Shown: in pieces, positions 1 to 14,700 of the stretch | How the letters are laid out: every line of letters starts with the position of its first letter | How positions within the stretch are numbered: the stretch's first letter is position 1 | From: a virus | Lineage: Duplodnaviria; Heunggongvirae; Uroviricota; Caudoviricetes | Length of the DNA stretch: 14,700 nt | Virus record (IMG/VR): IMGVR_UViG_2529293147_000010 | Reading direction: 5' to 3' (one strand) | The notes under the pieces: generated by a model | What the model was told of the DNA's origin: nothing | Seen by the model: the letters and a program-made list of their open reading frames with translations, nothing else | Database searches by the model: none | Made by a program: the position numbers and the translations under genes

Positions 1-124
1 ACAACAACTGCACCGGATATTGAATGGCCAACAGTACCCATTATCGAATAGTGCATTACGAACTGCAGGATATTATATGGGATAATATTCTGCAGTTTAT
101 TGGGGCTGTATTTTAAAAAGGTGT

Positions 125-1456
125 TTATTTTGAGTGAATTATCACCTTGTTTTTTCCGGTTCTTTTGGCTTGATATAACGCTTTATCGGCATTGACTAAC
201 ATTTCAGATGGGCTGAGATTATTCTCTTTTGAAGTAAAGCAACCAATACTGACAGTTATTTTCTCAGGTCCATGCGATAATAATTTTTCCGAGCATTGCT
301 CTTCAATGTTTTTTCTGATTCGCTCTGCAATTGATAGCAAGAGCTTTTGAGTATTACCTTTAATGATAATACCGAACTCCTCACCGCCTAAGCGCCCTAA
401 TATATCCTCTTTCCTGATGGATTTTTTTATTATTCTGGTAACCATTACTATGACTTGATCACCCATATGATGCCCCCATTTGTCATTGATGCTTTTGAAA
501 CTGTCAATATCTAACATTATTACTGAGAAATCATGGTGTTTTGATATATTCTTCAATGAGTCAATAAAGTATCTTCTATTGTATGTATTCGTTAGTGGAT
601 CATGAATTGCCATATGATTAGCATGATTTAATTTCCTGAAAATATAATACATGAGTGTTGAAATGATATAAATCATTGATATCAATTCAAGAAATTTTGT
701 CATGTACCATGCAGGATGGGATTTATCAATAAAATACAATAAAATTAGATTATTGCATACTGACACTATACTAATAAGTATTATACACAACCATATTTTT
801 GAGTAATTACGTATGCTGATGCATGAGCTGATAAGTAATACAAGCCAAAATACTGATATTATTTTGGTGTACACGATATTCCACGTCGGCAAATGACGAT
901 TCAGCGAGTATTGTATAATATTAAGACTATATTTTATATTGTCACTGCTTAGATTTTTTGCTACAAACGGAGTAATAAAAAGAATTAATATTGACAAAAC
1001 AACAATTATTATGTTTCTTTTATCTTCTAAAACACTTTTATTTTTAACATTGGTGGAATAAACAGCCAGAAAGATTATAGATATAAAGCTGAACTGACGG
1101 AATAGATAATATATTGCGATATCATTTGATTTCTGATAGATTGTAGATAAATCGTTACCTAACGGAGATAAAGAAATAATAGCCACTTCTAATAAATAAT
1201 ACGTGTTGCTCAAAAACGCGAATGAAAGAATTAAGAGATAACTTTGTCTCTGATTAGAAACATAGTAAAGCAATAGAAAAATAAAAATCATCAGGTTTAT
1301 GAAAAAAAGCCCAATAATGAAAACACTATAACTTATTTGTGTTGTTTGTGTTATGTATATTCCATTATTTGCATGCAGTAACAAAAATATAATAGAGATG
1401 CATGAAAATAAAAAGATGAAGATTTTTATTTTTATAGGTACCTGGTTGATAATCAT
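125..1456 (-). CDS. Membrane-anchored diguanylate cyclase: N-terminal multi-helix hydrophobic sensor region plus C-terminal GGDEF domain (DgcT/YcdT-like architecture)
   Basis: 443-aa ORF. First ~280 aa are successive hydrophobic helices. C-terminal domain has DPLTNTYNRRYF, an RKED motif (RxxD I-site-like) just upstream of the catalytic GGEEF, and KALYQAKRTGKN. SD-like AGGTG 6 nt upstream of the ATG at 1456. Very AT-rich compared with neighbouring prophage genes. Confidence 0.85.
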   Translation of the reverse strand: MIINQVPIKIKIFIFLFSCISIIFLLLHANNGIYITQTTQISYSVFIIGLFFINLMIFIFLLLYYVSNQRQSYLLILSFAFLSNTYYLLEVAIISLSPLGNDLSTIYQKSNDIAIYYLFRQFSFISIIFLAVYSTNVKNKSVLEDKRNIIIVVLSILILFITPFVAKNLSSDNIKYSLNIIQYSLNRHLPTWNIVYTKIISVFWLVLLISSCISIRNYSKIWLCIILISIVSVCNNLILLYFIDKSHPAWYMTKFLELISMIYIISTLMYYIFRKLNHANHMAIHDPLTNTYNRRYFIDSLKNISKHHDFSVIMLDIDSFKSINDKWGHHMGDQVIVMVTRIIKKSIRKEDILGRLGGEEFGIIIKGNTQKLLLSIAERIRKNIEEQCSEKLLSHGPEKITVSIGCFTSKENNLSPSEMLVNADKALYQAKRTGKNKVIIHSK

Positions 1457-1716
1457 GTACGCACCTGAGAATGATATATATATAATATGTATCGCTACAA
1501 ATAACGATAATTTCTTACTGGTGATAGTATACTATTATTCTGGTTAATCGCTGTCAAATTGATGATTTTGGTTAGTATTGCAATAGCGAAGAGTTTGATC
1601 CGGTAAGACTGGCTAGGCAAGGCTATACCAAAAAATCAGTGTAGGTTCAGAAAACGATGCACCATACAATCATCAATAATTTCAAATTGTCCATTGTGCA
1701 TAAATCATAAAGAAAA

Positions 1717-1749
1717 CCGCAGCACGTCGTATGCAAGAACGTGCTGCGG
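1717..1749. terminator. Perfect 10-bp stem hairpin (CCGCAGCACG / CGTGCTGCGG, 13-nt loop) with A-run on the left and T-rich tract on the right; candidate bidirectional intrinsic terminator
   Basis: Inverted repeat read directly from the sequence. On the minus strand the stem is followed by TTTTCTTTAT, as expected for a terminator about 300 nt downstream of int. It separates the prophage from the GGDEF gene promoter region. Confidence 0.45.
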
Positions 1750-1790
1750 TTGGTTTGACTTTGATTGAGACGTTTTGGAATTTTTTTTTG

Positions 1791-1842
1791 TGGCAAAAAT
1801 GGGGCAAAACGCTGCAAAAGGGGCAAAAAAGGGGCAAAAAAA
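1791..1842. repeat. Five tandem copies of (G)GGGCAAAA(A) at about 10-11 bp spacing; candidate integrase arm-type binding sites of attL
   Basis: TGGCAAAAA, GGGGCAAAA, GCTGCAAAA, GGGGCAAAAAA, GGGGCAAAAAAA in direct tandem, preceded by a T10 run. An inverted copy TTTTTGCCC lies at 1931-1939. Located between the terminator hairpin and the 3' end of int. Confidence 0.45.
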
Positions 1843-2016
1843 GAGTGGATTATCGTAGTTTATTGTTCTCGCTGATGATGTTTAACACATTGAAAAATAA
1901 GTAAAACACTTATGAGTCAGATAGTTGTGATTTTTGCCCTTACTTGTTCAGGTTGTATTGTTCTTTCTTTGTAATTTGTTGATTTTCTTGCATTATTTCA
2001 GTTCTCTGGTACTAAA

Positions 2017-2036
2017 TGGGGCAAATTGGGGGCAAA
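2017..2036. repeat. Two further direct copies of the GGGGCAAA motif immediately next to the int stop codon
   Basis: TGGGGCAAA and GGGGGCAAA at 2017-2036; same motif family as the 1791-1842 cluster. Confidence 0.4.
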
Positions 2037-2044
2037 CTTTGCAA

Positions 2045-3280
2045 CTACGATAACCGCGCATTCAACATGGCTATCTGTTCGTCGTTCATGTCATCAATCC
2101 ACATACCGTAAATTTCATACACCATCTGCGCAGTTTCATGCCCCATTTGGCTGGCTATAAATGCCGGGTTCGCTCCTGCCGTCAACAGCCAGCAGGCAAA
2201 AGTATGCCGCGTATGGTACGGATTACGGCGGCGAATACCAGCACGTTTTACTGCTGCATTCCACCTTGCCCCCAAACTGCTTACCGAGTAATAAGGTTTT
2301 TGTTTTCCGTTACACACCCTGGGCATGAAAACAAAATGCAGTTTTTGCTTTTCGGTTCTGCCGTACTCCCGATGATAAAAGGGGATTTCGCTTTTGCGAT
2401 GATGCCCGGTCAGTTTGTATTGCTCCTTCAGTGCTTCAAGAGCAGGCTGCAGTAGTGTTACTGTTCGGATCCCGGCATTTGTTTTTGGGGGACCGAACAT
2501 ATCAAGTATCGTCAGGTTTCTTCTGACATTCACTATTCCCTTTTCGAGATCCACATCCTCCCACGCCAGAGCTGCCAGTTCCCCGTGACGAAGTCCTGAG
2601 TAAACGGCAAATTTCCACAAGTTCTGGCTCTGTCCTTTTTCACTTTCCATTAATGCATTGAATTCTGTTTTAGATAACGGATCAGGCTTTATTCTGTTTC
2701 GCTGTAATTTTTTTACTCCTTCAAATGGTTTGGTTGATATAAATCCCGACTGATACGCAAAACGCAACAGCGAACAGAGCAGGGCGATATAGTTATCAAC
2801 TGTGCGCACGGTTCTTCCTTTTTTGTTGGATCTTGGATTATCCAGGTAAAGCGTTTCTCCATGCAGCAGTTCATTCCGGTAGTTTAAGATATCGCTATAA
2901 CGAATATGTGATATCGGGGTACTTTCACAAATTATTATTCTGAGTGTTTTTAATTGTGATTTCGTTTTCTTCATTGTGTTTGTTGTTAACTCTGTCTCTT
3001 TAATTTTTGTCCAGATATCACAAAGCTCTCCGAACGTTTTTATGACTCTCGTTGTCACCATTTTTGCCCCAGTGCTGGACTGGGGAAAACGTCTTAAATA
3101 CTCAAATTCACCGGAGTTTATTTCATGAACTATCAGCGCTCTTAAATTTCCGGCCTTTTTAATATTACTGTTTGTAATCTCCCAGCCTTTTAATGTTTCC
3201 CGACATCGTTTTCCTCGAAACATGAACCAGATGCGAATGTATCTACCTCTAATCTCGACACCTGTTGGTAATTTAGACAT
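2045..3280 (-). CDS. intR: Tyrosine site-specific integrase (Rac prophage IntR type)
   Basis: 411-aa ORF beginning MSKLPTGVEIRGRYIRIWF. C-terminal catalytic region has the R...HxxR...Y pattern (NPYHTRHTFACWLL, then MVYEIY). Length and N-terminus match my recollection of K-12 IntR. The xis gene ends 2 nt upstream of its start. Confidence 0.93.
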   Translation of the reverse strand: MSKLPTGVEIRGRYIRIWFMFRGKRCRETLKGWEITNSNIKKAGNLRALIVHEINSGEFEYLRRFPQSSTGAKMVTTRVIKTFGELCDIWTKIKETELTTNTMKKTKSQLKTLRIIICESTPISHIRYSDILNYRNELLHGETLYLDNPRSNKKGRTVRTVDNYIALLCSLLRFAYQSGFISTKPFEGVKKLQRNRIKPDPLSKTEFNALMESEKGQSQNLWKFAVYSGLRHGELAALAWEDVDLEKGIVNVRRNLTILDMFGPPKTNAGIRTVTLLQPALEALKEQYKLTGHHRKSEIPFYHREYGRTEKQKLHFVFMPRVCNGKQKPYYSVSSLGARWNAAVKRAGIRRRNPYHTRHTFACWLLTAGANPAFIASQMGHETAQMVYEIYGMWIDDMNDEQIAMLNARLS

Positions 3281-3281
3281 A

Positions 3282-3497
3282 TCATGAGTCTTTGATAAAC
3301 TGATTTATCTTTGGATAGTTGTACCAGATAATCCCTCGTTTGCTGTCTGGCTTACCTAAAGGAGATACTCGTTTGAAGTGGAAGCCCTCCACCCAACAGT
3401 TCTGGCGGTATGCTTCAATTTGTCTGGCCCCCAGACCAGTGCGAAGCATCAGGCCGTATTCAACCATCCACTCTTCATTAAAGATTACTTGTGCCAT
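3282..3497 (-). CDS. xisR: Excisionase-like small DNA-binding protein (Rac XisR/YdaQ)
   Basis: 71 aa from the internal ATG at 3497 ([16 protein letters not shown]...), with GAGGGG SD about 5 nt upstream. The ORF track's longer 79-aa version starts at a TTG. Classic xis-int arrangement. Confidence 0.85.
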
Positions 3498-3575
3498 CGC
3501 ATCCCCTCTGGCAGGCGCCAATGTTAGACTGAAATTGACGCCCGATGTTGATTATTAATAATCAGCTATGAAGTT

Positions 3576-3785
3576 TTAATTTGAATACAATGCAATTCTC
3601 GAGGACTGAAGTTTCTCGCAATTAAAATTTATCAGTTTTACTTTCTGCTCTCTGGAAACGCCTGCTTCTTTTTTACCTGAGAGCATTTTTTCGCATTCTG
3701 ATTTCGTTAGTTTAGATTTTGAATATCTTGTCCAGTTAGTAGGAGTGCCACCTTCCTTTTCAATAGTGGCGGTAATTTTATACAT
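3576..3785 (-). CDS. rcbA: Rac prophage small protein RcbA/YdaC (reported to reduce chromosome breaks)
   Basis: 69 aa from the ATG at 3785 (MYKITATIEKEGG...), GGAGG SD 6 nt upstream. The track's 93-aa version uses an upstream start. Overlaps the ralR stop by 8 nt. Confidence 0.85.
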   Translation of the reverse strand: MYKITATIEKEGGTPTNWTRYSKSKLTKSECEKMLSGKKEAGVSREQKVKLINFNCEKLQSSRIALYSN

Positions 3786-3972
3786 GAACACCTCCATTAT
3801 TATTTCCAGTGGTTCGTTTATTCCATCTTTCGAGTGCTTCTTTTTCACTTCCACCATAACCGGTTCGGGATTCGCATCCGTTACACTTCGCTCGGTAATA
3901 TCCTGAAATGGCTTTCACCGTTACTGATGGACAACCACAAAATGGACATGGTTTAACATTGTCATATCTCAT
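3778..3972 (-). CDS. ralR: RalR/Lar: restriction-alleviation protein, reported DNase toxin of a type I toxin-antitoxin pair
   Basis: 64 aa from the ATG at 3972 (MRYDNVKPCPFCGCPS...CNGCESRT). Two CxxC pairs suggest a zinc ribbon. Length matches K-12 RalR; SD is weak. Confidence 0.85.
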   Translation of the reverse strand: MRYDNVKPCPFCGCPSVTVKAISGYYRAKCNGCESRTGYGGSEKEALERWNKRTTGNNNGGVHV

Positions 3973-4028
3973 AATTTTTCTCATAAAAAATATTTCAAGT
4001 TGGCGGTGCATTACACCGCCAGGCTGAA

Positions 4029-4838
4029 TTATTCCTCTGAATTATCGATTACACTGTATTCCCCGGTTAATACAGAGGAATCTGCAGGATCGATTGTCAG
4101 TGGTTCCTTTTCATCCATTGATACTGCACGCTGGATCTCAATTGATACGGGCAAATATTTGAACAGGCGACGAATAGCCGTTTTCTTTGCCATTTCTTCC
4201 CAGTGAGTTACCCACGGCCCGTTATTACCAGCTTTACTCAGGCTGCGCACCAGCTCAATCTGTTTGCGCGTCATAACTTCAAACTGAGTACCTCCGTCTT
4301 TCAGTCTTGCGACAGCATAGACGTGGGTAACCGGGGCATCTTCGTTTTCTCCCGGGCGGGGTATTAACTTTTCATCAAGGCCAAATTCGAAGCTAAACTC
4401 GTCACCTTCACGGACAACACGGGCTGACAGGCTGGCGATTTGACCAGAACGGCGAGCCAGATCAATCATGCCGCGATAGCCAATGATTAGCTGAACGTTC
4501 TTTTTACCGCTCTTTTCGTTTTTATTACCAAAAGGCAGTAAATATGCATGACCGAGGGCGCTACCTGGCTCAAGTCCGAGCTGTGAACACTGTACGATCG
4601 CACTGACAAAACTCATAGTGTCACAGTTTCCTAACGCCGGAACTTTACGAATTTCTGTGGTGGCGATACGGATCATACGTTCAGCCGTCATATGGCGTGG
4701 AAGAGCTGCTGCCAGTTGCTCTTTCATTGATGGCTGGTTAATAAAACTAATCACGTCGCTATTTTTAACTGCTGCTGGGGCACGATTTCCCTGAGTTTTT
4801 TGCAGATCGGCTTTTGCGATTGGTGGTTGCTTAGTCAT
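4029..4838 (-). CDS. recT: RecT single-strand annealing recombinase
   Basis: 269 aa from the ATG at 4838 ([25 protein letters not shown]...), AAGGA SD 8 nt upstream. The track's 288-aa version uses an upstream start inside recE. Overlaps the recE stop by 8 nt, as in K-12. Confidence 0.95.
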
Positions 4839-7431
4839 TTGCATATTCCTTAGCCCAGCGGGGCAGTGATAATGTCTTAATAGCTGGCCATTCATCGGTA
4901 TTCAGGCAGTCAGACAGGGTTCGCAGATTGCGGTGATATTCCTGTTGACCTGCCAGTTTTGCTTCTTCGCCCATCATGAAAATTTCAACCGGATAACGTC
5001 CGCATTCAATAGTTGTGCTGGCAACCAGAAAAACGAAAGTTGGCTGCACTCCAAACTGTGCTTCATAACCGTCACTGTAGAATGCATCCTGAACGTGATA
5101 GCGGTAGTCGTAATAAGCGGTTTTGAATCGTTGAATATCCGCCGTAGTTTTCACGTCCATGATCCAGTGAAATTCAGGGATAATTTTGTCCGGACGGCAC
5201 CGACACAAAATTCCTGTTTCAGGATCTTCCCAGTAAATTGATGATTCAGCGTGTCCGGCGCTTTCAACAAGCCATTGCCCCAGCGGCAAAGCCATAACGC
5301 TTTGATACATGAGTTCAATTTTCCGGCCTTCTTCCGCAGTGATAACCGTTTTTCCTGTGCTTGCGCATTCCATCAGAAACGCTTTCTCTTCTTCTTTTCC
5401 GGCGTTTGTACGGCGGTTAAATTCAGGTGCTACGATAAAGCGGTTACTGAATTCTTCCGGTTCAAGTACCCGGCAGTGGAAAGCAGTTCCTAAATCGAGC
5501 GTTTTTGTCTTTGTGGTGTCCACGGGGGCATTTTTACGCCACAAATATAGTGCCGGAGTATCAGCAATGTCATCGAGCTGAGACTTACTGATACCGGGAC
5601 CCGCGTGGTAATTCTCATTCGAAATTCCGTAATAAATACCTGGCTCTATGTCTTCTACGATTACGGGATCTGCGACTTCGCCAGTTTCATCACTGCAATC
5701 GCGATGCGGATCGCTGCCAGCATTCTCATTGTGCGGATGTTCAGCGCCTTCCATTTCCTCCGGATCATTTTCCTTAGCTTCAACCTGACTCTCTTCATCG
5801 AATGTTTCCTGGTATGTTGCGTCGCCCATCACCGCACCACAGTCAGGGCAGTTATCCCCGCCAGTCTGGCCGCAGGCATTGCAGGCTATTTCCGGTTCCT
5901 GTTGCACTACTGGCTCAGGTTGATTCATATCCGGGCTGGTTTTTTCCGTTTCTGGCTGGTTCTGGTACACACAATCGCGAGTCTGGATCCCCTTTACCCA
6001 TTTCGGATCGTTCGGGTCGCTAATTCCGTCAACAAATTCATCACGTGATGCAGCAAGCAATTTATCGGCATCGACAGGATTTTTTGATGGAATGTTTTTC
6101 CGGGCTTTATGGAGTTCTGCCCGCAGTTCCTGATATTTCGCATCAACAGAATTTACCTGTGACTGAGCATCCAGCGGCTGCGTGTCCTGATGATGTTCAG
6201 TTGCGTCCGGTTCCATTGTTTCAGCCTCTCCCTGTTCAACTGCCGTTGTTCCAGATGGTTGCGGTTTTTCTTCATCATCCTGTTTTCCTTCTTCTGTTAC
6301 TCGCTGCGGCATCGGGGCAGAGGAGCGACCGCAGGCAATATCCACGATTTCCGGATCAGGGTTGGCATGATCGGTTTCAGTCAGTACTTTGTTCAGATAT
6401 TCAGTGACGTGCGCGGGGATGACCTCGATCCCAATTGGTGCTTCTTTTACGGACGCAACCACGATGGCGCGGGAATAATCCAGCCCGCCAGGCATGGTGA
6501 TGAATTTGTCGCGGAAAACAGAAAAGGGCGGTTTATTTTCAGCGATAATTTCCTCAATGCGTTTAGCGTGTGCCGGATGAAGGTTATAGATGTCCAGATC
6601 CATTGAACGGGCCAGTACGCCAGTGGCTACGTCGCGCGCCAGTGACGTCAGATCGTGTACGAAACCTTCGCCGCGATCGGTGAGGTTTCCGCCGCCAGCA
6701 TTAGCACCGGAAGCCGTGCGAGTGATGTGTGAAACACGATTACCCTTCATCCACTCTTTTGTCAGCAGTCCTCGATCGGTGTAGTCAGCGTTCAGGTATG
6801 CTTCGAAAAAAGCAGTTATCAGTCCCAGGTTTGAATTACCAGGATTAGGGAAAACTTTGTCAGTGTCACGAACCAGTTTGTGGAGTTCGCGAATTTCCAG
6901 CGGGTCGAGCAGGCTGGTTTTGTGGGAAACAGCCAGGGCAGTAACAGCCGGTAGTTCTTCAGCCCGAGCAATGTGTAATGCCTGGAGTCCGTCGCGTGAA
7001 ACGTGCGTTACCGGTTTTTCGCTGCCGTGTTGAGCAAGCCAACGAATGGGCAGTTCCTGGCCAGAAATTGGGAGTAGCATATTCTCCTCAATCTCAGTCA
7101 TGTCTTCGCCGTTGACGTTGGTATTGCCTTGATAGTGAGCGTTGTCTGGTGCTGCTCCCGGTTTTAGTTCCCATGTCATGGAGTCTTTGCTGAGTTGATA
7201 GCGTTCACTCCAGGTAAAATCGATCTCACCTTCAGCGGGCAGGTCATTAACGACAGGAAAATTCGTGGCAACAGCTTTAAAATAGCTGCTCAGTTTTTTA
7301 CCTGACTTAACGATCAGGTAGTCCAGAGTGGCACAGGTCGATTCAAAATCGTTGCTTGCCCACAGGACGACGTCAGGTTCACCGGATGATTTTTTCGCTT
7401 TCCGTAACAGGAAGAGTGGTTTTGTGCTCAT
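4831..7431 (-). CDS. recE: RecE exonuclease VIII (5'-3' dsDNA exonuclease, partner of RecT)
   Basis: 866-aa ORF beginning [30 protein letters not shown]; length and sequence match my recollection of K-12 RecE. Long acidic central region with a C-x2-C-x9-C-x2-C motif. The C-terminal ~260 aa is the nuclease domain by established knowledge. Confidence 0.95.
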
Positions 7432-7502
7432 TGTTTTTTAACCTCAACTCAGATTAAAATTCGTTTTGTTCAGTGAATGATCTTGCCGGATACACACTGT
7501 TC

Positions 7503-7527
7503 ATAGCCTGCGCCATACGCAGGCTAT
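7503..7527. other. Perfect 10-bp inverted repeat hairpin (ATAGCCTGCG, loop CCATA, CGCAGGCTAT) right after the racC stop, between racC and recE
   Basis: Read directly from sequence. No T-run follows on the minus (operon) strand; a T-rich stretch follows on the plus strand. Confidence 0.35.
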
Positions 7528-7532
7528 TTCTT

Positions 7533-7808
7533 TCAGATTTCACCTTTTAATTTCATTGCAATTAGAGTTGCCAGAAATTCGGCTTTTTTTTCTGCGGGCA
7601 GATTCTTTCCGATATGCACCAGGCACATTTTTTTGACACCTTCATCAAGTGTTTTTACGTTGCCTGATGGACCATCGATATCAACCACAGTGAATGGGGT
7701 TTCTTTATTTTCTGTTTTAATTACGTAGCCAATGCGCTTTCCTTCCAGATTCACCTCGTGAACAATGTCATCGGTAGTTACAACAGTGGCTTCATAATTG
7801 GTAATCAT
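7533..7808 (-). CDS. racC: RacC (Rac prophage protein of unknown function)
   Basis: 91 aa from the ATG at 7808 (MITNYEATVVTTDDIVHEV...), GGAG SD upstream. The track's 107-aa version starts further upstream. Confidence 0.85.
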   Translation of the reverse strand: MITNYEATVVTTDDIVHEVNLEGKRIGYVIKTENKETPFTVVDIDGPSGNVKTLDEGVKKMCLVHIGKNLPAEKKAEFLATLIAMKLKGEI

Positions 7809-7882
7809 GTTTTTCTCCTTAATTAAGGTTGAGCGAATACCTGCCATTTCTGGCATAAATTCAGTTTCGAATAGTCAATTAA

Positions 7883-8053
7883 TTAAAGTTCATGTGCCAT
7901 CTGGTCTTTTTCGGCACAAGCTTCACTGCAATATTTTCTCGGTTCGTCTTTTGATAAAATCCCGTGCATGAAGTGAAGCATTCTTTCAATAGCTTTGCTT
8001 TCTTCAACGTCTTTTTTGCAAAGGTGGTAAGCACATTTTATTTTCTTAGTCAT
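7883..8053 (-). CDS. ydaE: YdaE small Cys-rich (zinc-binding type) protein
   Basis: Not in the ORF track (56 aa, below its length cutoff). I translated it by hand: [56 protein letters not shown]. Its ATG overlaps the kilR TGA by 1 nt. Two Cys pairs (C-x4-C, C-x3-C). Confidence 0.75.
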   Translation of the reverse strand: MTKKIKCAYHLCKKDVEESKAIERMLHFMHGILSKDEPRKYCSEACAEKDQMAHEL

Positions 8054-8274
8054 CACCATGACTCCGCCTTTACAGGTAAACCATCACGACCGAGGAAGAC
8101 TTTAATCATGCGGTCAGTAATGCATGTTTTTGTGGTCAGGTTACGAATATATAGTTTTCGCTTTTTAATATTGTTTGCCGAGGCAATATATGTCCGGCCT
8201 TCATGAAGAACATAATCGCCAGGAGTCACACACTGACGTGGTATTTCATCAGTTCCGAAGTGATGTGCAATCAT
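8053..8274 (-). CDS. kilR: KilR, FtsZ-targeting cell-division inhibitor (killing function of Rac)
   Basis: 73 aa from the ATG at 8274 ([21 protein letters not shown]...), GGAG SD 7 nt upstream. Matches K-12 KilR in length and sequence as I recall it. Confidence 0.85.
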
Positions 8275-8715
8275 AATTATCTCCATTTTTACAAATGAAC
8301 TTTGTTGATGCGGTGCCTGGTGCCTCCAGGTGACTGCAACCAGTTAACAATTACAGTCGGCTTTCCCACCCAAACCAATAAGGACTAACATGACTTTTAA
8401 CTGTGCCACGTGCGCTTAGCCGCATTCACCGCATCACAAAATTCACTTTAAAAAGGGCGGACATCAGCCGAACTTCAAGAAAAAAACTGATGCCGCCAGG
8501 ACTACACACAGCAATGTCGTTATTTACAACCGGAGGCGCACTCCCACCATTTAAATTTAACAGACAAGACCGACTCTTTATGGATATCGGAAATGCGCCT
8601 TCGTGTTGTGCCCGGTTTTATTTCACCACCTCCGGGCTTCGGTGGTCTCGGCTATACCCCTACAGCGAGAGCTTGTGTTAACATTTCAATACCCTTACAG
8701 TTGAGAGTTATTGAT

Positions 8716-9204
8716 ATGTTGGATGTATTTACTCCATTGTTGAAACTTTTTGCTAAGGAGCCACTCGAAAGACTTATGTATACGATTATCATTTTTGGTC
8801 TCACTCTCTGGCTGATACCGAAAGAGTTTACTGTCGCATTCAACGCTTATACTGAAATACCTTGGCTCTTTCAGATTATCGTTTTTGCCTTTTCTTTCGT
8901 GGTCGCCATTTCCTTCTCAAGATTGCGAGCACATATTCAAAAGCATTATTCATTACTACCAGAGCAACGAGTATTGCTTCGTTTATCTGAGAAAGAAATC
9001 GCTGTATTTAAAGATTTCCTTAAAACAGGAAATCTTATTATCACTTCTCCTTGCCGTAACCCGGTTATGAAAAAATTAGAACGGAAGGGCATCATTCAAC
9101 ATCAGAGTGATAGCGCAAACTGTTCTTATTATCTCGTCACCGAAAAATACTCCCATTTTATGAAGTTATTCTGGAACAGCAGGAGTAGACGTTTTAATCG
9201 TTAG
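8716..9204 (+). CDS. sieB: SieB superinfection exclusion protein B (membrane protein)
   Basis: 162 aa from the ATG at 8716 (MLDVFTPLLKLFAKEPLERLMYTIIIFGLTLWLIP...), with two hydrophobic helices. An in-frame ATG at 8593 would add 41 aa but has no convincing SD. Confidence 0.85.
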   Translation: MLDVFTPLLKLFAKEPLERLMYTIIIFGLTLWLIPKEFTVAFNAYTEIPWLFQIIVFAFSFVVAISFSRLRAHIQKHYSLLPEQRVLLRLSEKEIAVFKDFLKTGNLIITSPCRNPVMKKLERKGIIQHQSDSANCSYYLVTEKYSHFMKLFWNSRSRRFNR

Positions 9205-9356
9205 CTTACTGTGTGCTTCTTCAACCATCGGCGCGCACCAGTTTCGGTTTTAAATGTTTTGCTTTTGGTATACGTCATGGCAGTGAACGTTCCATCCTGG
9301 TTGGGGAACACGCCGCACACCAGGGATTCGTTGTTGCCGAGGTCGATTTTTTGCAT
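9201..9356 (-). CDS. ydaF: YdaF small Rac protein, function unknown
   Basis: Not in the ORF track (51 aa). Hand translation: MQKIDLGNNESLVCGVFPNQDGTFTAMTYTKSKTFKPKTGARRWLKKHTVS. Its stop overlaps the sieB stop on the opposite strand. Confidence 0.7.
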   Translation of the reverse strand: MQKIDLGNNESLVCGVFPNQDGTFTAMTYTKSKTFKTETGARRWLKKHTVS

Positions 9357-9366
9357 TTTGCGAATC

Positions 9367-9501
9367 TCACATCTTGTTGCTACGTATAGCGACTTCTGCC
9401 TGCCAGAGATCCCAGTCGTTGCTGCGTAAAGCCTGCACAGCCTGGTTGTAAGTGATACCGCAACAATCCATCAAATACTGAACTACTTCGTAATGCACCA
9501 T
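9367..9501 (-). CDS. ydaG: YdaG small Rac protein, function unknown; first gene of the leftward operon
   Basis: Not in the ORF track (44 aa). Hand translation: MVHYEVVQYLMDCCGITYNQAVQALRSNDWDLWQAEVAIRSNKM. Strong SD AAGGGGAGAG upstream of the ATG at 9501. Confidence 0.7.
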   Translation of the reverse strand: MVHYEVVQYLMDCCGITYNQAVQALRSNDWDLWQAEVAIRSNKM

Positions 9502-9670
9502 CTTATCTCTCCCCTTAACGCCGGGTGGCGGAACTAACTACTGCACTGCAAAATTTGAATCCCGCCGTCATGTTCATACGCCTCGGGCTGGCTACTTAAC
9601 CCCTTACCACTGCCTGGTAACTCGAAGTATTGCCCGGCGTTCTGTGGGGCGGGGGGGGTGGTATGCTGGA

Positions 9671-9716
9671 ACTATAGGTAATGCCTAATTGATTGTCAAT
9701 AGGCTATGCCTAATGT
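9671..9716 (-). promoter_or_regulatory. Leftward early promoter (pL analogue) with embedded repressor operator sites
   Basis: On the minus strand: TTGACA (9699-9694), 17-nt spacer, TATAGT (9676-9671). The operator half-site TTAGGC occurs upstream of -35 and inside the spacer. The 24-nt block CATTAGGCATAGCCTATTGACAAT is near-identical to the block in the racR-ydaS region. Confidence 0.55.
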
Positions 9717-9809
9717 TTTGAGCGTAACCTAATAGGTGATGGCGACAGCAGAAAGTGATGGGGGGGTTAAATAACGGAATCCAGGAGTTTTCCGTCAGAC
9801 CATATAAGT

Positions 9810-10286
9810 TTAAGTTCCAGTTTTTGTGATGTTCTGGCTTTTCCGTTCAGATTCTAGAGCTTTCAGATACTTACCCACTTTCATTTCCATCGCTGCTATA
9901 TAGGCGCGAACATCGTGGTCAACCCAATCTGGTTCTGTAGCATTTCCAGATAACAGGAAAGCTACAATCGCTCTTATTTCATCAGAGGCTGCTTGATAAA
10001 GGTTGTTTATATCTAAAATTTCACTTTTTGTATCTGAATTGGTGGGGGTTGGTATGGGGTATTCGTTAAGCCCCCAATGCTCTGGACCAACAACATCAGA
10101 AAAGAAACGCCATAATTCTGGAAGTTTATCTTTACTTATAGAGCCTTTCTTAATCCAGTCATAAATTGATGGTGGTTGGACTTTGAAGTGGCGTGCGACC
10201 TCCGCCTTTGATTTGACGGATCCCGATGCGATTTTTTTGTTAATGGCCTGCTCTATCGCTCGGCCTAAGTCTTTACCACTAAGCAT
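9810..10286 (-). CDS. racR: RacR, prophage immunity repressor (HTH DNA-binding protein)
   Basis: 158-aa ORF (MLSGKDLGRAIEQAINKKIASGSVKSKAEVARHFKVQPPSIYDWIKKG...) with an N-terminal HTH. AGGAGA SD about 10 nt upstream. Divergent from ydaS, in a cI/cro-like arrangement. Confidence 0.9.
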   Translation of the reverse strand: MLSGKDLGRAIEQAINKKIASGSVKSKAEVARHFKVQPPSIYDWIKKGSISKDKLPELWRFFSDVVGPEHWGLNEYPIPTPTNSDTKSEILDINNLYQAASDEIRAIVAFLLSGNATEPDWVDHDVRAYIAAMEMKVGKYLKALESERKSQNITKTGT

Positions 10287-10312
10287 TGCTTAATATTCTC
10301 CTATGCGCATTA

Positions 10313-10390
10313 CATTAGGCAATCCCTACCCTTACCGCATTAGGCACAGCCTATTGACAATTGCGTTAGGCGTCGCCTAATATTTCTGTG
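10313..10390 (+). promoter_or_regulatory. Rightward early promoter (pR analogue) plus operators in the racR-ydaS divergent region
   Basis: TTGACA (10354-10359), 18-nt spacer, TAATAT (10378-10383). A perfect 15-bp palindrome TTAGGCGTCGCCTAA (10366-10380) overlaps the spacer and -10. A 13/15 palindrome TTAGGCACAGCCTAT sits just upstream of -35, with a further TTAGGC half-site at 10315. GGAG SD 9 nt before the ydaS ATG. Confidence 0.6.
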
Positions 10391-10409
10391 TGTTTTTGGA
10401 GTTCATTCG

Positions 10410-10706
10410 ATGAAAAAAGAGAACTATTCATTCAAGCAAGCTTGTGCTGTTGTCGGTGGGCAATCAGCAATGGCTAGGCTTTTAGGTGTATCACCTCCAA
10501 GCGTAAATCAATGGATCAAAGGGGTACGTCAATTGCCTGCCGAGAGATGTCCAGCAATTGAACGTGCAACAAGAGGTGAGGTTCTGTGCGAAGAACTTCG
10601 TCCTGATATTGACTGGTCATATTTACGACGTTCGGCATGTTGTTCGCAGAATATGTCAGTGAAGCAACTAAATGACAGTAACAAATCCTCATTTGATCAT
10701 ACCTGA
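10410..10706 (+). CDS. ydaS: YdaS, Cro-like HTH regulator (toxic when derepressed, by published reports)
   Basis: 98-aa ORF with an HTH segment (QSAMARLLGVSPPSVNQWIKG); first gene downstream of the pR-like promoter. Confidence 0.9.
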   Translation: MKKENYSFKQACAVVGGQSAMARLLGVSPPSVNQWIKGVRQLPAERCPAIERATRGEVLCEELRPDIDWSYLRRSACCSQNMSVKQLNDSNKSSFDHT

Positions 10707-10728
10707 AACATCAAGAGGCAAATGATTC

Positions 10729-11151
10729 ATGAAAATCAAGCATGAGCACATCGAATCAGTGTTGTTAGCCCTGGCTGCTGAAAAAGGGCAGGCATGGGTA
10801 GCCAATGCCATTACTGAAGAATATCTGCGCCAGGGGGGCGGCGAATTGCCCCTGGTACCAGGCAAGGACTGGAACAATCAGCAGAATATCTATCACCGTT
10901 GGTTGAAAGGTGAAACGAAAGCGCAAAGGGAAAAAATTCAGAAACTGATCCCTGCGGTTCTGGCAATCCTTCCGCGCGAGCTGCGTCACCGACTCTGCAT
11001 CTTCGATACCCTGGAACGCCGTGCATTACTGGCGGCGCAGGAAGCGTTAAGTACGGCAATTGATGCGCATGATGATGCAGTCCAGGCCGTTTACCGGAAA
11101 GCGCATTTCAGCGGCGGCGGGTCTTCCGACGATTCTGTCATTGTTCATTAA
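10729..11151 (+). CDS. ydaT: YdaT (cII-like regulator / toxic partner of YdaS, by published reports)
   Basis: 140-aa ORF (MKIKHEHIESVLLALAAEKGQAWVANAITEEYLRQ...), AAGAGG SD about 10 nt upstream; sits in the cII-equivalent position. Confidence 0.9.
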   Translation: MKIKHEHIESVLLALAAEKGQAWVANAITEEYLRQGGGELPLVPGKDWNNQQNIYHRWLKGETKAQREKIQKLIPAVLAILPRELRHRLCIFDTLERRALLAAQEALSTAIDAHDDAVQAVYRKAHFSGGGSSDDSVIVH

Positions 11152-11163
11152 GCAAAAGTTTCC

Positions 11164-12021
11164 ATGCTGTTTGTGCTTATTCTAAGCAACCGGGCAGCAT
11201 CATACGGGGCAATTATGGCCGCATTACCATACATGCAACTGTACATAGCTGATTACCTGGCTGACACCATGCATTTGTCAGCAGAGGAGCATGGTGCGTA
11301 TTTGTTGCTGATGTTCAATTACTGGCAAACAGGAAAGCCAATACCTAAAAACAGGCTGGCAAAAATTGCCCGTCTGACTAACGAGCGATGGGCTGATGTT
11401 GAACCATCCTTGCAGGAGTTTTTTTGCGATAACGGCGAGGAATGGGTGCATCTTCGGATTGAGGAAGATCTGGCATCAGTCAGGGAAAAATTAACCAAAA
11501 AATCAGCCGCAGGAAAAGCATCTGTTCAGGCCAGAAGAAGCAGAAAGGAAGCAGATGTTCAAACAAAACAAGAGAGAAATTTAACAGGTGTTCAAACAGA
11601 TGTTGAAGTGGTGTTTGAACATGATGTCAACACAAAGGCAACTAATAAAGATACAGATAAAGATCTAAAAAAAGATCCCCCCCTAAATCCCCCCCGGGGG
11701 AATCGAGGTGTCAAAAAGTTTGACCCTCTGGATATTGCTTTGCCGAACTGGATTTCTGTCTCGCTTTGGCGTGAGTGGGTTGAATTTCGCCAGGCATTGC
11801 GTAAACCGATTCGAACGGAGCAGGGTGCTAACGGGGCGATACGGGAGCTGGAAAAATTCCGCCAGCAGGGTTTTTCACCTGAGCAGGTGATTCGACACAG
11901 CATCGCCAATGAATACCAGGGCTTGTTCGCGCCAAAAGGTGTTCGACCTGAGACGTTACTCCGACAGGTTAACACCGTCTCGTTACCGGATAGTGCGATC
12001 CCGCCAGGCTTCAGGGGGTAA
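11164..12021 (+). CDS. ydaU: YdaU, replication-module protein (DUF1376-type, O-like position)
   Basis: 285-aa ORF directly upstream of the DnaC-like loader. The first ATG lacks a clear SD; a downstream ATG at about 11215 is an alternative start. Confidence 0.85.
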   Translation: MLFVLILSNRAASYGAIMAALPYMQLYIADYLADTMHLSAEEHGAYLLLMFNYWQTGKPIPKNRLAKIARLTNERWADVEPSLQEFFCDNGEEWVHLRIEEDLASVREKLTKKSAAGKASVQARRSRKEADVQTKQERNLTGVQTDVEVVFEHDVNTKATNKDTDKDLKKDPPLNPPRGNRGVKKFDPLDIALPNWISVSLWREWVEFRQALRKPIRTEQGANGAIRELEKFRQQGFSPEQVIRHSIANEYQGLFAPKGVRPETLLRQVNTVSLPDSAIPPGFRG

Positions 12022-12027
12022 CTGACC

Positions 12028-12774
12028 ATGAAAAATATTGCGGCAGGCGGCATTCTTGAACGTATCCGTAGACTGGCCCCGCCACATGTAACCGCCCCAT
12101 TCAAAACGGTAGCGGAGTGGCGCGAGTGGCAACTTTCCGAAGGCCAGAAACGTTGTGAGGAGATCAACCGTCAGAATCGTCAGTTGCGGGTGGAAAAAAT
12201 TCTGAATCGCTCTGGCATCCAGCCATTGCACCGCAAATGCTCGTTTTCGAATTACCAGGTGCAGAACGAAGGGCAGCGATACGCGTTGAGTCAGGCGAAA
12301 TCCATCGCTGATGAACTGATGACCGGGTGTACAAATTTTGCGTTCAGCGGAAAACCTGGTACTGGGAAGAACCACTTAGCGGCAGCTATCGGGAATCACC
12401 TGCTGAAAGACGGTCAGACAGTGATTGTGGTTACCGTGGCTGATGTTATGAGTGCCCTGCACGCCAGCTATGACGATGGGCAGTCAGGCGAAAAATTTTT
12501 GCGGGAACTGTGCGAAGTGGATCTGCTGGTTCTTGATGAAATTGGCATTCAGCGCGAGACGAAAAACGAGCAGGTGGTACTGCACCAGATTGTTGATCGC
12601 CGGACAGCGTCGATGCGCAGCGTGGGGATGCTGACAAACCTGAACTATGAGGCCATGAAAACATTGCTCGGCGAGCGGATTATGGATCGCATGACCATGA
12701 ACGGCGGGCGATGGGTGAATTTTAACTGGGAGAGCTGGCGTCCGAATGTCGTCCAGCCAGGAATTGCGAAGTAA
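12028..12774 (+). CDS. ydaV: YdaV, DnaC/IstB-like AAA+ helicase loader (replication protein P analogue)
   Basis: 248-aa ORF with Walker [14 protein letters not shown] and Walker [19 protein letters not shown] about 9 nt upstream. Confidence 0.9.
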
Positions 12775-12796
12775 TTTTTACCGGGAGAAAAATTTA

Positions 12797-13558
12797 ATGG
12801 AGACTGTTTTTGACGCACTGAAAGCAATGGGAAAAGCCACATCCATAGAACTTGCTGCGCGACTTGATATCAGTCGTGAAGAAGTGCTGAACGAACTATG
12901 GGAACTGAAAAAGGCTGGTTTTGTTGATAAAAGCGCGTACACCTGGCGTGTGGCTGATAACAACGTTCAGCAGGAACAGCCAGCGCAGGCAGAACTGCCG
13001 GAAGAAACCACCACAGCAACAGTAGCGAAAATCTCAGAGTGCGATTTAACCGCGACGATTGAACAACGCGGACCACAAACGGCTGATGAGTTGGCTACAT
13101 TGTTCGGTACCACATCACGCAAAGTGGCTTCAACGCTGGCAATGGCTATCAGCAAAGGTCGTCTGATTCGCATTAATCAGAACGGTAAATTTCGTTACTG
13201 CATACCGGGTGATAATTTACCAGCAGAGCCGAAAGTTGAATCGGTAGCGGAAACCGATGGTAAAGCCTTTCCTCAGCCAGCAGGTGTTGCGTTACCAGTA
13301 CAGGAAGCTGCAACACAGGAAGATATTAAAACAGAAACTGTGGCTGATATTGTGCAGTCGTTGCCATCGTTTACTGAAACGCGAGCGGATGACCTGGTTT
13401 TACCATCGCTGCATATGGCAAACCGCGAATTGCGTCGGGCGAAAAGTCATGTCCAGAAGTGGGAGCGAGTCTGCGCCGCGCTGCGGGAGCTGAACAAGCA
13501 CCGGGATATTGTTCGACAGATTACGGATTCTTCCCGCCGTATTGTATCGGAAAAGTGA
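12797..13558 (+). CDS. ydaW: YdaW-like protein, apparently full-length; contains two winged-helix-like segments
   Basis: 253 aa from the ATG at 12797 ([52 protein letters not shown]...), GGGAG SD 9 nt upstream. The track's 270-aa version starts inside ydaV. The ydaW gene symbol is by position after ydaV and is not verified. Confidence 0.78.
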
Positions 13559-13573
13559 TTGCCGGAGGCGCTT

Positions 13574-13903
13574 ATGGCAAAAGTATTTACACAAGAAGGG
13601 CGGGAAAAAATTAAAGGGCAGGTTGTTGAACTCGTGCGCCAGAGTGGGCGCGAGACGTTACGACAACTGGAAGCTAAGACAGGTGCGACAAGATATCTGA
13701 TGAACCTTCTTGCCAGAGAATTGGTTGCGAGCGGTGATGTATACAACTCTGGTTACGGGTTATTTCCCTCAGAACAGGTTCGTAAAGACTGGCAAAACGC
13801 CCGCAAAAAACTATCAAGGGCAAAGGTGAAGAAACCGGTTGTGGTTGATCCTGACCTTATCTGGTCATTACCTGACGGAGAAATCCGTCGCCTTAGTCTT
13901 TGA
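13574..13903 (+). CDS. Hypothetical 109-aa protein with a winged-helix-like segment; no counterpart I recognise in K-12 Rac
   Basis: ATG at 13574 with GGAGG SD 5 nt upstream (MAKVFTQEGREKIKGQVVELVRQSGRETLRQLEAKTGATRYLMNLLARELVASGDVY...). Translationally close-coupled to the ydaW-like gene. Confidence 0.65.
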   Translation: MAKVFTQEGREKIKGQVVELVRQSGRETLRQLEAKTGATRYLMNLLARELVASGDVYNSGYGLFPSEQVRKDWQNARKKLSRAKVKKPVVVDPDLIWSLPDGEIRRLSL

Positions 13904-13938
13904 TAATAGGTTTATAATGTTGAAAAAGAGTCTAATAG

Positions 13939-13969
13939 TTGACATTGTATGAAATATGATTGTTATATA
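13939..13969 (+). promoter_or_regulatory. Strong sigma70-like promoter in an AT-rich island
   Basis: TTGACA at 13939-13944; TG-extended TATATA at 13961-13969 (spacer about 19 nt). A perfect TATAAT also at 13913-13918. AAGG SD precedes the ATG at 14005. Confidence 0.4.
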
Positions 13970-14004
13970 AAATGATTTTTTTGGATACTGTTTAAGGTAA
14001 ACAA

Positions 14005-14157
14005 ATGAAACCAGAATACTTAAGAAAAATAGAATCATTGCAACGTGAGGTTGATGATTTCCATCCAGTGCTAAGAGCGCTTCTACCACGTTTGCCGACT
14101 GTTACACATGTTGAATATAAGCAAGGACCATCAGAAAAAGGTGCTGATTTTGGGTGA
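14005..14157 (+). pseudogene. AT-rich orphan ORF cut off by IS1: 50 codons of an unknown gene, with the stop codon supplied by the IS1 terminal inverted repeat
   Basis: MKPEYLRKIESLQREVDDFHPVLRALLPRLPTVTHVEYKQGPSEKGADFG, then TGA lying inside the IS1 end sequence GGTGATGCTGCC. Has its own promoter and SD. I do not recognise the product. Confidence 0.4.
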
Positions 14158-14207
14158 TGCTGCCAACTTACTGATTTAGTGTATGATGGTGTTTTTGAGG
14201 TGCTCCA

Positions 14208-14483
14208 GTGGCTTCTGTTTCTATCAGCTGTCCCTCCTGTTCAGCTACTGACGGGGTGGTGCGTAACGGCAAAAGCACTGCCGGACATCAGCGCTATCTC
14301 TGCTCTCACTGCCGTAAAACATGGCAACTGCAGTTCACTTACACCGCTTCTCAACCCGGTACGCACCAGAAAATTATTGATATGGCCATGAATGGCGTTG
14401 GATGCCGGGCAACTGCACGCATTATGGGCGTTAGCCTCAACACGATTTTACGTCACTTAAAAAACTCAGGCCGCAGTCGGTAA
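14208..14483 (+). CDS. insA: IS1 InsA (transposition inhibitor / N-terminal part of the InsAB' transposase)
   Basis: 91 aa with a GTG start ([40 protein letters not shown]...), zinc-finger CxxC pairs and an HTH. Confidence 0.9.
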
Positions 14484-14700
14484 CCTCGCGCATACAGCCG
14501 GGCAGTGACGTCATCGTCTGCGCGGAAATGGACGAACAGTGGGGCTATGTCGGGGCTAAATCGCGCCAGCGCTGGCTGTTTTACGCGTATGACAGTCTCC
14601 GGAAGACGGTTGTTGCGCACGTATTCGGTGAACGCACTATGGCGACGCTGGGGCGTCTTATGAGCCTGCTGTCACCCTTTGACGTGGTGATATGGATGAC
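14465..14700 (+). CDS. insB: IS1 InsB' reading frame (-1 relative to insA), 5' part only; expressed as the InsAB' fusion by programmed -1 frameshift
   Basis: A6C slippery motif at 14459-14465 inside TTAAAAAACTC. The downstream -1 frame translates to [37 protein letters not shown]...DVVIWM, open to the window end. Confidence 0.8.

Follow-up and report, generated by a model that had tools for sequence, protein, structure and literature searches.

The diguanylate cyclase gene dgcX as cargo beside a Rac-type attachment site in attP form

The gene at the left end of the window, i.e. the entire stretch of 14,700 nucleotides of caudoviral DNA analysed here, is in all probability dgcX, a known accessory diguanylate cyclase gene of Escherichia coli, lodged, apparently as a moron, in the slot that separates tfa, the gene for tail-fibre assembly, from the phage attachment site, with the window presenting that site in its attP form (Table 1). 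Because the encoded protein is 100% identical to the published DgcX of strain SE11, the gene counts as already described; it has been studied experimentally, and nothing reported here alters what is known of the enzyme. The new elements are modest and comprise the attP junction of a rare Rac-type carrier, the position of dgcX inside the att core, the sharing of its slot with unrelated cargo and the frequencies of these arrangements.

Table 1. Features of the dgcX-attP-intR region of the window
Feature	Position	Strand	Remarks
3' end of tfa/tfaR (tail-fibre assembly)	1..51	+	Translation ends ...TVPIIE, stop; left border of cargo slot
Hairpin between convergent tfa and dgcX	60..98	.	On + strand, stem then UUUAUU
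dgcX	125..1456	-	443 aa, ATG start; MASE4-GGDEF diguanylate cyclase
Sigma-70-like promoter candidate	1529..1557	-	TTGACA-17-TAGTAT, 10/12; ~75-100 nt before dgcX ATG
Hairpin closing the cargo slot	1713..1753	-	Stem then UUUUCUUUAUG
P arm of Rac-type attP	1754..1943	.	Five tandem arm-type repeats (GGGGCAAAA-like) at 1786-1849; inverted copy at 1931-1939
Attachment core/overlap	1944..1986	.	43 bp common to attL-side and attR-side matches
P' arm	1987..2044	.	Two further GGGGCAAA repeats, 2014-2036, directly before the int stop codon
intR-type tyrosine integrase	2045..3280	-	Pfam Arm-DNA-bind_2 (E 4e-26) and Phage_integrase (E 1.8e-22)
Excisionase, xisR/ydaQ-like	3282..3521	-	Pfam DUF1233 putative excisionase, E 8.9e-21; YdaQ/xisR in matching records

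The gene, its product and its distribution

The open reading frame is intact, with exactly the limits and strand given in Table 1, and its product is a MASE4-GGDEF enzyme in which both domains and the motifs of the catalytic site and the I-site are intact. Pfam assigns residues 40-274 of the product to MASE4 (E 9.3e-36; score 123.8 bits, cut-off 28.4), the model (PF17158) being matched from position 4 to position 237 of its 239, i.e. at full length and above the gathering threshold, and residues 283-437 to GGDEF (E 3.5e-44; score 150.9 bits, cut-off 23.8). Both matches are far above chance, while the NCBIfam models gave generic GGDEF-domain matches, none of which reached an equivalog cut-off. 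When membrane segments were called with a 19-residue Kyte-Doolittle window, seven hydrophobic segments rose above the threshold and an eighth (approximately residues 72-95) fell just under it. The A-site is intact, with GGEEF at residues 357-361, and five residues upstream of it the I-site is present as RKED (RxxD) at 348-351. Alignment with PleD (1w25) showed the DID, N, H and D residues to be conserved together with GGEEF and RxxD, the aligned blocks being LDIDSFKSINDKWGHHMGDQV against IDIDFFKKINDTFGHDIGDEV, GGEEF against GGEEF and YQAKRTGKN against YQAKASGRN; the last basic residue is K in DgcX in place of R. The GC content of the gene is 29.7% (GC3 31%) and that of the remaining window (2045-14700) is 46%, a difference of about 17 points. 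The original prediction, made from the letters of the window, had described a low-GC GGDEF protein with multiple membrane segments and intact GGEEF and RxxD motifs, all of which is borne out; the question that it raised as to whether the N-terminal region is of a MASE type is answered by MASE4.

Over all 443 of its 443 residues the product is identical to WP_000586336.1 of E. coli SE11, the sole copy of DgcX with which it was compared, and in SE11 the gene is located between tfaR and uspF-ompN, in agreement with the locus reported by Richter et al. 2014 (PMC4287979). These authors named dgcX as an extra GGDEF gene of certain E. coli strains, namely the O104:H4 outbreak strain, EAEC 55989, HUSEC041, ETEC H10407 and E24377A and the commensal SE11, and described its product as having intact A- and I-sites and an eight-helix N-terminal domain common to YcdT and YeaI. 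In lacZ fusions its expression was the highest among the E. coli diguanylate cyclase genes tested, the strong expression of dgcX::lacZ being both RpoD- and RpoS-dependent. They also found that it invariably adjoins lambdoid prophage DNA, mostly at lambda attB and in SE11 to the left of uspF-ompN, and proposed that it 'hitchhikes' from strain to strain by specialised transduction (PMC4287979). Cimdins et al. 2023 (PMC10459773), who term DgcX a MASE4-GGDEF protein, added argW-dsdC as a third site and reported that overexpression, compared with the catalytic mutants E359A/E360A, results in more cellulose while CsgD is not raised; the numbering of these mutants is consistent with GGEEF at 357-361 in the protein studied here. 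A literature search for other prophage- or moron-borne diguanylate cyclases of E. coli gave nothing relevant.

The module consisting of tfa, dgcX and the hairpin beyond it was detected in 767 of 5,426 complete E. coli genomes (14%), lying at the lambda attB/ybhB junction in 586 of these and at a Rac-type junction in 8, and the exact DgcX sequence is recorded on 713 contigs. Viral contigs provide further sites, near zinT and near a sitD-like permease gene, and an allele of 92.7% identity occurs in the KpLE1 remnant at argW-dsdC beside a 96-bp fragment of tfa. Several genomes have retained an intact dgcX even though the adjoining prophage is without tail genes or has a tfa fragment only, and in a few IS1 is found in or beside the dgcX region. 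In every context examined the gene adjoins a tail-fibre assembly gene or its remnant. Searches of 50,697 deposited phage records at both the DNA and protein level recovered neither dgcX nor a full-length MASE4-GGDEF relative; the only GGDEF-domain matches in deposited phage genomes were below 40% identity. Matches on plasmids proved not to be dgcX: records that are mislabelled or large contained dgcT and cdgI, which are chromosomal paralogues, and there was also a MASE4-GGDEF gene of about 33% identity. This distribution agrees with the original prediction in three respects. The proposal of horizontally acquired c-di-GMP cargo at a prophage junction fits a low-GC prophage gene of 14% of the genomes; a conserved core gene unrelated to prophage carriage, which had been named as the outcome that would overturn that proposal, is not what was found; and the strain-specific diguanylate cyclases that it mentioned from prophage loci of pathogenic E. 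coli correspond to DgcX itself (PMC4287979).

The cargo slot and its borders

To the left of dgcX, the gene matching positions 1-51 is annotated as 'tail fiber assembly protein' or tfaR in SE11 and NCTC11121, and Caudo_TAP Pfam domains are present in the tfa product in all full-length contexts. The hairpin in the interval between the two convergent genes is stable on both strands, with a folding energy of -26.6 kcal/mol (z -5.7) on the plus strand and of -16.0 kcal/mol (z -5.9) on the minus strand; it looks like the terminator of tfa and probably ends dgcX transcripts as well. Upstream of dgcX lies an AT-rich region (1457-1712) that holds the top-scoring promoter-like site of positions 1-2100, though the total of such sites in this segment is no higher than in shuffled sequence. 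On the strength of its consensus match we regard this site as a candidate for the dgcX promoter. The hairpin on the right has a perfect 13-bp stem (1715-1751; dG -25.8 kcal/mol, z -4.5) and looks like a terminator of leftward transcription, i.e. in the direction of int. A generic terminator scan of positions 1-2100 returned none, both hairpins falling outside its loop and T-run rules, and both were confirmed by folding. Identification of the right-hand hairpin with a lambda-type sib was considered and rejected, as the HK97 record puts sib approximately 60 nt closer to the core; in HK97 the hairpin is a conserved element separate from, and beside, the annotated sib.

Comparison of different prophages indicated that this hairpin is the right end of a dgcX module common to different phages. 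The SE11-type and lambda-attB-type loci have in common a segment of 98.4% identity that stops exactly at the hairpin (1753), while the tail genes to the left of this segment are only about 92-93% identical. In a lysogen at lambda attB (L002) the lambda core GCTTTTTTATACTAA is found 641 bp past the dgcX start codon, and the DNA between dgcX and this core corresponds to the P arm found in the attP of lambda, HK106 and HK97. In the Rac prophage of K-12 the dgcX slot, between tfaR and the same hairpin, is occupied by pinR-ynaE-ynaM, and in HK97, which has the order tfa-hairpin-sib-core-int, it is empty. These alignments place dgcX inside the att boundaries of the phage, in a defined tfa-attP cargo slot, and speak against host DNA that was picked up. 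Upon integration the slot becomes the attR end and is far from int, so that nearness of dgcX to int arises only in a circular or tandem state. With its promoter and terminators as predicted above, dgcX has the anatomy of a moron in a lambdoid-phage cargo slot: it is placed between the tfa-side hairpin and attP, its GC content is deviant, it is flanked by hairpins and it is absent from K-12 Rac and HK97. As for a promoter of its own, the window supplies a consensus match and the literature strong independent expression (PMC4287979).

A different origin of the arrangement is implied by the specialised transduction proposed in 2014 (PMC4287979), according to which dgcX would be host DNA from beside an attachment site, carried along through aberrant excision and not part of the phage genome proper. 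The invariable location of dgcX at the extreme end of a prophage and its GC content of 29.7%, which is unlike that of the phage, are in keeping with such an origin. Yet in both att contexts dgcX is inside the core with a phage P arm intervening, and the P arm from hairpin to core is of the lambda type in one (344 bp, L002) and of the Rac type in the other (190 bp, the window). Moreover, this 1.75-kb module is found at no fewer than five chromosomal sites with the same hairpin as its end, and in other phages the very slot is empty or filled with different cargo. We therefore consider it very unlikely that dgcX is transduced host DNA. Instead, because the module from the 3' end of tfa through dgcX to the hairpin is common to phages with different integration modules, recombination within the conserved flanks most likely carried it from one phage to another. 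Such an exchange would explain the observed pattern better than specialised transduction does; an ancient pick-up of the gene from a host may be conceived of, while its present-day spread needs no aberrant excision.

The attachment site and the state of the phage DNA

Between the right-hand hairpin and intR, the GGGGCAAA arm repeats flank the core on both sides (1786-1849 and, inverted, 1931-1939 on one; 2014-2036 on the other) and are presumably bound by IntR. The core itself falls within the 17 codons at the 5' end of ttcA, the ATG of which is at 1993 on the minus strand; the frame reads MQENQQITKKEQYNLNK and then reaches a stop, and beyond codon 17 the sequence runs into the phage P arm, not into the body of ttcA. 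Matches to ordinary Rac-type attL junctions (ttcA-intR) start at 1944, those to the attR side of the SE11/D6 prophage (tfaR-dgcX-...-uspF) end at 1986, and the Rac-SA53 phage record has 'attP' annotated at the equivalent of 1944-1969 of the window. The P arm shares 96% identity with the attR side of K-12 Rac, and in eight genomes, SE11 and D6 among them, it runs on into dgcX without interruption; thousands of Rac-type attL junctions have the P' arm joined in this way to intR. The left flank (1-1986) thus corresponds to the attR-side end of the SE11/D6 prophage and the right flank (1944 on) to the attL side of the Rac type. As phage DNA is present on both flanks, we interpret P-core-P' as attP and not as attL; the site between dgcX and intR has the make-up of a complete Rac-type attP, which may be competent for recombination. 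Thus, dgcX is next to int because the window displays the arrangement of joined ends, not on account of a new site of insertion.

This anatomy bears directly on the setting envisaged in the original prediction, in which dgcX abuts attL and is separated from the prophage by a hairpin and a cluster of repeats. The hairpin (1715-1751) and the repeats (1786-1849) are indeed there, but the repeats flank the core on both sides, the ttcA frame stops after 17 codons and the flank consists of the Rac P arm, phage cargo and tfa, so that the boundary is not an attL. Nor is ttcA, named there as the neighbour of intR in K-12, wholly missing, its first 17 codons being present and its body not. The alternative offered at the time was that a Rac-like prophage occupies another place in this chromosome, where dgcX would be the resident neighbour on the attL side. 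In its favour, the body of ttcA does not come after intR as it does in K-12; the other evidence speaks against it: the core is derived from ttcA, the P arm to its left has arm-type repeats and closely resembles the K-12 Rac attR side, and dgcX is followed by the phage gene tfa, not by chromosomal genes. A different insertion site is accordingly refuted by the att anatomy, and we hold it to be extremely improbable.

Records matching the integrase gene annotate it as intR, and the genes of the window follow the vegetative order of early regions of the Rac type, with int, xis, recT, recE, sieB, an ORF in the position of the repressor (158 aa, minus strand, without a Pfam match), ydaS/ydaT and replication genes in succession. 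An IS1 starts at 14153. The window would hence represent either phage DNA in an excised or circular state or the point at which two Rac-type prophages, inserted in tandem at ttcA, meet; the IS1 mildly favours a chromosomal, possibly decaying, copy over a free phage. That tandem Rac-type prophages occur is evident from the finished chromosome of Jnd12, which contains a tail end-hairpin-attP-intR junction with pinR-ydfK-ynaM replacing dgcX. Contiguity of dgcX with intR was found in none of the 5,426 complete E. coli genomes, which were searched with both 1-3400 and 1400-2400 of the window. One IMG/VR contig has positions 1-3663 of the window as a contiguous match of 99.9% identity; it is 4,373 bp long and comes from the draft assembly of an isolate. 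A scan with the attP sequence gave matches on six contigs each from the viral and the metagenome sets, with lengths reaching 346 kb; among these attP-bearing contigs dgcX is present on one short viral contig derived from an isolate, and the metagenome contigs hold cargo other than dgcX.

These results also need to be weighed against the possibility that the adjacency of dgcX and intR was created in assembly, with the attR and attL ends of a single integrated Rac-type prophage having been joined through the 43-bp core. Such an artefact would account for the lack of the dgcX-attP-intR junction in complete genomes and for the fact that each half separately matches an ordinary attR or attL junction, and the sole other example, being a small draft-assembly contig, could itself have been misjoined through the core. 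On the other hand, P-core-P' is just what excision or tandem integration is expected to give, a sister phage has such a junction in the finished Jnd12 chromosome, the attP junction recurs on the viral and metagenome contigs mentioned above, and the window extends unbroken for 12.7 kb past it. On balance, a misjoin seems unlikely to us. We give somewhat less than even odds to a further reading, namely that the window derives from a dgcX-carrying Rac-type phage in attP form that is still excising or integrating in tandem, with dgcX as ordinary cargo. [quoted passage not shown]

Expected role and comparison with known systems

In GGDEF enzymes of the PleD type two GGDEF domains bring together two GTP molecules to form c-di-GMP, and the product inhibits the enzyme allosterically upon binding at the RxxD site. 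By analogy, the GGDEF domain of DgcX would condense two GTP into c-di-GMP at GGEEF under the control of the N-terminal MASE4 membrane domain of approximately eight helices, and c-di-GMP bound at the RxxD I-site would inhibit it. The gene would be a self-contained unit with a promoter region of its own (1457-1712), flanked by two hairpins, of which the one at 1713-1753 may insulate it from transcription in the int direction and from flanking transcription. Its own promoter region, its low GC content and the hairpins on both sides suggest that dgcX could be expressed from a repressed prophage. In a lysogen DgcX might then raise c-di-GMP and with it the output of cellulose and biofilm, which would amount to lysogenic conversion. 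Joining of this module to a Rac-type attP-intR-xisR-recTE early region would yield the phage configuration seen in the window. As a counterpoint to a benefit for the lysogen, deletion of dgcX in strain Fec101 had a minor effect only, changing the rdar morphotype slightly (PMC10459773). DgcX has been proposed to contribute to the strongly adherent, biofilm-forming phenotype of the O104:H4 strain of the 2011 outbreak, and because of this proposed role the mobility of dgcX is of some epidemiological relevance.

With respect to the DgcX proteins of O104:H4, EAEC, ETEC and SE11, the one in the window is the same as the SE11 copy in all residues and is alike in its MASE4-GGDEF architecture and in the spacing of GGEEF and RxxD. 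Like the published loci it is situated at the end of a lambdoid prophage, with a P arm and core of the Rac/uspF-side type as in SE11; it differs in that a complete attP joins dgcX to intR and not to uspF, an arrangement that those papers do not describe. The two-domain MASE4-GGDEF architecture is also common to DgcT (YcdT) and CdgI (YeaI) of K-12, to each of which DgcX is 38% identical over almost the full length, including both MASE4 and GGDEF. However, the genes for DgcT and CdgI are core or chromosomal genes whereas dgcX is phage-borne; the A-site of CdgI is degenerate (LEGEVF in the alignment) where DgcX has GGEEF; and dgcT is weakly expressed while dgcX was the strongest diguanylate cyclase gene tested (PMC4287979).

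As a cargo gene, dgcX resembles the other occupants of the b-region or tfa-attP interval of lambdoid phages, such as pinR-ynaE-ynaM of K-12 Rac and the morons of the HK97/HK022 type, in its position after tfa and before the hairpin and attP, as well as in its deviant GC content, its own promoter region and its flanking hairpins. It stands apart in that it codes for a signalling enzyme, the other cargo of the slot being a recombinase, a cold-shock-like protein or an exclusion gene. The attachment site conforms to the Rac system, with its intR/xisR pair, an attB in the 5' end of ttcA and a ttcC remnant at attR: the core consists of 5' codons of ttcA, the integrase and excisionase genes have approximately 96-99% DNA identity to records of Rac-type prophages, and the phage brings a substitute 5' end for ttcA. 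Whereas the Rac prophage of K-12 is represented by the attL and attR forms only, the window contains the recombined attP form.

Conserved hairpin beside the att arm

A hairpin of about 40 nt is nearly base-for-base identical across lambdoid phages with unrelated integrases, both of the Rac type and of the lambda/HK97 type. Its position is constant in the compared phages, with the end of the tail-fibre/cargo region on one side and an att arm on the other, and in HK97 it lies, itself without annotation, about 60 nt away from the annotated sib site. It appears to mark the boundary at which cargo modules recombine. RefSeq annotates across it a 57-aa 'hypothetical protein' (WP_001157925.1), with the same call recurring as ECSE_RS28780 in E. 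coli SE11 and MYL38_RS13105 in E. coli Jnd12. Over its whole length this reading frame coincides with the hairpin and with the P-arm cluster of arm-type repeats, so that in all likelihood no real gene is present.

Coordinates of the features discussed
Feature	Record	Position	Remark
Hairpin, window copy	window	1713-1753
Hairpin, HK97 copy	AF069529.1	20936-20983	locus L048, 2508-2548
Hairpin, K-12 Rac copy	L009	4001-4049
WP_001157925.1 call	window	1731-1904 (+)
ttcA 5' codons	window	1940-1993 (-)	MQENQQITKKEQYNLNK*
Ren-like exclusion gene	window	13559-13903
Truncated ORF	window	from 14006	downstream of Ren-like gene
IS1 left end	window	14153-14700	GGTGATGCTGCCAACTTACTGAT...; within AT-rich stretch
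InsA ORF of IS1	window	14208-14483
Plasmid MASE4-GGDEF-like gene	NZ_CP027448.1	74745-75866
Plasmid MASE4-GGDEF-like gene	CP056356.1	7893-9014
Plasmid MASE4-GGDEF-like gene	CP099011.1	39476-40597

The diguanylate cyclase gene dgcX at other loci

E. coli G3X16-2 (L011, NZ_CP038138.1 1483989-1497567) carries a divergent dgcX allele (protein WP_000586224.1), with 92.7% DNA identity to window 1-1580 and a different upstream region. It is located in a KpLE1/CPS-53 remnant, between dsdC/torI and intS, where it adjoins a 96-bp fragment of the tail-fibre assembly gene tfa, in agreement with the argW-dsdC site of strain Fec101 (PMC10459773). The dgcX module is also found in viral contigs at a zinT-adjacent chromosomal junction with a tRNA-like stretch (L015 1-2447), and at another junction adjoining a sitD-like metal-transporter permease gene (L016 1-877). 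The cassette is thus shared by phages with further kinds of integration module. Several intact copies stand beside prophages in which the tail genes are missing or tfa is reduced to a fragment of 31 aa (L032, L037, L039), and in a few genomes IS1 lies inside or adjoins the dgcX region (H177/H178, L023), which hints that dgcX is kept in some lineages and lost in others.

A different MASE4-GGDEF-like gene is encoded by E. coli plasmids of 147-174 kb; its product, annotated merely as a sensor-domain diguanylate cyclase, shows ~33% identity to DgcX across 85% of its length.

Rac-type elements and the 5' end of ttcA

At the right end of the window, the IS1 insertion at 14153 truncates the ORF starting at 14006, suggesting that this Rac-type element is a chromosomal copy, possibly decaying. 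The finished chromosome of E. coli Jnd12 contains two tandem Rac-type prophages (L029, NZ_CP095820.1 2654921-2673609), at whose junction the tail end tfa-pinR-ydfK-ynaM is followed by a complete attP and then by intR-xisR of the second copy. The window attP includes the ttcA start codon and first 17 codons followed by a stop; integration of the phage thus puts these codons in place of the host gene's own 5' end, and presumably replaces its promoter as well. In K-12 Rac the displaced ttcA fragment is the ttcC remnant, located at attR.

Follow-up and report, generated by a model that had tools for sequence, protein, structure and literature searches.

The stretch of viral DNA analysed in this study, 14,700 nucleotides long and referred to below as the window, carries at about 1790–2037 an intact attP with a P arm, a core and a P' arm, and the observations taken together are very likely explained by this being the attachment site of a Rac-like lambdoid phage, recombined by a heterobivalent integrase, IntR. 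Judging from the sequence, the integration target of this Rac-like phage is the 5' end of ttcA. The biology of the locus is ordinary phage biology, and the new part is a readable integrase-binding motif. A sequence-only reading of the same DNA had seen here an attL, the boundary between the left edge of a prophage and the chromosome, with the crossover core near a hairpin and all of the repeats on the P' arm. The hairpin and the GGGGCAAAA repeats are present, and all the elements listed were found with only small corrections (Table 1), but they are the parts of a complete attachment site.

Table 1. Features of the window in and around attP (positions are those of the window; a dot marks features given without a strand).
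Feature	Position	Strand	Description
tfa (tail-fibre assembly) 3' end	1..51	+	last late gene; ORF stop TAG 49-51
dgcX	125..1456	-	MASE4-GGDEF diguanylate cyclase; moron between tfa and attP
Hairpin	1715..1751	-	perfect stem of 13 bp with an 11-nt loop; conserved, terminator-like, at a module boundary outside attP
T9 run	1781..1789	.	directly left of the ladder; length not conserved
P-arm ladder	1790..1842	-	int-sense TTTGCCCC; proposed IntR arm-type sites
Largely conserved block	1883..1895	-	TAACACATTGAAA; IHF consensus with one mismatch; midway between ladder and core
Inverted copy	1933..1940	-	AGGGCAAA, GGGCAAA inverted, one mismatch; 4 bp left of core
Phage-borne ttcA 5' end copy	1940..1993	-	MQENQQITKKEQYNLNK then stop; 17 codons; contains the core
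Common core	1944..1969	.	TTGTTCAGGTTGTATTGTTCTTTCTT, 26 bp; coincides with Rac boundaries annotated in NC_000913.3
Candidate H' site	1972..1984	-	perfect IHF consensus, AATCAACAAATTA matching WATCAANNNNTTR; between core and P' pair
P'-arm tandem pair	2018..2037	-	GGGGCAAAT / GGGGGCAAAC, 11 bp apart; proposed IntR arm-type sites
intR	2045..3280	-	tyrosine integrase, N-terminal Arm-DNA-bind_2 domain aa 5-69
xisR	3282..3521	-	excisionase (DUF1233), PF06806 8.9e-21

Alignment identifies the region as attP. The window matches the attR of both K-12 and SE11 from the hairpin to the core, and the attL of K-12 from the core through int, the two matches overlapping by 26 bp. These 26 bp are the same at every position (26 of 26 columns) in the window, in K-12 attL, in the attR of K-12 and SE11, and in another four, diverged, attR arms, and strand exchange is predicted to occur somewhere inside them. 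The core is placed at 1944–1969 by the K-12 and SE11 alignment and is therefore about 200 bp away from the hairpin (193 bp to its right), within the phage-borne copy of the ttcA 5' end. The refuting condition set earlier, that no core would match at the other prophage end, is answered by the window itself, in which the two ends lie joined as attP. The P and P' arms are contiguous, with phage DNA on either side of the core. To the left of the core lies not chromosome but a phage P arm, about 96–99.5% identical to that at attR in K-12 Rac and in SE11; beyond this arm come the cargo gene dgcX and the tail-fibre assembly gene, and int lies farther to the right. In ordinary lysogens the body of ttcA begins at window position 1943 and extends leftward; in the window this side is taken up by phage P arm instead.

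An attL of a single prophage, with host DNA and the core at or near the hairpin and the repeats forming a long P' arm, would accommodate the adjacent int, transcribed toward the region, the position of the repeats between int and the hairpin, and the fact that homology to loci with only dgcX ends at the hairpin (query 1–354). It is nevertheless extremely improbable, as the core is identical to both K-12 junctions, positions 1713–1969 match the K-12 and SE11 attR arm, which adjoins uspF, all the DNA to the left of the hairpin belongs to the phage, and the hairpin is a lambdoid module boundary common to HK97 and Tritos and not a host/phage junction. It is refuted by the alignment of the window with K-12 attL and with the K-12 and SE11 attR. 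The five-copy ladder sits on the P arm of the intact attP and, from the same comparison, would normally be found at attR and not at attL; the P' arm has just the pair at 2018–2037.

The phage-borne start of ttcA is identical, by translation and alignment, to the start of ttcA at K-12 attL, and would become the N-terminus of the ttcA of the lysogen after integration. An altered TtcA N-terminus upon Rac excision is described by Liu et al. 2015 (PMC4632033). The candidate H' site also falls in this ttcA-like coding sequence. A tRNA search found no tRNA-like sequence, as had been noted earlier, and a tRNA target was rejected; the expectation that the target is something other than a tRNA gene was borne out, as it is ttcA.

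As the apparent prophage edge is a complete, unsplit attP, the locus marks either a junction at which one Rac-like prophage follows another in tandem or a phage genome in circular or vegetative form. Chromosomal attP junctions do arise between tandem Rac-like prophages, as in strain PCP06235, where the order is ttcA-intR ... J-lom-stf-tfa-pin-ydfK-ynaM, then the hairpin and attP, then intR and onward; strain Jnd12 has a similar junction. Contiguous dgcX, attP and int were found in no complete E. coli genome of the collection when the whole window was used as query, and the arrangement is shared by only one IMG/VR contig (L049, 4.4 kb, 99.9% identical). The exact gapped pattern of dgcX flank and P' arm had no match in GTDB species-representative genomes. 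The cyclase gene itself (GGDEF 3.5e-44, MASE4 9.3e-36) has the same location in SE11, within the attR border, and likewise in a lambda-type prophage of strain 99-3165. The placement of tfa follows the layout of SE11, which has tfaR, a 74-bp gap and the diguanylate cyclase gene, and there tfaR, dgcX, hairpin, ladder and core abut uspF. In the two prophages examined, a Rac-type one (SE11) and a lambda-type one (99-3165), dgcX stands between tfa and attP, within the borders of the phage, and is true phage cargo there. The name DgcX is from Richter et al. 2014 (PMC4287979), and this highly expressed diguanylate cyclase gene of EAEC O104:H4 is now placed within phage borders.

The repeated motif is distinct from the core, occurs on both arms (1790–1842 and 2018–2037) and is commoner than chance. 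The P arm carries, as described before, five tandem copies at helical-turn spacing, in the order GTGGCAAA (1790), GGGGCAAA (1801), GCTGCAAA (1811) and GGGGCAAA (1820 and 1831), at spacings of 11, 10, 9 and 11 bp. Read in the int sense, they form two tandem pairs (1831 with 1820, 1801 with 1790) around a degenerate third copy (1811). The two further direct copies reported were also found, as GGGGCAAA at 2018 and 2029, in a pair that ends 8 bp ahead of the int stop codon. Exact GGGGCAAA occurs six times on both strands of the window against an expectation of 0.66 ± 0.77, a count reached in none of 200 shuffles, and five of these copies share a strand and fall inside 236 bp, in attP. Among six diverged Rac-type arms, 45 of 53 ladder columns are invariant, compared with 45 of 79 in the adjacent spacer and 9 of 38 in the left flank, and the attR arm of K-12 bears the same ladder (NC_000913.3, 1434805–1434857). 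From this distribution and conservation the repeats are very probably the arm-type sites of IntR, and the comparative and statistical evidence makes the earlier suggestion of integrase arm-type sites the most likely one; binding of the motif by IntR is what the sequence predicts. The single inverted copy, also confirmed (minus strand), adjoins the stop codon of the truncated ttcA mini-ORF and is less conserved than the ladder, with G replaced by A in two relatives, so it is a doubtful candidate site.

Two other explanations of the ladder were weighed. It could be mainly structural, with phased A5–A7 tracts every 10–11 bp giving intrinsically curved DNA that stands in for, or aids, a bending protein, and no sequence-specific recognition of GGGGC, and indeed the A-tracts are spaced 9–11 bp over five units and runs of T9 and A7 flank the ladder. 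This appears most unlikely, given that GCCCC is invariant across the family while the A/T tracts vary (TAT in PHB10, A3 in phi367), that the motif is repeated as a pair on the other arm, and that the repeat unit of phage IME307 is without an A-tract; intrinsic curvature from phased A-tracts may nevertheless contribute, and is compatible with arm-type sites. Alternatively, the repeats could be coding sequence. The statement that no ORF explains them needs qualification in that PGAP does annotate, in several RefSeq genomes, an ATG-initiated, 57-aa hypothetical protein across the ladder (WP_001157925.1, window 1731–1904, plus strand), but this ORF is most likely spurious. It has no Pfam match and would encode a low-complexity, K/G-rich product, its start codon is within the hairpin loop, and diverged relatives share neither its N-terminus nor its stop, their sequence being unrelated over the upstream half and their frame closing early. 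In every relative the composition of the ladder leaves two or three frames open, and a coding origin, scarcely credible on these grounds, was rejected.

The protein expected to use these sites has an N-terminal PF12167 domain (4e-26), which places it in the IntBPP-1 subgroup, and a catalytic PF00589 domain (1.8e-22). It is identical to the annotated intR product of strain Jnd12 (WP_000040852.1). A PDB sequence search with IntR returned matches to the catalytic domain only (Tn1549 Int), with no structural relative for the arm-binding domain. In the proposed mechanism, the catalytic and core-binding domains of IntR would act on the 26-bp core, while the N-terminal Arm-DNA-bind_2 domain would bind the arm-type sites, TTTGCCCC (equal to GGGGCAAA). 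One tandem pair would serve on the P' arm and two on the P arm, all in a single orientation, at distances from the core of about 50–70 bp for the P' pair and about 100–155 bp for the P-arm pairs. Bridging of arm and core, together with bending of the DNA, would then build an intasome as in lambda, and recombination with attB in ttcA would split attP, leaving the ladder at attR and the P' pair, together with int, at attL.

Bending could be aided by the perfect IHF consensus at 1972–1984, the near-consensus at 1883–1895 and the phased A-tracts of the ladder. The former is the sole exact match to WATCAANNNNTTR in 1650–2100 and one of three in the whole window. The latter was compared with the consensus by eye, as the exact-match scan did not list it; 11 of its 13 positions are invariant, with TAACA, two variable bases and then TTGAAAAA through 1897, and on this conservation it is a possible bending-protein site. 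A role for IHF at this attP is suggested by these sequence matches.

Another protein that might bind the five-copy ladder is the excisionase, the ladder then being an XisR array comparable to X1-X1.5-X2 of lambda Xis and not sites of the integrase. Sites of a recombination directionality factor (RDF) typically take this form, direct repeats in tandem on the P arm, and a DUF1233 excisionase is present in all the phages compared, so that conservation of the motif alone cannot tell Int from Xis (the annotated xisR of relatives corresponds to the 3' 216 nt of the ORF at 3282–3521). Against it, the same motif is paired on the P' arm, where, by the established lambda paradigm, Xis sites are not expected. 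In gel-shift assays reported by Liu et al. 2015 (PMC4632033), XisR shifted the fragment AttR and did not shift AttM. When the AttM primers given there were mapped, the fragment corresponded to 469–759 of L006 and included the hairpin, the whole ladder (606–658 in that sequence) and the P arm as far as the last base ahead of the core. Since the unshifted fragment contains the entire ladder, the ladder is not sufficient for XisR binding. An Xis array, very unlikely on this evidence, was rejected on the primer mapping and the published assay. No description of arm-type sites was seen in the passages and figure legends consulted in the same paper, and a literature search, with subscription journals mostly outside its coverage, found none on the arm-type sites or motif of Rac, 933W or PF12167 integrases.

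Assignment of the motif to IntR is consistent with what is found beside other integrases of this family. Four to five other intact attPs, whose integrases are 43–69% identical to IntR and have different host-gene targets, show the same site geometry, a GCCCC pair spaced 11 bp at the 3' end of int and a same-strand cluster that starts at +213 to +225. Over the 1805 nt of these attPs GCCCC occurs 24 times, where chance would give 1.17 (Poisson P about 2e-23). In PHB10, Tritos, phi367, a Providencia phage and a Klebsiella phage, the 11-bp-spaced pair lies at the int 3' end or overlaps it, and the P arms of PHB10 and phi367 have a similar pair-gap-pair layout. Flanking bases vary in concert between the two arms of one phage, being GCCCCTAT in PHB10 and mostly GCCCCAAA in phi367. 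In the distant Pseudomonas phage IME307 (29% identity, PF12167), the motif is TGGTACA, in pairs 12 bp apart that are separated by about 183–194 bp. In these sequences motif and geometry follow the integrase lineage, the geometry being kept and the motif changed in IME307. In Rac and PHB10 the P' pair does not fall in coding sequence; in the 933W-type enzymes of 43–44% identity it is overprinted on the C-terminal tail of the integrase (AP-x-MP), where its conservation could be in part at the protein level.

A wider reading, offered tentatively and rather less likely than its converse, is that TTTGCCCC-type pairs are a general arm-site code of enterobacterial PF12167 integrases, combined with a fixed scaffold and with control of ttcA. 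Such a code may include the wrbA-targeting integrases of Stx phages. The scaffold appears to be fixed, with about 200 bp from P' to P and the order pair, core, then one or more pairs. In Rac lysogens the P' pair lies 25–45 bp upstream of the phage-supplied ttcA start codon, and because of this position, occupancy by IntR or read-through from int could control this host tRNA-thiolation gene.

The hairpin lies outside attP, as homology among the diverged Rac-type arms begins at about 1790 in the alignment. The perfect stem reported for it was real but too short, 13 bp (1715–1727 paired with 1739–1751) and not 10 bp (1717–1749), and the T run to its right is T9, not T10, with a length that differs among relatives (T7CG at the same place in K-12; the diverged arms differ too). 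RNA folding gives −25.8 kcal/mol (z −5.1) for the minus strand and −27.4 kcal/mol (z −4.4) for the plus strand, and the U-tract that follows is better in the int (minus) sense, UUUUCUUUAU. Besides K-12 Rac and SE11, the hairpin occurs in HK97, 60 bp beyond the annotated HK97 sib (21042–21091), in Tritos, about 290 bp after an int 44% identical, and in the dgcX cassette at lambda attB. It is a conserved, terminator-like element, not part of attP, that stands where the tail-fibre/cargo region meets the att-int module, and it would probably stop int-sense transcription ahead of the dgcX promoter, at a position equivalent to tI. The hairpin was judged by folding instead of by a consensus terminator scan, which reported no terminator there; the scan is limited to loops of 8 nt, and the hairpin loop of 9–11 nt would account for the miss. 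An Rfam search gave only sub-threshold matches, IsrM (17 bits) and CssrB (RF02799, 44.1 bits against a gathering score of 76). The CssrB alignment covers the 3' hairpin and a short 5' stretch only, with about 100 model positions deleted, and its 3' hairpin is this same hairpin, there ending a plus-sense RNA, which suggests that the hairpin may be used in the plus sense.

The result is an annotation-level correction of a prophage-edge reading. It offers for IntR a concrete arm-site motif open to testing, with a minimal attP of about 1790–2037, extends to the PF12167 integrases, which are poorly characterised and include the integrases of Stx phages that integrate at wrbA, and could be of use in predicting att sites, engineering integration vectors and delimiting prophages.

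Among known systems, lambda attP is similar in having a heterobivalent integrase with an N-terminal arm-binding domain, a total length of about 250 bp, arm sites that flank the core at a spacing comparable to that in the window (annotated Int sites), adjacent int and xis, and a hairpin beyond the P arm. Its P' sites likewise abut or overlap the int 3' end ('int 4' at 27814–27854, int stop at 27812). The arm-binding domains differ, PF09003 in lambda and PF12167 in IntR, as do the motifs, C/AAGTCACTAT in lambda and TTTGCCCC here, and the window has three tandem pairs in one orientation and a 26-bp core in a protein-coding gene, ttcA. The hairpin resembles the sib (tI) element of lambda and HK97 in having an int-sense U-tract and in lying downstream of int beyond attP, so that integration parts it from int; no sequence similarity or homology to either sib was seen, the annotated HK97 sib being a different sequence that stands between the hairpin and attP. 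The IntBPP-1 subgroup of tyrosine recombinases, defined in Smyshlyaev et al. 2021 (PMC8138268), includes the integrases of BPP-1, Stx2a phage and Gifsy-2, which share the arm-binding domain PF12167 (DUF3596) but have other core sites and host targets (e.g., wrbA). Integrases of the 933W/VT2-Sakai type share 43% identity with IntR and have an attP with the same GCCCC geometry of a pair plus a cluster. K-12 Rac, whose attL, attR and attB sequences and XisR binding are reported by Liu et al. 2015 (PMC4632033), shares IntR, XisR, core and ttcA target with the phage of the window; it has pinR-ynaE-ynaM where the phage of the window has dgcX, and its attL and attR halves lie about 23 kb apart, whereas in the window they are joined as attP.

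The window matches the attR of K-12 and SE11 from the hairpin through ...TTGTTCAGGTTGTATTGTTCTTTCTT when aligned with the Rac ends, and from this same 26-mer rightward through int it matches the attL of K-12. Since the match to attR runs up to, and that to attL from, one 26-mer, positions 1944-1969 are the common core; to the left of it lies the phage P arm and to the right the P' arm, so that the window carries an unsplit attP and not an attL at the left boundary of a prophage, as proposed by a sequence-only reading. That reading had also placed the crossover core near the hairpin and the ladder (an array of five repeats) on the P' arm, but the core lies in a phage copy of ttcA, the target gene, and the ladder sits left of it, on the P arm. 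Its expectation that no tRNA gene served as target agrees with ARAGORN, which found no tRNA.

A BLAST search of 5,426 complete E. coli genomes with window 1400-2100 as query divided this region into three blocks: 1400-1753 (the dgcX upstream region and hairpin), which adjoins a diguanylate cyclase gene in many genomes; 1713-1986 (hairpin, ladder and the rest of the P arm), found at a second place in K-12 and BL21; and 1944-2100, present in most genomes and annotated ttcA/intR. The order in SE11 is stfR, tfaR, diguanylate cyclase gene, hairpin, ladder, core and uspF, which makes both the ladder and the GGDEF gene part of a Rac-type prophage, at its right end. The core sits within a phage-borne copy of the first part of ttcA, 17 codons long (MQENQQITKKEQYNLNK) and followed by a stop (1993-1940, minus); in lysogens this copy supplies the N-terminus of ttcA (Liu et al. 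2015, PMC4632033). The stop codon of the copy abuts the inverted repeat copy, and in lysogens the P' pair (the two direct copies, 2018-2037) sits 25-45 bp upstream of the ttcA ATG. No sigma-70-like promoter came out of a consensus scan of that strand; ttcA may need read-through from int for its expression, or IntR binding may affect it.

Features of the att region and related loci (window coordinates unless a locus or accession is named)
Feature	Position	Strand	Sequence or remark
dgcX	125-1456	minus	diguanylate cyclase gene
dgcX, locus L002	3726-5057
dgcX, locus L100	1226-2557
Hairpin stem arms	1715-1727 + 1739-1751		AACCGCAGCACGT / ACGTGCTGCGGTT; perfect stem, 11-nt loop
T run	1781-1789
Ladder unit 1	start 1790		GTGGCAAA
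Ladder unit 2	start 1801		GGGGCAAA
Ladder unit 3	start 1811		GCTGCAAA
Ladder units 4 + 5	starts 1820, 1831		each GGGGCAAA
Inverted copy	1933-1940	minus	AGGGCAAA
Direct pair	starts 2018, 2029
PCP06235 tandem pair	NZ_CM129869.1, about 2.53-2.60 Mb		L094, L099

The hairpin, T run, five ladder units, inverted copy and direct pair noted in the first reading are all present, with the corrections that the stem is of 13 bp, not 10, and the run is T9, not T10. Exact copies of GGGGCAAA number six on both strands of the window, against 0.66 +/- 0.77 expected, and none of 200 shuffles held at least six; five of the six lie on one strand within a 236-bp span. The sixth falls within the part of intR that encodes the conserved RFPQS motif, close to where the arm-binding domain ends, with an inverted near-copy, GGGGAAAA, 11 bp away (sites 3063-3070, minus, and 3082-3089, plus). 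These two are probably a coding coincidence, though they could be an autoregulatory Int site.

Comparative evidence supports the proposal, made in the first reading, that the repeats are arm-type sites. The integrase IntR carries the Pfam domain Arm-DNA-bind_2 (PF12167; aa 5-69, E = 4e-26) N-terminal to its catalytic domain, which places it in the IntBPP-1 subgroup, whose members are called putative integrases (Smyshlyaev et al. 2021, PMC8138268). In an alignment of six diverged attR arms of Rac type (81-96% identical), all 26 columns of the core were invariant, as were 45 of the 53 ladder columns, 45 of the 79 between ladder and core, and 9 of the 38 to the left of the ladder. Homology starts at the first repeat, so attP begins at about 1790, leaving the hairpin outside. 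That the ladder is coding sequence is very improbable. A 57-aa ORF (1731-1904, plus; WP_001157925.1 of RefSeq/PGAP) does overlap it, but the start codon of this ORF is in the hairpin loop, Pfam gives no match for it, it is conserved neither in itself nor at its ends, and every relative has two or three open frames over the ladder. WP_001157925.1 is probably a spurious annotation that has spread to many genomes.

For the reading as arm-type sites, intact attPs were also compared in PHB10 (integrase 69% identical to IntR), and in Tritos, phi367 (933W type) and Providencia PSTRCR_117lys (43-44%), the integrases of which all carry PF12167. The arm and core sequences of these four phages have no evident similarity except for a ttcA-derived segment of PHB10 shared with Rac. 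In every attP compared, two GCCCC copies stand 11 bp apart, at +7/+18 or +15/+26 relative to the end of the Int alignment, and a GCCCC cluster on the same strand starts at +213 to +225; GCCCC occurs 24 times in 1,805 nt, where the rest of the loci would predict 1.17 (Poisson P about 2e-23). The P arm has a pair-gap-pair layout in Rac, PHB10 and phi367 (spacings of about 11, 19-20 and 10-12 bp), the outermost unit in Rac and PHB10 is not GCCCC (GCCAC, TGCCC), and in each phage the two arms match in their flanking bases (GCCCCTAT for PHB10, mostly GCCCCAAA for phi367). Phased A-tracts may contribute intrinsic curvature, but the family-wide invariant is GCCCC and not the A/T tracts. A C-terminal extension of int, AP-x-MP, contains the P' GCCCC pair in Tritos, phi367 and the phages of Providencia and Klebsiella (locus L087, 3738-3762; int 3' ends of L089-L091), and in Rac and PHB10 the pair is non-coding, just past the int stop codon; in the 43-44%-identity integrases this looks like a DNA site overprinted on a protein tail.

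The integrase of Pseudomonas phage vB_PaS_IME307 is 29% identical to IntR, with PF12167 at 1.4e-12, and the motif there is A(A/T/C)TGGTACA. It forms pairs with 12-bp spacing, one where int ends and the other about 183-194 bp farther downstream (L101 2353-2377, 2536-2560). IME307 keeps the Rac scaffold with a different motif, the covariation expected if the N-terminal domain reads the repeats. That the ladder is instead a binding array of the excisionase XisR is very improbable. A DUF1233 excisionase is common to all the enterobacterial phages compared, so that conservation alone does not separate an Xis array from Int sites, but XisR is reported by Liu et al. 2015 (PMC4632033) to shift a 294-bp AttR fragment and not a 291-bp AttM fragment. 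Mapping of those primers on K-12 gave an AttM with the hairpin, whole ladder and P arm to the base before the core, and an AttR with the ladder, core and 98 bp of host DNA. As AttM contains the whole ladder and is unshifted, the ladder does not suffice for XisR to bind; moreover, the motif is found on the P' arm as well, and no Xis sites would be expected there.

The hairpin (1715-1751) folds strongly in both senses. By inspection, the int sense has the better U run immediately 3' of the stem: UUUUCUUUAU for the window, UUUUUC for both K-12 and Tritos, and UUUCAUUUAU for HK97, as compared with UGGUUUGAC in the opposite sense. The hairpin is also found elsewhere. In Tritos it follows the 44%-identical int at a distance of about 290 bp; in HK97 it lies 124 bp past the tail-fibre assembly gene tfa and 60 bp beyond the annotated sib; and in a lambda-type prophage at lambda attB it stands beside dgcX, with an HK97-like sib, a match to a lambda-type arm site and then the lambda core coming after it. 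It is read as a conserved, putatively terminator-like boundary between the tail-fibre/cargo region and the att-int module. No sib-like element was seen between hairpin and ladder in Rac-type phages, where the hairpin occupies the tI position, its direction and any retroregulatory role being putative. The more diverged Rac-type attR arms (L095, L096, L097, about 380-500) have an extra segment of about 100 bp from hairpin to ladder, homologous to HK97/Tritos sequence between hairpin and sib, which indicates that the DNA between hairpin and attP is itself mosaic. An Rfam match to CssrB (1653-1748, plus) scored 44 bits against a gathering score of 76, and only the 3' hairpin and a handful of bases at the 5' side aligned; CssrB has been reported as an S. 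flexneri sRNA some 180 nt long (PMC3071730), and its family appears to end in this widespread lambdoid-prophage hairpin.

An intact attP can be found within a chromosome when lysogens are in tandem. PCP06235 is a tandem double lysogen at ttcA, two Rac-like prophages joined by an intact attP: the chromosome runs ttcA, intR, xisR ... recET ... head/tail genes ... J, lom, stf, tfa, pin, ydfK, ynaM, after which come the hairpin and attP, and then intR, xisR ... repeated. A similar junction is present in Jnd12, how far the BLAST matches extend points to the same arrangement in EC28 and E275a, and tandem Rac-type lysogeny seems to be recurrent among complete E. coli genomes. The window is either an internal junction of tandem prophages, with a dgcX-carrying phage on the left, or a circular/vegetative phage genome. 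Exactly the same dgcX-attP-int arrangement is seen in an IMG/VR contig of 4.4 kb and in no complete genome of the collection searched, and a pattern scan of species-representative genomes for it returned nothing. The GGDEF gene of the window is dgcX (Richter et al. 2014). In both SE11 and the 99-3165 lambda-type prophage at lambda attB it lies between tfa and the hairpin/attP arm; being inside the prophage borders, it is a phage moron and not a flanking host gene, which refines the published idea of hitch-hiking by specialised transduction.

The heterobivalent architecture of attP is textbook knowledge, and the annotated Int-binding sites of lambda cover a comparable span, with P' sites that extend into the 3' end of int. 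Also published are the att junctions of Rac and the binding of XisR (Liu et al. 2015, PMC4632033). A literature search, with most subscription journals outside its coverage, found no arm-site motif or geometry described for IntR or its PF12167 relatives. The present results provide a clean, testable motif, a diagnosis of tandem prophages and a clarification of dgcX as cargo, and the arm-site motif and geometry of IntR and its relatives are a well-supported new instance within ordinary phage biology.

Follow-up and report, generated by a model that had tools for sequence, protein, structure and literature searches.

The locus around racR in the Rac prophage raises the question of whether one repressor, made from a gene lying between two near-identical operator-promoter cassettes, controls an early operon on each side, and of how the two cassettes came to be so alike. 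The 14.7-kb stretch of DNA analysed here (the window) is the Escherichia coli Rac prophage by sequence comparison. Its positions 9400-10750 are 99.5% identical to an annotated E. coli K-12 strain carrying Rac, which confirmed the racR, ydaS, ydaT, ydaF and ydaG ORFs. The ydaG ORF is entered as an unnamed 'phage protein' in the K-12 record, and the name ydaG is given by this analysis. An Rfam scan of the whole window returned RalA as the sole family match.

The genes ydaS and ydaT constitute the rightward early operon (10410-11151, plus strand), while ydaG and ydaF are probably the first genes of a leftward operon that continues into kilR, racC, recET, xisR and intR. Functional assignments of YdaS as Cro-like and YdaT as CII-like have been published (PMC5917428, PMC9986795). 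A divergent Cro-like gene and a CII-like gene follow the rightward promoter, as is characteristic of lambdoid immunity regions. RacR itself carries an N-terminal helix-turn-helix domain that is kept in every homologue.

Two outward-facing cassettes around racR

A search of the window with CATTAGGCAYAGCCTATTGACAAT gave exactly two matches, one on either side of racR and in inverted orientation, as a sequence-only reading of this DNA had described; none of 200 dinucleotide shuffles of the window contained any match. Written as CATTAGGCA(T/C)AGCCTATTGACAAT, the block occurs in copies that are 23/24 identical, the sole difference being the T/C in the N3 spacer, and that share a longest exact run of 14 nt. 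They form inverted repeats 622 bp apart. The same reading had placed a palindrome TTAGGC-N3-GCCTAA immediately upstream of a TTGACA box in each block. Such a palindrome of 15 nt is present in both cassettes, but it is the imperfect form TTAGGC-N3-GCCTAT (11/12), and it shares a base with the promoter, the final T of the operator being the first T of the -35 box.

Both cassettes follow one plan outward from racR: a 15-nt site fused to the -35 box, a linker of about six bases, and a second 15-nt site running into the -10 box. The second operator lies 25-26 bp further out than the first and overlaps the spacer and the -10 on both sides, in agreement with the earlier proposal of a second site at each promoter; it is perfect on the right (TTAGGCGTCGCCTAA) and matches 10/12 on the left (TTAGGCATTACCTAT). 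A motif scan detected five sites of at least 10/12 in the window (0.62 expected), all flanking racR and none elsewhere, with two on the left (9674-88 and 9699-9713) and three on the right (10315-29, 10340-54 and 10366-80). Three sites reached at least 11/12 against 0.01 expected. The two early promoters thus face outward from racR with several sites of the same consensus over each, the dual-operator arrangement of lambdoid phages. The features are collected in Table 1.

Table 1. Features of the racR region, in window coordinates
Feature	Position	Strand	Basis
ydaF	9201-9356	-	ORF list, K-12 annotation; Pfam DUF1391
ydaG	9367-9501	-	ORF list, K-12 annotation
5' leader of predicted leftward transcript, C-rich 5' end, upstream of ydaG	9502-9665	-	Conservation
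-10 hexamer TATAGT, predicted leftward promoter	9671-9676	-	Promoter scan
Predicted proximal left operator (OL1 equivalent), TTAGGCATTACCTAT, 10/12	9674-9688	-	Motif scan
Left 24-nt block copy, CATTAGGCATAGCCTATTGACAAT, predicted distal operator and -35	9692-9715	-	Exact pattern match; island conserved across genera
-35 hexamer TTGACA, predicted leftward early promoter (PL equivalent)	9694-9699	-	Promoter scans
Predicted distal left operator (OL2 equivalent), TTAGGCATAGCCTAT, 11/12	9699-9713	-	Motif scan, conservation
Weak candidate third left site, TTAGGTTACGCTCAA, 9/12, 19 bp from distal operator	9718-9732	-	Motif scan; tentative
racR, repressor gene, 158 aa	9810-10286	-	ORF list, K-12 annotation
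Published operator O3, CTAAGCATTGCTTAA, 9/12, over racR start codon	10279-10293	+	Motif scan; PMC9638921
Extra operator-like site, TTAGGCAATCCCTAC, 10/12, without -35 box	10315-10329	+	Motif scan
Right 24-nt block copy, CATTAGGCACAGCCTATTGACAAT, with distal operator (10340-10354) and -35 TTGACA (10354-10359) of ydaS promoter	10338-10361	+	Pattern, promoter and motif scans
Perfect palindromic operator (published O1), TTAGGCGTCGCCTAA	10366-10380	+	Motif scan; PMC9638921
-10 TAATAT of ydaS promoter, overlapped by O1	10378-10383	+	Promoter scan; PMC9638921
ydaS, Cro-like	10410-10706	+	ORF list, K-12 annotation; Pfam YdaS_toxin, P22_Cro
ydaT, CII-like	10729-11151	+	ORF list, K-12 annotation; Pfam YdaT_toxin

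The right cassette is an element already established by experiment, with the same operator consensus (the published operators O1-O3) and the same protein (PMC9638921, PMC5700373). Krishnamurthi et al. (2017) described three GCCTAA/TTAGGC repeats between racR and ydaS, demonstrated RacR binding there by EMSA and ChIP-qPCR, and found a ydaS reporter to be repressed (PMC5700373). Wisniewska et al. (2022) mapped a single ydaS start by primer extension, with TTGACA and TAATAT boxes, and a mutation of the -10 abolished promoter activity (PMC9638921); our scan matched this promoter as TTGACA-18-TAATAT. In their DNase I footprints protection began at the ydaS promoter, which was already covered with the least RacR used. 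The consensus drawn from this work is (T/A)TAGGC-N3-GCCTA(T/A), with operators O1-O3, O3 being placed over the racR ATG (PMC9638921). The racR transcript is leaderless, and YdaS reportedly does not repress racR (PMC9638921). The substrates in these studies (271 bp, 123 bp, 189 bp and 49 bp) spanned the racR-ydaS intergenic region and adjacent coding sequence only, and sites downstream of racR are not mentioned (PMC9638921, PMC5700373).

On the left, TTGACA-17-TATAGT was the only 11/12 sigma-70 match in the window and the best overall, with 0.39 such matches expected. The predicted proximal operator reaches across the spacer and 3 nt into the -10, and lies 25 bp centre to centre from the distal one. 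From the position of these boxes we infer a leftward transcription start at about 9663-9666. We read the left cassette as the putative PL/OL equivalent of Rac, on its sequence, its conservation, its co-inheritance with the repressor and its fit to expression data. The imperfect match of the proximal left operator (10/12) is a point against that reading.

Both palindromes were flagged as terminator-like on the plus strand. We rejected them as intrinsic terminators; they are operator stems of 5-7 bp followed by AT-rich -10 or linker sequence, and one of them sits inside the mapped ydaS promoter.

A literature search, which did not extend to older subscription papers, EcoCyc or RegulonDB, returned nothing on a Rac OL/PL, on sites downstream of racR or on a direct assay of RacR at the left cassette. 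The right half of the switch is therefore published already, while the left half was to be expected and has apparently remained unmapped so far.

Conservation, exchange and expression on the left side

Relatives of RacR were gathered from species-representative genomes and IMG/VR, and removal of duplicates left 84 distinct loci with 39 distinct repressor proteins. The alignment query returned only near-identical E. coli copies from IMG/VR, and distant relatives were reached with Proteus and Pigmentiphaga protein queries. A composite cassette was defined as a site of at least 9/12 with an abutting -35 of at least 5/6 and a second site 24-27 nt on. By this definition a cassette flanks the repressor gene on both sides in 75 of the 84 loci, from E. 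coli to beta-proteobacterial phages. The cassettes face outward in every case, and none was found elsewhere in the fetched flanks of the 84 loci; the distal left operator is present in 79. The set includes Mixta, Morganella and Proteus repressors with 57-62% protein identity, as well as beta-proteobacterial repressors, 301-371 aa long, in which an N-terminal helix-turn-helix resembling that of RacR (~75% identical) is followed by a self-cleavage domain, Peptidase_S24.

The nine exceptions to the two-sided pattern are of three kinds. Two loci (L166 and L175) end with their contig or have a short downstream flank, and four Proteus-type loci retain the sites with a weaker -35 (TTGATT). The remainder have no evident cause: L179 and L180 lack a left cassette within ~2.1 kb downstream, and L009 lacks the cassette on both sides. 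Among these loci, 27-29 or 54 nt separate the repressor start codon from the right cassette. The left one lies 61-1,647 nt past the stop codon (95-98 nt in the E. coli type), and comparison of these stop-to-cassette distances revealed no conserved phasing between left and right.

Downstream of racR, only two stretches are conserved across genera, namely the cassette and about 25 nt right after the stop codon, and the left cassette stands out from intergenic DNA that has otherwise diverged. In the 23 left-cassette haplotypes from E. coli-type loci, no half-site position varied in at least 10%, and the linkers did vary. Nearly all E. coli-type substitutions fell in linkers, with half-site, -35 and -10 positions each less than 10% variable in the left and the validated right cassette alike. 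Judged by this pattern of substitution, the left cassette is under purifying selection. In the candidate third left site the TTAGGT arm is nearly invariant (one position varies, in less than 10% of haplotypes) and the other arm varies; in E. ruysiae the site reaches 10/12.

A further line of evidence comes from prophages with another immunity. Thousands of E. coli genomes match our query only to the left of about 9663-9668, so that the boundary between shared and swapped DNA coincides with the predicted leftward start site. Of two such loci examined, one (L236) has kilR-sieB-ydaF 97-98% identical to Rac and a different 139-aa helix-turn-helix repressor, whose gene is flanked up- and downstream by AAGTAC/GTACTT-type palindromes. 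The other (L235) has a ydfA-dicB operon and, flanked on either side by GTAAC-N5-GTTAC palindromes, a LexA-family repressor. In the lambdoid manner, these loci have exchanged operators, repressor and cro as one module. With homology ending at the predicted leftward start, the left operators travel with the repressor. Alignment across Rac-like prophages had been suggested as a check on co-evolution of the cassettes, and this co-inheritance of left operators and repressor favours the OL assignment.

In the listed cases from other E. coli genomes the leftward leader is 84-88% conserved, although it stands there beside different repressors and different genes downstream. No Rfam family matched within it. 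A structured RNA of the put or nut kind was considered for the leader and rejected, with no Rfam match and a fold z of -1.5, which is not significant.

Published expression data indicate that the leftward operon is derepressed upon RacR loss (PMC6765115, PMC11014345, bioRxiv 10.64898/2026.09.06.749655); ydaF, ydaG, ydaE, kilR and racC rose 40-70-fold on RacR reduction (PMC6765115, PMC11014345). In a CRISPRi study, racR RNA fell 11-20-fold while ydaG, ydaE, kilR, racC, recET, ralR, xisR and intR went up. A rise of the leftward genes together with a fall in racR RNA argues against read-through from the racR promoter, and the pattern points to transcription from a distinct promoter downstream of racR, inactive as long as RacR is present. 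In late 2023, one of the groups working on RacR wrote that its regulon still awaited detailed characterisation and mentioned the ydaFG operon as unassigned.

Instead of driving ydaG and ydaF, the left cassette could be a relic of the right one, or a set of auxiliary RacR sites whose looping aids only repression or autoregulation on the right, with the leftward induction on RacR loss being indirect. RacR binding at the left cassette is a prediction from sequence, the RNA-seq changes could in part be secondary to YdaS/YdaT expression or to prophage excision, and in lambda OL is known to assist OR by looping (general knowledge; PMC8630535). We consider this explanation improbable. The left -35 and -10 hexamers, besides the operators, are conserved across genera and point outward, and no promoter match in the window is better than the left one. 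In the other-immunity prophages examined, the homologous leader begins exactly downstream of the corresponding position. In the related prophage CP-933P, an active PL in the analogous position is repressed some 100-fold by the prophage's own repressor, and the leftward genes of Rac respond in the opposite direction to racR RNA.

We put the probability at roughly 85% that the region is a lambdoid Rac immunity module in which racR lies between the ydaS promoter on the right and a predicted RacR-repressed PL-type promoter on the left. The proposal that one repressor serves both early operons accordingly has a different footing on each side: the right is established by experiment (PMC9638921, PMC5700373), and the left is suggested by conservation, co-inheritance and the published derepression. 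In the proposed mechanism, RacR dimers would occupy the predicted sites at 9699-9713 and 9674-9688, with centres 25 bp apart, and RacR at the -35 and -10 boxes would keep RNA polymerase off both promoters. On release, RNA polymerase starting at ~9663-9666 would cross a leader of 160 nt before reaching ydaG, ydaF and the kil-recET-xis-int genes. YdaS may act at these left sites too, like Cro in lambda and like YdaS at the CP-933P PL. Left-right cooperation over the intervening 640-690 bp or so is speculative, and among relatives the distance differs widely.

Such a module tells specifically where the missing left half of the Rac switch should lie. The predicted left promoter should control kilR, recET, ralR, xisR and intR, the genes that underlie the block to cell division, RecET recombination in sbcA strains and the excision of Rac. 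The layout is as phage biologists would expect, and the understanding of lambdoid switches is unchanged by it.

Near-identity, origin and orientation of the two copies

The close likeness of the two cassettes had been taken to set Rac apart from lambda. This distinction did not survive a control in which the same repeat finder was run on lambda (35.5-38.1 kb). It returned a 33-nt, 79% inverted repeat of PL/OL1 with PR/OR1, against a 35-nt, 83% inverted repeat for the left and right sides of Rac. In the Rac block, 17 of the 24 positions are constrained (12 in the operator arms and 5 in the rest of the -35). The 24-nt near-identity thus reflects the make-up of the block, in essence a 15-nt operator joined to a consensus -35 box.

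Left-right identity in E. coli-type loci averaged 22.0/24 (range 19-24), made up of 16.85/17 at constrained and 5.2/7 at other positions. In the non-E. coli relatives the mean was 18.1/24, with 15.5/17 at constrained positions and 2.6/7, about chance, at the others. Identity at unconstrained positions was no higher within a locus than between loci (5.16/7 versus 4.82/7), on which ground we rejected ongoing concerted evolution or gene conversion.

Comparison of the right sides disclosed a structural difference that accompanies the extra identity in the E. coli lineage. In other genera an operator over the ATG is followed by TTAGGCAATTCCTAT abutting the -35 and then by the proximal operator, and the cassette is 27-29 nt from the ATG. 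The E. coli type contains one extra unit of ~26 bp, which places its cassette 54 nt from the racR ATG. The AATTCC-type site of other genera corresponds to TTAGGCAATCCCTAC in the E. coli type, so that the operator-like site at 10315-10329, here without a -35, is orthologous to their -35-adjacent operator. The right -35 of the E. coli type is now abutted by a unit whose form is that of the left operator, TTAGGCA(T/C)AGCCTAT.

One possible origin, which we hold tentatively and at somewhat less than even odds, is an ancestral copying or duplication of a ~26-bp left-type operator/-35 unit into the right region. The spacing fits, since the Mixta, Morganella, Proteus and beta-proteobacterial loci have the shorter distance and one site fewer. 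The sequences fit as well: the right distal operator of other genera is TTAGGCAATTCCTAT, while the left one in most enterobacterial outgroups is TTAGGCATAGCCTAT, as in both E. coli-type copies, the spacers of the beta-proteobacterial left operators being variable. The surplus of unconstrained identity in the E. coli type (5.2/7 versus 2.6/7 elsewhere) points the same way. Against a copy, the case depends on one inferred event and some seven unconstrained positions. The same identity could follow from an extended sequence preference of RacR, whose published monomer motif is ATTAGGC, and alignment cannot tell which unit is the inserted one.

On a broader scale, the RacR helix-turn-helix and its interleaved operators and promoters might be an ancient portable immunity unit, nearly constant from gamma- to beta-proteobacterial phages even as the C-terminal half of the repressor was swapped between an SOS-cleavable S24 peptidase and the non-cleavable Rac form. 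E. coli-type Rac would later have acquired its fourth right-side operator by copying the left unit rightward, and with it the unusually high left-right identity. We regard this history as conceivable and somewhat doubtful.

The inverted copies had also been suggested to permit recombination or inversion of the immunity segment. We considered homologous or site-specific recombination that flips racR, and ongoing gene conversion that keeps the copies identical. Inverted repeats 622 bp apart do bracket racR, and the identical run extends to about 25 nt in some strains (e.g., L039 and L048). Efficient RecA recombination needs roughly 25 bp or more of identity, and the longest exact run in the window, at 14 nt, is below this. 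We searched complete E. coli genomes with an inverted junction in which the left flank and the repeat are followed by the interior in reverse complement. Of the 3,701 E. coli genomes that matched in part, none carried the junction at a coverage of at least 80%, and the whole region was present in about 1,085 of these genomes. The orientation of the cassettes relative to the repressor is uniform in the 84 distinct loci. No invertase ORF lies beside the segment, the only recombinase being the prophage integrase intR, which the K-12 record places about 6.5 kb away. Of the traits of an invertible segment, the bracketing inverted repeats are found here, and neither both orientations in populations nor an adjacent invertase. 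With the within-locus identities given above, these genome comparisons largely refute inversion and conversion, which we regard as very improbable.

Rac beside known lambdoid switches

The closest match for the right cassette is the published RacR system itself, and the left cassette is best viewed beside three other switches. In lambda (OL/PL - rexBA-cI - OR/PRM/PR - cro), as in Rac, the repressor gene lies between two outward early promoters, each covered by several operators of a single consensus with centres 23-24 bp apart in lambda and 25-26 bp in Rac. In both, the left and right segments form an inverted repeat of similar length, the Cro-like gene is divergent to the repressor gene, and the repressor mRNA lacks a leader (PMC9638921). 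The operators differ, being 17 nt in lambda and 15 nt (TTAGGC-N3-GCCTAA) in Rac. Lambda has three left operators, whereas two are clear in Rac, whose right side carries four operator-like sites. In Rac the absence of intervening rex-like genes leaves just 640-690 bp or so between the control regions. Unlike the lambda repressor, RacR has no S24 self-cleavage domain by Pfam, and YdaS, unlike Cro, is reported not to repress its repressor gene (PMC9638921). Neither an N gene nor a nut site was recognised in the Rac leftward leader.

CP-933P of E. coli O157:H7 (PaaR2/YdaS/YdaT; PR933P, PRM933P, PL933P) shares the gene order and the YdaS/YdaT partners. Its PL has -35 and -10 boxes identical to those of its PR and is covered by OL1-3, which resemble the right-side operators (PMC8630535); YdaS represses it about 100-fold, as the repressor does (PMC8630535). 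It differs from Rac in its repressor, PaaR2, in an operator consensus of GTTTAGTAA-type repeats and in a toxin-antitoxin pair between the repressor gene and PL. Its left promoter has been established by experiment, whereas that of Rac is predicted.

The dicA-dicC region of Qin likewise combines a PR-like promoter, dicCp, with a PL-like one, dicBp, located downstream of the repressor gene; each has three operators, and the unconventional repressor is not cleaved in the SOS response (PMC10448788). The repressor family and the operator sequence are different from those of Rac. At the megablast level K-12 Qin gave no match to the Rac leader. In a non-K-12 E. coli (L235), the dicB-type operon ydfA-ydfB-ydfC-dicB stands behind a leader homologous to Rac 9510-9668.

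A shared leader at the predicted leftward promoter

The predicted leftward transcript begins with a non-coding leader (see the table below) that is present in many other E. coli genomes, where the listed examples are 84–88% identical; 2,411 records had their best match in the 80–90% identity band. The homology ends exactly at the predicted leftward promoter. We opened two of the loci sharing this leader: the repressors differed in both, and in one of them the downstream genes (ydfA-dicB) differed as well. No Rfam family matched the leader, and its predicted fold was not significant (z = -1.5). The 5′ end of the leftward transcript is strongly C-rich (ACCACCCCCCCCGCCCCAC) and looks like a putative Rho-loading site.

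The same interval includes a G/C homopolymer-rich tract that varies among strains. The window has GGGGCGGGGGGGGTGG on the plus strand; E. ruysiae, for example, has ACCCAACCCGCCCC instead, and the O157 type AACCCATCCCGTCCC.

Features of the racR region and the RalA locus
Feature	Coordinates	Strand	Remarks
Promoter-like TTGACG-16-AATAAT	starts 3535		just upstream of the RalA match
RalA antitoxin sRNA	3601-3779	+	full-length Rfam RF02694 match, 225 bits
Non-coding leader, ~160 nt	9510-9668	minus	between predicted leftward start site and ydaG
G/C homopolymer-rich tract	9644-9660	+
Small hairpin CGGAA-N10-TTCCG, then TTATTT	9769-9794	minus	16 nt beyond the racR stop
Right-side operator-like site, E. 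coli type	10315-10329

Termination around racR

Approximately 25 nt directly 3′ of the racR stop codon are kept across genera (TAAACTTAT.TGGTC.GA.GG.AAAC). The small hairpin located between racR and the left operators may serve as the racR terminator. Its O157-type variant has the stem CGGGAA/TTCCCG, in which both arms are changed and one additional G:C pair is formed. The body of racR also contains a mapped Rho-dependent terminator, trac, which reportedly keeps transcripts begun at the racR promoter from reading through into kil (PMC4150792). This read-through pathway is distinct from the proposed RacR-repressed leftward promoter.

Operator layout and related repressors

Four operator-like sites lie between the racR ATG and the ydaS -10 in the E. 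coli type. Alignment of this right control region with Mixta, Morganella, Proteus and beta-proteobacterial loci (alignment A2) revealed that the E. coli type carries one extra operator unit of ~26 bp. The RacR encoded on a 5.2-kb contig binned as 'Candidatus Nanosynbacter sp.' (L005, JARKOR010000130.1) shares 99% identity with its E. coli counterpart; the contig is almost certainly E. coli DNA placed in the wrong bin.

The beta-proteobacterial loci, from Achromobacter, Pigmentiphaga and IMG/VR contigs (L011, L012 and L172-L183), encode phage repressors in which a RacR-like N-terminal HTH is fused to a Peptidase_S24 domain (for example, L011:2501-3598); the HTH is ~75% identical to RacR over 77 aa. 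As in Rac, TTAGGC-N3-GCCTAA operators occur on both sides. In these beta-proteobacterial loci, additional genes separate the repressor from the left cassette, that is, the predicted leftward promoter with its operators. In contrast to these RacR-like proteins with their Peptidase_S24 domain, E. coli RacR has no S24 domain.

Follow-up and report, generated by a model that had tools for sequence, protein, structure and literature searches.

The early-right operon of Rac-type prophages carries ydaW and lygF directly 3′ of the helicase-loader gene, a slot that in phage lambda is held by ren, and a 2023 paper still listed ydaUVW without a determined function (PMC11014345). What are these two genes, and what might their products do in this position? 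We have analysed them at positions 12797–13903 of a 14,700-nt stretch of Caudoviricetes DNA (hereafter the window; all coordinates are those of the window, and all features lie on the + strand). In the window we recognise the early-right operon (racR / ydaS-T-U-V) that belongs to a lambdoid prophage of the Rac type, and the two genes close this RacR-repressed operon, ydaS-T-U-V-W-lygF. Both have already been catalogued as E. coli Rac prophage early genes. The combined explanation offered here is that a complete Rac ydaW is followed by a ren-family lygF that has been cut, and that the two proteins would act as adaptors that keep phage replication out of reach of abortive infection; we give this explanation, mechanism included, a probability of roughly 40%.

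ydaW is complete in the window and a remnant in K-12

The first gene, ydaW (12797–13558; ATG 12797, TGA 13558), encodes 253 aa plus stop, and a Shine-Dalgarno GGGAG read from the sequence (12783–12787) lies 9 nt before the ATG. The start is backed by the invariant M1 and the N-terminal consensus of the family. The initial annotation of a full-length ydaW with a good Shine-Dalgarno was exact in its coordinates. YdaW matches Pfam PF07789 (DUF1627) over the whole profile (positions 1–155 of 155, residues 88–242) with E = 9e-99 and 328.1 bits against a gathering score of 28.1, and it matches PHROG 630 with E = 6e-131 over residues 1–249 of 253. A RefSeq genome with a 100%-identical sequence likewise annotates it as a ‘DUF1627 domain-containing protein’.

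A MarR assignment was considered and dropped, since the scores (MarR 17.2 bits against a gathering score of 24.6; MarR_2 14.4 against 27) fall short and the modelled winged helices are isolated, without flanking MarR-type helices. All other helix-turn-helix matches of YdaW in Pfam also stay below their gathering thresholds. A plasmid RepA-like initiator with tandem winged helices was dropped as well, no Rep family being matched in the Pfam search, and sequence searches against the PDB returned nothing usable.

The initial annotation had taken the K-12 ydaW to be only a remnant, and the comparison confirms this. MG1655 ydaW (b1361) is annotated with 561 nt and 186 aa, not 253. A blastn alignment of the window with NC_000913.3 shows 99.2% identity over 7.2 kb and ends at 13246, leaving the part of ydaW at 13247–13558 missing from MG1655. 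The K-12 protein is near-identical to that of the window over residues 1 to ~150 and then runs into an unrelated 36-aa tail toward rzpR; it is from this end of homology and the foreign tail that the K-12 gene is recognized as a remnant. K-12 ydaW has the same operon and neighbours as the gene in the window but lacks residues ~151–253, and lygF is wholly absent from K-12 through a deletion reaching rzpR. The window, in contrast, has kept the full-length gene, a form that is ancestral and that functional Rac-type phages also carry.

Domain anatomy of YdaW

An AlphaFold2 (AF2) model, although of low global confidence (pTM 0.27, from a shallow alignment), divides YdaW into two winged helices, two disordered linkers and a C-terminal module. 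Winged helix 1 (residues 1–52, 12797–12952; helices 4–11, 16–23 and 27–40, pLDDT ~80–86) is net acidic, with a family mean charge of −2.0 (−1.4 in the recognition helix), and its Pfam matches to HTH_20, Crp_2 and TrmB are sub-threshold. It is joined by a linker that varies in length and sequence within the family (residues 53–80, 12953–13036; pLDDT <50 at residues 51–76) to winged helix 2 (residues 81–137, 13037–13207; helices 81–91, 96–103 and 107–119, β-hairpin 124–135). This second domain is net basic, with a family mean charge of +4.0 (+2.8 in the wing), and residues 85–133 match PHROG 142 at E = 8.5e-5.

The remainder of the protein begins with an acidic, proline-rich linker (residues 138–184, 13208–13348; pLDDT <50 at residues 140–202) with a family mean charge of −5.1 and many indels. 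A conserved linear motif of the IPxFT type follows (residues 185–203, 13349–13405), with the consensus [IVF][VL]x[SDE][IL]P[SVA]F[TV]..R[PA]DD[LM][IV][IVL]P in a 44-sequence family alignment, where P190 is kept in 40 and P203 in 39 sequences. The protein ends in a single basic amphipathic helix (residues 203–252, 13403–13552; pLDDT 65–84) with a family mean charge of +6.2, an EIRRTK-like stretch, and an arginine at position 213 in 41/44 sequences. Residues 185–252 of the window protein keep P190, P203 and R213. Relatives with one, two or three winged helices all carry this motif and helix at their C-terminus. Because the number of winged helices that precede it varies from one to three, it is the C-terminal motif and helix, rather than the winged helices, that by alignment defines the family, a point missed in the initial annotation; this is the module that the K-12 protein has lost, together with part of linker 2.

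Chains of ScpB, the kleisin-binding condensin subunit, were among the top fold matches of YdaW with 156–182 columns aligned; the rmsd is as high as ~16 Å since the domains are not arranged in a comparable way. ScpB uses its tandem winged helices for contacts with protein, not DNA. The two proteins have no sequence relationship, and ScpB lacks a disordered linker and a C-terminal helix; the likeness is one of analogy only.

Three related winged helices and their charges

The initial annotation had seen a similar pattern in three segments of the two proteins and suggested a winged-helix fold for each. Structure prediction agrees: AF2 gives a winged helix in all three (pLDDT ~80–86 in YdaW, >90 in LygF), and DSSP on both models finds the H1-(β)-H2-H3-wing topology in each segment. 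Foldseek returns the winged helices of MarR, ArsR, FeoC, IclR and MntR, with rmsd values of 1.1–1.5 Å over 55–61 residues to FeoC, CadC and MarR. A viral fold search in BFVD gave generic or unnamed winged-helix proteins only.

The likeness of the segments in sequence is real, but it is seen only with profiles. Raw Smith-Waterman scores among the three were not significant against shuffles (p = 0.11, 0.03 and 0.14), whereas hhalign with family alignments related the two YdaW winged helices to each other (E = 8e-8, 94.5%), winged helix 2 to LygF/DUF977 (E = 2e-10, 96.8%) and winged helix 1 to LygF (E = 2e-6, 89.3%), all in the register first given; the YdaW C-terminal helix, used as a negative control, gave E = 0.06–0.6. 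With HMMER, a DUF977 profile built without Ren scored YdaW weakly, at 16 bits (E = 8e-7), and at 6 bits (1.4e-3) when a stricter profile was used; both E-values refer to a target set of three sequences. Likeness of this degree would fit recent paralogy and membership of the broad winged-helix superfamily alike, and the common ancestry of YdaW and DUF977 may be at the superfamily level only.

The charges suggest that winged helix 2 of YdaW and LygF could bind DNA, and that winged helix 1 probably does not. Winged helices are most often those of DNA-binding transcription factors, and one explanation is that YdaW, and LygF when intact, are sequence-specific regulators whose C-terminal helices would form dimers on operators of nin-region, late or cargo genes. 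The three winged-helix folds, the basic second domain with its wing, and a C-terminal helix long enough that it could dimerise the protein are all in line with such a role. YdaW has also been placed, in a ‘MarR-type’ box, among the E. coli transcription factors of unknown function (PMC9308461), and DUF977 also occurs in fusions with Fic proteins, for which an autoregulatory helix-turn-helix is plausible (PMC2686095). However, a regulator is hard to reconcile with a first winged helix that is acidic family-wide, recognition helix included, or with helix-turn-helix matches in Pfam that are sub-threshold throughout. Repeat searches found none inside ydaW or lygF and no repeats or operators in or beside either gene, and a scan for promoters and terminators gave counts at chance level. 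(The only Rfam match in the window was RalA, which lies elsewhere than in these two genes.) Furthermore, what is conserved next to the genes is the replication module and not a fixed downstream target, since the genes downstream of ydaW and lygF vary between phages. The combination of a short conserved motif with a long linker that is acidic and disordered is also more typical of adaptors, and we consider a transcription regulator doubtful.

lygF is a ren-family gene cut by a NACHT cassette

The second ORF starts 15 nt after the ydaW stop, exactly as first annotated, and its Shine-Dalgarno GGAGG (13564–13568, read from the sequence) lies 5 nt before the ATG. The ORF (13574–13903; ATG 13574, TGA 13903) has 109 codons, and it had been taken for an intact gene coupled to ydaW. 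It is instead the 3′-truncated gene lygF′, of which 106 codons are homologous to other copies and three encode LSL, followed by the stop. LygF matches Pfam PF06163 (DUF977) with E = 1.4e-16 and 61.2 bits against a gathering score of 22.1, the match spanning only positions 1–99 of the 134 in the profile, and PHROG 142 (‘Ren-like exclusion protein’) with E = 1.6e-26. Full-length relatives have 140–143 aa and are colinear with the window copy through residue 106, and in the 100%-identical genome PGAP has flagged the gene as ‘incomplete; missing C-terminus’. The window therefore holds what in alignment is a truncated allele and not an intact gene.

The cause of the truncation can be read directly downstream. 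Divergence from full-length lygF sets in immediately after codon 106, where the GC content drops to 0.31–0.35, and the 3′ end of the gene is replaced by an AT-rich foreign cassette (13892–14153) that is identical base for base to the NACHT locus of NZ_CP180604. The LSL and the stop of the ORF come from this cassette, which also contains the start of a NACHT gene (ATG 14005) up to codon 49. The NACHT gene is itself split by an IS1 element (14154–14700), identified from its sequence and ORF translation, with the left end GGTGATGCTGCCAACTTACTG and insA at 14208–14483; divergence from the intact NACHT locus occurs at 14154. The lygF/NACHT junction is present in 16 of the 5,426 complete E. coli genomes. 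The region immediately 3′ of ydaW/lygF serves as a cargo site for defence and toxin–antitoxin genes.

What is retained of LygF includes a winged helix (residues 7–64, 13592–13765), which was modelled by AF2 on a full-length homologue that is 85% identical to the window protein (pLDDT >90 at residues ~10–80). The model shows helices 7–24, 29–36 and 40–53 plus a wing, for which Foldseek finds IclR, MntR, MarR and GntR as matches, and a fourth helix (residues 67–86, 13772–13831) with a counted charge of about +7.

Given the cut lygF and the split NACHT gene beside it, the pair in this prophage might be decaying cargo without current function, its ORFs persisting because the prophage is young or because they hitch-hike. 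Many strains carry Rac in cryptic form, and half of ydaW is already gone from K-12. The state of ydaW itself argues otherwise: it is full length, with its start, Shine-Dalgarno and every conserved family position intact, it is 93–97% identical to the copies from plaque-forming or inducible Rac-type phages, and the family domains are, among homologues of 24–71% identity, under clear purifying selection. Decay of the pair as a whole is thus quite improbable in our view.

LygF belongs to the lambda Ren family

The position of the two genes was first noted as resembling the ren/nin region of lambda, and the match goes further than position, the second ORF being itself of the Ren family (PHROG 142, with a shared motif). 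The lambda gene for Ren (96 aa) lies directly after P in a pR-type operon, in the same slot as ydaW/lygF, and Ren and LygF are both in PHROG 142. Both Ren and full-length LygF also combine an N-terminal winged helix with the C-terminal motif N[LI][VI]x[KR]ECRQSxxM[KQ]RVLAxY, in which they share 12 of 20 residues (BLASTP E = 3e-7). A DUF977 profile built without Ren still matches Ren through the winged helix and the motif, at an HMMER E-value of 9e-10 that refers to a three-sequence target set and goes with low bit scores. On these sequence comparisons LygF falls within the lambda Ren family, although it has an extra basic helix and a spacer of ~25 residues, both absent from Ren. YdaW stands further off, having a second winged helix and, at its C-terminus, an unrelated module, but the lambda Ren family is the nearest relative of its winged helix 2 outside YdaW's own family.

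The ECRQS..M.RVLA.Y motif occupies residues 112–131 in full-length LygF, and the window ORF lacks it because of the truncation at codon 106. An EC[RKQ] pattern was counted, with direct inspection, in 73/94 sequences, and a natural DUF977 subgroup of ~88 aa likewise does without the Ren motif, so absence of the motif does not exclude a Ren-family origin. The LygF proteins of Rac-SA53, vB_EcoS-683R6, PhiR5_2 and mEp460, which lie in the same place after ydaW and are 90–92% identical to that of the window over residues 1–106, are 133–143 aa long and carry the motif, whereas the window copy ends in LSL*. As the inserted NACHT cassette has removed the motif, the lygF of the window is probably crippled.

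Distribution and the slot after the replication genes

In IMG/VR loci from diverse phages, relatives of ydaW lie directly after a gene for a DnaC-like, a lambda-P-like or an HTH_36-initiator protein. A DUF977 gene comes next after ydaW in 33/79 loci, and close relatives of lygF are preceded by ydaW in 59/76. Each of the two genes occurs in some phages without the other, and the coupling assumed in the initial annotation is therefore not obligate. Of the 5,426 complete E. coli genomes, 4,247 carry at least some portion of the pair.

This distribution bears on the further explanation that YdaW and LygF are accessory factors of replication, acting on origin firing, helicase loading or a late-replication switch through the initiator, the loader, DnaB, host SSB or the clamp. 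Across three unrelated types of replication module the genes invariably follow directly on the last replication gene, and they are transcribed with ydaU and ydaV (gaps of 6–22 nt, with 22 nt from ydaV to the ydaW start). The lambda literature describes ren as ‘likely involved in DNA replication’, tandem winged helices are found in ScpB and in replisome organisers among the weak fold matches, and the conserved acidic IPxF motif is, speculatively, loosely like the SSB tail. Yet the same distribution also weakens the idea, since a family that stands behind DnaC-type, P-type and initiator-only modules alike cannot be tied to any single loader. Many lambdoid phages need no more than one gene of the pair to replicate, P-lethality and replicative killing do not require Ren (PMC3640518), and no Rep-type family was matched. 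An accessory role in replication is, in our judgement, unlikely.

A possible shield for phage replication

We tentatively propose that YdaW and LygF serve as adaptors without enzymatic activity, through which phage replication is protected from Rex, retrons and similar abortive-infection systems, an assignment of function that is possible but short of even odds. The two proteins would be made together with the replication proteins, and their targets would be either defence proteins or the nucleoprotein complexes associated with replication. The phage's own replication would thereby be kept from triggering abortive-infection or exclusion systems, as lambda Ren acts against Rex. Within YdaW, the basic winged helix and the basic C-terminal helix would contact nucleic acid or oligomerise, while a protein partner would be held by the acidic winged helix together with the linear motif.

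Lambda ren is reportedly needed for escape from Rex exclusion, as Toothman and Herskowitz are said to have described in 1980. Two-hybrid data show that Ren and O interact with Rex proteins (bioRxiv 10.1101/2021.04.19.439022), and K-12 ydaW has been recovered and re-tested as a blocker of RcaT, the toxin of retron-Sen2 (bioRxiv 10.1101/2020.06.22.160242). The RcaT result comes from an overexpression screen, and the K-12 remnant lacks the family-defining module and carries an artificial tail. The defence and toxin–antitoxin cargo that lies directly downstream is also in favour of the proposal.

Several observations run against adaptors. PADLOC gave no meaningful match, with marginal, non-passing matches only for YdaW (CARF3 1.7e-4, SWIM_XIII 6.5e-4) and none for full-length LygF, and winged helix 2 of YdaW is basic, in a fold used mostly by DNA-binding transcription factors. 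The low HMMER scores between YdaW and DUF977 and the low global confidence of the YdaW model also count against the proposal.

The adaptor proposal could be extended, in a form that we regard as speculative and unlikely as a whole, to the ren slot in general. The slot would then be a conserved counter-defence locus, and YdaW and LygF/Ren would together make up a single superfamily whose members, each with one to three winged helices, act as decoys or shields and prevent replication-triggered abortive-infection systems (Rex, retron toxins and possibly others) from being set off by the phage's own replication; the IPxFT motif with the basic helix would be a new module that docks onto a protein of the host or of a defence system.

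Taken together, the comparison has direct consequences for how these genes are to be read. The K-12 ydaW gene is a fusion remnant without the family-defining module, and results obtained with it, from the retron-blocker screen to the transcription-factor survey, are therefore not to be taken as properties of full-length YdaW. The 109-aa ORF is a truncated ren homologue and no new small gene. If the counter-defence reading is true, a very common prophage gene pair would gain a role, and the 45-year-old question of Ren versus Rex would gain a wider family.

ydaW and its remnant in K-12

The left and central parts of a Rac-type lambdoid prophage of Escherichia coli make up the window, Rac being among the best-known cryptic prophages, and the genes around the pair run in the order racR (9810-10286, minus strand), ydaS, ydaT, ydaU (DUF1376, O-like) and ydaV (DnaC/IstB-like), after which come the two open reading frames. 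ORF1, ydaW, extends from an ATG at 12797 to a TGA at 13558 (253 aa) with GGGAG 9 nt before its start; ORF2 begins 15 nt past the ORF1 stop (ATG 13574 to TGA 13903, 109 aa) with GGAGG 5 nt before its start, so the coordinates, lengths and spacing in the initial annotation were correct. Of 5,426 complete E. coli genomes, 4,247 matched a 1.3-kb query around the pair over some part of its length, and 921 matched 80% or more of it.

Window positions 6045-13246 are 99.2% identical to K-12 MG1655, and DNA homology to K-12 ends at 13246. The K-12 ydaW gene has only 561 nt (186 aa), and its product follows the window protein up to about residue 150 and then has an unrelated 36-residue tail; the initial annotation was right that K-12 carries a remnant. 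Since the next K-12 feature is the rzpR pseudogene, a deletion has taken lygF entirely, together with the 3′ 40% of ydaW and the early/nin-equivalent genes downstream. YdaW proteins of 253-257 aa occur in Rac-SA53, vB_EcoS-683R6 and PhiR5_2, Rac-type phages that can be induced or form plaques.

Intergenic gaps along ydaS-T-U-V-W-lygF are 6-22 nt, and a promoter and terminator scan gave counts at chance level, which fits a single RacR-repressed operon. Published work places ydaUVW in a racR-proximal operon and assigns it no function (PMC11014345).

Elsewhere in the prophage, 3601-3779 (plus strand) matches the full length of the Rfam model for RalA (225 bits), the sRNA antitoxin in the type I toxin-antitoxin system RalR/RalA of Rac. 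Left of intR (2045-3280) lies a 443-aa ORF (125-1456, minus strand) with no PADLOC match; because K-12 and NZ_CP180604 have ttcA (311 aa) as the corresponding neighbour, the attachment-site flank may differ in the window strain. Inside ydaU, direct repeats are present at 11307-11600 (GCTGATGTTCAA at 11307, GCTGATGTTGAA at 11392, AGCAGATGTTCAAACAAA at 11550 and AACAGGTGTTCAAACAGA at 11583), adjoining an AT-rich stretch (GC 0.41-0.44) that reaches to about 11800. These repeats look like putative origin iterons within the initiator gene; the lambda ori sits within O.

LygF is homologous to lambda Ren, and the window copy is truncated

The PHROG 142 profile, 'Ren-like exclusion protein', matched ORF2 with an E-value of 1.6e-26. 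Lambda Ren (96 aa), encoded directly after P, and full-length LygF have in common N[LI][VI]x[KR]ECRQSxxM[KQ]RVLAxY, with 12/20 identity (BLASTP E = 3e-7). A LygF-only profile found Ren at E = 5e-8, and a broader DUF977 profile from which Ren was left out did so at E = 9e-10 (a low bit score in a three-sequence target set), with two matching segments in the same order in both, one in the winged helix and one in the C-terminal motif. LygF is thus a homologue of lambda Ren.

The strongest part of this link is exactly the portion absent from the window copy. Intact LygF has 140-143 aa, and the window protein is 90-92% identical to it through residue 106 (...DGEIRR) and then ends in LSL-stop, where the full-length protein continues YDRRxNIICRECRxSEVMQRVLAFYQ... 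The departure follows codon 106 directly, at 13891, where GC content falls from about 0.48 to 0.31-0.35, and PGAP flags the ORF2 sequence as 'incomplete; missing C-terminus'. The window DNA here is identical to a locus in NZ_CP180604, where an intact 752-aa NACHT gene comes next; in the window, within the AT-rich cassette (13892-14700), this gene starts at 14005 and breaks off after 49 codons, at 14154, where an end of IS1 lies. Among the 5,426 complete genomes, 16 carry the lygF'/NACHT junction, none of them with the window's IS1. PADLOC returned only weak HerA and mad8 matches for the NACHT protein. The coupled gene described initially therefore stands as to its ribosome-binding site and 15-nt gap, though not as an intact gene; it is a ren homologue truncated by a defence cassette. 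That the pair is simply decaying cargo seems improbable to us. The truncated LygF may even retain residual activity, since a natural DUF977 subgroup of about 88 aa also lacks the Ren motif.

This divergent subgroup (MPRPKTH...RIIELVKE.GR.T...) has the winged helix only and lies just downstream of YdaW relatives at nine loci. Another locus carries a very Ren-like tail, CRQSPAMKRVLAFYG.

Three winged helices and a C-terminal unit

The AlphaFold2 model of YdaW, built from 33 close homologues, has a mean pLDDT of 63.7 and a pTM of 0.27, the domains reaching about 80-86. It comprises a winged helix (residues 4-49, wHTH1), a disordered stretch (51-76), a winged helix with a clear beta-hairpin (81-135, wHTH2), a second disordered stretch (140-202, linker 2) and a single long helix (203-252). 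In the model of full-length LygF, a winged helix (7-64) and a helix (67-86) are predicted with pLDDT >90, the C-terminus being of low confidence. Foldseek searches of the PDB returned winged-helix proteins only (MarR, ArsR/CadC, FeoC, IclR, MntR, GntR, AspA and Z-alpha), among them the tandem winged-helix protein ScpB, and the best domain matches had rmsd values of 1.1-1.5 Å over 55-61 residues. In 2009, profile methods had already assigned a winged helix to DUF977, which in some proteins is fused to Fic (PMC2686095).

The pattern that the initial annotation saw in all three segments is not significant between single sequences; profile-profile comparison recovered it in the same register, with E = 8e-8 for wHTH1 against wHTH2, 2e-10 for wHTH2 against LygF and 2e-6 for wHTH1 against LygF (control, the YdaW C-terminal helix, 0.06-0.6). 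Against YdaW, the Ren-free DUF977 profile gave E = 8e-7 (16 bits; three-sequence target set), with domain i-E values of 8e-5 for wHTH2 and 4e-3 for wHTH1 in the same run; a stricter profile gave 1.4e-3 only. The three segments therefore have a fold in common, and wHTH2 is the closer of the two YdaW domains to Ren/LygF. This likeness may come from specific paralogy, or from no more than their all belonging to the wHTH superfamily.

The YdaW family is small: clustering at 50% gave 188 representatives from 1.84 billion proteins searched. In an alignment of 44 sequences (21-71% identity), neither the length nor the sequence of the linkers is kept, and conservation falls on both winged helices and most strikingly on residues 185-245, which read [IVF][VL]x[SDE][IL]P[SVA]F[TV]..R[PA]DD[LM][IV][IVL]P and then I.RE[IL]RR[TA]K..L..LE[KR]LR.A.RE...KH. 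Relatives have a single winged helix, of either the first or the second type, or two or three, always ahead of this unit; the Pfam DUF1627 model spans wHTH2 and the C-terminal unit, and the K-12 remnant retains both winged helices without that unit. The C-terminal motif and helix, rather than the winged helices, thus define the family, and YdaW is made up of Ren-like winged helices ahead of them. Conserved charge across the family is -2.0 for wHTH1 (recognition helix -1.4), +4.0 for wHTH2 (wing +2.8), -5.1 for linker 2 and +6.2 for the C-helix. YdaW figures in the literature among transcription factors with no assigned function, its length depending on the strain (PMC9308461), and a conventional transcription regulator, with its winged helices acting on DNA, is a possible though doubtful reading.

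Eight family members exemplify the variants with one to three winged helices, and two others are YdaU-YdaW fusions from prophage deletions. The short linear motif [IL]P.F[TV]..R.DD...P (residues 185-203, window 13349-13405), kept in relatives, is preceded by acidic residues within an otherwise disordered linker; as pure speculation, it might be compared loosely with clamp-binding motifs or with the DDDIPF tip at the C-terminus of SSB.

A conserved slot after the replication genes

We compared 79 IMG/VR loci with YdaW relatives (28-71% identity). The gene directly upstream encodes a DnaC-like loader, a lambda-P-like loader (PF06992) or an HTH_36/DnaD-type initiator; the slot after the last replication gene is thus kept across unrelated replication modules, as for lambda ren. 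Together with the Ren homology, this bears out the initial assignment of the pair to the lambda ren region. A role as a replication accessory factor would suit such a position, yet we consider it rather unlikely. A DUF977/Ren-like gene immediately follows YdaW at 33/79 loci (25/71 distinct sequences), and close LygF relatives are preceded by YdaW at 59/76 loci. YdaW is found without LygF in PPompW/Stx2a phages and LygF without YdaW in mEp460, so the pair is recurrent but separable. The genes after it vary: NACHT, an FtsH-like gene with an S8 peptidase, HigBA, Paa/AdfO or a methyltransferase.

A variable cargo site lies just after the ren-slot genes, downstream of lygF at four loci, and holds NACHT in CP180604, FtsH-like plus S8 peptidase in 683R6, HigBA in PhiR5_2 and Paa/AdfO in PPompW.

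Possible function of the pair

Lambda ren is transcribed together with O and P, and Toothman and Herskowitz reportedly found in 1980 that it is needed for escape from Rex exclusion. Neither P-lethality nor replicative killing requires Ren (PMC3640518), and a Ren-Rex protein interaction was seen by two-hybrid analysis (bioRxiv 10.1101/2021.04.19.439022). In an overexpression screen, K-12 ydaW blocked the retron-Sen2 toxin RcaT, as re-tested by re-conjugation (bioRxiv 10.1101/2020.06.22.160242); the clone is the K-12 remnant form. Given the homology to Ren, the retron result, a slot that does not change, an acidic wHTH1 and the short conserved motif in the acidic disordered linker, we favour, with a probability of roughly 35%, a reading in which YdaW and LygF would be non-enzymatic adaptors that stop phage replication from tripping abortive-infection systems.

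Taken together, the initial observations are real and their interpretation is largely correct, and we regard the identity and anatomy of both genes as secure. The object itself is ordinary: both gene families were on record beforehand, as DUF1627/YdaW and DUF977/LygF/Ren, and identical proteins stand in RefSeq as 'DUF1627 domain-containing protein' and 'DUF977 family protein', phage records naming the pair 'YdaW family protein' and 'LygF'. What is added here is the truncation of ORF2, the build of YdaW, its family-defining C-terminal unit that K-12 lacks, and the ren-slot rule.

Follow-up and report, generated by a model that had tools for sequence, protein, structure and literature searches.

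A 50-codon reading frame in a Rac-type prophage is very probably the 5′ stump of a bNACHT25 allele interrupted by IS1

The AT-rich feature near the right end of the window, i.e. of the whole stretch of 14,700 nucleotides that was analysed, is most convincingly explained as the 5′ stump of a bNACHT25 allele (identical to WP_033801850.1) that was knocked out by a simple IS1 insertion. The probability of this reading was estimated at roughly 95%, and no evidence contradicting it was found. The gene itself has been described before, with experiments on its function, and there is nothing out of the ordinary in its disruption by IS1. What the sequences show directly are both junctions, the target duplication, the continuation of the frame past IS1 and the match to the accession; defence activity and mechanism are taken from the literature.

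The coding part of the feature and the element that follows it consist of these parts:

14005–14157, + strand: ORF of 50 amino acids (MKPEYLRK...GADFG), the peptide quoted in the original prediction
14005–14152, + strand: codons 1–49 and the first base of codon 50 of the bNACHT25 allele, identical to the intact gene through 14152
14145–14152, + strand: left copy of the 8-bp IS1 target-site duplication TGATTTTG, with its flanks read in the sister contig L003
14146–14148, + strand: codon of the catalytic residue D48, within GADF
14153–14700, + strand: first 548 of the 768 bp of an IS1A-like IS1, in the orientation of the gene; the contig end falls within the element
14153–14175, + strand: left inverted repeat (IRL) of IS1 (GGTGATGCTGCCAACTTACTGAT)
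14155–14157, + strand: adventitious TGA stop codon from the IS1 inverted repeat
14208–14483, + strand: insA, 91 amino acids

The window DNA corresponds to the uninterrupted gene at locus L001 (100% identical) up to position 14152 and continues as IS1 from there. Because the IRL begins at 14153, the TGA of the ORF (14005–14157) lies inside IS1, just as had been noticed from the sequence at the outset, and codon 50 (GGG) combines one G of the target with GG of IS1. The IS1 of the window was 97–98% identical to annotated IS1A copies when compared with complete E. coli genomes by megablast.

The window stops within IS1, and the far junction was taken from L003, a contig of 78.7 kb from the same lineage. 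L003 has the same left junction and carries the full IS1 of 768 bp at 10149–10916. Both terminal inverted repeats of about 23 bp (GGTGATGCTGCCAACTTACTGAT and GGTAATGACTCCAACTTATTGAT) are present in this copy, and its transposase gene is matched by the Pfam families Zn_ribbon_InsA, HTH_Tnp_IS1 and DDE_Tnp_IS1. The 3′ end of the element reads ...AAGTTGGAGTCATTACC and is followed by TGATTTTGTCATAATTAAA... in the adjoining DNA. The flanks are ...GCTGATTTTG on the left and TGATTTTGTCATAA on the right, with the 8-bp TGATTTTG on both sides. Target duplications of IS1 usually measure 8 or 9 bp, 8 bp being the less common size. When the element was excised from L003 together with 8 bp, an ORF of 2259 nt (752 codons) was obtained, whereas the removal of 9 bp broke the frame. 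Beyond IS1, L003 contains an ORF of 710 amino acids with the Pfam domains NACHT and NCH1 that reaches the natural stop codon. The original prediction had held that a gene was cut by IS1 and had proposed to sequence past the far end of the element for the 3′ remainder and a duplication. L003 supplied both, in frame, and the cut is documented there by the 768-bp element with its 8-bp duplication.

A similar picture could arise from an assembly artefact if the repeat had caused an IS1 copy to be joined chimerically to a contig end, and the contig does terminate inside IS1. Between 14375 and 14596, the IS1 of the window differs from the one in L003 at 10 positions, compared to only 4 in the 10 kb flank. 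The likely cause of these 10 differences is that reads from several IS1 copies were collapsed where the contig ends, which would fit an artefact; gene conversion between IS1 copies is the alternative explanation for them. However, 16 contigs from different assemblies share this junction, and L003 spans the whole element. The 8-bp duplication matches at both ends and is therefore a real transposition signature. The artefact was rejected on the 16 contigs and the duplication at both ends, and was left with next to no probability.

The junction was absent from 5426 complete E. coli genomes (megablast with 13700–14700 as query) and, in an exact search, from the GTDB contigs with one genome per species. 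The latter was expected, because the representative E. coli does not have the junction. Judged by these sequence collections, the insertion appears to be confined to a draft-genome lineage.

The rebuilt ORF showed 0 nucleotide differences from WP_033801850.1 (strain CFSAN061771), the L001 gene. In comparison with WP_001702659.1 (L002, strain LC-1302-2020), 9 of the 752 amino acids differed, which corresponds to 98.8% protein identity. WP_001702659.1 is the bNACHT25 of E. coli ECOR11 (Kibby et al. 2022, bioRxiv 10.1101/2022.07.19.500537, legend of Fig. S9), and the accession is also given for bNACHT25 by Conte et al. 2025 (PMC12169576, Accession numbers). In RefSeq, the intact gene bears the name "NACHT domain-containing protein".

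The domains of the protein were read in the intact allele and in L003, the NACHT module being located outside the window itself. NACHT was found in the intact allele with 36.7 bits (cutoff 26.7) and again beyond IS1 in L003. NCH1 was matched at residues 576–741 with 133 bits (E 1.2e-38), and the remnant in L003 matched as well. The hit for Mrr_cat at residues 23–143 was weak with 17 bits, i.e. below the cutoff of 21. The intact allele also has a Walker A motif (GTVGSGKST) at 220, a Walker B motif (LLIVDSVDE) at 285 and D48 in GADF. PADLOC-DB v2 returned generic P-loop matches only and its library is apparently without a model for bNACHT clade 6, while a sequence search of the PDB gave no meaningful relative.

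An inactivated accessory or defence gene, originally longer and still intact in related prophages, had been suspected from the window alone. The suspicion agrees with all of these results: the uninterrupted alleles encode 752 amino acids, the gene is an allele of bNACHT25 (WP_001702659.1), and 16 complete genomes match at least 80% of the query 13850–14152. A frame that fails to continue beyond IS1, or an intact protein of about 50 amino acids, had been named as contrary outcomes; the frame does continue and the intact protein has 752 amino acids. The remark that the peptide matches nothing that can be named had to be corrected: a published protein begins with this peptide, which opens its reported Mrr-like/PD-(D/E)XK nuclease effector domain.

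Gene callers label the 50-codon ORF as a hypothetical protein (e.g. EMX58175.1), and an exact look-up found its product on 16 NCBI contigs from different assemblies. With this annotation and with a plausible promoter, Shine-Dalgarno sequence and ATG, it might be regarded as a genuine small gene (a moron) whose likeness to the longer gene is incidental. This is extremely improbable. The stop codon comes from IS1, the DNA matches the opening 148 nt of the 2259-nt gene at 100% identity, the remainder of that gene follows in frame past IS1, and Pfam finds nothing in the 50-aa fragment alone. A true small ORF was ruled out by the identity to the intact gene together with the in-frame continuation. 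The peptide would rather be a by-product of the IS1 insertion than the product of a separate gene.

The protein cluster of the 50-aa stump has further short members, of 53 aa from E. coli, 47 aa from Enterobacter roggenkampii and 55 aa from an ENA metagenome. They may point to additional truncations that arose independently in other lineages or genera. The full-length gene is recorded in Citrobacter freundii, too.

Upstream of the start codon, these features were located:

13559–13903, + strand: DUF977 (ydaW-like) gene, C-terminally truncated at the start of the cassette (Pfam E 1.7e-16, profile positions 1–99 of 134)
13892–14152, + strand: left end of the AT-rich bNACHT25 cargo cassette (GC 0.322, 100% identical to L001)
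13939–13969, + strand: putative sigma-70 promoter with TTGACA at 13939–13944, a spacer of 19 nt and the extended −10 element TGtTATATA at 13961–13969
13993–13998, + strand: Shine-Dalgarno sequence TAAGGT, with the ATG 6 nt downstream

The GC content was between 0.31 and 0.35 over 13800–14100, compared to 0.47–0.55 in the replication genes before. The AT-rich stretch starts at 13892, and its value to 14152 (0.322) is that of the AT-rich island described in the original prediction. Its account of the genes upstream was equally accurate, as a ydaU-like DUF1376 gene, ydaV (IstB/DnaC-like), DUF1627 and DUF977 (ydaW-like) were found, and TAAGGT at its distance of 6 nt is the good Shine-Dalgarno sequence that had been pointed out. 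The promoter, which had been called near-consensus, stood in part: the hexamers TTGACA and TGtTATATA are present, but the spacer of 19 nt is outside the usual 16–18 nt, and a consensus scan allowing spacers of 16–18 nt called no + strand promoter in the intergenic region. These elements are plausible as an extended −10 promoter with good hexamers, yet not as a near-consensus promoter. The bNACHT genes in published work were driven by their native upstream promoter regions (Conte et al. 2025, PMC12169576, among other sources). A working promoter must therefore be present upstream of the ATG, for which these elements are the putative position.

The cassette interrupts a region that is otherwise shared by many prophages. 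RefSeq marks the DUF977 ORF at its left border as 'missing C-terminus'. With the 303-bp query 13850–14152, 16 complete E. coli genomes matched over at least 80% of the length and a 17th only over a 63-nt part. About 1500 genomes matched nothing but query nt 1–42 (13850–13891), which means that homology ends at about 13891, within the 3′-terminal part of DUF977. Matching starts again some 226 nt past the stop codon of the gene, upstream of hokD; the right boundary was placed by the point where genomes without the gene match again (query nt 227). In intact loci, the full AT-rich cassette measures about 2.6 kb (L001, ~9043–11640). A terminator-like hairpin (TGACGGAGAAATCCGTCG) with a T-rich tail is found at 13873–13899, just where the shared DUF977 sequence runs out, homology stops (13891) and the cassette begins.

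In the annotated loci that were examined, a Rac-type prophage carries, in this order, recET, racC, kilR, sieB, ydaSTUV, DUF1627, the truncated DUF977 gene and directly after it the bNACHT25 gene, then hokD, late genes and trkG. In BL21(DE3), the slot is empty and hokD directly follows DUF977. Two other hypothetical genes occupy it in EC17CM7. In the corresponding part of strain A8, DUF977 is followed by an Ea22-like gene and a ParDE module, with no hokD annotated. This variety supports the earlier view that the position collects accessory cargo. In the phage collection, only the DUF977 flank and not the bNACHT25 gene was found. The gene is absent from BL21(DE3) and its cassette has a GC content of 0.32 as opposed to about 0.5 in the flanks, which characterises it as a presumably autonomous cargo cassette with a putative promoter. 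In the literature searched, no paper was found that links bNACHT25 to the variable DUF977–hokD slot of Rac-type prophages.

The two genes in the slot of EC17CM7 (L015, NZ_CP190027.1, 1349–3328) are unannotated and encode 320 and 333 amino acids. They gave sub-threshold Pfam hits only (HEPN_RES_NTD1, GNAT) and no match in PADLOC, and may represent a different, uncharacterised cargo or defence pair. At the other end of the window, a MASE4-GGDEF diguanylate cyclase gene at 125–1456 (− strand) belongs to the host flank and is followed at 2045–4011 (− strand) by a Rac-type integrase, an excisionase (DUF1233), DUF1187 and a Lar/RalR-like restriction-alleviation gene. With the host flank and the integrase at the left, the window therefore covers the prophage from its left end through the cargo slot.

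The function of the intact gene is known from published work. Together with bNACHT32, bNACHT25 forms clade 6 of the bacterial NLR-related proteins, in which a PD-(D/E)XK DNase at the N-terminus is followed by a NACHT module and, at the C-terminus, by NCH1 (PMC12169576). The exchange D48A abolishes both defence and the infection-triggered degradation of DNA (PMC12169576). Protection was reported against T2, T4 and MS2-like ssRNA phages. The coat protein of MS2 activates bNACHT25 without binding to it, and activation requires the host chaperone DnaJ as well as the DnaJ–DnaK interaction, which suggests a guard-type mechanism. The guard model was cited by a 2026 Nature paper. For the intact allele, this gives the following picture. 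The cargo cassette carries one gene, preceded by a promoter region of its own, and this gene encodes a STAND/NLR-related protein of 752 aa. Its helical NCH1 domain and NACHT NTPase module would sense infection indirectly and dependent on DnaJ/DnaK. This would activate the N-terminal Mrr-like PD-(D/E)XK DNase, so that DNA is degraded and phage production halted.

In the window lineage, IS1 inserted into the AT-rich coding sequence directly after codon 49, whereby TGATTTTG was duplicated. Translation that begins at the native start codon meets the TGA of the terminal repeat after 50 residues, and the other 703 codons lie beyond IS1, cut off from the promoter and the start codon by 768 bp. Since IS1 is located one codon past D48, the interrupted allele is most likely a null, and we infer loss of function in the window strain. 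An in-frame TTG could in principle start a ΔN47 protein, so that complete loss of the protein is a presumption.

This TTG would matter if IS1 split the gene and did not kill it. A protein of 710 amino acids would then start from the TTG in the right inverted repeat of IS1 via read-through transcription and translational coupling, keep D48, NACHT and NCH1, and show altered, attenuated or dominant-negative activity. The TTG (L003, 10903) is indeed in frame with the remainder (MESLPDFVIIK...) and only 1 nt past the TAA of insB at 10899–10901; the target duplication regenerates the D48 codon, and the downstream part is free of further mutations (0 nt differences). However, a Shine-Dalgarno sequence is absent ahead of the TTG, which is preceded by AACACTATCAATAAG. 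The product would be without residues 1–47, while the weak Mrr_cat match covers residues 23–143, and the core of its nuclease domain would therefore be incomplete. RefSeq annotates a remnant of 650 amino acids instead. The expression of the IS1 transposase is normally very low, which also counts against a coupled product. A split but active gene is thus very unlikely.

It is likewise very unlikely that IS1 serves to switch a costly abortive-infection DNase reversibly or in part. For this, rare events of precise excision between the two 8-bp copies would have to restore a fully intact bNACHT25, or a TTG-initiated ΔN47 protein would have to modulate or poison NLR oligomers. Recurrent and independent 5′ knock-outs would then reflect selection against autoimmunity caused by bNACHT25 and not neutral decay. 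The knock-outs to be counted would be IS1 in the window lineage, IS3 in GPEC1446 and the frameshifts in the A8 and T7 homopolymers.

Disrupted copies were present in 4 of the 17 complete genomes carrying the gene (the 16 and GPEC1446), i.e. in about a quarter. In GPEC1446 (L016, NZ_CM142773.1, 4808–6003), the right end of an IS3 abuts nt ~86 of bNACHT25; the deletion has taken the first ~28 codons together with the promoter and the remnant of DUF977, which makes it a second, independent IS-linked 5′ truncation. The Rac prophage of GPEC1446 also has an IS1-associated deletion from recT to ydaU and an IS1A downstream of the bNACHT25 gene. FDAARGOS_1249 has a T7-to-T8 frameshift at nt 646, and 19KM1766N and LD67-1 have an A8-to-A7 frameshift at nt 779 in two different allelic backgrounds. 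The homopolymer frameshifts split bNACHT25 into two ORFs (L012, 5152–7411; L017, 3152–5409; L013, 5160–7417). They are either recurrent slippage or homopolymer errors of long-read sequencing; as the latter is possible, nothing was built on them. If a DNase that guards DnaJ is costly, disruption in about a quarter of the genomes would be in line with this, but some of the cases could be sequencing errors.

The knock-out of bNACHT25 has little significance beyond annotation. The 50-aa hypothetical protein (e.g. EMX58175.1) and the 650-aa NACHT remnant should be merged as one IS1-disrupted bNACHT25 pseudogene, and strains with the IS1 allele should be scored as bNACHT25-negative in censuses of defence systems.

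Compared with known systems, the case resembles the insertional pseudogenes that IS1 has produced in E. coli and Shigella. It shares with them the 768-bp IS1, the 23-bp terminal repeats, the 8-bp duplication and the AT-rich target, and there is nothing unusual about it. The closest relative of the interrupted gene is bNACHT25 itself (WP_001702659.1). Both lie in a Rac prophage after a truncated DUF977 gene, have the same length of 752 amino acids and the same order of a putative PD-(D/E)XK/Mrr-like REase, NACHT and NCH1, and keep D48. Once IS1 is taken out, 743 of 752 residues are identical. The differences are nine conservative substitutions and the IS1 after codon 49, by which the gene of the window lineage is broken and should be non-functional.

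bNACHT32 (WP_057688292) belongs to the same clade, with the same architecture and the same requirement for D48, and has a published identity of 81% to bNACHT25. It is a more distant paralogue or allele and not the gene in the window. A wider similarity exists to the Avs/AVAST STAND NTPases with nuclease effectors, which follow the same tripartite logic of N-terminal effector, central STAND NTPase and C-terminal sensor and, like bNACHT25, are single-gene and often prophage-borne defence systems. Avs proteins bind phage proteins directly, whereas bNACHT25 is reported to sense infection indirectly via DnaJ, and it uses a NACHT module as its NTPase and NCH1 as its sensor.
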